Shown here: positions 1 through 37,274 of the stretch, in pieces
Position numbering within the stretch: position 1 is the first letter of the stretch
How the letters are laid out: each line of letters opens with the position of its first letter
Origin: Bacteroidales bacterium
Lineage (GTDB): Bacteria; Bacteroidota; Bacteroidia; Bacteroidales; UBA4181
Length of the DNA: 37,274 bases
Assembly: GCA_031287245.1 (NCBI GenBank)
Contig: JAITTD010000068.1
Location: forward strand, 1 to 37,274
Direction: 5' to 3'
Notes under the pieces: generated by a model
The model's database searches: none
Seen by the model: only the letters and a program-made list of their open reading frames with translations
Told to the model about the DNA's origin: nothing
Program-made: the position numbers and the translations under genes

Positions 1-119
1 GTAAAATCAAGTTCGAGCACTTCCTCGCCGATGATGGCGGAAATGAATTTTTTGGCAACCTTGCTGTCTTCCATCATAAACTTGAAGACCACATCGTATA
101 TCGGATTGGCTATCTGCAT
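1..119 (-). CDS. 5' fragment (39 codons, runs off the window) of a gene. The N-terminus MQIANPIYDVVFKFMMEDSKVAKKFISAIIGEEVLELDF resembles PD-(D/E)XK nuclease-family 'transposase-like' proteins of Bacteroidota.
   Basis: ATG at 117-119 (minus) lies 22 nt downstream of a TACTTTTG -7 box. The frame is open to the window edge. The family call rests only on remembered N-terminal similarity. Confidence 0.4.
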   Translation of the reverse strand, partial: MQIANPIYDVVFKFMMEDSKVAKKFISAIIGEEVLELDF

Positions 120-138
120 CACTGAAATAAATAAAACA

Positions 139-190
139 GGACAAAAGTAGATAAAAATTTCAGATTTCCAAGCGCATGACATGAAAAAAA
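139..190 (-). promoter_or_regulatory. Promoter-bearing ~50 bp repeat, copy 1. The -7 box TACTTTTG is at 142-149 on the minus strand and faces the gene fragment at 1-119.
   Basis: Read on the minus strand it aligns with 10461-10511 and the reverse complement of 29379-29430: ATGTCAyGCGCTTGGAwATyTGAAAnyTTTyATCTACTTTTGTC. Confidence 0.6.
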
Positions 191-245
191 AATCTTCGAG
201 TGCGTTTTTCAATAAAAAAGTACTTGTAAATATTGAAAATATACC

Positions 246-253
246 TATATTTG
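246..253 (+). promoter_or_regulatory. -7 promoter box TATATTTG for the recQ-family gene
   Basis: Matches the Bacteroidota TAnnTTTG consensus and lies 4 nt before the ATG at 258, implying a leaderless or very short-leader mRNA. Confidence 0.5.
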
Positions 254-257
254 CAGA

Positions 258-2123
258 ATGTACGATATTCATGCCATACTGAAGGAACATTGGGGTTACG
301 ACACATTTCGCCCTATGCAAGAGGATATCATCCGCTCGGCGCTTGAAGGTCGCGACACATTGGCGCTGATGCCCACCGGCGGCGGCAAATCCATCACTTT
401 TCAGGTGCCTGCCATGGCGATGGATGGTATCTGCATCGTTGTTACTCCCCTGATAGCCTTGATGAAAGACCAGGTGGAGAACCTCAAAAAACTGCGCATC
501 AAGGCAGTGGCTATTTTTTCGGGACTCACCGCCCGCGAAATGGATATTGAACTGAACAATTGCGTTTTCGGCGGGTACAAATTTCTGTATGTGTCGCCCG
601 AACGCTTGGGCACAGATGTGTTCCAAACGCGCGTCAAACAGATGAAGGTGAATCTGCTGGTGGTGGACGAGGCGCACTGTATCTCGCAGTGGGGCTACGA
701 TTTTCGCCCCTCATACCTTGCAATAGCCGACCTGCGCGACATATTGCCTTCGGAAGTGCCGGTGTTGGCGGTAACAGCAACGGCAACCGCCAAGGTAGTG
801 GGCGACATACAGGCGAAACTTCGTTTTCGAAAGCCAAACGTGCTGAAAACGAGTTTTGAGCGAAAAAATCTGGTCTATTTGGTGAGGCAGACGGAAGATA
901 AACTGCATTATTTGCTGAAAACCCTGCAACGATTTCCCGGAAGCGGCATCATTTACGCCAGAAACCGCAGAAAGACCAGCGATGTAGCAAAATTTCTGCA
1001 AGAAAACGGCATCAATGCGGATTTTTATCATGCCGGCTTGAATACGGAAGTGCGCTCGGAAAAGCAGGACAGGTGGAAAGAGGGACTTTGCCGCATCATC
1101 GTAGCCACCAACGCATTCGGCATGGGTATTGACAAGCCCGACGTGCGTTTCGTTATCCATATTGACCCGCCTGACACCTTGGAAGCCTATTTTCAGGAGG
1201 CAGGGCGGGCAGGACGCGACCTGCAAAAGTCGTATGCCGTGCTGCTGTATGAAAAAGCCGATGAGAACAAACTCAACCAGCGGTTGCGTGTCAGTTTCCC
1301 CGAGCCGGATGTCATTCGCCGCGTTTATCAGGCTTTGGGCAATTTTCTGCAAGTACCCATCGGCGGCGGACGCGATATGCCGCTTGATTTTTCTTTGGAA
1401 AAGTTTTCAGCCGTTTTCCACTTTGAACAACTGTCTGTTTATCACGCGCTGAAACTCATTGAACGAGAGGGATTCATTCAATACAATGAAGACCCCAAAA
1501 TGGCGGCTAAGGTGATTTTTCTCGTGCAGCGAGATGATTTGTACAAATTTCAGGTGGCGAACGAAACTTTCGATCAATTCATTAAAATATTGCTGCGTTC
1601 CTATTCGGGATTTTTTTCCGAATACGTCAGCATCAGTGAGGAATTGCTGGCGCGTCATGCCAAAGTGACCATCGAGGTGATTTACGACTTCCTCCAAAAA
1701 CTGGACAAGATGAAAATAATTGATTACATCCCGCGAAGGAAACAGTCGATGATTACCTATACCCGCGAAAGGATTGACGATAAGTATCTTAACATTTCCA
1801 CCGCCAATTACAAAGTCCGCAAGGACATTATGCAGGCAAATCTGGCAGCGGTGATGCGTTATGCCAACGAAAAGGAATGCTGCCGAAGCATGATGCTGCT
1901 GGAATATTTCGGCGAGAAAAACCTGCGCCCGTGTGGGCAATGCGATTATTGCATACAGCAAAAAGAGCAGGAAATCACCGATGAAGAATGGGCATGTGTG
2001 GCAAACGCTTTGCAGGCAGGGCAAGCAGCCGATGCGGAACAACTTGGCAAAAATTTGGGAATGAAAGAACATAAAATCATAGAAATACTGCGTACAATGC
2101 GGGATAACGAAAAAATAACTTAA
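258..2123 (+). CDS. recQ: RecQ-family ATP-dependent DNA helicase
   Basis: 621 aa ORF with helicase motif I (MPTGGGKS), a DEAH box followed by the RecQ-typical VVDEAHCISQWGYDFRPSY, motif VI (QEAGRAGRD) and a C-terminal Cys cluster (CCRS...CGQCDYC). Confidence 0.9.
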   Translation: MYDIHAILKEHWGYDTFRPMQEDIIRSALEGRDTLALMPTGGGKSITFQVPAMAMDGICIVVTPLIALMKDQVENLKKLRIKAVAIFSGLTAREMDIELNNCVFGGYKFLYVSPERLGTDVFQTRVKQMKVNLLVVDEAHCISQWGYDFRPSYLAIADLRDILPSEVPVLAVTATATAKVVGDIQAKLRFRKPNVLKTSFERKNLVYLVRQTEDKLHYLLKTLQRFPGSGIIYARNRRKTSDVAKFLQENGINADFYHAGLNTEVRSEKQDRWKEGLCRIIVATNAFGMGIDKPDVRFVIHIDPPDTLEAYFQEAGRAGRDLQKSYAVLLYEKADENKLNQRLRVSFPEPDVIRRVYQALGNFLQVPIGGGRDMPLDFSLEKFSAVFHFEQLSVYHALKLIEREGFIQYNEDPKMAAKVIFLVQRDDLYKFQVANETFDQFIKILLRSYSGFFSEYVSISEELLARHAKVTIEVIYDFLQKLDKMKIIDYIPRRKQSMITYTRERIDDKYLNISTANYKVRKDIMQANLAAVMRYANEKECCRSMMLLEYFGEKNLRPCGQCDYCIQQKEQEITDEEWACVANALQAGQAADAEQLGKNLGMKEHKIIEILRTMRDNEKIT

Positions 2124-2208
2124 AATTTCGTCATTTATTTAGTTTTTTTCAAAAACATTCACTATTTTTGTGAGCGAAAAATAATAAAATTATCAATTCA
2201 ACTTTTTT

Positions 2209-3417
2209 ATGGCAAATAATATTTCAAAACTTGACACGCCGCAATTAAAAGATATAGCGCTGTCACTTCAAAGCAAGGTAGAAACGGGTCTGAGTACAGA
2301 AAATTCGGAGGTACAATGTATTCCGACTTTTATCACACCTAAAACGACCGGTATTTCAGGTAAAGCCGTTGTTTTAGACCTCGGCGGAACCAATTATCGT
2401 GTAGCAAAAGTGGATTTTTCGGGTAAGGAACCCTCCATCCATCCCGACAACGGTTGGAAGATAGATCTTCAAGTGATGAAAACGCCCGGTTTCACGGAGC
2501 AGGATTTGTTTCGCGAACAGGCAGACCCTATCGGCGAAATCAAGATAGAGGAAAGCCTGCCCATCGGTTATTGCTTCTCGTATCCGGCAGAATCCTTGCC
2601 CAACGGCGATGCCAAGTTGCTGCGCTGGACAAAAGGCGTTAATATCAAGGAAATGATAGGCAAACCCATCGGGCAGCCTTTTGTAGAGTATCTGAACAGC
2701 AAGAAGGGCGGCAAATTCACAGGAGTAAAGGTCATCAACGACACGGTTGCCAGTCTGTTTGCCGGTCTTACCAAAAGCGGCTACGATGCGTACATCGGAC
2801 TGATTGTGGGTACGGGCACCAATATGGCTACTTTCATTCGTGCCGACAAAATCAAAAAACTGAATCCTGCGCTGGGCATAACAGGCTTGATTCCGGTCAA
2901 TTTGGAATCAGGCAATTTCAATCCGCCCCATTTGTCGGAAGTGGATAATGTGGTGGATAAAAACTCGGATAATACGGGCGCTCAACGCTTTGAGAAAGCC
3001 GTATCAGGCATGTATCTGGGCGAAATCCTGAAAAGCGCGTTCCCGACCGATGAATTTGAATCCAAGTTTGATGCTCAGAAATTGACCACCATCCTGAGTT
3101 ATCCCGACATTTACAAAGACGAGTACGTGGACGCTGCCCGCAATATCTACGAAAGGTCGGCTCAACTCGTTGCTGCCTCGCTGGCAGGGCTGGTAGAAGT
3201 GCTGGTGACGCACGACCCCTCGGTTAAAAAAGTACGTTTGACAGCAGAGGGCAGCCTCTTTTGGAGCAAAAACAAGAATGGCAAGAGTTACGTGGAATTG
3301 GTATCCGGAGTGCTTGACCTGCTGTTAGCCGAATTGGGGCATAAAGATGTTCATGTGGACATTACCCAGATGGACAACGCCAACCTTATTGGCACAGCGA
3401 TTGCAGCCCTTTCGTAA
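2209..3417 (+). CDS. Hexokinase-family sugar kinase (eukaryote-type hexokinase fold)
   Basis: 402 aa. LDLGGTNYRV, IGYCFSYPAE and VINDTVASL match the hexokinase signatures DLGGTNFRV, LGFTFSFP and NDTVGT. Confidence 0.8.
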   Translation: MANNISKLDTPQLKDIALSLQSKVETGLSTENSEVQCIPTFITPKTTGISGKAVVLDLGGTNYRVAKVDFSGKEPSIHPDNGWKIDLQVMKTPGFTEQDLFREQADPIGEIKIEESLPIGYCFSYPAESLPNGDAKLLRWTKGVNIKEMIGKPIGQPFVEYLNSKKGGKFTGVKVINDTVASLFAGLTKSGYDAYIGLIVGTGTNMATFIRADKIKKLNPALGITGLIPVNLESGNFNPPHLSEVDNVVDKNSDNTGAQRFEKAVSGMYLGEILKSAFPTDEFESKFDAQKLTTILSYPDIYKDEYVDAARNIYERSAQLVAASLAGLVEVLVTHDPSVKKVRLTAEGSLFWSKNKNGKSYVELVSGVLDLLLAELGHKDVHVDITQMDNANLIGTAIAALS

Positions 3418-3506
3418 CATGATTTTTTTGAATATTTTAAAAAGGGGGGCATTGAAACTGTCCTCTTTTTTATTATTTACGTTACTTGCGGCACAATATT
3501 TGCGTA

Positions 3507-5201
3507 ATGTTATTAAAGTTTAGTCACTTGCATTTGAAACTGAAACATATCGCCTTTGTATTTCTGTTTTGTCTGACAACCGTTGTTGCTCAGGCACAGG
3601 AAGTTGATAGTATAATTCAACAGGTTGATTCGCTGTCGAATCAACCCGAAAAAGCGTTGTCATTACTGAATAAGGCAATTGAAATGAATCCCGAATCGGA
3701 AGAACTGCTGAAAGTGCGGGCAGAAACCTATTCCCACCTCAAACAATATGGTAAAGCGGCTGATGATTTTTTTAAAATGACTAAAATTTCGCCTGACGAA
3801 GAACTGTACTGGTACCAGTTAGGGCGCAATCTGTACGAAGACAAGCAATATGCCAATGCGATACCCGCTTTGGACCGTGCGATAAAACTCAACGCTCAAT
3901 ATTTGCCGGCATATCACACCAAAATACAGGCGCTATTGGCGCAGGACAAGCCTGAAGAGGCGCTCAAAACGAGCAATTCCACGTTGAAGATAGGCGAAAC
4001 AGCCATGAACTATTTTCTGCAAGGCGAGGTGAACAAGCGGCTGAACGCCCGTCAGCAAGCAGAATGGGCTTATACGAAAGCCACCAAATTGGACAACGGG
4101 TTTATCAATGCTTTCATTGCACTGAGCAACCTGTCGGCAGATATGAACAAAACGCAAGAAGCCTTGGAAAACGCAGATGCGGCACTGGCAATCCATCCCG
4201 AATCTGCCGACGCCATGCTTGCCCGAAGCAGAGGGCTGATGCTCAACAAACAGTACAACGACGCTATTGACGACGCCACCGACGTCATCAAAAAGAACCC
4301 TGACAATGTGCAGGCACACTATTGGAGAGGGATTTATTACCGCGAAGTGAACAAAAATCAGGAGGCTTTGAATGATTTTGAATGGGTGTTGAAAGCAGAA
4401 CCGTCCAATTGGCGGGCTGTGGCAGGCAGAGCTGACAGTTATGCCGGAATAGGAAATAAGGACAAGGCTGTGGCAGAGTATAAAAAAATGCTGACTGATG
4501 CAGCATCCTTTGCCGATAAAAACGCTATCATAAAACTGGCTAATGAACGCATTTTCGAGTTAAACCGCGAAAATCACGCGCCGCAATTAGTGATAGCAGG
4601 CGTTTCAACGGAAAACTTTGATATGATGGTGCCCGATACATTGGCTACCCTCACGCTGACGGGAAAAATCACGGATGAAAGTCCCATCGGCAAATTGCTC
4701 ATCAACAATAAAGAAGTGCCCGTCAAAGCGATAGACGGCGGGTATGAATTTACGGCAACGGTGAATGTAGCCAATCTGAAAGAAATTCAATTGGAAGTGT
4801 CTGATGTTTACAACAATATCAACAAGTTGGCATATCAATTGGTGAAATCCGAAACCGGCAAGCCGCAAATTACGCTTTTCACACCGAAATCCGATGAAAA
4901 AGGCGTGGTTTTGATTACTGCCGACAATTCGTCCACTTTGTATATTGAAGGCAAAATTACCGATGCGAGCAATATCGTTTCCATCAAAATTGACGGGAAG
5001 GCGATTGATTTCGACCACGACAGCCTTAATCCCGCTTTTTCGACCACGATAGACATTCATAATAAAACCCAAATTTCCATTTTGGCTGCCGACGTTTACG
5101 GAAATACGGCAGAACATGTTTTTACCATTGAAAGACCTTCGGAACTGAACAGTACCAATGTGGCAACGCAACAGTCATCGCAAAATGTATCCATTTTATA
5201 A
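3507..5201 (+). CDS. Secreted TPR-repeat protein with two C-terminal beta-rich repeated domains
   Basis: The ATG at 3507 gives a signal-like N-terminus (MLLKFSHLHLKLKHIAFVFLFCLTTVVAQAQ). Multiple TPR-like repeats follow (..A..Y..AI.LNP..). Two similar C-terminal segments are present (LTGKITDESPIGKLLINNKEV / IEGKITDASNIVSIKIDGKAI). Confidence 0.8.
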   Translation: MLLKFSHLHLKLKHIAFVFLFCLTTVVAQAQEVDSIIQQVDSLSNQPEKALSLLNKAIEMNPESEELLKVRAETYSHLKQYGKAADDFFKMTKISPDEELYWYQLGRNLYEDKQYANAIPALDRAIKLNAQYLPAYHTKIQALLAQDKPEEALKTSNSTLKIGETAMNYFLQGEVNKRLNARQQAEWAYTKATKLDNGFINAFIALSNLSADMNKTQEALENADAALAIHPESADAMLARSRGLMLNKQYNDAIDDATDVIKKNPDNVQAHYWRGIYYREVNKNQEALNDFEWVLKAEPSNWRAVAGRADSYAGIGNKDKAVAEYKKMLTDAASFADKNAIIKLANERIFELNRENHAPQLVIAGVSTENFDMMVPDTLATLTLTGKITDESPIGKLLINNKEVPVKAIDGGYEFTATVNVANLKEIQLEVSDVYNNINKLAYQLVKSETGKPQITLFTPKSDEKGVVLITADNSSTLYIEGKITDASNIVSIKIDGKAIDFDHDSLNPAFSTTIDIHNKTQISILAADVYGNTAEHVFTIERPSELNSTNVATQQSSQNVSIL

Positions 5202-5208
5202 CCTTCCA

Positions 5209-6507
5209 ATGAATCCAATTGTTAATCCGCAATTAATGCACCCGAGCGACCAGATCACCACGGTCATTCGCAGAATCTATGAACGAAGTCTGACCACTAC
5301 GTCGGGCGGAAACCTTTCCATTATCGACGAAAGCGGCGATATATGGGTAACACCTGCTGCTGTAGATAAGGGTTCCCTGACCTCGGCGGACATCATGCAG
5401 GTGAAACGGGACGGGACGATGATCGGCAAGCACAAACCCTCGTCTGAATATCCGTTCCACAAGGCGATTTTTGAATCGCGTTCCGACATCAAAGCCATCA
5501 TTCATGCACACCCGCCTGCCCTGGTTTCGTTCAGCATTGCTCACCAGATACCCAACCCCAACGTGATTTCGCAGGCAAAACACATCTGCGGACCGATAGG
5601 ATACGCCACTTATGAGGTTCCGGGAAGTCAGGCTTTGGGCAAACGCATTGGCGAAGAGTTCAAAAAGGGTTACAATGCAGTGATTTTGGAAAATCACGGT
5701 ACCGTTGTAGGCGGAAAAGATATTAACGAGGCTTTTCAACGCTTTGAAACGCTCGAATTTAGCGCCCGCGCCATCATTTACGGACAAAAAATAGGCGATA
5801 TCAAGTATCTGACCGACGAGCAGATTGAGCAATATGAGCAGCAATTTCTCGAACTGCTGCCCGAGCAGACCGCTGCCGCCTATCCGTCGGATGAACGGAA
5901 AATACGTACTGAAATTTGTGATATAGTGCATCGCGCTTGCCGTCAGGGATTGATGGTGAGTTCGTATGGCACTGTTTCCGTGCGCTGGCGCGACAACGAT
6001 TTTCTCATTACGCCCACCAATGTGGCGCGATGGAATATGGATTTGCAGGACATTGTGCAGATAAAAGACGGGAAACGCGAAAAGGGCAAGACACCCAGTC
6101 GTGTGGCGTGGCTGCATCAGGAAATTTACAACCGCTATCCGCATATCAACTCTATCATTCTTACGCAACCGCCGTATCTGATGGCGTTTGGCGCTACCCA
6201 CAAGGTGCTGGATGTGCGTACCATTCCCGAAAGTTGGATTTTCCTGCAAGACGTGCCTCTGATGCCCTTTGGTTCGCATTTTCGCGGGAAAACCGAGATT
6301 GTGGAAAAACTGGCAGAGGGAATGCCCGCTATTATCATCGAAAACGATTCGGTGCTGGTGACCGGCGACAAACTTCTGCAAACCTTCGACCGCTTGGAAG
6401 TGGCGGAATTTAGTGCGCAATCACTGGTGCTGGCTTCGTCTATCGGTCAGTTGCATCCTATCAACGCGCAACAGATTGAAGACCTGCGCGAAGTGTTCCT
6501 GAAATGA
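5209..6507 (+). CDS. Class II aldolase/adducin-family protein with two tandem aldolase-like domains
   Basis: The ATG at 5209 lies just after the upstream stop at 5201. Domain 1 carries the IHAHP and ENHGTV His motifs of class II aldolases. Domain 2 aligns by eye but has ILTQPP and IENDSVLV at those positions. Confidence 0.8.
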   Translation: MNPIVNPQLMHPSDQITTVIRRIYERSLTTTSGGNLSIIDESGDIWVTPAAVDKGSLTSADIMQVKRDGTMIGKHKPSSEYPFHKAIFESRSDIKAIIHAHPPALVSFSIAHQIPNPNVISQAKHICGPIGYATYEVPGSQALGKRIGEEFKKGYNAVILENHGTVVGGKDINEAFQRFETLEFSARAIIYGQKIGDIKYLTDEQIEQYEQQFLELLPEQTAAAYPSDERKIRTEICDIVHRACRQGLMVSSYGTVSVRWRDNDFLITPTNVARWNMDLQDIVQIKDGKREKGKTPSRVAWLHQEIYNRYPHINSIILTQPPYLMAFGATHKVLDVRTIPESWIFLQDVPLMPFGSHFRGKTEIVEKLAEGMPAIIIENDSVLVTGDKLLQTFDRLEVAEFSAQSLVLASSIGQLHPINAQQIEDLREVFLK

Positions 6508-6514
6508 AGAAATG

Positions 6515-6596
6515 GTGAGACATAGTGAGACAGTGGTGAGACATAGTGAGACAATTGTATCACTATATCTCACTACTGAATCACAACTGAATCAGC
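6515..6596. repeat. Bipartite helical-period tandem array, locus A: 4 GTGAGACA-type units followed by about 4 (G/T)ATCAC/TCTCAC-type units
   Basis: Direct reading: gtgagacata gtgagacagtg gtgagacata gtgagacaatt gtatcactata tctcactac tgaatcacaac tgaatcagc. Confidence 0.9.
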
Positions 6597-6610
6597 AGGA
6601 TGATTTCTTC

Positions 6611-6662
6611 AATTGACAATTGACAATGAAAATGTACCGTGGCTGGGATGCAGATAATTCCT
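6611..6662 (+). repeat. ~52 bp direct repeat, left copy (AATTGACAATTGACAATGAAAATGTACCGTGGCTGGGATGCAGATAATTCCT)
   Basis: Aligns with 7990-8042 with 4 mismatches and 1 indel by eye. Shorter related cores are at 33678-33700 and, inverted, at 29243-29286. Confidence 0.85.
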
Positions 6663-6715
6663 CAATTTCTTCATTTCTCAATTCCTTCATTTCTAAAAAA
6701 ATGCTTATCTTTGCG
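6661..6715 (+). promoter_or_regulatory. Portable promoter module, copy A: CTCAATTTCTTCATTTCTCAATTCCTTCATTTCTAAAAAAATGCTTATCTTTGC, with -7 box TATCTTTG at 6706-6713
   Basis: Nearly identical to 7005-7057 (3 mismatches by eye). Lies 24 nt upstream of the ATG at 6738. A truncated copy is at about 33517-33548 and an inverted relative at about 33373-33405. Confidence 0.7.
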
Positions 6716-6737
6716 GAAGAATTTAAAAAAGAAGGTT

Positions 6738-6959
6738 ATGGTAGCAACAACATTAAATCCAACGCAACTGCATTTATTGCAAATGTTTTCGCACTTGAAA
6801 GACGAGCAAAATTTGTATGAATTGCGAGAAGTATTGCACGATTATTATTGTAGAAAAGTTGAAGAAGAATCCAAACTCATTTGGAACGAAAAAGGACTGA
6901 GCAACGAGATAATGAATGAATGGTTGAATACGCATATAAGAACACCTTACAAACAATGA
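6738..6959 (+). CDS. Small (73 aa) helical protein, possibly an orphan antitoxin-like component
   Basis: The ATG at 6738 lies behind the -7 box. The stop overlaps a downstream ATG as ATGA, a layout typical of toxin-antitoxin pairs. The antitoxin idea rests on remembered similarity to small Bacteroidota proteins encoded upstream of PIN toxins. Confidence 0.5.
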   Translation: MVATTLNPTQLHLLQMFSHLKDEQNLYELREVLHDYYCRKVEEESKLIWNEKGLSNEIMNEWLNTHIRTPYKQ

Positions 6960-6994
6960 AAATTGTTCTTGCTGTCAGGTCGAGGCGACCCTGA
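6956..6994 (+). pseudogene. 12-codon remnant (MKIVLAVRSRRP*) that may be the truncated 5' end of a partner (PIN-like?) gene
   Basis: The ATGA overlap with the upstream stop is preserved. MKIVL resembles common PIN-toxin starts. The frame then runs into a GC-rich hairpin and stops. Confidence 0.3.
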
Positions 6995-6997
6995 CAG
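6972..6997. repeat. GC-rich hairpin CTGTCAGG-N10-CCTGACAG, related to the 43 bp repeat family at 33267-33367
   Basis: 8 bp perfect inverted repeat. It shares CCTGACAGG and (T/C)CG(A/-)GGCGAC strings with the 43 bp units. Confidence 0.7.
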
Positions 6998-7004
6998 GTC
7001 TTAC

Positions 7005-7057
7005 CTCAATTCCTTCATTTCTCAATTTCTTCATTTCTAAAAAATTGCTTATCTTTG
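7005..7057 (+). promoter_or_regulatory. Portable promoter module, copy B (-7 box TATCTTTG at 7050-7057)
   Basis: Near-identical to 6661-6715. Lies 20 nt upstream of the ATG at 7078. Confidence 0.7.
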
Positions 7058-7077
7058 CAGGGTAAAAAACAAAGGAT

Positions 7078-7311
7078 ATGACCACAAAACTGGATAAGCA
7101 GACGAGTGATAAGGTAAGTTTCATTACCTTTATCATACCTGAATTTGCAGCGGGGTATAAGATGAATATTCAAAAGGCATATTTATACTTGAAGCAATAT
7201 GGAGGATTGGACTATCTCAACGAGTGCTGGTGGGCATTGCATACCGACAACCCGTATTGGGCAATTAGAGATATGGCAGAAGTTTGTCGCAAGAACGGAG
7301 GAGGATTGTAA
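7078..7311 (+). CDS. DUF3791-like small protein (77 aa)
   Basis: The pattern (...FIIPEFAAGYKMNIQKAYLYLKQYGGLDYLNECWWALHT...VCRKNGG) matches my memory of DUF3791 proteins, which are encoded next to DUF3990 genes. The stop overlaps the next start as TAATG. Confidence 0.65.
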   Translation: MTTKLDKQTSDKVSFITFIIPEFAAGYKMNIQKAYLYLKQYGGLDYLNECWWALHTDNPYWAIRDMAEVCRKNGGGL

Positions 7312-7988
7312 TGCTTGTTTACCACGGCAGTTATACGGAAATCAGAGATATAGACCTTTCGATGACTTCGCCCCGCAAGGATTTTGGCAAAGGGTTTTAT
7401 GTCACAAAATTTCGCAAGCAAGCGGAAGAATGGGCAGAACGAATTGGCAAAAAACACGGTAGTAAAGGCGTAGTTACGGAATTTACCTTTTATGAAAATG
7501 CCTTTATTGACGGAGTTCACAAGGTCTTGCGTTTTGAAGGCTATACCGATGAATGGTTGGATTTTGTCGTTTCAAACAGACGGTTGGATTCGCCCGTTCC
7601 TGCGCACGACTATGACATTGTAGAAGGTCCGGTTGCCGATGATAAGATTTCAAGACACATCACAGCATATATAGATGGGGATATTTTGAAGGAAGACTTT
7701 TTCAAATCCCTCGTTCATCCTGCGCCTACGCATCAGATTTGTTTTTGCACATCCGATTCCTTGCTGATGATTAAACGTCAGGAAGGCATTGATATAAAAT
7801 ATGCCATTTCGAACATCGGCGAGCCGCTTGTAGAGCAACTGATGCTTGACCGGCAAATAGACGAAATAAAAGCCGCCGACCTGTTCTATACCTCGGCAAC
7901 CTTCACCCAACTGGCTGACACCGACACCAAACTCTACGAAAAAGACTGGCAGGAAATCTACCAAATGCTGAAAAAAGAGTTAGTTTAA
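7311..7988 (+). CDS. DUF3990-like protein (225 aa) with a C-terminal helical extension; candidate ADP-ribosyltransferase-fold enzyme
   Basis: The start at 7311 (MLVYHGS...) is preferred over 7284 because of the TAATG coupling. Motifs are VYHGS, GKGFYVT, IVEGPVADD and QICFCT. The GFY motif is the hallmark I recall for DUF3990. Confidence 0.65.
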   Translation: MLVYHGSYTEIRDIDLSMTSPRKDFGKGFYVTKFRKQAEEWAERIGKKHGSKGVVTEFTFYENAFIDGVHKVLRFEGYTDEWLDFVVSNRRLDSPVPAHDYDIVEGPVADDKISRHITAYIDGDILKEDFFKSLVHPAPTHQICFCTSDSLLMIKRQEGIDIKYAISNIGEPLVEQLMLDRQIDEIKAADLFYTSATFTQLADTDTKLYEKDWQEIYQMLKKELV

Positions 7989-7989
7989 A

Positions 7990-8042
7990 AATTGACAGTT
8001 GACAATGAAAAATCTACCGTGGCTGCGATGCAGATAATTTCT
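7990..8042 (+). repeat. ~52 bp direct repeat, right copy
   Basis: AATTGACAGTTGACAATGAAAAATCTACCGTGGCTGCGATGCAGATAATTTCT; see 6611-6662. Confidence 0.85.
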
Positions 8043-8082
8043 AAATTAAAAGTAATCATAAAATCATTCAAAATAATTAAAA

Positions 8083-8691
8083 TTAAAACTGACCGATAAA
8101 CCGGGTGATTAATCGCGGGTCTATCAGCAGCGGGAAGGCGAACCCCCAAAGGGCGCCGAGCAAATGGGCGTCGTGGTTGATATTGTCGGCGTTTTTGCGT
8201 GAAGCATACCACGAGTAAACCAAGTACAAGGGTCCGAAAATATAGGCTTTGATGGGTACAATGCCCATGAACAGCAGAGTATTATGCGGTTCGAAAAAGA
8301 TGCTGAAAAAGAGTACGGCAGATACGGCGCCCGAAGCGCCTACCGAACTGTACCACACGTCTTCCTTGTGTTTTTTCAGTGTGGTGAGCGACGACACGAT
8401 GAGCGCCATGATATAAAACGCCAAATACCACACGGATGGGTATTTTATCCAAGTCATGTCCGACATGGCTGAGAAATAGTATTCCACACTTCCGCCAAAG
8501 GAAAACAGCACCAACATATTGACTATCAAATGCACCCAGTCGGCATGAAGCAGCCCGTGCGTAATCAGCCGGTACCATTCCTTGCGGTGATACACCTGAT
8601 AGGGATTGAAAAGCAGTTTGCCAAATATGTCCCTTCGCGAAAAGGCGGCAATGGAAACAACGGCAGTGAGAACAACGATGAAAAGCGTCAT
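8083..8691 (-). CDS. Rhomboid-family intramembrane serine protease
   Basis: 202 aa polytopic membrane protein with HGLLHADWVHLIVNM, a GASGAVSAV catalytic Ser motif and a downstream His (NHDAHLLGALWG). Confidence 0.85.
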   Translation of the reverse strand: MTLFIVVLTAVVSIAAFSRRDIFGKLLFNPYQVYHRKEWYRLITHGLLHADWVHLIVNMLVLFSFGGSVEYYFSAMSDMTWIKYPSVWYLAFYIMALIVSSLTTLKKHKEDVWYSSVGASGAVSAVLFFSIFFEPHNTLLFMGIVPIKAYIFGPLYLVYSWYASRKNADNINHDAHLLGALWGFAFPLLIDPRLITRFIGQF

Positions 8692-8722
8692 ATCTTATTT
8701 ATTTTTATACATTAAATATATG

Positions 8723-9202
8723 TCATTTTTTACTTTCAACGGCATGTTGGATGATCGAGTGGATGATATTCGGCTCGAACCCGCGACCGGCGGCAAAACG
8801 ATACAGTTTTGCATAGACTTCTGCCGGTTGAGCGGCTTTGATGCTTTTGCGCTTTTTGGTCAATTCATCCTGCAAGCGTTGCTGGTATTGATGCTCGTCA
8901 ATATCGGCAAGGGTTTCCTTTATGATGTCCTTTTCTACGCCCTGCATCTGCAACATATAATTGATTTTGATGCGCCCCCATTTGGCAAATCGCAATTTGT
9001 CGTTCACGTAGGCTTCCGTATAACGGCGATTGTCGAGATACTGATTTTCTACCAAATAATCAATGACCGAAACTGCCTCTTCGGGCGGGCAACCCCACGA
9101 AAGGATTTTTTTTCTTATCTCGGAGGTGCAATATTCCTTGCGGGAACAGTAAATCATGGCTTTGTCCCGTATGGCTTTCAGTAAGGGTGCGTCATTCATC
9201 AT
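8723..9202 (-). CDS. recX: RecX-family regulatory protein
   Basis: 159 aa with a RecX-like helical-repeat pattern (ALRYLSRKEYsxxEirkKL-type N-terminus: AMIYCSRKEYCTSEIRKKIL). Sits tightly behind ackA. Confidence 0.8.
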   Translation of the reverse strand: MMNDAPLLKAIRDKAMIYCSRKEYCTSEIRKKILSWGCPPEEAVSVIDYLVENQYLDNRRYTEAYVNDKLRFAKWGRIKINYMLQMQGVEKDIIKETLADIDEHQYQQRLQDELTKKRKSIKAAQPAEVYAKLYRFAAGRGFEPNIIHSIIQHAVESKK

Positions 9203-9204
9203 TT

Positions 9205-10413
9205 TTACTGTTTGCCGCCGACTATCAACGCGGTGTCCCGAGCAATCATCAGTTCTTCATTGGTGGGAATGATGATCGCAGTCACCTTTGAGCCATCTTT
9301 GCTGATAATTTTTTCCTGCCCGCGCACGCCGACATTCTTTGTCTCATCAAATTCCAAGCCGAGAAATTCAAAACCTTTGGCTATTTCGTAACGCGAACTG
9401 TCGGAGTTTTCGCCTATTCCGCCGGTAAATATCACCGTATCCACGCCGCCCATTGCTGCTGCGTAGGAACCTATGTATTTGCGCACACGGTAGTGCAGCA
9501 TATCCAATGCCAGTTGTGCACGCTGGTTGCCTTCTGCAGCGGCAGTTTCCAATTCACGCATATCCGACGACACGCCGCTGATGCCTAATAATCCGCTATG
9601 CTTGTTGATCAGAGAGTTGATGCCGGTGCGGTTGATGTCTTCGCGTTCCATCACGTATGTCATAATGCCCGGATCCAAGTCGCCGCAACGGGTGCCCATC
9701 ACCAAACCTTCCACAGGCGTTAAGCCCATAGAGGTATCCACCGTTTTGCCGTTGATGATGGCAGCCACCGAGGCGCCATTGCCCAAATGGCAGGTGATGA
9801 GTTTTTGCGTGCGCTGTTCGCCCAGAAGTTCCTTTGCCCGTTCCGACACATAGCGGTGGCTTGTGCCGTGAAACCCGTAACGGCGGATGGCGTATTTGGT
9901 GTAGAGCGAATAAGGCAAGGCATACATGAAAGCGTGCTCGGGCATAGTCTGATGAAAGGCAGTATCGAAGGCGCCCACCTGCGGAACGTCGGGCAGGATG
10001 CTTTTCATAGCATAGATGCCGCTCAAATTGGGCGGATTGTGAAGAGGCGCCAACTGGATACATTCCTCAATCTGCTTGACCACCTCATCGGTAATCAGAA
10101 CGCTCGACTTGAATTTCTCCCCCCCGTGCACCACACGGTGTCCCACAGCGTTGATTTCGCAGAAATCGCTGATACAGCCGTGTTCCCTACTGATAAGGAT
10201 GCCCAATATATACTCAATGCCGGCTTGGTGGTCCACCACTTCGCCTTCGAGTGTCACCTTTTTGCCATTTGACTCATGTTTGATAAACGATCCGTTCAGC
10301 CCGATTTTTTCAACCCCTCCTTTTGCCAGAACAACATGGCTGTCCATGTCAAAGAGTTGATATTTAATAGACGAACTTCCACAATTGATAACGATGATTT
10401 TCATGCTATTCAT
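9205..10413 (-). CDS. ackA: Acetate kinase
   Basis: 402 aa with VINCGSSSIKYQLF, GHRVVHGG, FDTAFH and FHGTSH acetate/propionate kinase signatures. Confidence 0.95.
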   Translation of the reverse strand: MNSMKIIVINCGSSSIKYQLFDMDSHVVLAKGGVEKIGLNGSFIKHESNGKKVTLEGEVVDHQAGIEYILGILISREHGCISDFCEINAVGHRVVHGGEKFKSSVLITDEVVKQIEECIQLAPLHNPPNLSGIYAMKSILPDVPQVGAFDTAFHQTMPEHAFMYALPYSLYTKYAIRRYGFHGTSHRYVSERAKELLGEQRTQKLITCHLGNGASVAAIINGKTVDTSMGLTPVEGLVMGTRCGDLDPGIMTYVMEREDINRTGINSLINKHSGLLGISGVSSDMRELETAAAEGNQRAQLALDMLHYRVRKYIGSYAAAMGGVDTVIFTGGIGENSDSSRYEIAKGFEFLGLEFDETKNVGVRGQEKIISKDGSKVTAIIIPTNEELMIARDTALIVGGKQ

Positions 10414-10460
10414 TTTGCTGCAAATGTAGGAAAAAAATCTTATCTACCTTGTAAAAAAAC

Positions 10461-10511
10461 TTTTTTTATGTCACGCGCTTGGATATCTGAAAACTTTCAT
10501 CTACTTTTGTC
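10461..10511 (+). promoter_or_regulatory. Promoter-bearing ~50 bp repeat, copy 2 (-7 box TACTTTTG at 10502-10509), facing the gene at 10552
   Basis: Differs from copy 3 (reverse complement of 29379-29430) at only 1-2 positions over about 45 bp by eye. Confidence 0.65.
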
Positions 10512-10551
10512 ATTAATTTTTAAACCAAATAATAATTTAAATAATTGAGCT

Positions 10552-11148
10552 ATGAAAAAATTGAGTTTAATGGTGATTGGCGCAATGTTACTGACAGCGG
10601 GTGTTTATGCACAAAAGGTAACGCAAGGTTCGCTGAAATTTCTGAAAGGGGAAACGACACTGAATTTCGCCTTCGATTACAGCAACCTGAAAGTGAACGG
10701 GAAACCGGAACAGGCGTATATTGACGCCGAAGTTGCCGTGCGAAACGAAAAAGAAGCAGGCAGCGGGGATACCTGGAAAGAAGAGTGGGCAACATCGTAC
10801 AGGGAAGAATATTTTCAGACCAAAGTGATTGATTATTTCAACCAAACGATGGCAGGAACGATAGAAGGCGGAGTGAAAATCAAAGCCAATTATCAGGCAT
10901 TAGTCAAAACCACCCAGATAGTAACCGGTTATATGGCAGGACCTATTTCCAAGCCCGCTGTGGTGAACGTTGAAGTGATTTTCACAAAGATAGGTTCCGA
11001 CGAGGTGTTAGCCAAAGTGGTGGTTAAAAATGCCAAAACCAATACGTACAATATGGGAGCGCTTGCTACATTGCAAGACCGCATTGCCGGTGCTTATTCG
11101 TATGTCGGACAAAACATTGCAGTGGCTGTGAAAAAAGCGATCAAATAA
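10552..11148 (+). CDS. Secreted protein of unknown function
   Basis: 198 aa with a signal peptide (MKKLSLMVIGAMLLTAGVYAQ). No motif recognised. Followed by a strong terminator. Confidence 0.6.
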   Translation: MKKLSLMVIGAMLLTAGVYAQKVTQGSLKFLKGETTLNFAFDYSNLKVNGKPEQAYIDAEVAVRNEKEAGSGDTWKEEWATSYREEYFQTKVIDYFNQTMAGTIEGGVKIKANYQALVKTTQIVTGYMAGPISKPAVVNVEVIFTKIGSDEVLAKVVVKNAKTNTYNMGALATLQDRIAGAYSYVGQNIAVAVKKAIK

Positions 11149-11170
11149 CGGATCGCTGATGAACTAAAAA

Positions 11171-11209
11171 ACGGACAAACGAATAAAGAAATCGTTTGTC
11201 CGTTTTTTT
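11171..11209. terminator. Bidirectional rho-independent terminator between convergent genes
   Basis: 12 bp perfect stem ACGGACAAACGA / TCGTTTGTCCGT with a 9 nt loop, preceded by an A-run and followed by a T-run. Confidence 0.75.
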
Positions 11210-11222
11210 GTACCATCACTTC

Positions 11223-12878
11223 TTATATCACCTCTATTCCCTGTTTTTTTAGCATATCCAGCGCTATATCCTTGAGTTTGAATTTTTGTATTTTGCCGCT
11301 GCCGGTCATTGGGAAGTCATCTACAAAGAAGACATATTTCGGAATTTTGTGTCGCGCAATCTGTCCGCGGCAAAAATCTTTGACAATCACGTCAGTAAGC
11401 GTTGCTCCGGGATGCGTGATGATGAAAGCGCCTACTTCCTCGCCGTATTTGGGCGATGCCACCGCCACCACCTGCACGTCTTTCACGCCTTCCAGATGAT
11501 AGAGATATTCTTCTATTTCGCGAGGATAAATGTTTTCGCCGCCGCGAATAATCATGTCCTTGATGCGCCCCGTTACCCGATAGTTGCCGTCTTTGTCGCG
11601 AATACCCAGGTCGCCTGAATGCAGGAAGCCGTTTTTATCGATTACTTCGGCGGTGGCTTGCGGATTGTTGTAATAACCTTTCATGACGTTGTACCCGCGA
11701 CTGCACAGTTCGCCCTGCACCTCGTCGGGCAACACATCGCCGGTTTCGGGGTCAATCACAGCCACTTCGGTAAACTCAAACTCGCGTCCTACTGTGGTGC
11801 AGCGCACTTCAAACGAGTCGTCCACGCGGGTTTGCGTCATTCCGGGCGATGTCTCCGTCAGTCCATACACGCTGGTTACGTTCAAGTACATTTTTTCGTT
11901 CACCCGTTTCATCAGTTCGACAGGACACAGCGCTCCTGCCATGATGCCGGTGCGAAGGCAGGTCAAGTCGAACATATCGAACATCGGATGGTTCAGTTCG
12001 GCGATAAACATAGTGGGAACGCCATACAGCGCCGTGCATCTCTCCCTGTGAACGGATGCCAGCACTGTCAAAGGGTCGAATTTTTCCACCATCACCTGCG
12101 TACAGCCGTGCGTGAGCACATTCATACTCGCCAGTACCACGCCAAAGCAGTGGAAGAGCGGCACGCACACACAAAGTTTGTCGGCGGCGGTAAATTTCAT
12201 GTGTTCGCCTGTCAAAAAGCCGTTGTTGGCGATATTGTGGTGAGTAAGCATCACTCCTTTGGGGAATCCTGTCGTACCCGAAGTGTATTGCATATTCACG
12301 ATGTCGTGACAGGTGATCTTGTTTTTGGCTTCCAGCAACACATCGTCGCTGATATTTTGCCCCAGCAGCAACAGTTCCGAGGTGTTGTACAGTCCGCGAT
12401 ATTTCTCCTGCCCGATATATACCACGTTTTTGAGGCGTGGAAATCGTTCGCTTTTGGCAAAACCGCGTTGCGACTCCCGCAGTTCGGGCATCATGGTATA
12501 TACCATGTCCACGTAATTGCCGTCGAACACGCCTTCGGTAATGCACAGGGTGTGAATATCAGAGTCCTGCATGAGGAACTCCAGTTCGTTTTGTTTGTAA
12601 CTCGTGTTGACAGTAACCGCCACAGCGCCCAACTTTGCACTTGCATAGAGAAAGGTAAGCCAGTCGGGCACATTGGTAGCCCAGATGCCCACGTGCGTGC
12701 CTTTTTCCACGCCGATAGACATCAGTCCCTTCGCCATGTCGTCCACACGCTGATTAAATTCTTTCCACGAAAACCGCAGGTCGCGGTCGGAATAAACGAG
12801 AAATTCCTTGTCGGGCGTAGTTTCTGCCCAATGTTCGAGCCACTGCCCGAGCGTACGGTCATATAATTGCAGTTCCAT
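11223..12878 (-). CDS. AMP-dependent acyl-CoA synthetase/ligase (fatty-acid-CoA ligase family)
   Basis: 551 aa with the AMP-binding motif [18 protein letters not shown], and GYNVMKGYY...TGD...GR.KD downstream. Confidence 0.9.
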
Positions 12879-12894
12879 TCGGTATGATTATTAT

Positions 12895-13473
12895 TTAAAA
12901 AGGAGCATAAACCACGCCAAGTATTTTGGCAGCGCTGTTATTGGCGGCGTGCACGTTGTGCTGAATGATAGAGTCGTAATAGATGCTGTCGCCGGCTTGC
13001 AGCACGTAAGTGTCTTTTCCGTAATTGATTTCTATGCTTCCCTCCAGCACGTAGATGAACTCCTCGCCTTCGTGGGACGACAAATCATACTTCGCTTCTT
13101 TCGATGGGGTAATGTCAATGAAAAAAGGCTCCATGTGGCGGCTTGATTTGTCCTGCGACAGGGCAAAATACTCCATGTTCCCACGCGACACAGAATCGCC
13201 GGCAAAACGAATGCTGTTCTTTGTGCTGTTTTCCGTGCTGCGGGTAATCACAGGTCCCAATTCTGTTTGGTCGTCAAGGAAGGTACCCAATCGAACGCCC
13301 AGCACGCGGGCTATTTTGATGAGCGGCGACAGGGATGGGAAATCCTGCTTATTCTCAATACGCTCAATCTGTTCCTTGCTCAATCCAGAGCGTTCCGCCA
13401 CTTCGAGGGCGGACAAACTCTTTGATTCTCTGATTGCTTTTACTTTTTCGCCAATTTTTTTATTGCTATCCAT
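12895..13473 (-). CDS. XRE-family HTH transcriptional regulator with a C-terminal cupin domain
   Basis: The ATG at 13473 is preferred to the upstream TTG. An N-terminal HTH (IGEKVKAIRESKSLSALEVAERSGLSKEQIERIEN) is followed by a cupin-like C-terminus (HEGEEFIYVLEGSIEI...GDSIYYDS..H). Confidence 0.8.
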   Translation of the reverse strand: MDSNKKIGEKVKAIRESKSLSALEVAERSGLSKEQIERIENKQDFPSLSPLIKIARVLGVRLGTFLDDQTELGPVITRSTENSTKNSIRFAGDSVSRGNMEYFALSQDKSSRHMEPFFIDITPSKEAKYDLSSHEGEEFIYVLEGSIEINYGKDTYVLQAGDSIYYDSIIQHNVHAANNSAAKILGVVYAPF

Positions 13474-13631
13474 ACACAGATTTTTTTTAAGTAACAAGGC
13501 GCAAAATTAAATAAAAAATAAGTATTTCAAAAATTTCGCGCCCTTTCCACAGGGTCAACGCATTAAAATTTGTAGGTATTGATTCCTGCGATAACCCCTA
13601 CACCGGTGCAAATCGTCGCAGGATTTGAAAA

Positions 13632-14927
13632 TCACGCTTCAATACAAAACGCAGCATAGAGTGGTACTGATTTTATCCCATTTTCAAAGCCGAAATTTTT
13701 CTTCGAGATGCGGATGCCATACGGGCATTTATATTTCTCCATGAACATACCAAAACTTTTGGAACGTATTCTAATTCCGTTTTTGACCTCAACAGGAATC
13801 ACGTCCACGCCTTTTTGGATGACAAAATCCACCTCGGCGGTATTGTCATTTTTCCAATAGAGCAAGGGTATCAGATTGGCAGCAAATGCTTGTGCTACAT
13901 AATTTTCGGCAATCGCTCCCATAAATTGATTGTTTGTTTCAAGGGGTGATAAAATCGCTTGCGTCCCCATTCCCGACCGCATGACAAGCATGCCGACATC
14001 AGACAGATAGAGTTTGAAATCGCTCAAATCAACATACACTTTAATCGGCATGGTTCCGTGTGCTGTTTTTTGGCATTTCAAAATAACGCCTGCGTATTTG
14101 AGCCAGTCGATGGATTCACCGAAAATAGTGGCGCTCCCTCCTTTTTGAACCACATTGTATTGGAATTTGTGATTCTCTTTTGCCAACTGCGCGGGAATCG
14201 ATTCATAGCAGGCGCGCACCTTGATGCTGGTAGCCGATTCGGCATATTTTGACATATCGGCGATATATTCATTCAATATCCTGTTTTGAATATCCGCAAC
14301 TGCCACAAAACTGTTGCTTGCCACAAATTCCTTCACGGCAGCAGGCATACCGCCGACAATCAGATAGTGATTGTAAAGGTCTATCACTGTTGAATGTATA
14401 TCCAAAGGTTCGTTCGTCTCGTAATGCGCTCGAATAGCATTGGCAAAATTTTCTCTCCCCATTGCCCATAAAAATTCCTCAAAATCCATTGGAAACAGAT
14501 TTATTTCATCGACTTTACCCACCGGAAATGAATATTTTTTGCGGTTGACAGCCACGCCAAGCAGCGAACCGGCAGCCACAACGTGATATTCGGGCGCTTG
14601 TTCGCAAAAATATTTCAATGAAGTCAAAGCGCTTTCGCACGCTTGAATTTCATCGAAAACAATGACGGTTTTACCCGGAATAATTCGCTGCAAATGAACA
14701 GATTCCAAGTATTGAATAATCGGCACAGGCGTGATGTTCTCCTCTAATTTCGCTGCTAAGGCTTTGTCGGTTTCCAAATTGACAATAATGTAATTGTCAA
14801 ACTCTTGCTTGCCGAACTCTCGCAAAATATAACTTTTACCTACCTGTCGGGCACCGTTGACAATCAAAGGCATTCTGCTTGACTGATTTTTCCATTTGAC
14901 TAAACCGTCATAAATTTTCCGTTTCAT
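13632..14927 (-). CDS. AAA-family ATPase (AAA_14/DUF4143-type ATP-binding protein)
   Basis: 431 aa with Walker A (GARQVGKS) and Walker B (VIVFDEIQ). The overall pattern is that of the widespread DUF4143 ATPases. Confidence 0.8.
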   Translation of the reverse strand: MKRKIYDGLVKWKNQSSRMPLIVNGARQVGKSYILREFGKQEFDNYIIVNLETDKALAAKLEENITPVPIIQYLESVHLQRIIPGKTVIVFDEIQACESALTSLKYFCEQAPEYHVVAAGSLLGVAVNRKKYSFPVGKVDEINLFPMDFEEFLWAMGRENFANAIRAHYETNEPLDIHSTVIDLYNHYLIVGGMPAAVKEFVASNSFVAVADIQNRILNEYIADMSKYAESATSIKVRACYESIPAQLAKENHKFQYNVVQKGGSATIFGESIDWLKYAGVILKCQKTAHGTMPIKVYVDLSDFKLYLSDVGMLVMRSGMGTQAILSPLETNNQFMGAIAENYVAQAFAANLIPLLYWKNDNTAEVDFVIQKGVDVIPVEVKNGIRIRSKSFGMFMEKYKCPYGIRISKKNFGFENGIKSVPLYAAFCIEA

Positions 14928-14957
14928 TATGCGTCATAAAAATTTCTGCAAAGATAC

Positions 14958-15006
14958 TTTTATCTATGGAAAAATCAAAATTTGATGTATTTTTCCATAG
15001 ATAAAA
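14958..15006. promoter_or_regulatory. Perfect 18 bp inverted repeat (TTTTATCTATGGAAAAAT-N13-ATTTTTCCATAGATAAAA) abutting the -7 box of the ATPase gene
   Basis: The arms are exact reverse complements. The -7 box TATCTTTG (minus, 14949-14956) lies 1 nt away. It could be an operator or the pepD terminator. Confidence 0.6.
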
Positions 15007-15066
15007 ATCTGAAACCTCATTTAATTTTTAATGTCTTTGCCCTGATTTTTAAGCGTTGCCCCTGAC

Positions 15067-15226
15067 ATAACCACGTATAACTATGTATAACCACGTATAA
15101 CTATGTATAACAACCTATAACCACGTATAACCACGTATAACAACCTATAACAACCTATAACAACCTATAACAACCTATAACCATGTATAACCACCTATAA
15201 CCATGTATAACCACTTATAACCCTGT
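15067..15226. repeat. 16 tandem units with an exact 10 bp period (ATAACNNNNT: ataaccacgt, ataactatgt, ataacaacct...)
   Basis: Direct reading; ATAA recurs every 10 bp without an indel. The array ends 3 nt from the pepD stop codon. Confidence 0.95.
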
Positions 15227-15229
15227 ATT

Positions 15230-16681
15230 TCACACCGCTTTCAGTGTCTCCACCAAGTATTTCCAAAACTGCGCCACCGTTGGGATGTTCACTTTTTCGC
15301 CGGGCGAATGTGGGTGCAGGATGGTGGGACCGCAAGAAATAAACTCCATTTCGGGATAGTTTTTGCCAAAAATGGCACATTCCAATCCGGCATGAATCAC
15401 CTTCACAGTTGCCTCTTTTTGAAAGGATTTTTTGTAGGTGTCCTTCATAACGGACAGTATCTTAGAGTTGAAGTTGGGACGCCATCCCGGATAGCCACCG
15501 CTCAGTTCCGCCTTGCTTCCAGCCAATTCTGCCAAAGCGGCGATTTCTTCTGCCAGCGCCTCTTTTGCCGAATCAACCGAACTGCGCAGCAAACAAGCGA
15601 TATTTACCGCTTTGCCGTCGGATTTTACAATGGCTAAATTGGTGGAAGTTTCCACCACATCGGGCATATCGGCAATCATGCGCTGTGCTCCGTTTGGCAT
15701 AACGAGTATCGTGTTGATGATTTTATCCTGCGATGCCTTGTTGATGACTGTTGCGGGCAATGAGGTTTTTTCGGCTGTGAAAATGATGCCCTGTTCCACT
15801 CCGTCCAATTCGGTGGTGATCGTTTTCAGGAAACCGGCTGTATATGCTTGCAAATCGGCGCTTTTGGCAGTCGGCACAGTGATAACCGCTGTGGCTTCAC
15901 GCGGAATGGCGTTGCGCATATTGCCCCCTTCGATGGATGCCAGCCGCACATCGTATTTCGCTGCGGCGTTCCACAGATAACGCGCCAGAATTTTGTTGGC
16001 ATTGCCCCTGCCTATGTTGATGTCGGTGCCGGAATGTCCGCCTTTCAAGCCGGTCAGCGTCAGTTTGCAGGCTTCGGTTGTTTTGTCGGGCGTTTCGCTG
16101 TCGTAGGGTATGGCTATGGTCAGGTTGACGCCGCCTGCGCAACCGATGCACAGTTCGCCTTCTTCCTCCGAATCAAGATTGAGAAAGAAAGAGCCTTTCA
16201 ACACCCCGGCTTGCAATCCGTTAGCGCCGGTCATGCCTGTTTCTTCGTCAATGGTGAAAAGCGCCTCAATGGGTCCATGTGCGAGGTCTTTCGCTTCGAG
16301 CACCGCCAAAGATGCCGCTACGCCGATGCCGTTGTCCGAACCCAGCGTGGTGCCGCGGGCTTTCACCCAGTCACCATCCACATACGGATGTATCGGGTCT
16401 TTCTCGAAATCATGCTGCACATCGTTGTTTTTCTGCGGCACCATATCCAAATGGGATTGCAGCACAACGCCCGGGCGGTTTTCCATTCCTGCCGTTGCCG
16501 GTTTTCGGATAATCACATTGCCGGTCGCGTCAACAGTATAGTCCAACCCCTGTGCGATGGCAAAATTCTTCACAAATTCCACCGCTTTGGCTTCCTTTTT
16601 CGATGGGCGCGGGATAGCGCTCAATGCTGCAAAATGCTTCCACAAAAGTTGTGGTTCTAAGGTATTTAATTCTTTACTCAT
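15230..16681 (-). CDS. pepD: Aminoacyl-histidine dipeptidase (M20C, PepD-like)
   Basis: The start at 16681 (MSKELNTLEPQLLWKHF...) is preferred to the upstream ATG. HLDMV, DNGIG and IDEETGMTGA motifs are present. Confidence 0.85.
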   Translation of the reverse strand: MSKELNTLEPQLLWKHFAALSAIPRPSKKEAKAVEFVKNFAIAQGLDYTVDATGNVIIRKPATAGMENRPGVVLQSHLDMVPQKNNDVQHDFEKDPIHPYVDGDWVKARGTTLGSDNGIGVAASLAVLEAKDLAHGPIEALFTIDEETGMTGANGLQAGVLKGSFFLNLDSEEEGELCIGCAGGVNLTIAIPYDSETPDKTTEACKLTLTGLKGGHSGTDINIGRGNANKILARYLWNAAAKYDVRLASIEGGNMRNAIPREATAVITVPTAKSADLQAYTAGFLKTITTELDGVEQGIIFTAEKTSLPATVINKASQDKIINTILVMPNGAQRMIADMPDVVETSTNLAIVKSDGKAVNIACLLRSSVDSAKEALAEEIAALAELAGSKAELSGGYPGWRPNFNSKILSVMKDTYKKSFQKEATVKVIHAGLECAIFGKNYPEMEFISCGPTILHPHSPGEKVNIPTVAQFWKYLVETLKAV

Positions 16682-16736
16682 GGTTCTTTTATTTATTTTT
16701 TGGGTTGTAAAGGTACATTTATTTTTGATAAAATCA

Positions 16737-17444
16737 CTAATCATTCATAATTATTCCTTCGCTATACACCGGCACAATGTCCGTCAGGTCGATGGTGTGG
16801 CAATAGGGAATCGTGTCTGCGGCGTTGATTTTTCGCAGGCGTTCGTTTTGGGCTGCCTTTTTGATGTAGCCCATCAGGTCGGCTTTTGCCAGCGACCAAA
16901 GATCCATAGCCGCCAGAGCGCTGTCGCATACGGTGGTGAATTTGCCGGTATCCGTCAGTCGTTGCGCCACTGCACCTGCAAACACAGCGTCTTCCAAGTT
17001 AAATCGTCCTTTCCAGCCGGCGCAAAGCAGGAAAACATCACTGTCCCCCGCTTCGAGCCATCGGCATACTGCGCTGAGGTTGAGGTAACTGCCCACTGCC
17101 ACACGTCGGCATTGTGCAGCCGTATTGATAGTGTGCGTTCCGTTGGTAGTGCTGTAAGCAATGGTTTTCCCCGCCACCCGTTCGCGAGTAAAATATTTCG
17201 GAGAGTTGCCGATGTCTGCAAAATCAAGTTTGACGCCATCCCGTTCGGCAGCAATGATATACCTTCCCACGTAAGTTTTCAATTCTTCGATGGTGCTGAC
17301 GGGGATTACCCGTTCCGCTCCGTTCATAAATGCAGTGCAAATGGAAGATGTGGCGCGAAGCACGTCAATAGCCACAGCATTGCAGCCCTCGTGAGGATAG
17401 GATGGAAACTGAACAGGGGTAAAACAAACGTTGATTTGATGCAT
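16737..17444 (-). CDS. comB: 2-phosphosulfolactate phosphatase (ComB) family protein
   Basis: 235 aa with the [20 protein letters not shown] and STTNGT motifs that I recall for the ComB family. Confidence 0.75.
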
Positions 17445-17571
17445 AACAATTCAGAATGGAAATACAAAAATAATGCTTATTATCGGAATAAAGACCAATC
17501 CACTAAATCTTTTTTCTTTTATTGCTGGAAAAACTGTAATTTTGTTTGATAATGATAATGATAAAATTTCG

Positions 17572-18657
17572 ATGAAAAGTACCGTATTTGAAGCAATCCA
17601 TCAACAATTGGGCGCAAAAATGTTGCCCTTTGCAGGATTCAATATGCCCATTGAATATTCGGGCATCAACCACGAGCATATTACAGTGAGAGAGGGCGTT
17701 GGTGTGTTCGATGTGTCGCACATGGGCGAAATTTGGGTGAAAGGACCCAAGGCGTTGGAACTTATCCAGTATGTTGCCAGCAACGACGCTTCCGTGCTGT
17801 CTGCTGGCAAAGTGCAGTATTCCTGCCTGCCCAACGGCAAAGGCGGCATCGTAGATGATATCCTCGTGTATTGCTACGACAAACAGAAATATCTCTTGGT
17901 GGTGAATGCCGCCAACACCGCCAAGGATTGGGCATGGATACAAGCCAACAACCACGTTGGCGCAACATTGGAAAATGCATCGGACAGCATGTCCCAATTG
18001 GCAGTGCAGGGACCGAAAGCCATCGCAGCCATGCAAAAACTGACTTCCCTTGACCTTAGCGCCATACCTTACTACTCATTCATAACGGGCGAGTTTGCAG
18101 GCGTGCGCGACGTCATTATCTCGGCAACGGGCTATACCGGTGCAGGCGGTTTCGAGTTGTATTTCTACAATGCCGATGGCGTAAAAATATGGAATGCCTT
18201 GTTTGAAGCAGGCAAGGAAGAAGGCATCCTTCCCATCGGGCTGGCTGCCCGTGATACGCTGCGACTGGAAAAGGGTTTTTGTCTCTACGGCAACGATATA
18301 GACAATACCACTTCGCCCATCGAAGCCGGTTTGGGCTGGATTACCAAATTTTCTCCCGACAAAGACTTTATTGACAAAGCCTTCTTGCAGGAGCAAAAAG
18401 CGAAAGGTGTTGCCCGTAAATTAGCAGGCTTAGCAATGATTGACCGCGGCATTCCACGCCATGGCTACGATATCACCAACGCTGCGGGCAACAAAATCGG
18501 TCATATCACCTCCGGCACCATGTCGCCATGCCTCAAAACAGGCATTGGAATGGGTTATGTAGCATCGGAATACGCCGCAATCGGCACCACAGTATTCATT
18601 TCCATCCGCGACAAACTGCTAAAAGCCCAAGTGGTAAAAATGCCGTTTGTCAATTAA
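17572..18657 (+). CDS. gcvT: Glycine cleavage system aminomethyltransferase T
   Basis: The ATG at 17572 ([29 protein letters not shown]) lies downstream of the -7 box TAATTTTG (17537-17544). The GcvT pattern includes FDVSHMG. Confidence 0.9.
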
Positions 18658-18700
18658 AAATTACGCAAAATGCCGTAATTCGTAATTTTTAATTCGTAAT

Positions 18701-21700
18701 TCACAAAGAAGCCCCACAGCAGTTTTTGTATTTTTTCCCGCTACCGCAGGGGCAGGGGTCGTTGCGTCCCACCTTTTTCTCGGTTTTTACGATGGGTTGC
18801 GGCTTTTGCTTTTCGCGAGTGTCTCCCATTTCGGACGCGGACTGTTGTGATGAGCGGCGATTGTATTCGCTTTTATGCACCTGCATACGGCTCATGTCCA
18901 AACGGCGCGGCGCTTGTGCACGTTGCACCTCATTGGGGTCGCGAAGAGGAATGCTGCTTTTGAGCAAGAGCGACACCACATCACGATTGATTTTTTCCAT
19001 CATCGTTTTGAACAGTTCAAACGACTCGAATTTGTAAATCAACAGCGGGTCTTTCTGCTCATAACTGGCATTTTGCACTGACGTACGCAGGTCGTCCAAC
19101 TCGCGAAGATGCTCTTTCCAAGCCTCATCGATGGTGGCAAGAATAGCGCTTTTCTCAAACGAGCGCATCAACTCGCGTCCCTGCGTTTCGTATGATTTTT
19201 TCAGATTGGTGATAATCTGATACATACGACGTCCGTCTGTGAAGGGCACTACAATGTTTTCGTATTGATTACCCTGATTTTCAAACACATCCTTGATAAC
19301 CGGCAGCGCCTGTTGTGCATTGTGTTCACTCTTGCGCTGATAGCCTTGCAAAACTGTGTCATACACGCGCTCAATGGTTTCATTTACAGGCTCTTTCAGG
19401 AAAGTCTGCTCATCAAGGGGTAACTCTATGGAAAAGAGGCGAATCATTTCTATGCTCAAGCCCTCGTAATCCTGATTTTCGTGAAATTCATTTACCAAAC
19501 TCTCGATGTCATCGTACATCATGTTGGCAATGTCAATAGTGAGGCGTTCGCCGTAAAGGGCATGGCGGCGTTTGGTGTATATTACCTCGCGCTGCGAGTT
19601 CATTACATCATCATATTCCAGCAAACGCTTGCGAATACCAAAATTATTTTCTTCGACCTTGCGCTGCGCCCGCTCTATGGAACGGGTAATCATTGAATGT
19701 TGGATTACTTCGCCTTCTTTCAATCCGAGCCTGTCCATCATGCTTGCTATACGGTCGGAACCGAAGAGGCGCATCAAGTCGTCTTCCAGCGACACGAAAA
19801 ACTGCGAACTTCCCGGGTCGCCCTGTCGTCCGGCACGACCGCGTAGCTGCCTGTCCACGCGGCGCGATTCGTGGCGTTCCGTACCTACAATGGCTAAACC
19901 GCCCGCCGCCCGCACTTCGGGCGACAGTTTGATGTCGGTACCACGTCCCGCCATATTGGTGGCGATGGTGACAGTGCCCGATTGTCCGGCTTCGGCTACA
20001 ATGTCGGCTTCGCGCTGGTGCAATTTCGCATTCAGCACATTGTGCTTGATCTTGCGGAGGTTGAGCATCTTGCTCAGCAATTCCGATATTTCTACCGATG
20101 TGGTACCCACCAGCACAGGGCGTCCGTTGTTGACCAAATTAACGATTTCGTCAATCACTGCGTTGTATTTTTCACGTTTGGTCTTATACACCAAGTCCTC
20201 GTGGTCGGTGCGGGTAATCGGTTTGTTGGTCGGAATCACCACTACGTCCAATTTGTAGATATTCCACAACTCGCCTGCTTCCGTTTCTGCCGTACCGGTC
20301 ATACCTGCAAGTTTGTGGTACATACGGAAATAATTCTGCAACGTGATGGTAGCGAATGTTTGTGTGGCGGCTTCCACCTTTACACTTTCTTTTGCTTCGA
20401 TAGCCTGATGCAGTCCGTCGGAATAGCGACGTCCTTCCATGATACGTCCTGTCTGCTCGTCAACGATTTTCACCTTGTTGTCAATCACCACATATTCATC
20501 GTCTTTCTCGAACAGCGTGTAGGCTTTCAACAATTGATTGACTGTATGCACCCGTTCAGACTTGATGGCATAATCCTGTAACAAAGCGTCCTTCTGTTGG
20601 ATTTTGGCTTCTGGCGAAAGATTTTGTTTTTCAAGTTCCGAAATAGAAGTTCCTATGTCTGGAAGAATGAAGAAATTAGGGTCTTCCGTGCGGCGCGTCA
20701 AAATTTCGATGCCTTTGTCGGTCAATTCTATACTGTTGTGTTTTTCGTCAATAACAAAGAACAATTCATCGGTAACGATGTGCATATTCTTGTTATTGTC
20801 CTGCATATAAAAATTTTCGGTTTTCTGCAATAACAACTTGTGTCCCTGTTCACTCAGCAATTTGATAAGGGGCTTGTTCTTGGGCAATCCCTTGTGCGCC
20901 CGCAGTAGCAGCAATCCGCCTTTGTCGCGTTCCTTACTGTCTTCGCTATCAACGAGGGTCTTACATTCAGCCAATATCTGTGTTACCAAGCGGCGTTGCT
21001 CGTTGAAAAGTTGTTCCACTCGCGCTTTGTACTCGTCGAACAGTTGATTATCGCCTTTTGGCACGGGTCCTGCGATGATGAGAGGTGTTCGGGCATCGTC
21101 AATCAAGACGGAATCCACCTCATCCACGATGGAGTAGTGGTGTTTTCGCTGCACGAGGTCTTCGGGACTAATTGCCATATTATCGCGCAAATAGTCGAAA
21201 CCGAACTCGTTGTTGGTGCCGAAAGTGATGTCGGAATTGTAGGCAGCGCGGCGTTCGGGCGAGTTGGGTTGATGCTTGTCAATGCAATCCACCGACAAAC
21301 CGTGGAACTCGTAGAGCGGTCCCATCCACTCGGAGTCGCGCTTGGAAAGGTAATCATTCACCGTCACCACGTGTACGCCCAGTCCTGCCAAAGCGTTCAG
21401 AAAAACGGGCAGCGTTGCCACCAATGTTTTTCCTTCTCCGGTCGCCATCTCGGCGATTTTTCCCTGATGCAGCACCACGCCGCCAATCAACTGCACATCG
21501 TAATGCACCATATCCCACACGATTTCGTTGCCGCCGGCCACCCATCGGTTGAGCCATATCGCTTTGTCGCCGGCTATCATCACGTTGTGCTTGTGCACCG
21601 CCAATGCGCGGTCAAAGTCGGTGGCTGTCACCTCGATGCGCTCGTTTTCCTTGAAACGCCGTGCTGTTTCCTTCATAATGGAAAAGGCAACAGGGAGAAT

Positions 21701-22021
21701 CTCGTTCAACGTCTTTTCAACATCATCCACCATCAATTTCTCTATTCGGTCGATTTCCTTGTAGCATTTTTCCACCTCATCCACAGAGGCGTTAACGTCC
21801 TCCGCCTTGACTTTCAGGTCGGCGATTTTAATTTGCTCGTCGCGTATGGCGTCCTGTATCTGTTTCCGCATCTGCGCGGTTTCTTCCCTCAACTGGTCAT
21901 TGGACAAACCGGCAACGCGCTCGTACGCAGTCTTTATCCTGTCCACATAAGGACGGATTTCCTTCATGTCTTTCTGGGCTTTATTGCCAAACAGCGAGGA
22001 TAAAAAAGAATTTACACTCAT
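18701..22021 (-). CDS. secA: Preprotein translocase ATPase SecA
   Basis: 1106 aa with the SecA DEAD motor motifs ([37 protein letters not shown]) and a C-terminal zinc motif ([14 protein letters not shown]). Confidence 0.97.
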
Positions 22022-22105
22022 TTATATTTTGGATAAATATTGTCTTGATTAAAACTGCAAAATTACGATAATTTTTGGAATTAAGAATATAAGAAGAATA
22101 TTTCG

Positions 22106-22113
22106 TACCTTTG
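22106..22113 (+). promoter_or_regulatory. -7 promoter box TACCTTTG for prfC
   Basis: TAnnTTTG consensus 22 nt upstream of the ATG at 22136. Confidence 0.5.
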
Positions 22114-22135
22114 TCGCCAAAATAGATGTGATTGA

Positions 22136-23716
22136 TTGATGGATTTTAAACAGGAAATAGAGCGGCGGCGCACGTTTGCCGTCATTGCGCACCCCGATGC
22201 GGGGAAAACTACATTGACAGAAAAATTGCTCTTGTTTGGCGGGGCTATCCATGTGGCAGGCGCCGTGAAATCGAACAAAATCAGGAAGACAGCCACTTCT
22301 GACTTTATGGAAATTGAGAAACAGCGCGGCATATCGGTGGCTACCTCGGTGATGGGCTTTGAATACCGCGACACCAAAATCAATATACTTGACACACCCG
22401 GGCATCAGGATTTTGCCGAAGATACTTACCGCACGCTTACCGCTGTGGACAGCGTGATCGTGGTCATTGACGCCGCCAAAGGCGTGGAGCCGCAGACGCT
22501 CAAACTGATGGATGTGTGCCGTATGCGCCAAACGCCGGTCATCGTGTTTGTCAATAAGTTAGACCGCGAAGGGCAAGATCCTTTCGATTTGATGGATGAA
22601 CTGGAACAGCAACTGAGGGTGCAGGTTTGCCCTATGACGTGGCCAGTGAGCAGTGGCGCTACCTTCAAAGGCGTGTATAATCTGTATGAAAAGAATCTCA
22701 ATCTCTTTGTTTCCGACGAAAAACAGACCATTGCCGAGTCTGTTAATATCAGCGACCTGCACAACAAGGAATTGGACGAGCATATTGGCAAATTTGCCGA
22801 TAAACTGCGAGAGGACATCGAACTTGTCAGTGGAATCTATCCTGTGCCCGACATACCGGCATACCGCGCCGGAAAACTCGCGCCTGTGTTCTTCGGCAGT
22901 GCGCTGAACAATTTTGGCGTGCGCGAATTGTTGGATTGTTTTGTGGATATTGCGCCCACCCCGAAGACTTTTGAAACAGAAGAACGCACCATCCATCCGC
23001 AAGAGTTGAAACTGAGCGGGTTTATCTTCAAAATTCATGCCAACATGGACCCCAACCATCGCGACAGGATTGCGTTTCTGCGCGTTTGTTCGGGCGAGTT
23101 CCGTCGCAACACCAATTATCTGCACGTCAGGTTGGGGAAAAGCCTTAAATTCGCCAATCCCACAGCATTCATGGCAGACAAAAAGTCGGTGCTGGACGAA
23201 GCCTATCCGGGCGACATTGTGGGCATCTACGACACCGGCAATTTCAAAATAGGCGACACGCTGACCGAAGGCGAGACAATACATTTCAAAGGAATTCCGA
23301 GTTTTTCGCCGGAACTGTTCCGCTATGTGGAGAATGCCGACCCTATCCGCTACAAACAGTTGGCAAAGGGATTGGAACAACTGACAGACGAAGGGGTGGC
23401 GCAACTGTTCGTCAATCAGGCAAACGGACGTAAAATCATCGGGACGGTGGGCGCATTGCAATTTGACGTGATTCAATATCGCTTGGAGCACGAATACGGC
23501 GCTTCATGCACCTATCAGCCGATGCACCTCTACAAAGCCTGTTGGATAGAAGGAGATGACAAAGCCGAAATGGACGATTTCAAACGCCGCAAATGGCAGT
23601 TTATGGCATTGGACAAGGAAGGGCGCGATGTCTTTCTGGCTGAGTCGCAGTATGCTTTGAGCAATTCGCAGGAGAAATTTCCCAACATACGGTTTCATTT
23701 TACATCGGAATTTTAA
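22136..23716 (+). CDS. prfC: Peptide chain release factor 3 (GTPase)
   Basis: 526 aa with [36 protein letters not shown] and NKLD G-motifs. Confidence 0.95.
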
Positions 23717-23721
23717 ACCAA

Positions 23722-24906
23722 GTGAAAATAGCGGTTGGTTTATCGGGAGGCGTCGATTCGAGCGTAGCAGCATGGCTTTTGAAGCAGCAGGGGCATGATG
23801 TGACAGGCTTGTTCATGGTGAACTGGCACGACACGGAAGGTACGCTGTCAGGCGATTGTCCATGGCACGACGATGTGATCTTTGCGCAATTGGTAGCCCG
23901 CAAATTGGACATCCCTTTTGAGGTAGTAGACCTCAGCAGTTCCTACCGCCAGCGGGTGGTGGACTATATGTTTGAGGAATACCGTTGCGGACGGACGCCC
24001 AATCCCGATGTGCTTTGCAACCGCGAAATCAAGTTTGATGAATTTGCCAAAGCCGCCTTTGCCACCGGAGCACAATATGTGGCTACGGGACATTACTGCC
24101 GCAAGGAAACCATGGATATTGACGGCGTGGAAACCTGCCGTTTGCTGGCAGGCAGCGACCCGGGCAAAGACCAGAGTTATTTTCTCTGTCAATTATCGCA
24201 AAAGCAACTATCAACGGCGCTCTTTCCTGTCGGGCATCTGATGAAGTCTGAAGTGCGCCGCATAGCGGAGGAGAATGGCTTGGTCACCGCCCGCCGAAAA
24301 GATTCGCAAGGGATATGTTTTGTCGGAAAAGTGGATTTGCCAATATTTTTGCAACAGCAACTCAAAGCCAAAGAAGGCGACATCATTGAAATACCGGCTG
24401 ATTTTGGCGGTTTTACGCTCAACATACCGGAAAACCAGCCACTACTTGAGAGATTGAAACTACTTGCCGCACCCTATACCTACAATGTGGCGGATGGGCG
24501 AATTGTGGGAAAACACAACGGCGCGCATTTTTTTACCATCGGACAGCGAAAGGGCATGAATGTGGGCGGTATGAAGGAGCCGCTTTTCGTCATCGGCACG
24601 GATGTGGCGCGAAACATCATCTACACCGGACAAAGCGACCGGCATCCGGGACTGTATCACCGGGCGCTTCGTGTGGCTGCGGCAGATATTCACCGCATAC
24701 GTCCGGATGAGGAGATACAGATGGGCACAGAACGCCGGATGCTGGTTCGTGTGCGCTATCGACAACCGCTGCAGCAGGCAACGCTCTACCGGCAGCCCGA
24801 CGGAATGTACATCCTGTTCGATGAGCCGCAACGAGGCATCACACCCGGACAGTTTGCCGCATGGTACAATGGCGACGAACTGATTGGGTCAGGGGTAATT
24901 GCATAA
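23722..24906 (+). CDS. mnmA: tRNA 2-thiouridine(34) synthase MnmA
   Basis: GTG start 6 nt after the prfC stop. PP-loop motif GLSGGVDSSV, and the CNREIKF and DQSYFL motifs. Confidence 0.92.
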   Translation: MKIAVGLSGGVDSSVAAWLLKQQGHDVTGLFMVNWHDTEGTLSGDCPWHDDVIFAQLVARKLDIPFEVVDLSSSYRQRVVDYMFEEYRCGRTPNPDVLCNREIKFDEFAKAAFATGAQYVATGHYCRKETMDIDGVETCRLLAGSDPGKDQSYFLCQLSQKQLSTALFPVGHLMKSEVRRIAEENGLVTARRKDSQGICFVGKVDLPIFLQQQLKAKEGDIIEIPADFGGFTLNIPENQPLLERLKLLAAPYTYNVADGRIVGKHNGAHFFTIGQRKGMNVGGMKEPLFVIGTDVARNIIYTGQSDRHPGLYHRALRVAAADIHRIRPDEEIQMGTERRMLVRVRYRQPLQQATLYRQPDGMYILFDEPQRGITPGQFAAWYNGDELIGSGVIA

Positions 24907-24908
24907 TA

Positions 24909-25000
24909 GGTTCGGAGTGTTACCGTACTCCGGTTCGGAGTGTTACCGTACTCCAGTCTGGTGTGTTACCGTACACCGGTTCGGTGTGTTATCGTACTCC
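24909..25000. repeat. 4 tandem 23 bp units (GGTTCGGAGTGTTACCGTACTCC), each with an internal hairpin
   Basis: Units are at 24909, 24932, 24955 and 24978. The array starts 3 nt after the mnmA stop. The last unit supplies the final codons and stop of the convergent GH30 gene. Confidence 0.9.
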
Positions 25001-26413
25001 AATAACAAACGTATTCACCGAATTGGCTTTCAGCGTCGGCTGAATCATTTGCTTGTTCAGTCTGATTTTCAGCGGTTGGTCTTCGTTCTCGAAATTGCCG
25101 GCTGTTATCACAATGCTGCCGTCGGGGTTGCGGAACGCCAGCAGATGCTCGTATCCTGATGTTTCTAACCGGTAGGCGCCGGGCTGGATATAGTGGCTGT
25201 AATGTTTCAGCACATAGTATTCGGGCGTGAAAACGTAGGTGTTGGATGTGGTATCCACCACTACCAATGAGTTTTGCGCCCATCCCCACCGGCTGACACC
25301 GCCTTTTGCCAGAGAAATGTTCCAGTAATCATAAACGCTTGCTCCGTTGGACAGATAGTGTTCCATCAGTTGCCACGAATAGGCAGCGCCTTTCCAATCG
25401 TTCCGTCCGTTGCCACATTCCTGCTCGGTTTGGTACAGTTTCATATCCGGGTAGCGCTGGTGAATGTCCTTGATGGCATCCTTGCCTGCCCACTGAAACC
25501 CGACGCTCGTCACGTATTTTTTGGCGTTTACATCGGTCAGAACGGTATCCACCAATTTGCCGTCCGGTCGTTCCATCGTACCAAACATCAGTTGCACCCC
25601 GCGCTTTTCCATTTCGGGACCCAGATACTGTCCTACAAATTTTGCCAATGCACCGGCAGTCCACGTGCAACTGGGGAAATTCTGGCAGGAATTAAACTCG
25701 TTTTGAGGTGCCACCATAGTTATTTGGATGTCTTTTTTGGCATACTCGTCAATAAATTTCCCGAAATACAGCGCGTAAGCCTGCATATATTCGTCTTTTT
25801 GGATGAACATATTGCTGCCTTCCCGTTCTACGGGAGGTCCTTTCAAATCGTTCACATTCGCATCGGCGCGACAGGCATAGTGATTGTTGTCTTTCAACCA
25901 CGATGGCGGCGACCAGGGAGAAGCCCACAATACCACGTCGGGATTGTATTTTTTGGCTTGAAGGATAAAGGGTATCAAGGTTTTTTCATCGTTGGCGATG
26001 CTGAAATGTTCCATTGCCAAATCGCCTGCCGTTTCGTTGTAGGAATACCAGTTGAGCGAAAAGTCATTGGCGCCCACCGGCATACGGCAAACGGTGAAAT
26101 TGGCGCCCTTGCCGGGGGAAAACAATTCTTCCATCACTTGGTTCCTGTCCGTTTCGGAAAGAAACGACAGGGACGACCATCCCAACTCATTGAAACAGGC
26201 GCCGAATCCGCTAATGGTCTGCAACTGCTTTTCGGGGAACACATCGGCGTCTGCCTCTACCGCCGCGGTTTCCAACACTAATACCGGCTGACTTGCCCAC
26301 GCTTCGCTGGCTGTGGTTGCCACCCATTCTGCTTTTTTGCTTTCGCCGCAGGCGCTCATCATTAATACGGCACACAGCAGCAGTGAAAAATATCCTTTCA
26401 TCTTGGTTTTCAT
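24989..26413 (-). CDS. Glycoside hydrolase family 30 (glucosylceramidase-like) lipoprotein
   Basis: 474 aa with a lipoprotein signal (LLLCAVLMMSAC), FGACFNELGW and WASPWSPPSWLK, typical of GH30. Confidence 0.85.
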   Translation of the reverse strand: MKTKMKGYFSLLLCAVLMMSACGESKKAEWVATTASEAWASQPVLVLETAAVEADADVFPEKQLQTISGFGACFNELGWSSLSFLSETDRNQVMEELFSPGKGANFTVCRMPVGANDFSLNWYSYNETAGDLAMEHFSIANDEKTLIPFILQAKKYNPDVVLWASPWSPPSWLKDNNHYACRADANVNDLKGPPVEREGSNMFIQKDEYMQAYALYFGKFIDEYAKKDIQITMVAPQNEFNSCQNFPSCTWTAGALAKFVGQYLGPEMEKRGVQLMFGTMERPDGKLVDTVLTDVNAKKYVTSVGFQWAGKDAIKDIHQRYPDMKLYQTEQECGNGRNDWKGAAYSWQLMEHYLSNGASVYDYWNISLAKGGVSRWGWAQNSLVVVDTTSNTYVFTPEYYVLKHYSHYIQPGAYRLETSGYEHLLAFRNPDGSIVITAGNFENEDQPLKIRLNKQMIQPTLKANSVNTFVIGVR

Positions 26414-26472
26414 TGAAAAATTAGGTGCAAAAATACATGATATTTTGAAATAAACGATGCGATGATAAAAAA

Positions 26473-29184
26473 TTACCGCTCTCTTACATCTGTCACATTG
26501 ATATTTCCGTGCAGACGGATATCCTTACATGAAGCCCCTATCATGAAACGAAATTCGCCCGGTTCCACCACCCACTTCATTTCCTGATTGAGCAGTTTCA
26601 GCATTTCGGGTGTTATCTCGAATGTCACCTCTTTCACCTCGCCGGGTTGAAGGTGGATCTTTTGGAAGCCTTTGAGTTGGGTAACGGGCTGAGAAACCGA
26701 TGCGATCACGTCTTTCATGTAAAGTTGCACGACTTCGGCGCCTTCCGCTTTGCCGCTGTTGCGAACTTTACAACGAACTTTGGTTGAGCCGTTCACCGCT
26801 ATTTCTTTCCTGTCGAATTGAAGATCCGAATACTCGAAAGTGGTATAACTCAATCCGTAACCGAAGGGGAACAGAGGTTGCCCGCTCAGGTTGTTGTAAT
26901 CGTCAATGCGTCCGGTGGGTTTGTGGTTATATACGAGCGGGAGTTGCCCTTCGTGCAGGGGGAACGTGAGAGGCAACTTGCCCGATGGCGCGTATTTTCC
27001 GGTGAGCACTTCGGCAACCGCGTGTCCGCCTTCGTCGCCCGGATACCAGATGTTCATGATGGCATCCACTTTGTCTATCCAGCCGTCCATGGTTACTGCA
27101 CTGCCGCCGACAATCAGCACCACTACCGGTTTCCCGGTGGCTGCCACTGCGTTAATCATCTCAATCTGTTTGCCTTGAAGCGAAAGTTTGGCACGGTCGC
27201 TGGCTTCCCCTTCGCGGATGCCGACTGTAATCACCGCCACGTCCGAAGCCTTTGCTGCCGCTACCGCATCGGCAATGTCTTTCTTCCACGAGTTGTCCAC
27301 GCCAGCATTCCACACGAGTTGAAAACGAGCATTGCCCGCCGGTTCAAAATATTCTACCTTGATGTCGTATTCTTTGTTCTTTTCCCAGTTGAACGCAGCG
27401 GTGTGGGTTCCGAACGACACCTTGCGCCAGTTGTCCACCAGCAGTTTTCCGTTGATATACAAGCGGTAGCCGTCGTTGGCGGTGATGCCTATGTTGTATT
27501 TTCCGGAAACGGGGGATTTAATCTTACCCGTCCAAACGATGGAAAAGTTATCGAATGGGATTTTCGACGGGTCGGGTGAATATAGCGCCCATCCAAATTC
27601 CATGCTCTCGTCCACCCGCGTCATGACGGGCTTTCCTGCGAAAAACGCATTATCGTAATATTCGCCTTTCAAGCCCTGTTTCACAGCATTGCCGACATTA
27701 CAGGACAATGCTGACGCCGGGACGTTGATATAGCCTTCCTCCGGCAGTCCCAAGCCTCCCGCAGGGGCAATCGCCACGCCTTGTGTGTGGTTAATTTTCA
27801 CCGAATTGCCCAGCAAGGCTTTCATGCCTTCGAGTATCGTCACCGAATTGGCGCCCGGACCGGCGTAACCGCCCAGAAGAGGTGTATTGATTCCGCGACC
27901 GATCAGGGCTATTGATTTTACATTGTTCAAAGGAAGAACGTTATGGTCGTTTTTGAGCAGTACGAAGGTTTCGCGAGCCATCCGGCGTGCTACTTCACGA
28001 TGTTCGGGTGTATTGGTCAGGGCTTCCGCTTTGTTGACGTCGATATACGGTTCCTCAAACAGTCCCAATTCGAACTTTGCCCTGAGCACCCTTTCAACAG
28101 CCTCGTCCAAGCGCTTGGGGTCTATCCATCCTTCGTCAAACGCTTTCTTGAAAAGGGGGGTGTGCTCGTAGCCGCCCTGAAAAATGACGTCCAACCCGCC
28201 TTCCATCGCTATTTTTGCAGAGCCGGCGTAATCCGTCGAGGTCATGTGCAGGTCGTTGCTTCCGCCCAGCGCGCAGGCATCGGTAATAATGAATCCGCGG
28301 AATCCGACTTCTTCTTTCAGCCATTGGCGCAGCAGCCAATCGTTTGCCGAGCACATTGTTCCGTCAAGCGTGTTGTAAGCGGTCATCACCGAGCGGGATC
28401 CGCCTTCCTCAAAACAGGCTTTGAAAGCAGGAAGATAATACTCCCTCAACTGGCGTTCGTTGAAATAGATCGGGTAACTGTCGCGTCCGCCGTCGCCTGC
28501 ATTAGCAACGAAGTGCTTTGGGGTGGTGATGACGCCTGCTTTTTCAAATTCCGACACAAAAGCCACGCCCATCCTGGACGACAGCAAGGGATCTTCGCCG
28601 TATGTTTCTTCGGTGCGCCCCCAGCGAGGGTCGTTGGCAAGGTTGACCACCGGCGAAAGAATGTCGCGTACGCCGCGTGCTTTGGTTTCCACCGCAATGG
28701 CGGCAGATACTTCGTGCATCAGGTCGGGATTCCAGGAGGCAGCCATGGCGATGGATTGCGGAAAAACGACCGCGCCGCGGCTGCAAAGCCCGTGAAGCGC
28801 CTCGTGGAACACGATAATTGGGATGCCGAGCCGCGTTTCCTCCACAAAATATTTCTGCATCTCGTTGACCTTTTTCGCCATCTCGTAAGCGTTACTTTCG
28901 TTGCTGTAACGCAGGAGTTGTCCTGTGGCGCCATCACCGGCAGCAGCATCGGTCTGCAATCCGAAGATGCCGTCTTTATAACGCTCTTTCCCCTGGCTCA
29001 AATCGCCGGGAATCATAAACACTTGCCAGAATTTTTCATCGGGCGTCATTCGCGACAGGAGGTCTTTCACCCTTACCTCAATGGGTTGCGACGCGTCTTT
29101 GTAAGGCGGCGTACTGTTATCGGCACGTGCGCCCGCAACGGTGAGGGCAAGCGCAAAAAAAACGGCTTTCAATTTGATTTTCAT
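26473..29184 (-). CDS. Glycoside hydrolase family 3 beta-glucosidase with an inserted PA14-like domain
   Basis: 903 aa with a signal peptide, GH3 motifs (SPVVNLANDPRWGRTEETYGEDP, GFIITDA) and a PA14-like segment (GLKGEYYDN...GYRLYINGKLLVDNW). Confidence 0.9.
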   Translation of the reverse strand: MKIKLKAVFFALALTVAGARADNSTPPYKDASQPIEVRVKDLLSRMTPDEKFWQVFMIPGDLSQGKERYKDGIFGLQTDAAAGDGATGQLLRYSNESNAYEMAKKVNEMQKYFVEETRLGIPIIVFHEALHGLCSRGAVVFPQSIAMAASWNPDLMHEVSAAIAVETKARGVRDILSPVVNLANDPRWGRTEETYGEDPLLSSRMGVAFVSEFEKAGVITTPKHFVANAGDGGRDSYPIYFNERQLREYYLPAFKACFEEGGSRSVMTAYNTLDGTMCSANDWLLRQWLKEEVGFRGFIITDACALGGSNDLHMTSTDYAGSAKIAMEGGLDVIFQGGYEHTPLFKKAFDEGWIDPKRLDEAVERVLRAKFELGLFEEPYIDVNKAEALTNTPEHREVARRMARETFVLLKNDHNVLPLNNVKSIALIGRGINTPLLGGYAGPGANSVTILEGMKALLGNSVKINHTQGVAIAPAGGLGLPEEGYINVPASALSCNVGNAVKQGLKGEYYDNAFFAGKPVMTRVDESMEFGWALYSPDPSKIPFDNFSIVWTGKIKSPVSGKYNIGITANDGYRLYINGKLLVDNWRKVSFGTHTAAFNWEKNKEYDIKVEYFEPAGNARFQLVWNAGVDNSWKKDIADAVAAAKASDVAVITVGIREGEASDRAKLSLQGKQIEMINAVAATGKPVVVLIVGGSAVTMDGWIDKVDAIMNIWYPGDEGGHAVAEVLTGKYAPSGKLPLTFPLHEGQLPLVYNHKPTGRIDDYNNLSGQPLFPFGYGLSYTTFEYSDLQFDRKEIAVNGSTKVRCKVRNSGKAEGAEVVQLYMKDVIASVSQPVTQLKGFQKIHLQPGEVKEVTFEITPEMLKLLNQEMKWVVEPGEFRFMIGASCKDIRLHGNINVTDVRER

Positions 29185-29187
29185 GGT

Positions 29188-29286
29188 AATTCTATTGTGA
29201 TTCTATTATGATTCGTGGTGATTCTATTGTGATACATTGTGAAACGGTTGTATTTCATTGTCCATTGTCACCTGTCCATTGTCCAC
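29188..29286 (-). repeat. Inverted-orientation composite: GAATCAC-type 11 bp units (29188-29241) plus a GACAATGGACAATGAAATACAAC core (29243-29286), lying between the GH3 start codon and its putative promoter
   Basis: Its reverse complement reads gtggacaatggacaggtgacaatggacaatgaaatacaaccgtttcacaatgtatcacaatagaatcaccacgaatcataatagaatcacaatagaat. It matches the composite at 33678-33732. Confidence 0.85.
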
Positions 29287-29378
29287 ATACAAGTAATCTT
29301 CACTGCGCAACTTTTCAAACGACTGTATCCCTATCGGTAATTTTGGCATGACTTCCCAATATTATATTATATTGATGG

Positions 29379-29430
29379 GGACAAAAGTAGATGAAAGTTT
29401 TCAAATATCCAAGCGCGTGACATGAAAAAC
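29379..29430 (-). promoter_or_regulatory. Promoter-bearing ~50 bp repeat, copy 3 (-7 box TACTTTTG on the minus strand at 29382-29389), facing the GH3 gene. It overlaps the last ~9 codons and stop of the RND gene.
   Basis: See copies at 139-190 and 10461-10511. The RND C-terminus VFHVTRLDI* is encoded by the repeat. Confidence 0.6.
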
Positions 29431-32400
29431 GGTTTTTTTCTCTCGCCACCAGCATTGCAGCACCGGCACCACGAACATGGTCATGCTTTGGATGAGCATA
29501 CCGCCAAAAACGGGGATTGCCATTGGTATCATTATTTCTGCGCCTTTGCCGGTGGATGTGAGTACCGGCAACAGCGCTATGAGCGTGGTGGCAGTAGTCA
29601 TGGCGGCAGGGCGTACCCGTTTCAGTCCGGCTGTCACCACTGCTTCGCGTATTTCGCTGCGGGTGCGTGGATTGCGTTCGAGGAAAGTGTTGTGGATGTA
29701 AGTGCCCATCAGTACGCCGTCGTCGGTAGCGATGCCGAACAGGGCGATGAAGCCTACCCACACTGCTACGCTCAGGTTGATGGGGTGTATCCCGAAAAGG
29801 TCGCGCATATTTCCGCTGCCGGTGTCGAAATTCATGAACCAGGGCTGCGCATAGAGCCACAGCATGATGAATCCGCCTGCAAAAGCCACGAACACGCCCG
29901 AAAAATGGATGAGCGACGCTGTGACAGTTCGGAAACGGAAGTAGAGAATGAGCAGAATAGCCAACAGACAGAGCGGAATGACTGTCATCAGTCGCCGCAT
30001 TGCTCGCTGTTGCTGCTCGTAATTGCCGGCAAATTTGTAGGACACGCCGGCAGGCAACCGTATTTCGCCCGAAGCGATTCCGTCTTTCAGCATTTTGTCT
30101 GCCTGCTGCACCACATCCACCTCGGCTTGTCCCGCCTGTTTGTCAAAAATGACATATCCCGTGAGGAAAGTATTTTCGCTCTGTATCATTTGTGCGCCTT
30201 TGGCATAGTCAATGTTTGCCACTTCGCCCAGCGGTATCTGTACGCCGGTAGCCGTCGGGATGATGATACGGCGCAATGCTTCGGGGCTGTCGCGCAACTC
30301 GCGGGGGTAGCGCAGGCGCACAGGGAAGCGTTCGCGCCCTTCAACGGTAGTGGTGAGCGTCATGCCGCCCACCGCAACGCTGATCACTTCCTGCAAATCA
30401 CTTACCGTGATGCCGTAGCGAGCCATATTGCGGCGATTGAGTTGTATCTCAATACTGGGTGCGCCCACGGCACGGTCGTAGAACACCGTAGAAGGCAGGA
30501 TGGACGGCACAGTCTTTAACGCTGCTTCAAGCGCTTGCCCGCCCTGCTCAATGCTTTCGAGGTCGGGACCGGTCACTTTCAAGCCCATTGGGGCACGCAT
30601 CCCTGTGGAAAGCATCACTAACCGAGCCTCAATGGGTTGCAACTTGGGCGAAGAAGTCAAGCCCGGCATGTGCGACACGTTCACAATCTCCTGCCATATA
30701 TCGTCGGTGTTGCGGATATGCGAACGCCACTGCCGGAAATAATCGCCACGGCGGTCGGGAACGAGCAAAGCCTCCCATCCCTCAGAGGGGGGGCTTTGGC
30801 GCAGAATTTCTTCGGGGGACAGCCAAACAACGGTGTCATGTAGAGACGTGGCATGCCGCGTCTCTACAACCGCAAACTCCCCTCTGTCATTGGTTTTAAA
30901 CCGTTGTCTGTGACCGTCTTCATCCAGAATATATTCCGGACGGTAGTTGATGGTATTTTCGAACATCTGCACCGGTGCGGGGTCGAGGGCTGAATTGACG
31001 CGCCCCCACTTGCCGATGGTCAGTTCCACTTCGGGGATAGCGGTGATGCGTCTGTCCAAAGCGCCAATCAAATGGCGGTTTTGCTCAATGCCGGTGTGCG
31101 GCATGGTGGTGGGCATCAGCAAAAAAGAGCCTTCATCGAGCGCCGGCATAAACTCCTGCCCCATGTTTCGCCATATCAGTATTCCGCAAAGCAGGGTGGC
31201 TGCCGGTATCAGCATAAATTTCAAGCGATTGTCAAGGCACCAGCGCAGAATACGCCCGTAGAACGCCACTAATGTCCAAAGAGCGCCAATAATCAATCCA
31301 ATGGCGACCACCACAAAGAGGAAATTCAGGAAAAAGCCCGTTTGGGTGCCAAGAGGTAGCCATACGGACGTCAGGAGGTACAGCATCGCGAAAAGGGCGA
31401 GGGCGGTTCCTGCCCGTTTCCCCTTTTTCCGTAGAGACGTGGCGCGCCGCGTCTGTTGTGGAGACGTGGCATGCCGCGTCTCTACCTTGCCCATTACATA
31501 ATAGGCAATGGTGGGCAACAGGGCAAATCCCAGTATGAAGGCAGAAATCAGCGCGAAGGTTTTGGTGAAAGCCAGCGGTTTGAACAGTTTGCCTTCCTGC
31601 GCCTGCATGAAAAACACCGGCAGAAAACTGATGATAGTGGTCAGCATTCCGGTGGACAGAGCGCCGGAAACCTCGCGAACACTGCGGTAGATGACAGCCC
31701 CTTTCTCCATAGAGGCGTCTTTCATATTCCTCACAATATTCTCCACAATCACCACCCCCACGTCCACCATCACCCCGATGGCGATGGCAATACCCGACAG
31801 CGCCACGATATTGGCATCCACGCCGGTGTAGCGCATGATGATGAAGGTGGTAAGCACTGCAACCGGCAGCAGGCTGGAAACGATGATGGAAGCGCGCAGG
31901 TTGAAAATCAGCACCAGCACCACGATGATACAAATCAGGATTTCGTGCAAAAGGGCTGTTTCGAGCGTTCCGATGGTTTCGCGGATAAGGTTGGTGCGGT
32001 CGTAGAAGGGCACGAGGGTCACTTTGGATACGGTGCCGTCTGCGAGGGTTTTTTGCGGAAGTCCGGCGTTCATCGCTGTTATCTGCGCCTTCACATTGTC
32101 AATCACTTCCATTGGGTTGGCGCCGTAACGCGCCACCACCACGCCTCCTGCGGCTTCCACACCTTCCTTGTCCAAGCCGCCGCGCCGCGTGGCAGGACCC
32201 AGGTTCACAAAGGCAACATCTTTGATGCGCACCGGAACGCCGCCCCGCACTGTTACCACGGCTTCTTCCAAGTCGCTGATGTTTTTGATGTAGCCCAAGC
32301 CGCGCACAATGTATTCCACCTTGTTCATCTCAATGGTTTCTGCGCCAATGTCGAGGTTGCTCTTCTGCACGGCAGTCATCACGTCCATCACCGACACATT

Positions 32401-33054
32401 GAACGCCCGCATAGCATCGGGGTTGATTTCCACCTGATATTCCTTCACGAAACCGCCCACCGATGCCACTTCTGCCACGCCGCCGGCAGCGGAAAGGGCA
32501 TATTTCACATAAAAATCCTGCACTGTCCGCAATTCATCGGGACTCCAACCACCGGCAGGCTCTCCTGTTTCGGGATTGCGCCCTTCGAGGGTGTACCAGA
32601 AAATTTGCCCCAAAGCAGTGGCGTCAGGACCTAACGCCGGCTGAACGCCCTCCGGCAAGGTTTTGGCGGGCAGGGATGCGAGTTTTTCCGACACGCGGGA
32701 ACGGCTCCAGTAGAAATCGGCATCATCATCAAAAATGATATAGATAAACGACATTCCGAACATAGACGTGCTGCGCAAGGTCTTCACATTGGGAATGCCC
32801 AACAGCGCCGCAGAAAGCGGATAGGTAATCTGCTCCTGAATGTCTTTGGGCGAGCGTCCCATCCATTCGGTGGCGACAATCTGCTGGTTTTCGCCAATGT
32901 CGGGGATGGCATCCACCGGCACGGGATTGCGGGGCAACCAGCCGCCATGCCAGTTGAACGGAGCAACCGAAATGCCCCAGAACACGATAACAGCAAGCAA
33001 CAACAGCGTGACGAGCCGATTGTTGAGGAAATATTGAATGATGCGGTTGAGCAT
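29401..33054 (-). CDS. CusA/CzcA-family heavy-metal efflux RND permease (long 1217 aa form)
   Basis: It aligns by eye with E. coli CusA along its length (N-terminus MLNRIIQYFLNNRLVTLLL, MLSTGMRAPMGLKV, C-terminal 12-TM architecture). Extra loop segments are present. Confidence 0.9.
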   Translation of the reverse strand: MLNRIIQYFLNNRLVTLLLLAVIVFWGISVAPFNWHGGWLPRNPVPVDAIPDIGENQQIVATEWMGRSPKDIQEQITYPLSAALLGIPNVKTLRSTSMFGMSFIYIIFDDDADFYWSRSRVSEKLASLPAKTLPEGVQPALGPDATALGQIFWYTLEGRNPETGEPAGGWSPDELRTVQDFYVKYALSAAGGVAEVASVGGFVKEYQVEINPDAMRAFNVSVMDVMTAVQKSNLDIGAETIEMNKVEYIVRGLGYIKNISDLEEAVVTVRGGVPVRIKDVAFVNLGPATRRGGLDKEGVEAAGGVVVARYGANPMEVIDNVKAQITAMNAGLPQKTLADGTVSKVTLVPFYDRTNLIRETIGTLETALLHEILICIIVVLVLIFNLRASIIVSSLLPVAVLTTFIIMRYTGVDANIVALSGIAIAIGVMVDVGVVIVENIVRNMKDASMEKGAVIYRSVREVSGALSTGMLTTIISFLPVFFMQAQEGKLFKPLAFTKTFALISAFILGFALLPTIAYYVMGKVETRHATSPQQTRRATSLRKKGKRAGTALALFAMLYLLTSVWLPLGTQTGFFLNFLFVVVAIGLIIGALWTLVAFYGRILRWCLDNRLKFMLIPAATLLCGILIWRNMGQEFMPALDEGSFLLMPTTMPHTGIEQNRHLIGALDRRITAIPEVELTIGKWGRVNSALDPAPVQMFENTINYRPEYILDEDGHRQRFKTNDRGEFAVVETRHATSLHDTVVWLSPEEILRQSPPSEGWEALLVPDRRGDYFRQWRSHIRNTDDIWQEIVNVSHMPGLTSSPKLQPIEARLVMLSTGMRAPMGLKVTGPDLESIEQGGQALEAALKTVPSILPSTVFYDRAVGAPSIEIQLNRRNMARYGITVSDLQEVISVAVGGMTLTTTVEGRERFPVRLRYPRELRDSPEALRRIIIPTATGVQIPLGEVANIDYAKGAQMIQSENTFLTGYVIFDKQAGQAEVDVVQQADKMLKDGIASGEIRLPAGVSYKFAGNYEQQQRAMRRLMTVIPLCLLAILLILYFRFRTVTASLIHFSGVFVAFAGGFIMLWLYAQPWFMNFDTGSGNMRDLFGIHPINLSVAVWVGFIALFGIATDDGVLMGTYIHNTFLERNPRTRSEIREAVVTAGLKRVRPAAMTTATTLIALLPVLTSTGKGAEIMIPMAIPVFGGMLIQSMTMFVVPVLQCWWREKKTVFHVTRLDI
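30840..30867. repeat. 28 bp near-perfect palindrome GTAGAGACGTGGCATGCCGCGTCTCTAC inside the RND coding sequence
   Basis: 13 of 14 positions pair with the reverse complement. It is translated in frame as VETRHATSL. Confidence 0.9.
31431..31485. repeat. 55 bp double copy of the same palindrome (GTAGAGACGTGGCGCGCCGCGTCT-GTTGTG-GAGACGTGGCATGCCGCGTCTCTAC) inside the RND coding sequence
   Basis: Direct reading. It is translated in frame as VETRHATSPQQTRRATSL. Confidence 0.9.
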
Positions 33055-33149
33055 ATTTAGAATGACGAATTAAAAATTGCGGAATACTTTGTTTATTTTG
33101 ATGGGTACAAAAATACAAAGAATAATGATGAATGATGAATGTTTAATTA

Positions 33150-33266
33150 TTAAATTTTGCTAAATTTTCGTGAGGCGCCCTCTCTTCCAACATTTTCAAC
33201 GACAATATGCCCAAAATGTTCATCCAGATGCTCCCAATATTTGCGATTTGTGGCGAAAACAGCGGT
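33150..33266 (-). pseudogene. Possible 3' remnant of a gene (...TAVFATNRKYWEHLDEHFGHIVVENVGREGASRKFSKI*), whose upstream part is replaced by the 43 bp repeats
   Basis: The 33150-33332 ORF has a protein-like C-terminal half. Its N-terminal half is simply the translation of the GC-rich tandem repeat. Confidence 0.3.
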
Positions 33267-33367
33267 CCCCTGTCGGGGGACACCCGCGCCGACCCCTCGG
33301 CGACACTTTCCCCTGACAGGGGACACCCTCACCGACCCCTCGGCGACACTTTCCCCTGTCGGGGGAC
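33267..33367. repeat. 2.3 tandem copies of a 43 bp GC-rich unit (CCCCTGwCrGGGGACACCCnCnCCGACCCCTCGGCGACACTTT), each with a CCCC-N4-GGGG hairpin
   Basis: Units are at 33267-33309 and 33310-33352, with a partial unit at 33353-33367. Confidence 0.9.
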
Positions 33368-33574
33368 CTTAATGGAGAAATTGAGGAATTGAGAAATTTA
33401 GGAATACCCTGACGGACAAAAATAAGGGAAGATATTACCGCAGCCGTAGAAGAAGTAAGACAAGAACGGTATGAAAGCGGTCAACAAAATCAATAAGGTA
33501 ATCATAGGTCTTCGTGCGCCTCAATTTCTCAATTTCTAAAAAAATGCCGTCAATAAATAAATGTATCAATTTAT

Positions 33575-33667
33575 GTATCCCCTAACGGGGAATTGAGGTG
33601 ATATTAAGATTTATTTCTATTGATATGAATGTCCTACGGACAAGCGAATATTCCCCGTTAGGGATAC
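33575..33667. repeat. 93 bp element bounded by 16-17 bp inverted repeats (GTATCCCCTAACGGGGA ... TCCCCGTTAGGGATAC); MITE-like or a structured RNA
   Basis: The arms are reverse complements apart from one missing G. Each arm is itself a small hairpin (TCCCC-TAAC-GGGGA). Weaker symmetry extends to about 33561-33678. Confidence 0.7.
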
Positions 33668-33677
33668 ATGATACAGG

Positions 33678-33732
33678 GACAGTTGACAATGAAATACAAC
33701 GAATCACCACCGTCTCACCACTGAATCACAAT
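33678..33732 (+). repeat. Composite: GACAGTTGACAATGAAATACAAC core followed by GAATCAC/GTCTCAC-type units
   Basis: Matches the reverse complement of 29188-29286 and the left part of the 52 bp repeats at 6611 and 7990. Confidence 0.8.
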
Positions 33733-33845
33733 ATAATGTAAATAAGGTGAAAGGTGTCTTTAAAAAAGATAAATGTATGAAGATGATAAATAAGCCAATA
33801 TCAAAAATTGGTTTTTCATAAAAAGAGATTACCTTTGCAATAAAA

Positions 33846-34160
33846 ATGATGGTAGATTCTGCAAACATTGGACAAACAGCCGAGGAGGTTGAACGAGGCA
33901 ATAAGCGAATATTGCGCCTTCCTGAAAGTGCAGAGGAGGGCAGAATACTTGGAGGCAGAACAGCAATTGAAGCATCCCTTATCGTGGGAATTGCAGAAAC
34001 GGCAGATAGAACAGAGCCTGATGTCGCAACGGTAAGAAAACGGCAGGAAATCGCATTGGAAGAATACGCCAAGCACAAAGGCATTTGGATGGATTACGCC
34101 CGAATAGAGGCTACGTGGGAAGGCGTTGAAGGACGGGGTGGACAGCGTAGTGGAATTTAG
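33846..34160 (+). CDS. Orphan 104 aa ORF of unknown function, possibly a truncated N-terminal fragment
   Basis: Has its own -7 box TACCTTTG (33830-33837) 8 nt before the ATG. The composition is protein-like (acidic/helical). The frame ends just before the repeat array at 34166. No family recognised. Confidence 0.4.
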   Translation: MMVDSANIGQTAEEVERGNKRILRLPESAEEGRILGGRTAIEASLIVGIAETADRTEPDVATVRKRQEIALEEYAKHKGIWMDYARIEATWEGVEGRGGQRSGI

Positions 34161-34165
34161 GAATG

Positions 34166-34290
34166 GTGAGACAAAGTGAGACAGTGGTGAGAAATAGTGA
34201 GACAATAGAATCACTACTGAATCACTACTGAATCACAATTGAATCACTACTGAATCACAATAGTCTCACTACCGAATCACCATCGAATCA
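34166..34290. repeat. Bipartite helical-period tandem array, locus B: 4 GTGAGACA-type units followed by about 8 GAATCAC-type 11 bp units
   Basis: Reads gtgagacaaa gtgagacagtg gtgagaaata gtgagacaata gaatcactact gaatcactact gaatcacaatt gaatcactact gaatcacaata gtctcactacc gaatcaccatc gaatca. Confidence 0.9.
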
Positions 34291-34345
34291 AAAATTTAAA
34301 CCTGTGTTTCGTAATTCGTAATTTTTTATCTATTTTTGCGCTGTT

Positions 34346-34546
34346 ATGACTGTAATATTGAACGACAAAAAGTATGAAGTAGCCGACAGCATTTCGCTGG
34401 CTGCATTCATTGAGAGTTTGGGCTTGAAACCACAAGGGATTGCTGTGGCTATCGGGGATGAGGTGGTGTCCAAAGAACTGTGGGCAAGCACCATTCTGTC
34501 CGATAAGTTGGAAATAATGTTGATTCACGCCGTTTCGGGAGGTTAA
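34346..34546 (+). CDS. thiS: Sulfur-carrier protein ThiS
   Basis: 66 aa ending in GG (..IHAVSGG*) with a ubiquitin-like ThiS pattern. The -7 box TATTTTTG is at 34331-34338. thiE-family genes follow. Confidence 0.85.
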   Translation: MTVILNDKKYEVADSISLAAFIESLGLKPQGIAVAIGDEVVSKELWASTILSDKLEIMLIHAVSGG

Positions 34547-34558
34547 CACTATTTGACG

Positions 34559-35167
34559 ATGCATTGTATTATTATCAGCCACGAAAGTCCCTTTGCGCGA
34601 GAAGCCGACATCATCAACTCATTGTTTCAGGCGGGAATGAAGAATTTTCACCTGCGCAAACCTGCATGTACTCAAGAGATATTGCAAAATATACTGCGGG
34701 ATATTGAGCCGGCTTACCATTCGCACATCGTGCTGCACGACCATTTTGAATTGGCAAAGCAGTTTTTGCTTGCGGGAATTCATCTGAACAGTCGAAATCC
34801 GGTCTGTCCGTCCGGCGCTGTAGCCGTCAGTTGCGGCTGTCACTCGTTGGCGTGCCTCAACACACTGCTATCCACCTTCAACGGGCTTGTTTTCCTGAGT
34901 CCGGTGTTCGACAGCATTTCAAAACAAGGATATAAAAAGGCATTTACGGATGAAGAGTTATCGGCGGCGAGCAAAAACAAGTCCATCAATCATCGCGTCA
35001 TTGCTTTGGGTGGTATGTCGGCAGAAACGATACCGCTTGCGGCTTCCTACGGTTTTGGCGGTGTGGCGGTGTTGGGCGCCCTGTGGGGCAACATGCCCGT
35101 CGCTAAGGACAAGAACCGGATTTTAGACCATTTTCTGCAACTTGAAGCACTTACAAATCAGCAATGA
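34559..35167 (+). CDS. Thiamine-phosphate synthase-family protein (ThiE/TenI-like, divergent)
   Basis: The ATG at 34559 is preferred to the TTG at 34553. The TMP-TENI-like pattern includes HLRKP, GIHLN and ALGGM..E. The stop overlaps the next start as ATGA. Confidence 0.7.
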   Translation: MHCIIISHESPFAREADIINSLFQAGMKNFHLRKPACTQEILQNILRDIEPAYHSHIVLHDHFELAKQFLLAGIHLNSRNPVCPSGAVAVSCGCHSLACLNTLLSTFNGLVFLSPVFDSISKQGYKKAFTDEELSAASKNKSINHRVIALGGMSAETIPLAASYGFGGVAVLGALWGNMPVAKDKNRILDHFLQLEALTNQQ

Positions 35168-35811
35168 ACGGACTGTTGTTTATCACCCATAACACAGAGC
35201 GATACTGTTACCTGCAATCGATAGAGATAGCCCTGCAAGGCGGTTGCAGAAGGATACAACTGCGCATGAAAGACGCCGCGCCCGAAGAAATAGAACGAAC
35301 CGGAAGGCAGGCGCTGACGCTGTGTGCCCAATATGGCGCCGAACTCTATATTGACGACTGCGTGGAAGTTTGTAAAAACTTGGGAGCAACGGGTGTGCAT
35401 CTCGGAAAAACGGATATGTCGCCCGTTGTTGCCCGCCGAATGCTGGGGAAAAATTTCATCATCGGCGGCACTGCCAACACATTCGACGATATTGCCCGCC
35501 TTCATGCGGAAGGGGTGGATTACATCGGATTAGGTCCGTTCCGGTTCACGCACACCAAGAAAAATCTAAGTCCCGTGCTGGGGTTGACGGGTTATCGCGA
35601 CATACTCGCCCAATGCAGGCAAACCGGTATTCATTTGCCCATTGTTGCTATCGGAGGCATCACCATAGCCGACATTCCCGACCTTATGCGCACAGGCATA
35701 GCAGGCATAGCCATGTCATCTGCTATTCTATCGGCTGATGAGCCTGTTGCCCATGCACAACGCATCATAGCGACAATACGCAGTTCCGAAATCGGTCAAG
35801 CCCTTCCATGA
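35164..35811 (+). CDS. thiE: Thiamine-phosphate synthase
   Basis: 215 aa with IQLRMKD, GVHLGKTDM, YIGLGPFRFT.TK and AIGGI motifs. The 3' end overlaps the convergent lyase gene by 47 bp. Confidence 0.85.
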   Translation: MNGLLFITHNTERYCYLQSIEIALQGGCRRIQLRMKDAAPEEIERTGRQALTLCAQYGAELYIDDCVEVCKNLGATGVHLGKTDMSPVVARRMLGKNFIIGGTANTFDDIARLHAEGVDYIGLGPFRFTHTKKNLSPVLGLTGYRDILAQCRQTGIHLPIVAIGGITIADIPDLMRTGIAGIAMSSAILSADEPVAHAQRIIATIRSSEIGQALP

Positions 35812-36928
35812 GCACAGCCCGCGGGCAGGCAATGTTGATACGCAGGAAGTTTTCACCGTTTTTGCCATACATCAAGCCCGGGTTGAAGCGCACTTTGGCT
35901 TTTTCCAAAAGCGTTTGCGCCAGTTCCGATGGCGAACACGGCAAGGCGGCACAATCTACCCACGGCAAGTAGGTGGCTTCGAGCGGCAAAACATACAGTT
36001 GAGGGAAGTTTTGCACAAAAAAGTCAGTCAATGCCAGATAATTATCGCGCAGATAAACCAATAATTGTTGCAACCAGTCTTCCCCTTTGTTGTAGGCTGC
36101 AATTAACCCGTCTATTGCGAAAGCGTTGGCTTCGGCGATTCCGTTCTGGTGAAAAGCCCTTTCCACCTTCGCCCGTAACGCGGCATCCGCTACAAACGTG
36201 TTGGACACGTGCAAACTGGCGAGGTTGAAAGTTTTGCTGGGGGAAGTGCAGGTAACGGAATGAAGCAAAAAATCCTCACTGAGAGAGGCAAATGGAATGT
36301 GCTGATGCTCGGGAAAAACAATGTCGCAGTGAATTTCGTCGGAAACTACCGTCACCTGATTTCGGATGCAAATCTCGCCCATCCGCGTCAGTTCTTTCTT
36401 TGTCCACACCCGTCCTGCCGGGTTGTGGGGATTGCAAAGCAGCATGAGTTTTGTGCGAGGGTCGGCTGCAATGCGTTCCAAACCGTCAAAATCAATGGTA
36501 TAAAGTCCATTGTCATAAATCAGGTTGTTGGAAACGGTTTCACATTCATTCAGCCCAATGTTCCGATAGAAACAGTTGTACACGGGCGATTGCACAATCA
36601 CCCTGTCACCCGGTTCGGTCAATGCCCTGATGATGGCAGAAAGAGCAGGCACCACGCTGTTGGCGTACAATATCCACTCCTTTTTCACGCTGAACCCGTA
36701 GCGACGACTAAACCAACTGTCAATGGCGGCATAATAAGCATCGGGAAACATGGCATAGCCAAAAATGCCGTGCTGCACCCGTTTCATCAAAGCGTCCACC
36801 ACCGGCGCGGCTGTCCGAAAGTCCATATCGGCAACCCACAAGGGCAAAACCTCGCTGTCCTCAGTAAAATCCCATTTCAGGGAATCTGTCCCCTTGCGGG
36901 GAATTATTTCATCAAAATCGTATTTCAT
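35765..36928 (-). CDS. PLP-dependent C-S lyase / aminotransferase class I-II (MalY/PatB-type cystathionine beta-lyase)
   Basis: The true start is MKYDFDEIIPRKGTDSLKWDF at 36928, behind the -7 box TATTTTTG (minus, 36933-36940). MalY/PatB-like N-terminus, LCNPHNPAGRVW and SPSKTFNLA (PLP lysine) are present. Confidence 0.85.
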   Translation of the reverse strand: MKYDFDEIIPRKGTDSLKWDFTEDSEVLPLWVADMDFRTAAPVVDALMKRVQHGIFGYAMFPDAYYAAIDSWFSRRYGFSVKKEWILYANSVVPALSAIIRALTEPGDRVIVQSPVYNCFYRNIGLNECETVSNNLIYDNGLYTIDFDGLERIAADPRTKLMLLCNPHNPAGRVWTKKELTRMGEICIRNQVTVVSDEIHCDIVFPEHQHIPFASLSEDFLLHSVTCTSPSKTFNLASLHVSNTFVADAALRAKVERAFHQNGIAEANAFAIDGLIAAYNKGEDWLQQLLVYLRDNYLALTDFFVQNFPQLYVLPLEATYLPWVDCAALPCSPSELAQTLLEKAKVRFNPGLMYGKNGENFLRINIACPRAVLMEGLDRFRNCVLSL

Positions 36929-36976
36929 GGCGCAAAAATACAAAAAAAAGTTACAACTGGATGATTTTTTTTTGAG

Positions 36977-37240
36977 GTGAGACATAGTGAGACAGTGGTG
37001 AGACAGTGGTGAGACATAGTGAGACAGTAGTGAGACAGTAGTGAGACAGTAGTGAGACAGTGGTGAGACAGTAGTGAGACATAGTGAGACAGTGGTGAGA
37101 CAGTGGTGAGACAGTGGTGAGAAATAGTGAGACAATTGTATCACAATCGAATCACAATCGAATCACTATCGAATCACAATTGTATCACAATTGAATCACA
37201 ATTGAATCACAATTGAATCACAATTGAATCACAATTGTGA
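36977..37240. repeat. Bipartite helical-period tandem array, locus C: 15 GTGAGACA-type units (10-11 bp) followed by 9 (G/T)(A/T)ATCAC-type 11 bp units, ending in the palindrome TCACAATTGTGA
   Basis: Units were counted directly: 36977-37137 is the a-part and 37138-37240 the b-part. The array begins 49 nt upstream of the lyase start codon. Confidence 0.95.
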
Positions 37241-37274
37241 TTTTTTCTGAAAGTTTTCTATTTTCTGTTCTACG

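Follow-up and report, generated by a model that had tools for sequence, protein, structure and literature searches.

A decanucleotide array of variable length behind pepD in a Bacteroidales genome: a probable clade-specific intergenic satellite

Introduction

Short-unit intergenic satellites have, to our knowledge, been recognized in bacteria for decades, and their function and origin are unexplained. The STRR repeats of cyanobacteria, for example, are intergenic direct repeats of heptamers. Other short direct repeats are bound by proteins: parC of plasmid R1 contains ten 11-bp repeats bound by ParR, and the Omega repressor binds arrays of heptads. A class of long simple sequence repeats with units of 5–11 nt, LSSR5-11, has been defined (Mrazek, Guo and Shah 2007, as summarized in PMC4679880). 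Heptamer repeats of the TAACTGA type occupy intergenic regions of Beggiatoaceae, cyanobacteria and some Bacteroidetes (MacGregor 2015, PMC4679880), and in the Beggiatoaceae genome analysed they are found mostly upstream of start codons (PMC4679880). Finally, BrickBuilt of Porphyromonas gingivalis is a MITE combined with a minisatellite, has a 23-nt unit and lies 49–591 nt from coding sequences (Klein et al. 2015, PMC4596501); its leader and tail segments carry small terminal inverted repeats (PMC4596501).

The array considered here lies in a stretch of 37,274 nt, called the window throughout, which is one whole contig of a Bacteroidales draft genome, G000 (2.85 Mb, 328 contigs, 46% GC). The assembly is a fragmented short-read metagenome bin. 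It is clear that the array is real and that it is a known kind of bacterial repeat, and the mode by which its length changes is demonstrated. In full, it is probably a hypervariable, non-coding decanucleotide satellite, i.e., a VNTR or long simple sequence repeat, that is specific to one clade and occupies the 3′ spacer of pepD. The conserved core of its units leaves a small chance that it is recognized by a specific factor.

The array and its neighbourhood

The features of the locus are the following.

15067–15226, minus strand: decanucleotide array of 16 units, reading A-N-R-T-D-G-T-T-A-T on the pepD coding strand
15230–16744, minus strand: pepD, aminoacyl-histidine dipeptidase of the M20 family, a 504-aa open reading frame as listed
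15023–15066, minus strand: two tandem copies of a dispersed motif of about 20 nt, CAGGG-N-CAA-N-GC..TTAAAAT, directly abutting the distal end of the array
14958–15006, minus strand: perfect 18-bp inverted repeat that separates the array from the −7 box and forms a strong hairpin (z = −5.3)
14949–14956, minus strand: −7 box TATCTTTG of the Bacteroidetes type for the ATPase gene, read directly in the sequence
13632–14927, minus strand: AAA_14/DUF4143 ATPase gene, an accessory gene downstream of the array

The 10-bp units follow one another head to tail without any indel, and their exact number, 16, comes from a single assembly. On the plus strand the unit is ATAAC-NNNN-T; on the minus strand, the coding strand of both neighbouring genes, it is A-N-R-T-D-GTTAT. 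TATAAC occurs 15 times in the array at a spacing of exactly 10 bp, and in TRF the array comes out at 15.6 copies of period 10, with 84% matches and an indel rate of 0%. GTTATA is invariant across all 16 units, and the variation is confined to the 4-nt spacer. The three-unit pattern TATAAC-N4-TATAAC-N4-TATAAC is present 13 times in the window, always within the array, and in none of 100 dinucleotide-preserving shuffles, so that by this measure the array is longer than expected by chance in the window sequence. The initial annotation had described 16 phased 10-bp units without indel, three nucleotides after the pepD stop and upstream of the ATPase promoter; sequence, TRF and shuffles confirm this, and the array lies 111 bp upstream of the −7 box.

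The TGA stop codon of pepD occupies 15230–15232 (minus strand), leaving 3 nt between stop and array. The homologues of pepD, reached via members of its cluster, have 483 aa, 21 codons fewer than the 504-aa frame (window 16682–16744); therefore, the true start is probably 21 codons downstream of the listed one, at about 16681. Exact look-ups of the 504-aa frame and of the ATPase returned no match for either. The ATPase gene begins at 14925–14927 (minus strand), 22 nt downstream of its −7 box; the −7 consensus of Bacteroidetes promoters is TAnnTTTG. This gene follows pepD only in the lineage of the window.

The array is non-coding; it occupies part of the spacer that runs from the pepD stop codon to the ATPase promoter, and no long open reading frame crosses it. 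The palindrome at 14958–15006 is the only strong hairpin and the sole candidate terminator between pepD and that promoter, and is a candidate for the pepD terminator and/or an operator of the ATPase gene. Since it lies beyond the array, the array is probably co-transcribed with pepD, as a portion of its 3′ untranslated region.

The flanks of the array are unique, matching no flank of any other array, and the window copy has no tail of the kind described below. On the distal side, the dispersed motif of about 20 nt has at least 10 copies in the genome in the form CAGGG-[GT]-CAACGC-ATTAAAAT, and an inverted copy stands at 13550–13571, past the other end of the ATPase gene. The motif may delimit a cassette that was inserted. 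Because it abuts the array and recurs inverted beyond the gene, the ATPase cassette may have been inserted at the array end; no link between the motif and ATPase paralogues elsewhere in the genome was found.

A superfamily of arrays in the genome

The array is far from alone. In G000, TRF finds 613 tandem arrays, which cover 48 kb (1.7% of the genome) and have 7, 10, 11, 14, 21 and 23 as dominant periods. At least four phased GTTAYA motifs at 10- or 11-bp spacing are present in 38 arrays, and that of the window is the longest among them with a pure 10-bp period. A general propensity of the genome for phased arrays had been suspected in the initial annotation, which proposed a search for other arrays with 10–11 bp units; the counts above support it, and the search yielded, together with the 38 GTTAYA arrays, a 10/11-bp superfamily of about 125 arrays and 889 units.

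About 90% of the arrays with period 10 or 11 have one skeleton, in which the 7-nt core GT-[TG]-A-[TGC]-[AT]-C precedes R-R-T-D, with one R fewer in the 10-mers. They divide into the subfamilies GTTATA/GTTACA, GTGATAC, GTGATTC (GAATCAC on the opposite strand) and GTGAGAC. Twenty arrays mix GTTA and GTGA units in register, and one orthologous site has GTTATA units in the sister species G012 and GTGATAC plus GTGAGAC units in G000. Since units mix within single arrays, swap at orthologous sites and are built on a common skeleton, the arrays of GTTATA, GTGAGACA and GAATCAC are, judged by their sequences, one homologous superfamily. The earlier view that GTTATA is a separate family with the same helical period as GTGAGACA/GAATCAC is not supported. 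By the same comparison, the common 10/11-bp period is to be read as common descent from one ancestral unit and not as convergence on the helical repeat; with a single ancestral unit, the period of the different arrays would be inherited, rather than reached again and again.

The arrays are often parts of larger assemblies. On their distal side, GTTAYA arrays usually run into GTGATAC 11-mers, the tail TTGTACCWTACGGCAGCGG and then 7/8-mers. The tail is conserved behind many GTTATA arrays, where it is succeeded by 8-mer arrays of the CCGTTCAT type (C19, C51, C66 and C197 of G000), so that the elements have a fixed order of modules.

A GTTACA-rich subfamily (C45, C83, C96, C305 and C214 of G000) has a leader that is conserved and contains a (CA)n or (GA)n run together with the GC-rich palindrome TACGCCCGCGCGTA; its members are often succeeded by an inverted TATAAC array, which gives hairpins of 80–100 bp. 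Inverted pairs of arrays are present elsewhere in the genome as well, and some fill the whole spacer. About 28 arrays of G000 have a 23-nt unit, the unit length of BrickBuilt, and internal hairpins (e.g., C193, C44 and C66).

Many arrays are found at contig ends (e.g., C83, C214, C204 and C172 of G000, and C197 and C283 of G012). It follows that the assemblies are fragmented in large part by these satellites, and the true lengths of the arrays may be underestimated.

Placement and orientation

Where do these arrays lie with respect to genes? With crude gene calls based on open reading frames, 20 of 36 arrays have their GTTATA end no more than 15 nt past the stop codon of a gene on the same strand, and 6 of the 36 have it no more than 15 nt from the start codon of a gene on the other strand. 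Thus, the GTTATA end is near a gene boundary (15 nt) in 26/36 cases and the other end in 1/30 (Fisher p = 5e-9). The abutment on a stop codon, noticed at first for the window array, turns out to be a property of the family. Some of the arrays that abut start codons are the second arm of an inverted array pair. Superfamily arrays lie between convergent genes in 28% of cases, against a baseline of 13.5% (p = 0.0009), and favour intergenic regions that contain the 3′ end of a gene.

Orientation is less constrained. There is no detectable replication-strand bias, with 18 of 35 arrays on the strand of positive GC skew, and between co-directional genes 13 arrays run forward and 6 in reverse with respect to transcription, a weak bias that is not significant. 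For this reason, a strict reading as a 3′-UTR element was dropped.

A broader version of that reading would have the array act in RNA: as a (NNN-GUUAUA-N)n stretch in the pepD 3′ untranslated region, putatively bound by a protein or nuclease, it would set mRNA stability or 3′-end formation. The 20 arrays that begin just after a stop codon speak for it, as do the probable transcription of the window array with pepD, ahead of the only strong hairpin, and the lack of structure that would leave its RNA accessible. Indeed, the array RNA has no predicted structure (fold z = +1.34; 188 of 200 shuffles fold at least as well). We find this explanation very doubtful, however, given that the orientation of the arrays is not fixed, that some abut start codons of the other strand, that a period of 10/11 nt has no meaning for single-stranded RNA and that no Rfam family matches over the array.

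A hairpin-forming inverted-repeat element and an intrinsic terminator were also considered and rejected. Besides the fold score, the window holds no inverted partner of the array (20 TATAAC vs 3 GTTATA), and the promoter/terminator scan gave no terminator and no sigma-70-type promoter match over it.

Gene order is another matter. Synteny between G012 and G000 breaks at 5 of 10 spacers with arrays and at 3 of 28 without (Fisher p = 0.019), in what is a small sample.

The site behind pepD in related genomes

Scaffold_3951 of ENA ERZ28641514, an assembly of the same species made independently from a different sample, has 99.1% identity to the window over 2.5 kb, and 410 of 411 residues of its pepD match. 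Its array has 7 units between flanks that are both identical to those of the 16-unit allele; these are units 1–4 of the window joined to units 14–16. The two alleles are separated by a single 90-bp indel, the junction of which is inside the invariant GTTATAC core. Replication slippage should leave just such a difference, as should unequal homologous exchange from core to core, and the pair of alleles is direct evidence for whole-unit length change by one or the other. One in-register exchange within the core explains 16 versus 7 units, and the length of the array is shown to change by in-register gain or loss of whole units. The initial annotation had held that absence from an independent assembly would speak against it and had called for a measure of length variation in the population. 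The array is present in ERZ28641514, and the variation is there, 16 versus 7 units at 99.1% identity.

The same scaffold bears on the question of whether the array is an artefact, a short repeat spuriously expanded by the assembler. G000 is a short-read bin of 328 contigs and several arrays end contigs, which invites the suspicion; but the array recurs with its flanks in ERZ28641514, related arrays are present in separately assembled genomes, and assemblers tend to collapse rather than expand repeats, so that we give this explanation practically no credence. Nor is the 7-unit allele a simple graph collapse, since the 16-unit allele lacks the k-mers of its junction. Assembly puts only the exact copy number at risk; that the array exists is safe.

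Going further from the window, GCA_025999995.1 (89.7% nucleotide identity) has about 9 units with mixed 10/11 spacing, starting 4 nt after the pepD stop and carrying a tail as in G012, whereas G012 (88.5% nucleotide identity) has 2–3 units plus the conserved tail, starting 5 nt after the stop. In a relative at 85.5% nucleotide identity the next gene starts 5 nt after the pepD stop. The site holds no array in a relative with 91% amino-acid identity, and there is none after pepD in 8 more distant species of the genus (pepD 67–76% amino-acid identity), which have ordinary spacers, with a plain hairpin in several. Each lineage examined has a different gene behind pepD: an ATPase, a metallophosphoesterase, a gene on the opposite strand, an epimerase or a membrane gene that is MBOAT-like by eye. 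The junction downstream of pepD is a rearrangement hot spot.

The families themselves are restricted. Among G000 and 14 other genomes of the genus searched, four GTTATA motifs at 10-bp spacing occur only in G000 and its sister species G012; the other 13 have none, and the same is true of 400 other genomes of the order. GTGATWC arrays are distributed in the same way, and one heptamer family is essentially specific to G000. For 11 array sites of G012, the orthologous position of G000 has an array in 2 cases, single-copy modules in 1 (C8) and an unrelated spacer in 8; at the two sites with an array in G000, its spacer variants are always different from those of G012. These repeat families are young and turn over fast.

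The single-copy case deserves a closer look. Within about 200 bp, C158 of G012 has three arrays in succession, namely GTTATA, GTGATWC and ATTAAC-type heptamers. The spacer of about 45 bp at C8:3593–3609 of G000 has what appears to be each of these modules once, in unchanged order. The pair suggests, from the sequences compared, expansion and contraction in place.

This last point matters for the idea that the array is part of a dispersed element that moves or once moved, comparable to BrickBuilt as a MITE with a minisatellite inside, and that this copy lost its tail when the ATPase cassette was inserted on the distal side. We consider it quite unlikely. Many family members do have the conserved tail TTGTACCWTACGGCAGCGG and ordered modules (GTGATAC 11-mers, then 7/8-mers), and the tail is found behind the pepD-site array itself in G012 and GCA_025999995.1; the window array ends exactly at the dispersed 20-nt motif, which stands on both sides of the ATPase gene in opposite orientations, and BrickBuilt is a precedent from the Bacteroidales (PMC4596501). 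However, the window copy, with its unique flanks, has no leader, terminal inverted repeats or target-site duplication, no transposase is linked to the arrays, and the "empty" site C8 of G000, with its single-copy versions of all three modules, favours expansion in place.

Scans of metagenome contigs for the exact junctions with both flanks gave no match. Five GTTATA motifs at 10-bp spacing were encountered in 39 viral contigs, many of them giant-virus bins, and are assumed to be unrelated AT-rich tandem repeats.

Core and spacer

Within arrays, the variation is strikingly uneven. Counting as a deviation any departure from an array's own majority base, over 167 period-10 and 170 period-11 units, the core positions G1, T2 and A4 and the spacer T have 0–3 deviations per position and the spacer positions 27–56 each. 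Singleton variants, too, avoid the core positions and the spacer T. Unlinked arrays have different spacers fixed and the same core. Pure neutral slippage does not predict an invariant core; hence, the pattern, as read from the units, points to some sequence-specific constraint, be it a binding factor or the mechanism that spreads the units. Ongoing exchange between arrays could be an alternative explanation of core conservation.

What would such a binding factor be? A putative clade-specific protein might polymerize on T-D-G-T-K-A-K-W-C cores 10–11 bp apart, so that the array would be one of its binding sites, and the resulting nucleoprotein filament would insulate or organize the intergenic DNA, much as in the scaffold proposed in the initial annotation. 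This is unlikely, if by no means far-fetched. The invariant core beside a freely varying 4-nt spacer, with singleton variants depleted in the former, is consistent with it, and so is the occurrence of the same core at more than 100 unlinked loci and, despite complete turnover of the spacers, in three lineages. The 10/11-bp spacing would suit it as well, in particular in mixed arrays, which average about 10.5 bp (10.1–10.75 bp per unit), near the helical repeat. Against it, the pure 10.0-bp period of the window array falls out of step with a 10.5-bp helix by about 270 degrees, or three quarters of a turn, across its 160 bp, and the single origin of the superfamily makes of the period one observation and not many. 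No candidate protein came to light, and every array has different genes beside it. Among close relatives, one site ranges from 0 to 16 units and most array sites of G012 are empty in G000; therefore, no locus depends on its array.

The same argument can be made for the superfamily as a whole, as a genome-wide cis-element of a putative clade-specific, sequence-specific factor, either a DNA-binding protein that polymerizes along one helix face or a recombinase or nickase that recognizes and propagates the units. We consider this, too, unlikely. If true, it would explain much at once: why the T-D-G-T-K-A core does not vary, why the period is near-helical, why the arrays sit flush against gene ends with one polarity and why they are linked to breakpoints of gene order.

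Curvature

From the phasing at 10 bp, strong curvature had been anticipated for the array. Two dinucleotide wedge models, each with its own parameter set, do not support this. The modelled curvature is 9–12 degrees per turn, at the 77th–82nd percentile of the window, and equals the mean of arrays with shuffled units, 51–53% of which are at least as curved. Controls with phased A-tracts reach 25–29 degrees per turn, so that the array attains about 40% of their value. The unit has no A-tract, and the longest run of A in any unit is 2. Strong intrinsic curvature is thus rejected within these models, as is an assignment to phased A-tract curved DNA, which has A/T-tracts of at least 4 bases and curvature well above background. 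Only a moderate sustained bend is predicted, as for any 10-bp repeat.

A curved element that tunes the downstream ATPase promoter is accordingly a very improbable explanation. It is true that exact 10-bp phasing sums any bend per unit, that the modelled path of the 160-bp array is among the 4–5% most compact in the window and that the array lies 111 bp upstream of the −7 box. Nevertheless, the curvature does not exceed that of shuffled units, roughly one family member in four is placed between convergent genes, where no promoter follows, and a 7-unit allele exists with the same promoter.

Origin and persistence of the satellite

The most sensible account, then, is that of a satellite placed between the pepD stop and the hairpin and promoter of the next gene, as one member of a clade-specific intergenic superfamily of about 125 arrays. 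It grew from a short seed that three lineages, now with 2–3, about 9, and 7 or 16 units, inherited behind pepD from their common ancestor, and its copy number shifts by in-register gain or loss of whole units through slippage or unequal exchange. Weighing against this account are the uneven variation within arrays, the polarity of their placement at gene boundaries and the near-helical mean of the mixed arrays. It presumably persists because DNA just 3′ of a stop codon tolerates insertion, and we infer no dedicated role at the pepD locus other than a longer pepD 3′ untranslated region. The array may also supply dispersed homology that promotes rearrangement, a possibility raised by the different gene downstream of pepD in every lineage examined.

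The pepD site has its own value as a clean natural series, with 0, 2–3, about 9, 7 and 16 units at one orthologous position, and the pair of 16- and 7-unit alleles pinpoints the exchange inside the conserved core. The contrast between core and spacer, the polar position at gene ends and the enrichment at synteny breaks are handles on broader questions. Are these selfish or neutral repeats? Or is there a specific factor that recognizes them? On a practical level, the arrays fragment metagenome assemblies and could serve as strain-typing markers for the lineage.

Comparison with known systems

Plasmid centromeres and iterons resemble the array in having direct repeats of 7–11 bp with a conserved core, in or near helical phase. 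They are, however, single loci beside the genes of their binding proteins, whereas more than 100 chromosomal loci with unrelated neighbours are involved here. A centromere-like or iteron array was rejected on the lack of an adjacent cognate gene: its neighbours are the genes of the M20 peptidase and of the ATPase (AAA_14/DUF4143), neither partition nor replication genes lie close by, and the 38–125 loci have unrelated neighbours.

BrickBuilt is closer in several respects, since both are found in Bacteroidales as dispersed, strictly intergenic minisatellites of variable copy number, and some members here are tailed as well. The window array differs in its 10-nt units, unique flanks, lack of inverted repeats and position 3 nt from a stop codon. 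The defining features of a MITE of the BrickBuilt type, namely leader, tail and inverted termini, the 23-nt unit and the distance from genes, are all lacking, and a tail is seen only at other copies and in relatives.

With the heptamer repeats, the arrays have in common that they are intergenic and tandem, that they hug gene boundaries and are missing from the same spacer in close relatives, that they co-occur with other short-unit arrays and that a link to gene rearrangement is suspected. The unit is 10/11 nt instead of 7 nt, and the arrays lie mostly after stop codons.

There remains LSSR5-11, or VNTR, as the class is outlined in the published summary. The published class is dominated by heptamers and not by decamers as here. 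Other differences from that outline are the imperfect units, with an invariant core of 6–7 nt and a free 4-nt spacer; the homologous superfamily of 125 members, with mixed 10/11-nt periods and ordered modules; and the core end of the arrays, flush with gene boundaries. The likeness is nevertheless extensive. In both, short units stand head to tail in non-coding DNA over lengths far above chance; abundance is sporadic and lineage-specific, and copy number varies between close strains; and growth is put down to slippage, with no dedicated function supposed. In every property of the class that was tested, namely a unit of 5–11 nt, a length above chance, whole-unit variation between strains and a non-coding position, the array behind pepD agrees with it.

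Follow-up and report, generated by a model that had tools for sequence, protein, structure and literature searches.

Short-unit intergenic tandem repeats are known from cyanobacteria as the STRR heptamers, and the ends of Tn7, Mu and the plant elements En/Spm and Ac carry multiple subterminal transposase-binding sites. Among hairpin-forming elements, BrickBuilt of Porphyromonas gingivalis is an intergenic MITE/minisatellite with no BLASTn matches outside that species (Klein et al. 2015, PMC4596501), and REP/BIME/REPIN elements are palindromes tagged with GTAG or CGTC (Di Nocera et al. 2013, PMC3733652). Genomes with an extreme intergenic excess of 6–11-bp tandem repeats have also been described, and poor mismatch repair of loops of more than 3 nt is a proposed explanation for long SSRs with 5–11-bp units (Huang & Mrazek 2014, PMC4060949); Mrazek et al. 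2007, as cited in that paper, also deals with long prokaryotic SSRs.

Here we describe three intergenic array loci, A, B and C, in a Bacteroidales MAG; the window analysed is one entire contig of 37,274 bp. With a probability of about 55%, we regard them as copies of a single genome-specific, fast-turnover dispersed hairpin minisatellite of the REP/BrickBuilt kind, that is, a non-coding quasi-palindrome whose arms are tandem arrays.

Architecture and genomic context of the arrays

The three loci occupy positions 6515–6596 (A), 34166–34290 (B) and 36977–37240 (C), all on the plus strand. An initial annotation of this DNA had proposed three loci with these coordinates and a shared junction, and every feature, including the copy numbers, was confirmed: split into units, the arrays comprise 4 left and 4 right units in A, 4 + 8 in B and 15 + 9 plus a terminal TGTGA in C. 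TRF returned periods of 10–11 bp. The left unit is (GTR/ATA)GTGAGACA and the left arm can be written as (GTGAGACA + 2–3 nt)n. This core occurs 21 times in the window against 0.66 expected from shuffles, with all 21 occurrences on the plus strand and within A, B or C; GAATCAC occurs 23 times against 5.8 expected. The junction common to the three loci is GTGAGA(C/A)ATAGTGAGACAAT(T/A)G(T/A)ATCAC. Exact complements of the left core within the right half are present where they had been reported (TCTCAC at 6568–6573 in A, GTCTCAC at 34263–34269 in B), as is the palindrome TCACAATTGTGA ending C at 37229–37240. The coordinates of the individual arms and associated features are collected in Table 1.

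Table 1. Positions of the array arms, related arrays and adjoining features in the window.
Feature	Position	Strand	Description
Array A closing stem, left half TGAAGAAAT	6505..6513	+	takes in the aldolase stop TGA 6505–6507; pairs with ATTTCTTCA at 6604–6612
Array A left arm	6515..6555	+	four units, GTGAGACA + TA / GTG / TA / AT; lengths 10-11-10-10
Array A right arm	6556..6596	+	units TGTATCACTA, TATCTCACTAC (perfect complement of left core), TGAATCACAAC, TGAATCAG
Array A closing stem, right half ATTTCTTCA	6604..6612	+	9-bp stem
Related compound array	29189..29290	-	right-type GAATCAC + 4 nt units; left part (GGACAAT)n + ATGAAATACAAC; no hairpin
Small right-type array GAATCACCAC, CGTCTCACCAC, TGAATCAC	33680..33730	+	preceded by GACAATGAAATACAAC; second family, with 29189 and L036:1150-1200
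Array B left arm	34166..34206	+	four units, 10-11-10-10; 5 nt past TAG 34158–34160
Array B right arm	34207..34290	+	eight units (A/T/C)G(A/T)(A/C)TCAC + 3 nt; perfect-complement unit AGTCTCACTAC at 34262
Array C left arm	36977..37136	+	fifteen units; first two and last two of A/B type, 11 extra interior
Array C right arm	37137..37240	+	nine units TG(T/A)ATCAC / CGAATCAC + AAT/TAT; final palindrome TCACAATTGTGA
T6 run	37241..37246	+	directly after the array C hairpin; terminator-like tail at C only, not A or B

Reverse-complemented, the left unit gives a degenerate version of the right unit, and the bipartite layout is thus a degenerate inverted repeat. The dyad relation that had been suspected between the two halves is real and takes the form of degenerate complementarity, with one long imperfect hairpin predicted per locus. 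No dyad is present within a single unit (GTGAGACAGTG, TGAATCACAAT), and pairing occurs solely between the two arms. The forms found in the right arm grade from TGTCTCAC through TGTATCAC to TGAATCAC, each followed by 3 nt. The first, extended by TAC or TAT, is the perfect partner of the left unit and is found once in A and once in B; the second has one mismatch and lies at the junction; the third, with two mismatches, is the form that has been amplified. The GTAG string, present in 5 of the 15 left units of C through a GTA spacer and in none of A or B, is complementary to the CTAC of right units with a TAC spacer. What the initial annotation called a conserved junction is the hairpin apex, GTGAGACAATTGTATCAC, a near-palindrome centred on AATT.

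Compared with dinucleotide shuffles, the predicted hairpins reach -38.2 kcal/mol for A (z -6.2), or -44.5 kcal/mol (z -4.7) when its closing 9-bp stem TGAAGAAAT / ATTTCTTCA is included, -41.3 kcal/mol for B (z -4.8) and -82.5 kcal/mol for the whole of locus C (z -2.9). Other arrays of the window that were tested for folding gave no hairpin (29189, z +1.5; 15067, z +1.8), and the hairpin is therefore a property of the A/B/C family and not of tandem repeats generally. The prevalence of the mismatched right unit plausibly keeps so long an inverted repeat viable. This unit is itself amplified, and at 29189 and 33680 it stands with no left arm beside it; the right arm may thus have a role of its own.

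The contig encodes RecQ, hexokinase, class II aldolase, RecX, AckA, SecA, RF3, MnmA, GH30, GH3, an RND pump, ThiS/ThiE and PatB, and no transposase or RAYT was found among the genes of these 37 kb. GC skew tracks gene orientation in the window. A possible tie between the left unit (GTAG-TGAGAC-A) and the GTAGAGACG...CGTCTCTAC palindromes of the RND gene was considered and rejected, as the shared GAGAC core is too short.

All three arrays lie outside ORFs, either downstream of stop codons or upstream of a -33 element, in agreement with the placement first described for them (just past stop codons or upstream of promoters). These positions differ from those of phase-variable contingency SSRs, whose tracts lie within an ORF or in the promoter spacer and switch expression through their unit number. 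Array A begins 7 nt past the aldolase stop codon and is separated from the next promoter by ~110 bp, in which other arrays lie. Array B begins 5 nt past the stop of a 104-aa ORF (33846–34160; 99 homologues, with longer proteins as the best ones) and ends ~40 bp before the thiS -7 box. Array C starts upstream of a divergent, minus-strand MalY/PatB-like gene, ~48 bp from its ATG (36928) and at about -50 of the patB promoter, and the 459-aa ORF at 35765–37144 is patB lengthened by translation of the array, whose minus strand is open in that frame. Between C and the end of the contig there are 34 bp. Exact repeats inside C reach 43 bp at most, so an assembler k-mer above 43 resolves it and its copy number is not inherently ambiguous. 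The orientation is the same in all three copies, and A, B and the related arrays are co-oriented with their flanking genes, which could hint at a directional function.

Tandem arrays are abundant in the rest of the window. It contains at least eight more, unrelated short-period arrays, with periods of 7, 8, 10, 23 and 43. Of the seven spacers longer than 180 bp, six contain at least one array, with mutually unrelated units and periods of 7, 8, 10, 11, 23 and 43. In line with the intergenic enrichment of 5–11-bp units in long SSRs, arrays make up ~2% of the contig and are all non-coding except for minor overlap with gene ends.

Occurrence in congeners and in sequence collections

The sites corresponding to B and C are empty in the congeners L036 (PatB 87% identity) and L037 (83%), although the gene order thiS-thiE-thiE-patB and the promoter boxes are conserved in both; L036 carries instead a small element of the second family, ATGAAATACAAC with ATCAC units, at L036:1150-1200. 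At the site of A, L164 (aldolase 93%) and L168 (at least 90%) likewise have no such element, and a downstream gene abuts the stop codon there. All three sites are thus empty in congeners at 83–93% protein identity.

The most informative comparison is offered by the sister species L163 (GCA_025999995.1), which shares ~90% nucleotide identity with the window across 6.5 kb of synteny, up to the 3' end of the aldolase gene. There, 7 nt past the same aldolase stop codon, lies an unrelated 8-bp array, (GAACGRGT)x14, which does not fold. At another stop codon L163 carries five AACGnnnn units, an apex and ~13 complementary nnnnCGTT units, predicted to form a hairpin of -53.9 kcal/mol (z -5.9): the same inverted-array architecture as in A, B and C, built from a different sequence and with an 8-bp period. 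The unit families of the window and of L163 exclude each other (21 against 0 for GTGAGACA, 0 against 9 for GAACGAGT). Under uniform TRF settings, the array load was 2.05% in the window and 2.10% in L163, and 0% in 58 kb from five other congeners. These comparisons show, at the level of sequence, that A, B and C are absent from the orthologous congener sites and that unit families turn over in a genome-specific manner.

We also looked for the family beyond the genus. Three consecutive left units gave 35 matches among 185,579 species genomes, a set of representatives that does not include the source genome; they were scattered over phyla, and all were unrelated tandem repeats or mobile-element ends, none with a right arm. 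The junction had no match in the JGI metagenome collection. Three right units gave at least 120 metagenome matches, a generic motif with many spacer variants; among the matches listed, a phased GTGA left arm accompanied 0 of 121 right-unit arrays and any inverted partner accompanied one or two of 120 (L139 and perhaps L063). Left units matched viral contigs five times, always in unrelated iteron-like arrays without a right arm, and the minus-strand translation of the left arm (HCLTTVSPLSH...), compared with 5.8 billion protein clusters for spurious ORFs, returned one weak, unrelated match. Rfam 15 covariance models gave no match at gathering score over the whole window.

Across the species genomes, JGI metagenomes, viral contigs and protein clusters searched, the exact family was therefore found in this MAG alone. 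Confinement to one assembly had been named at the outset as a sign of artefact: the confinement of the exact family stands, and the artefact reading of it is countered by the analogous arrays in the independently assembled sister species.

Proposed origin of the element and competing explanations

The left arms of A and B are identical, with four units of 10-11-10-10. Array C opens with the first two of these units and closes with the last two (GTGAGAAATA GTGAGACAAT), with 11 further units between them. Once these 11 interior units are removed, A, B and C align without gaps and are near-identical from the left arm over the apex into the first right units, and their flanks are unrelated save for a short TGATTTnTTC to the right of A and C. 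On this alignment, common ancestry of the three copies can be considered shown at the sequence level. Since independent slippage cannot produce a shared unit order and apex, the pattern points to a founder of ~85 bp, with copies made at three sites and local expansion afterwards.

In the scenario we propose, a founder of ~85 bp, with four left units, the apex and at least four right units, would have been copied to several intergenic sites, after which replication slippage would have altered the arm lengths in place, adding 11 interior left units to C and further right units to B and C. Slippage is our assumption for the mechanism of expansion. The slippage-type change in unit number that had been suggested earlier is borne out to the extent that C equals an A/B-type element plus 11 interior left units. 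Dispersal may have been REP/MITE-like, and no cognate enzyme was found in the 37 kb; the three copies were counted within these 37 kb of the source genome, and dispersal throughout the genome is an extrapolation from them. Neither target-site duplications nor terminal inverted repeats, leader or tail were found at A, B or C by eye or by alignment. In a gene-dense genome, insertion and expansion are tolerated solely past stop codons or upstream of promoters, which explains the position of the element, and any function it has is probably generic at most. A transcript with A or B in its 3' UTR would contain a long stem-loop that may act as a terminator or a barrier to RNases, as with REP, ERIC and BrickBuilt; such a role as a 3' stem-loop would be incidental. 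On the best reading, the minisatellite belongs to a lineage-specific burst of intergenic tandem arrays that amounts to ~2% of the DNA.

Of the competing explanations, the best placed, though unlikely, is a conventional MITE derived from a transposon with tandem subterminal transposase-binding sites (ends of the Tn7, Mu or En/Spm type) and mobilised in trans. Arms made of short-motif arrays in inverted orientation, with unequal numbers on either side, would fit such an origin, as would the internal order common to the three copies, the empty sites in relatives and the genome-specific unit families, which are expected if they co-evolve with a cognate enzyme. The arrays nevertheless lack a consistent target-site duplication, the sole candidate being the 9-bp TGATTTTTT that flanks C within T-runs; conserved termini past the arrays are missing, and the 37 kb contain no transposase. 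Moreover, the cores of the two arms differ (GAGACA as against the complement GATTCA), which would be odd for one binding specificity.

Slightly more doubtful is the view that the hairpins are selected 3'-end elements, either terminators or mRNA-stabilising stem-loops, in an organism largely without canonical intrinsic terminators. The positions of A and B, 7 and 5 nt past the stop codons of co-oriented genes that have no canonical terminator after them, speak for it, together with the extension of the A stem over the stop codon, the T6 after the C hairpin and the hairpin array of L163, which likewise starts at a stop codon. However, C has no co-oriented gene upstream, patB being divergent, and A and B have no U-tract; relatives do without such an element at the same gene ends. 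Arrays that do not fold (15067; L163:11310) also abut stop codons, and the position at a stop codon therefore does not depend on the hairpin. Judged by a G+C-rich stem-loop, a U-tract and a co-oriented gene upstream, none of A, B and C qualifies as an intrinsic terminator, and scans for consensus terminators and sigma-70 promoters returned nothing at the three loci, with matches overall no commoner than in shuffles. The folding energy has no consistent preference for the sense strand: the strand asymmetry of RNA folding is inconsistent in sign, a result that gives no support to RNA-level selection and does not exclude an RNA-level function.

The initial annotation had favoured intrinsically curved DNA or an array of binding sites on one face of the helix, and an improbable reading along these lines is that the arrays are phased cis-regulatory DNA whose unit number tunes the thiS and patB promoters. 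It draws on the 10–11-bp period, on the distance of B (~40 bp) from the thiS -7 box and on the start of C at about -50 of the patB promoter. In an estimate by dinucleotide wedge modelling, with literature parameters, predicted curvature was 7.0 degrees per turn for A, 5.2 for B, 9.7 for the left arm of C and 11.8 for its right arm, against a background of 8.0 ± 2.3 (95th percentile 11.9) and 28.9 for a phased A-tract control. The right arm of C (AATTGAATCAC) thus stands at the 95th percentile, but A and B are predicted to be straight, and the proposal of intrinsic curvature found no support.

The one-face arrangement fared no better, as the equivalent element of the sister genome has an 8-bp period and the window itself contains arrays with periods of 7, 8, 23 and 43. 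The L163 position past the aldolase is moreover held by a quite different 8-bp unit, the congeners keep their promoter boxes without arrays upstream, A has ~110 bp and other arrays between it and the next promoter, and the many unrelated unit families of the window would need many different binding proteins. The 8-bp period in L163, the 7-, 8- and 23-bp periods in the window and the array-free relatives with conserved promoters together leave no case for a special helical-phase function or a dedicated binding protein. On present evidence the element does not reveal a new regulatory mechanism.

Just as improbable is a previously undescribed repeat class of "arm-amplified quasi-palindromes" (paired inverted minisatellites), which would be made and spread by a lineage-specific mechanism, such as template-switch replication in a lineage deficient in repair or the action of an HUH/RAYT-like enzyme on half-sites. 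Its unit families would be wholly replaced within ~10% divergence, and its hairpins may have been co-opted as 3'-end or terminator structures in a Bacteroidales lineage without canonical terminators.

An assembly artefact, or independent chance slippage at each locus with no shared element, is very improbable: C does abut the contig end and the family was found in no other assembly searched, but A (82 bp) and B (125 bp) lie in the contig interior and are each shorter than one sequencing read, internal repeats in C reach no more than 43 bp, the units vary aperiodically, a unit order and apex common to three loci are beyond independent slippage, and L163, an independent assembly, has analogous arrays.

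If the dispersed-minisatellite reading is right, these genomes represent a small natural experiment in the colonisation of bacterial intergenic DNA: two sister species at ~90% nucleotide identity each carry ~2% of short-unit arrays from wholly different unit families, and other congeners carry none. What triggers such bursts could emerge from comparing array-rich with array-poor genomes for their repair and transposase genes. From a practical standpoint, such arrays break short-read assemblies and create spurious ORFs, as with the 459-aa ORF at 35765–37144.

Comparison with known repeat systems

Transposon ends with multiple binding sites share with A, B and C the arrays of short motifs, their opposite orientation on each side and the unequal site numbers. 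They differ in that A, B and C have no cargo, consistent target-site duplication or defined termini and no transposase in the 37 kb, and their arms abut directly.

The long SSRs resemble our arrays in their tandem 6–11-bp units, in their intergenic excess in particular lineages and in the many unrelated units per genome (PMC4060949). Those repeats are, however, simple one-unit arrays, and neither paired inverted hairpin arrays nor the same unit order at several loci forms part of the description in PMC4060949.

Like A, B and C, REP elements are short non-coding palindromic DNA, found mostly downstream of ORFs and often clustered or in tandem (PMC3733652). Both occur as genome-specific families that vary strongly between close relatives, form larger folds and have possible RNA-level roles (PMC3733652). 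The REP unit, in contrast, is a 20–40-bp stem-loop (stem of 5–13 bp) with an unpaired tetranucleotide tag, whereas the 10–11-bp units described here are non-palindromic and form a hairpin only at the level of the whole array.

BrickBuilt and the present arrays both come from Bacteroidales, are strictly intergenic and species-specific without matches elsewhere, and are not in Rfam (PMC4596501). A, B and C also display its spacer-free intergenic tandem direct repeats, in several copies and variable number (4/4/15 left and 4/8/9 right units), and its predicted long stem-loop. BrickBuilt consists, however, of one type of 23-nt unit in direct repeat, while A, B and C combine two types of 10–11-bp unit, of unrelated sequence, as inverted arms around an apex. 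It further has a conserved leader and tail with terminal inverted repeats; none was detected at A, B and C, where conservation is confined to the arrays. Overall, A, B and C lack features that define BrickBuilt and REP/REPIN, and these two systems, together with the lineage-specific excesses of 6–11-bp repeats, are the closest to them in kind.

Compound arrays in relatives and their look-alikes

The stretch that separates the aldolase gene from the rhomboid gene is a hotspot of variation. The window's MAG carries here a hypothetical ORF and a DUF3791/DUF3990 pair, the congeners L164 and L168 carry a 222-aa gene, and the sister genome L163 contains only an array.

A second compound-array family, built of a common motif ATGAAATACAAC followed by ATCAC-type units, was found both in the window's MAG and in L036, a relative with 87% identity. 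The L036 copy is oriented toward the patB promoter, and the copy at 29189 reaches the GH3 start codon directly. Array B lies only ~55 bp from the thiS ATG, and an Rfam search detected no TPP riboswitch or other Rfam family 5' of the thiS-thiE operon (window 34161-34345).

Arrays of the form (GTGAGACAnn[n])x3-4 are also present at L004, L011 and L030 (all from one Rhodospirillales MAG) together with L019, and at L009, L024, L027 and L031 (from Prevotellaceae and other MAGs). These loci are unrelated dispersed elements with chance unit matches. At the Rhodospirillales loci, the array comes after an inverted GGTCTCAC and a GCCGATGCCATCGGCATCGG hairpin that is conserved, and the Prevotellaceae group represents a conserved locus 5' of a gene starting MEYKKRCQWCGEPFIAHKLT. 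Among 120 generic GAATCAC arrays in the metagenome matches listed, the only clear case of inverted partner arrays was the contig L139, where (GAATCACCTGT)x7 is followed by (GTGATTCGCnA)x3; this whole unit seems to recur along the contig.

Coordinates of repeat features and associated loci
Feature	Position	Strand	Composition
Aldolase-rhomboid segment	window 6508-8082; L163:11303-11447; L164:7377-8045; L168:7913-8581
Second dispersed module	window 6657-6716, 7005-7058, 33505-33545; 33371-33405	reverse for 33371-33405	8-bp arrays
(ATAACCACGT)x16 array	window 15067-15228		20-30-bp higher-order structure
GGTTCGGAGTGTTACCGTACTCC repeat	window 24909-25000		23-bp unit, 4 copies
Second compound-array family	window 29189-29290, 33680-33730; L036:1150-1200	minus, plus (window copies)
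AcrB-family RND pump gene	window 29401-33054	minus
L163 palindromic array	L163:13912-14039		22-bp units (AAAACGAGTATTCGTTTTAACC x5.8)
L163 (CGTTCACT)x4 array	L163:14089-14118

Promoter-like modules and repeats at gene ends

The second dispersed module appears to be a promoter-carrying repeat: its 8-bp arrays (CTCAATTT / CATTTCTT) are followed by TAAAAAA(A/T)TGCTTATCTTTGC, which contains the TAnnTTTG of a Bacteroidetes-type -7 box. Near-identical copies lie at 6657 and 7005, each with a gene downstream.

Other tandem arrays are located at gene ends. Read on the minus strand, the (ATAACCACGT)x16 array begins 1-2 nt past the end of the M20 peptidase gene (15230-16744), counted from its stop codon; no further copy occurs within the window, and the array does not fold. 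The convergent genes mnmA and GH30 are separated entirely by the GGTTCGGAGTGTTACCGTACTCC copies, which also overlap the stop codon of GH30; each copy has its own small hairpin (GGAGT...ACTCC).

Window 33055-33845 is a 790-bp non-coding stretch rich in repeats. Its 43-bp units (33266-33367) bear CCCCTGTCGGGG hairpins, more hairpins of the form CCCC(N4)GGGG lie at 33580 and at 33655, and several arrays of 7-8-bp units are present as well. The stretch adjoins a 104-aa ORF (33846-34160), which aligns with the N-terminal part of longer proteins (best matches of 168-251 aa, others of up to several thousand aa), suggesting that it may be a truncated gene remnant.

Palindromic repeats in L163 and in the RND pump gene

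In L163, the arm of the AAAACGAGTATTCGTTTTAACC palindrome contains AACGAGT, as do the 8-bp arrays of this genome. Together with the (CGTTCACT)x4 array, these palindromic units hint that the short tandem units arose from a palindromic repeat by way of its half-sites. Read on the gene strand, the RecX stop codon TGA falls within the first (CGTTCACT) unit.

Within the AcrB-family gene, 28-bp perfect palindromes GTAGAGACGCGGCATGCCACGTCTCTAC are inserted in frame at window 30840-30867 and ~31425-31485, one site being single and the other a tandem/dimer form, and encode the peptide ...VETRHATSL.... They share a GAGAC core with the left unit of arrays A, B and C. They look like REP-like selfish palindromes within coding sequence, for which the intragenic REPs of PMC3733652 provide the comparison.
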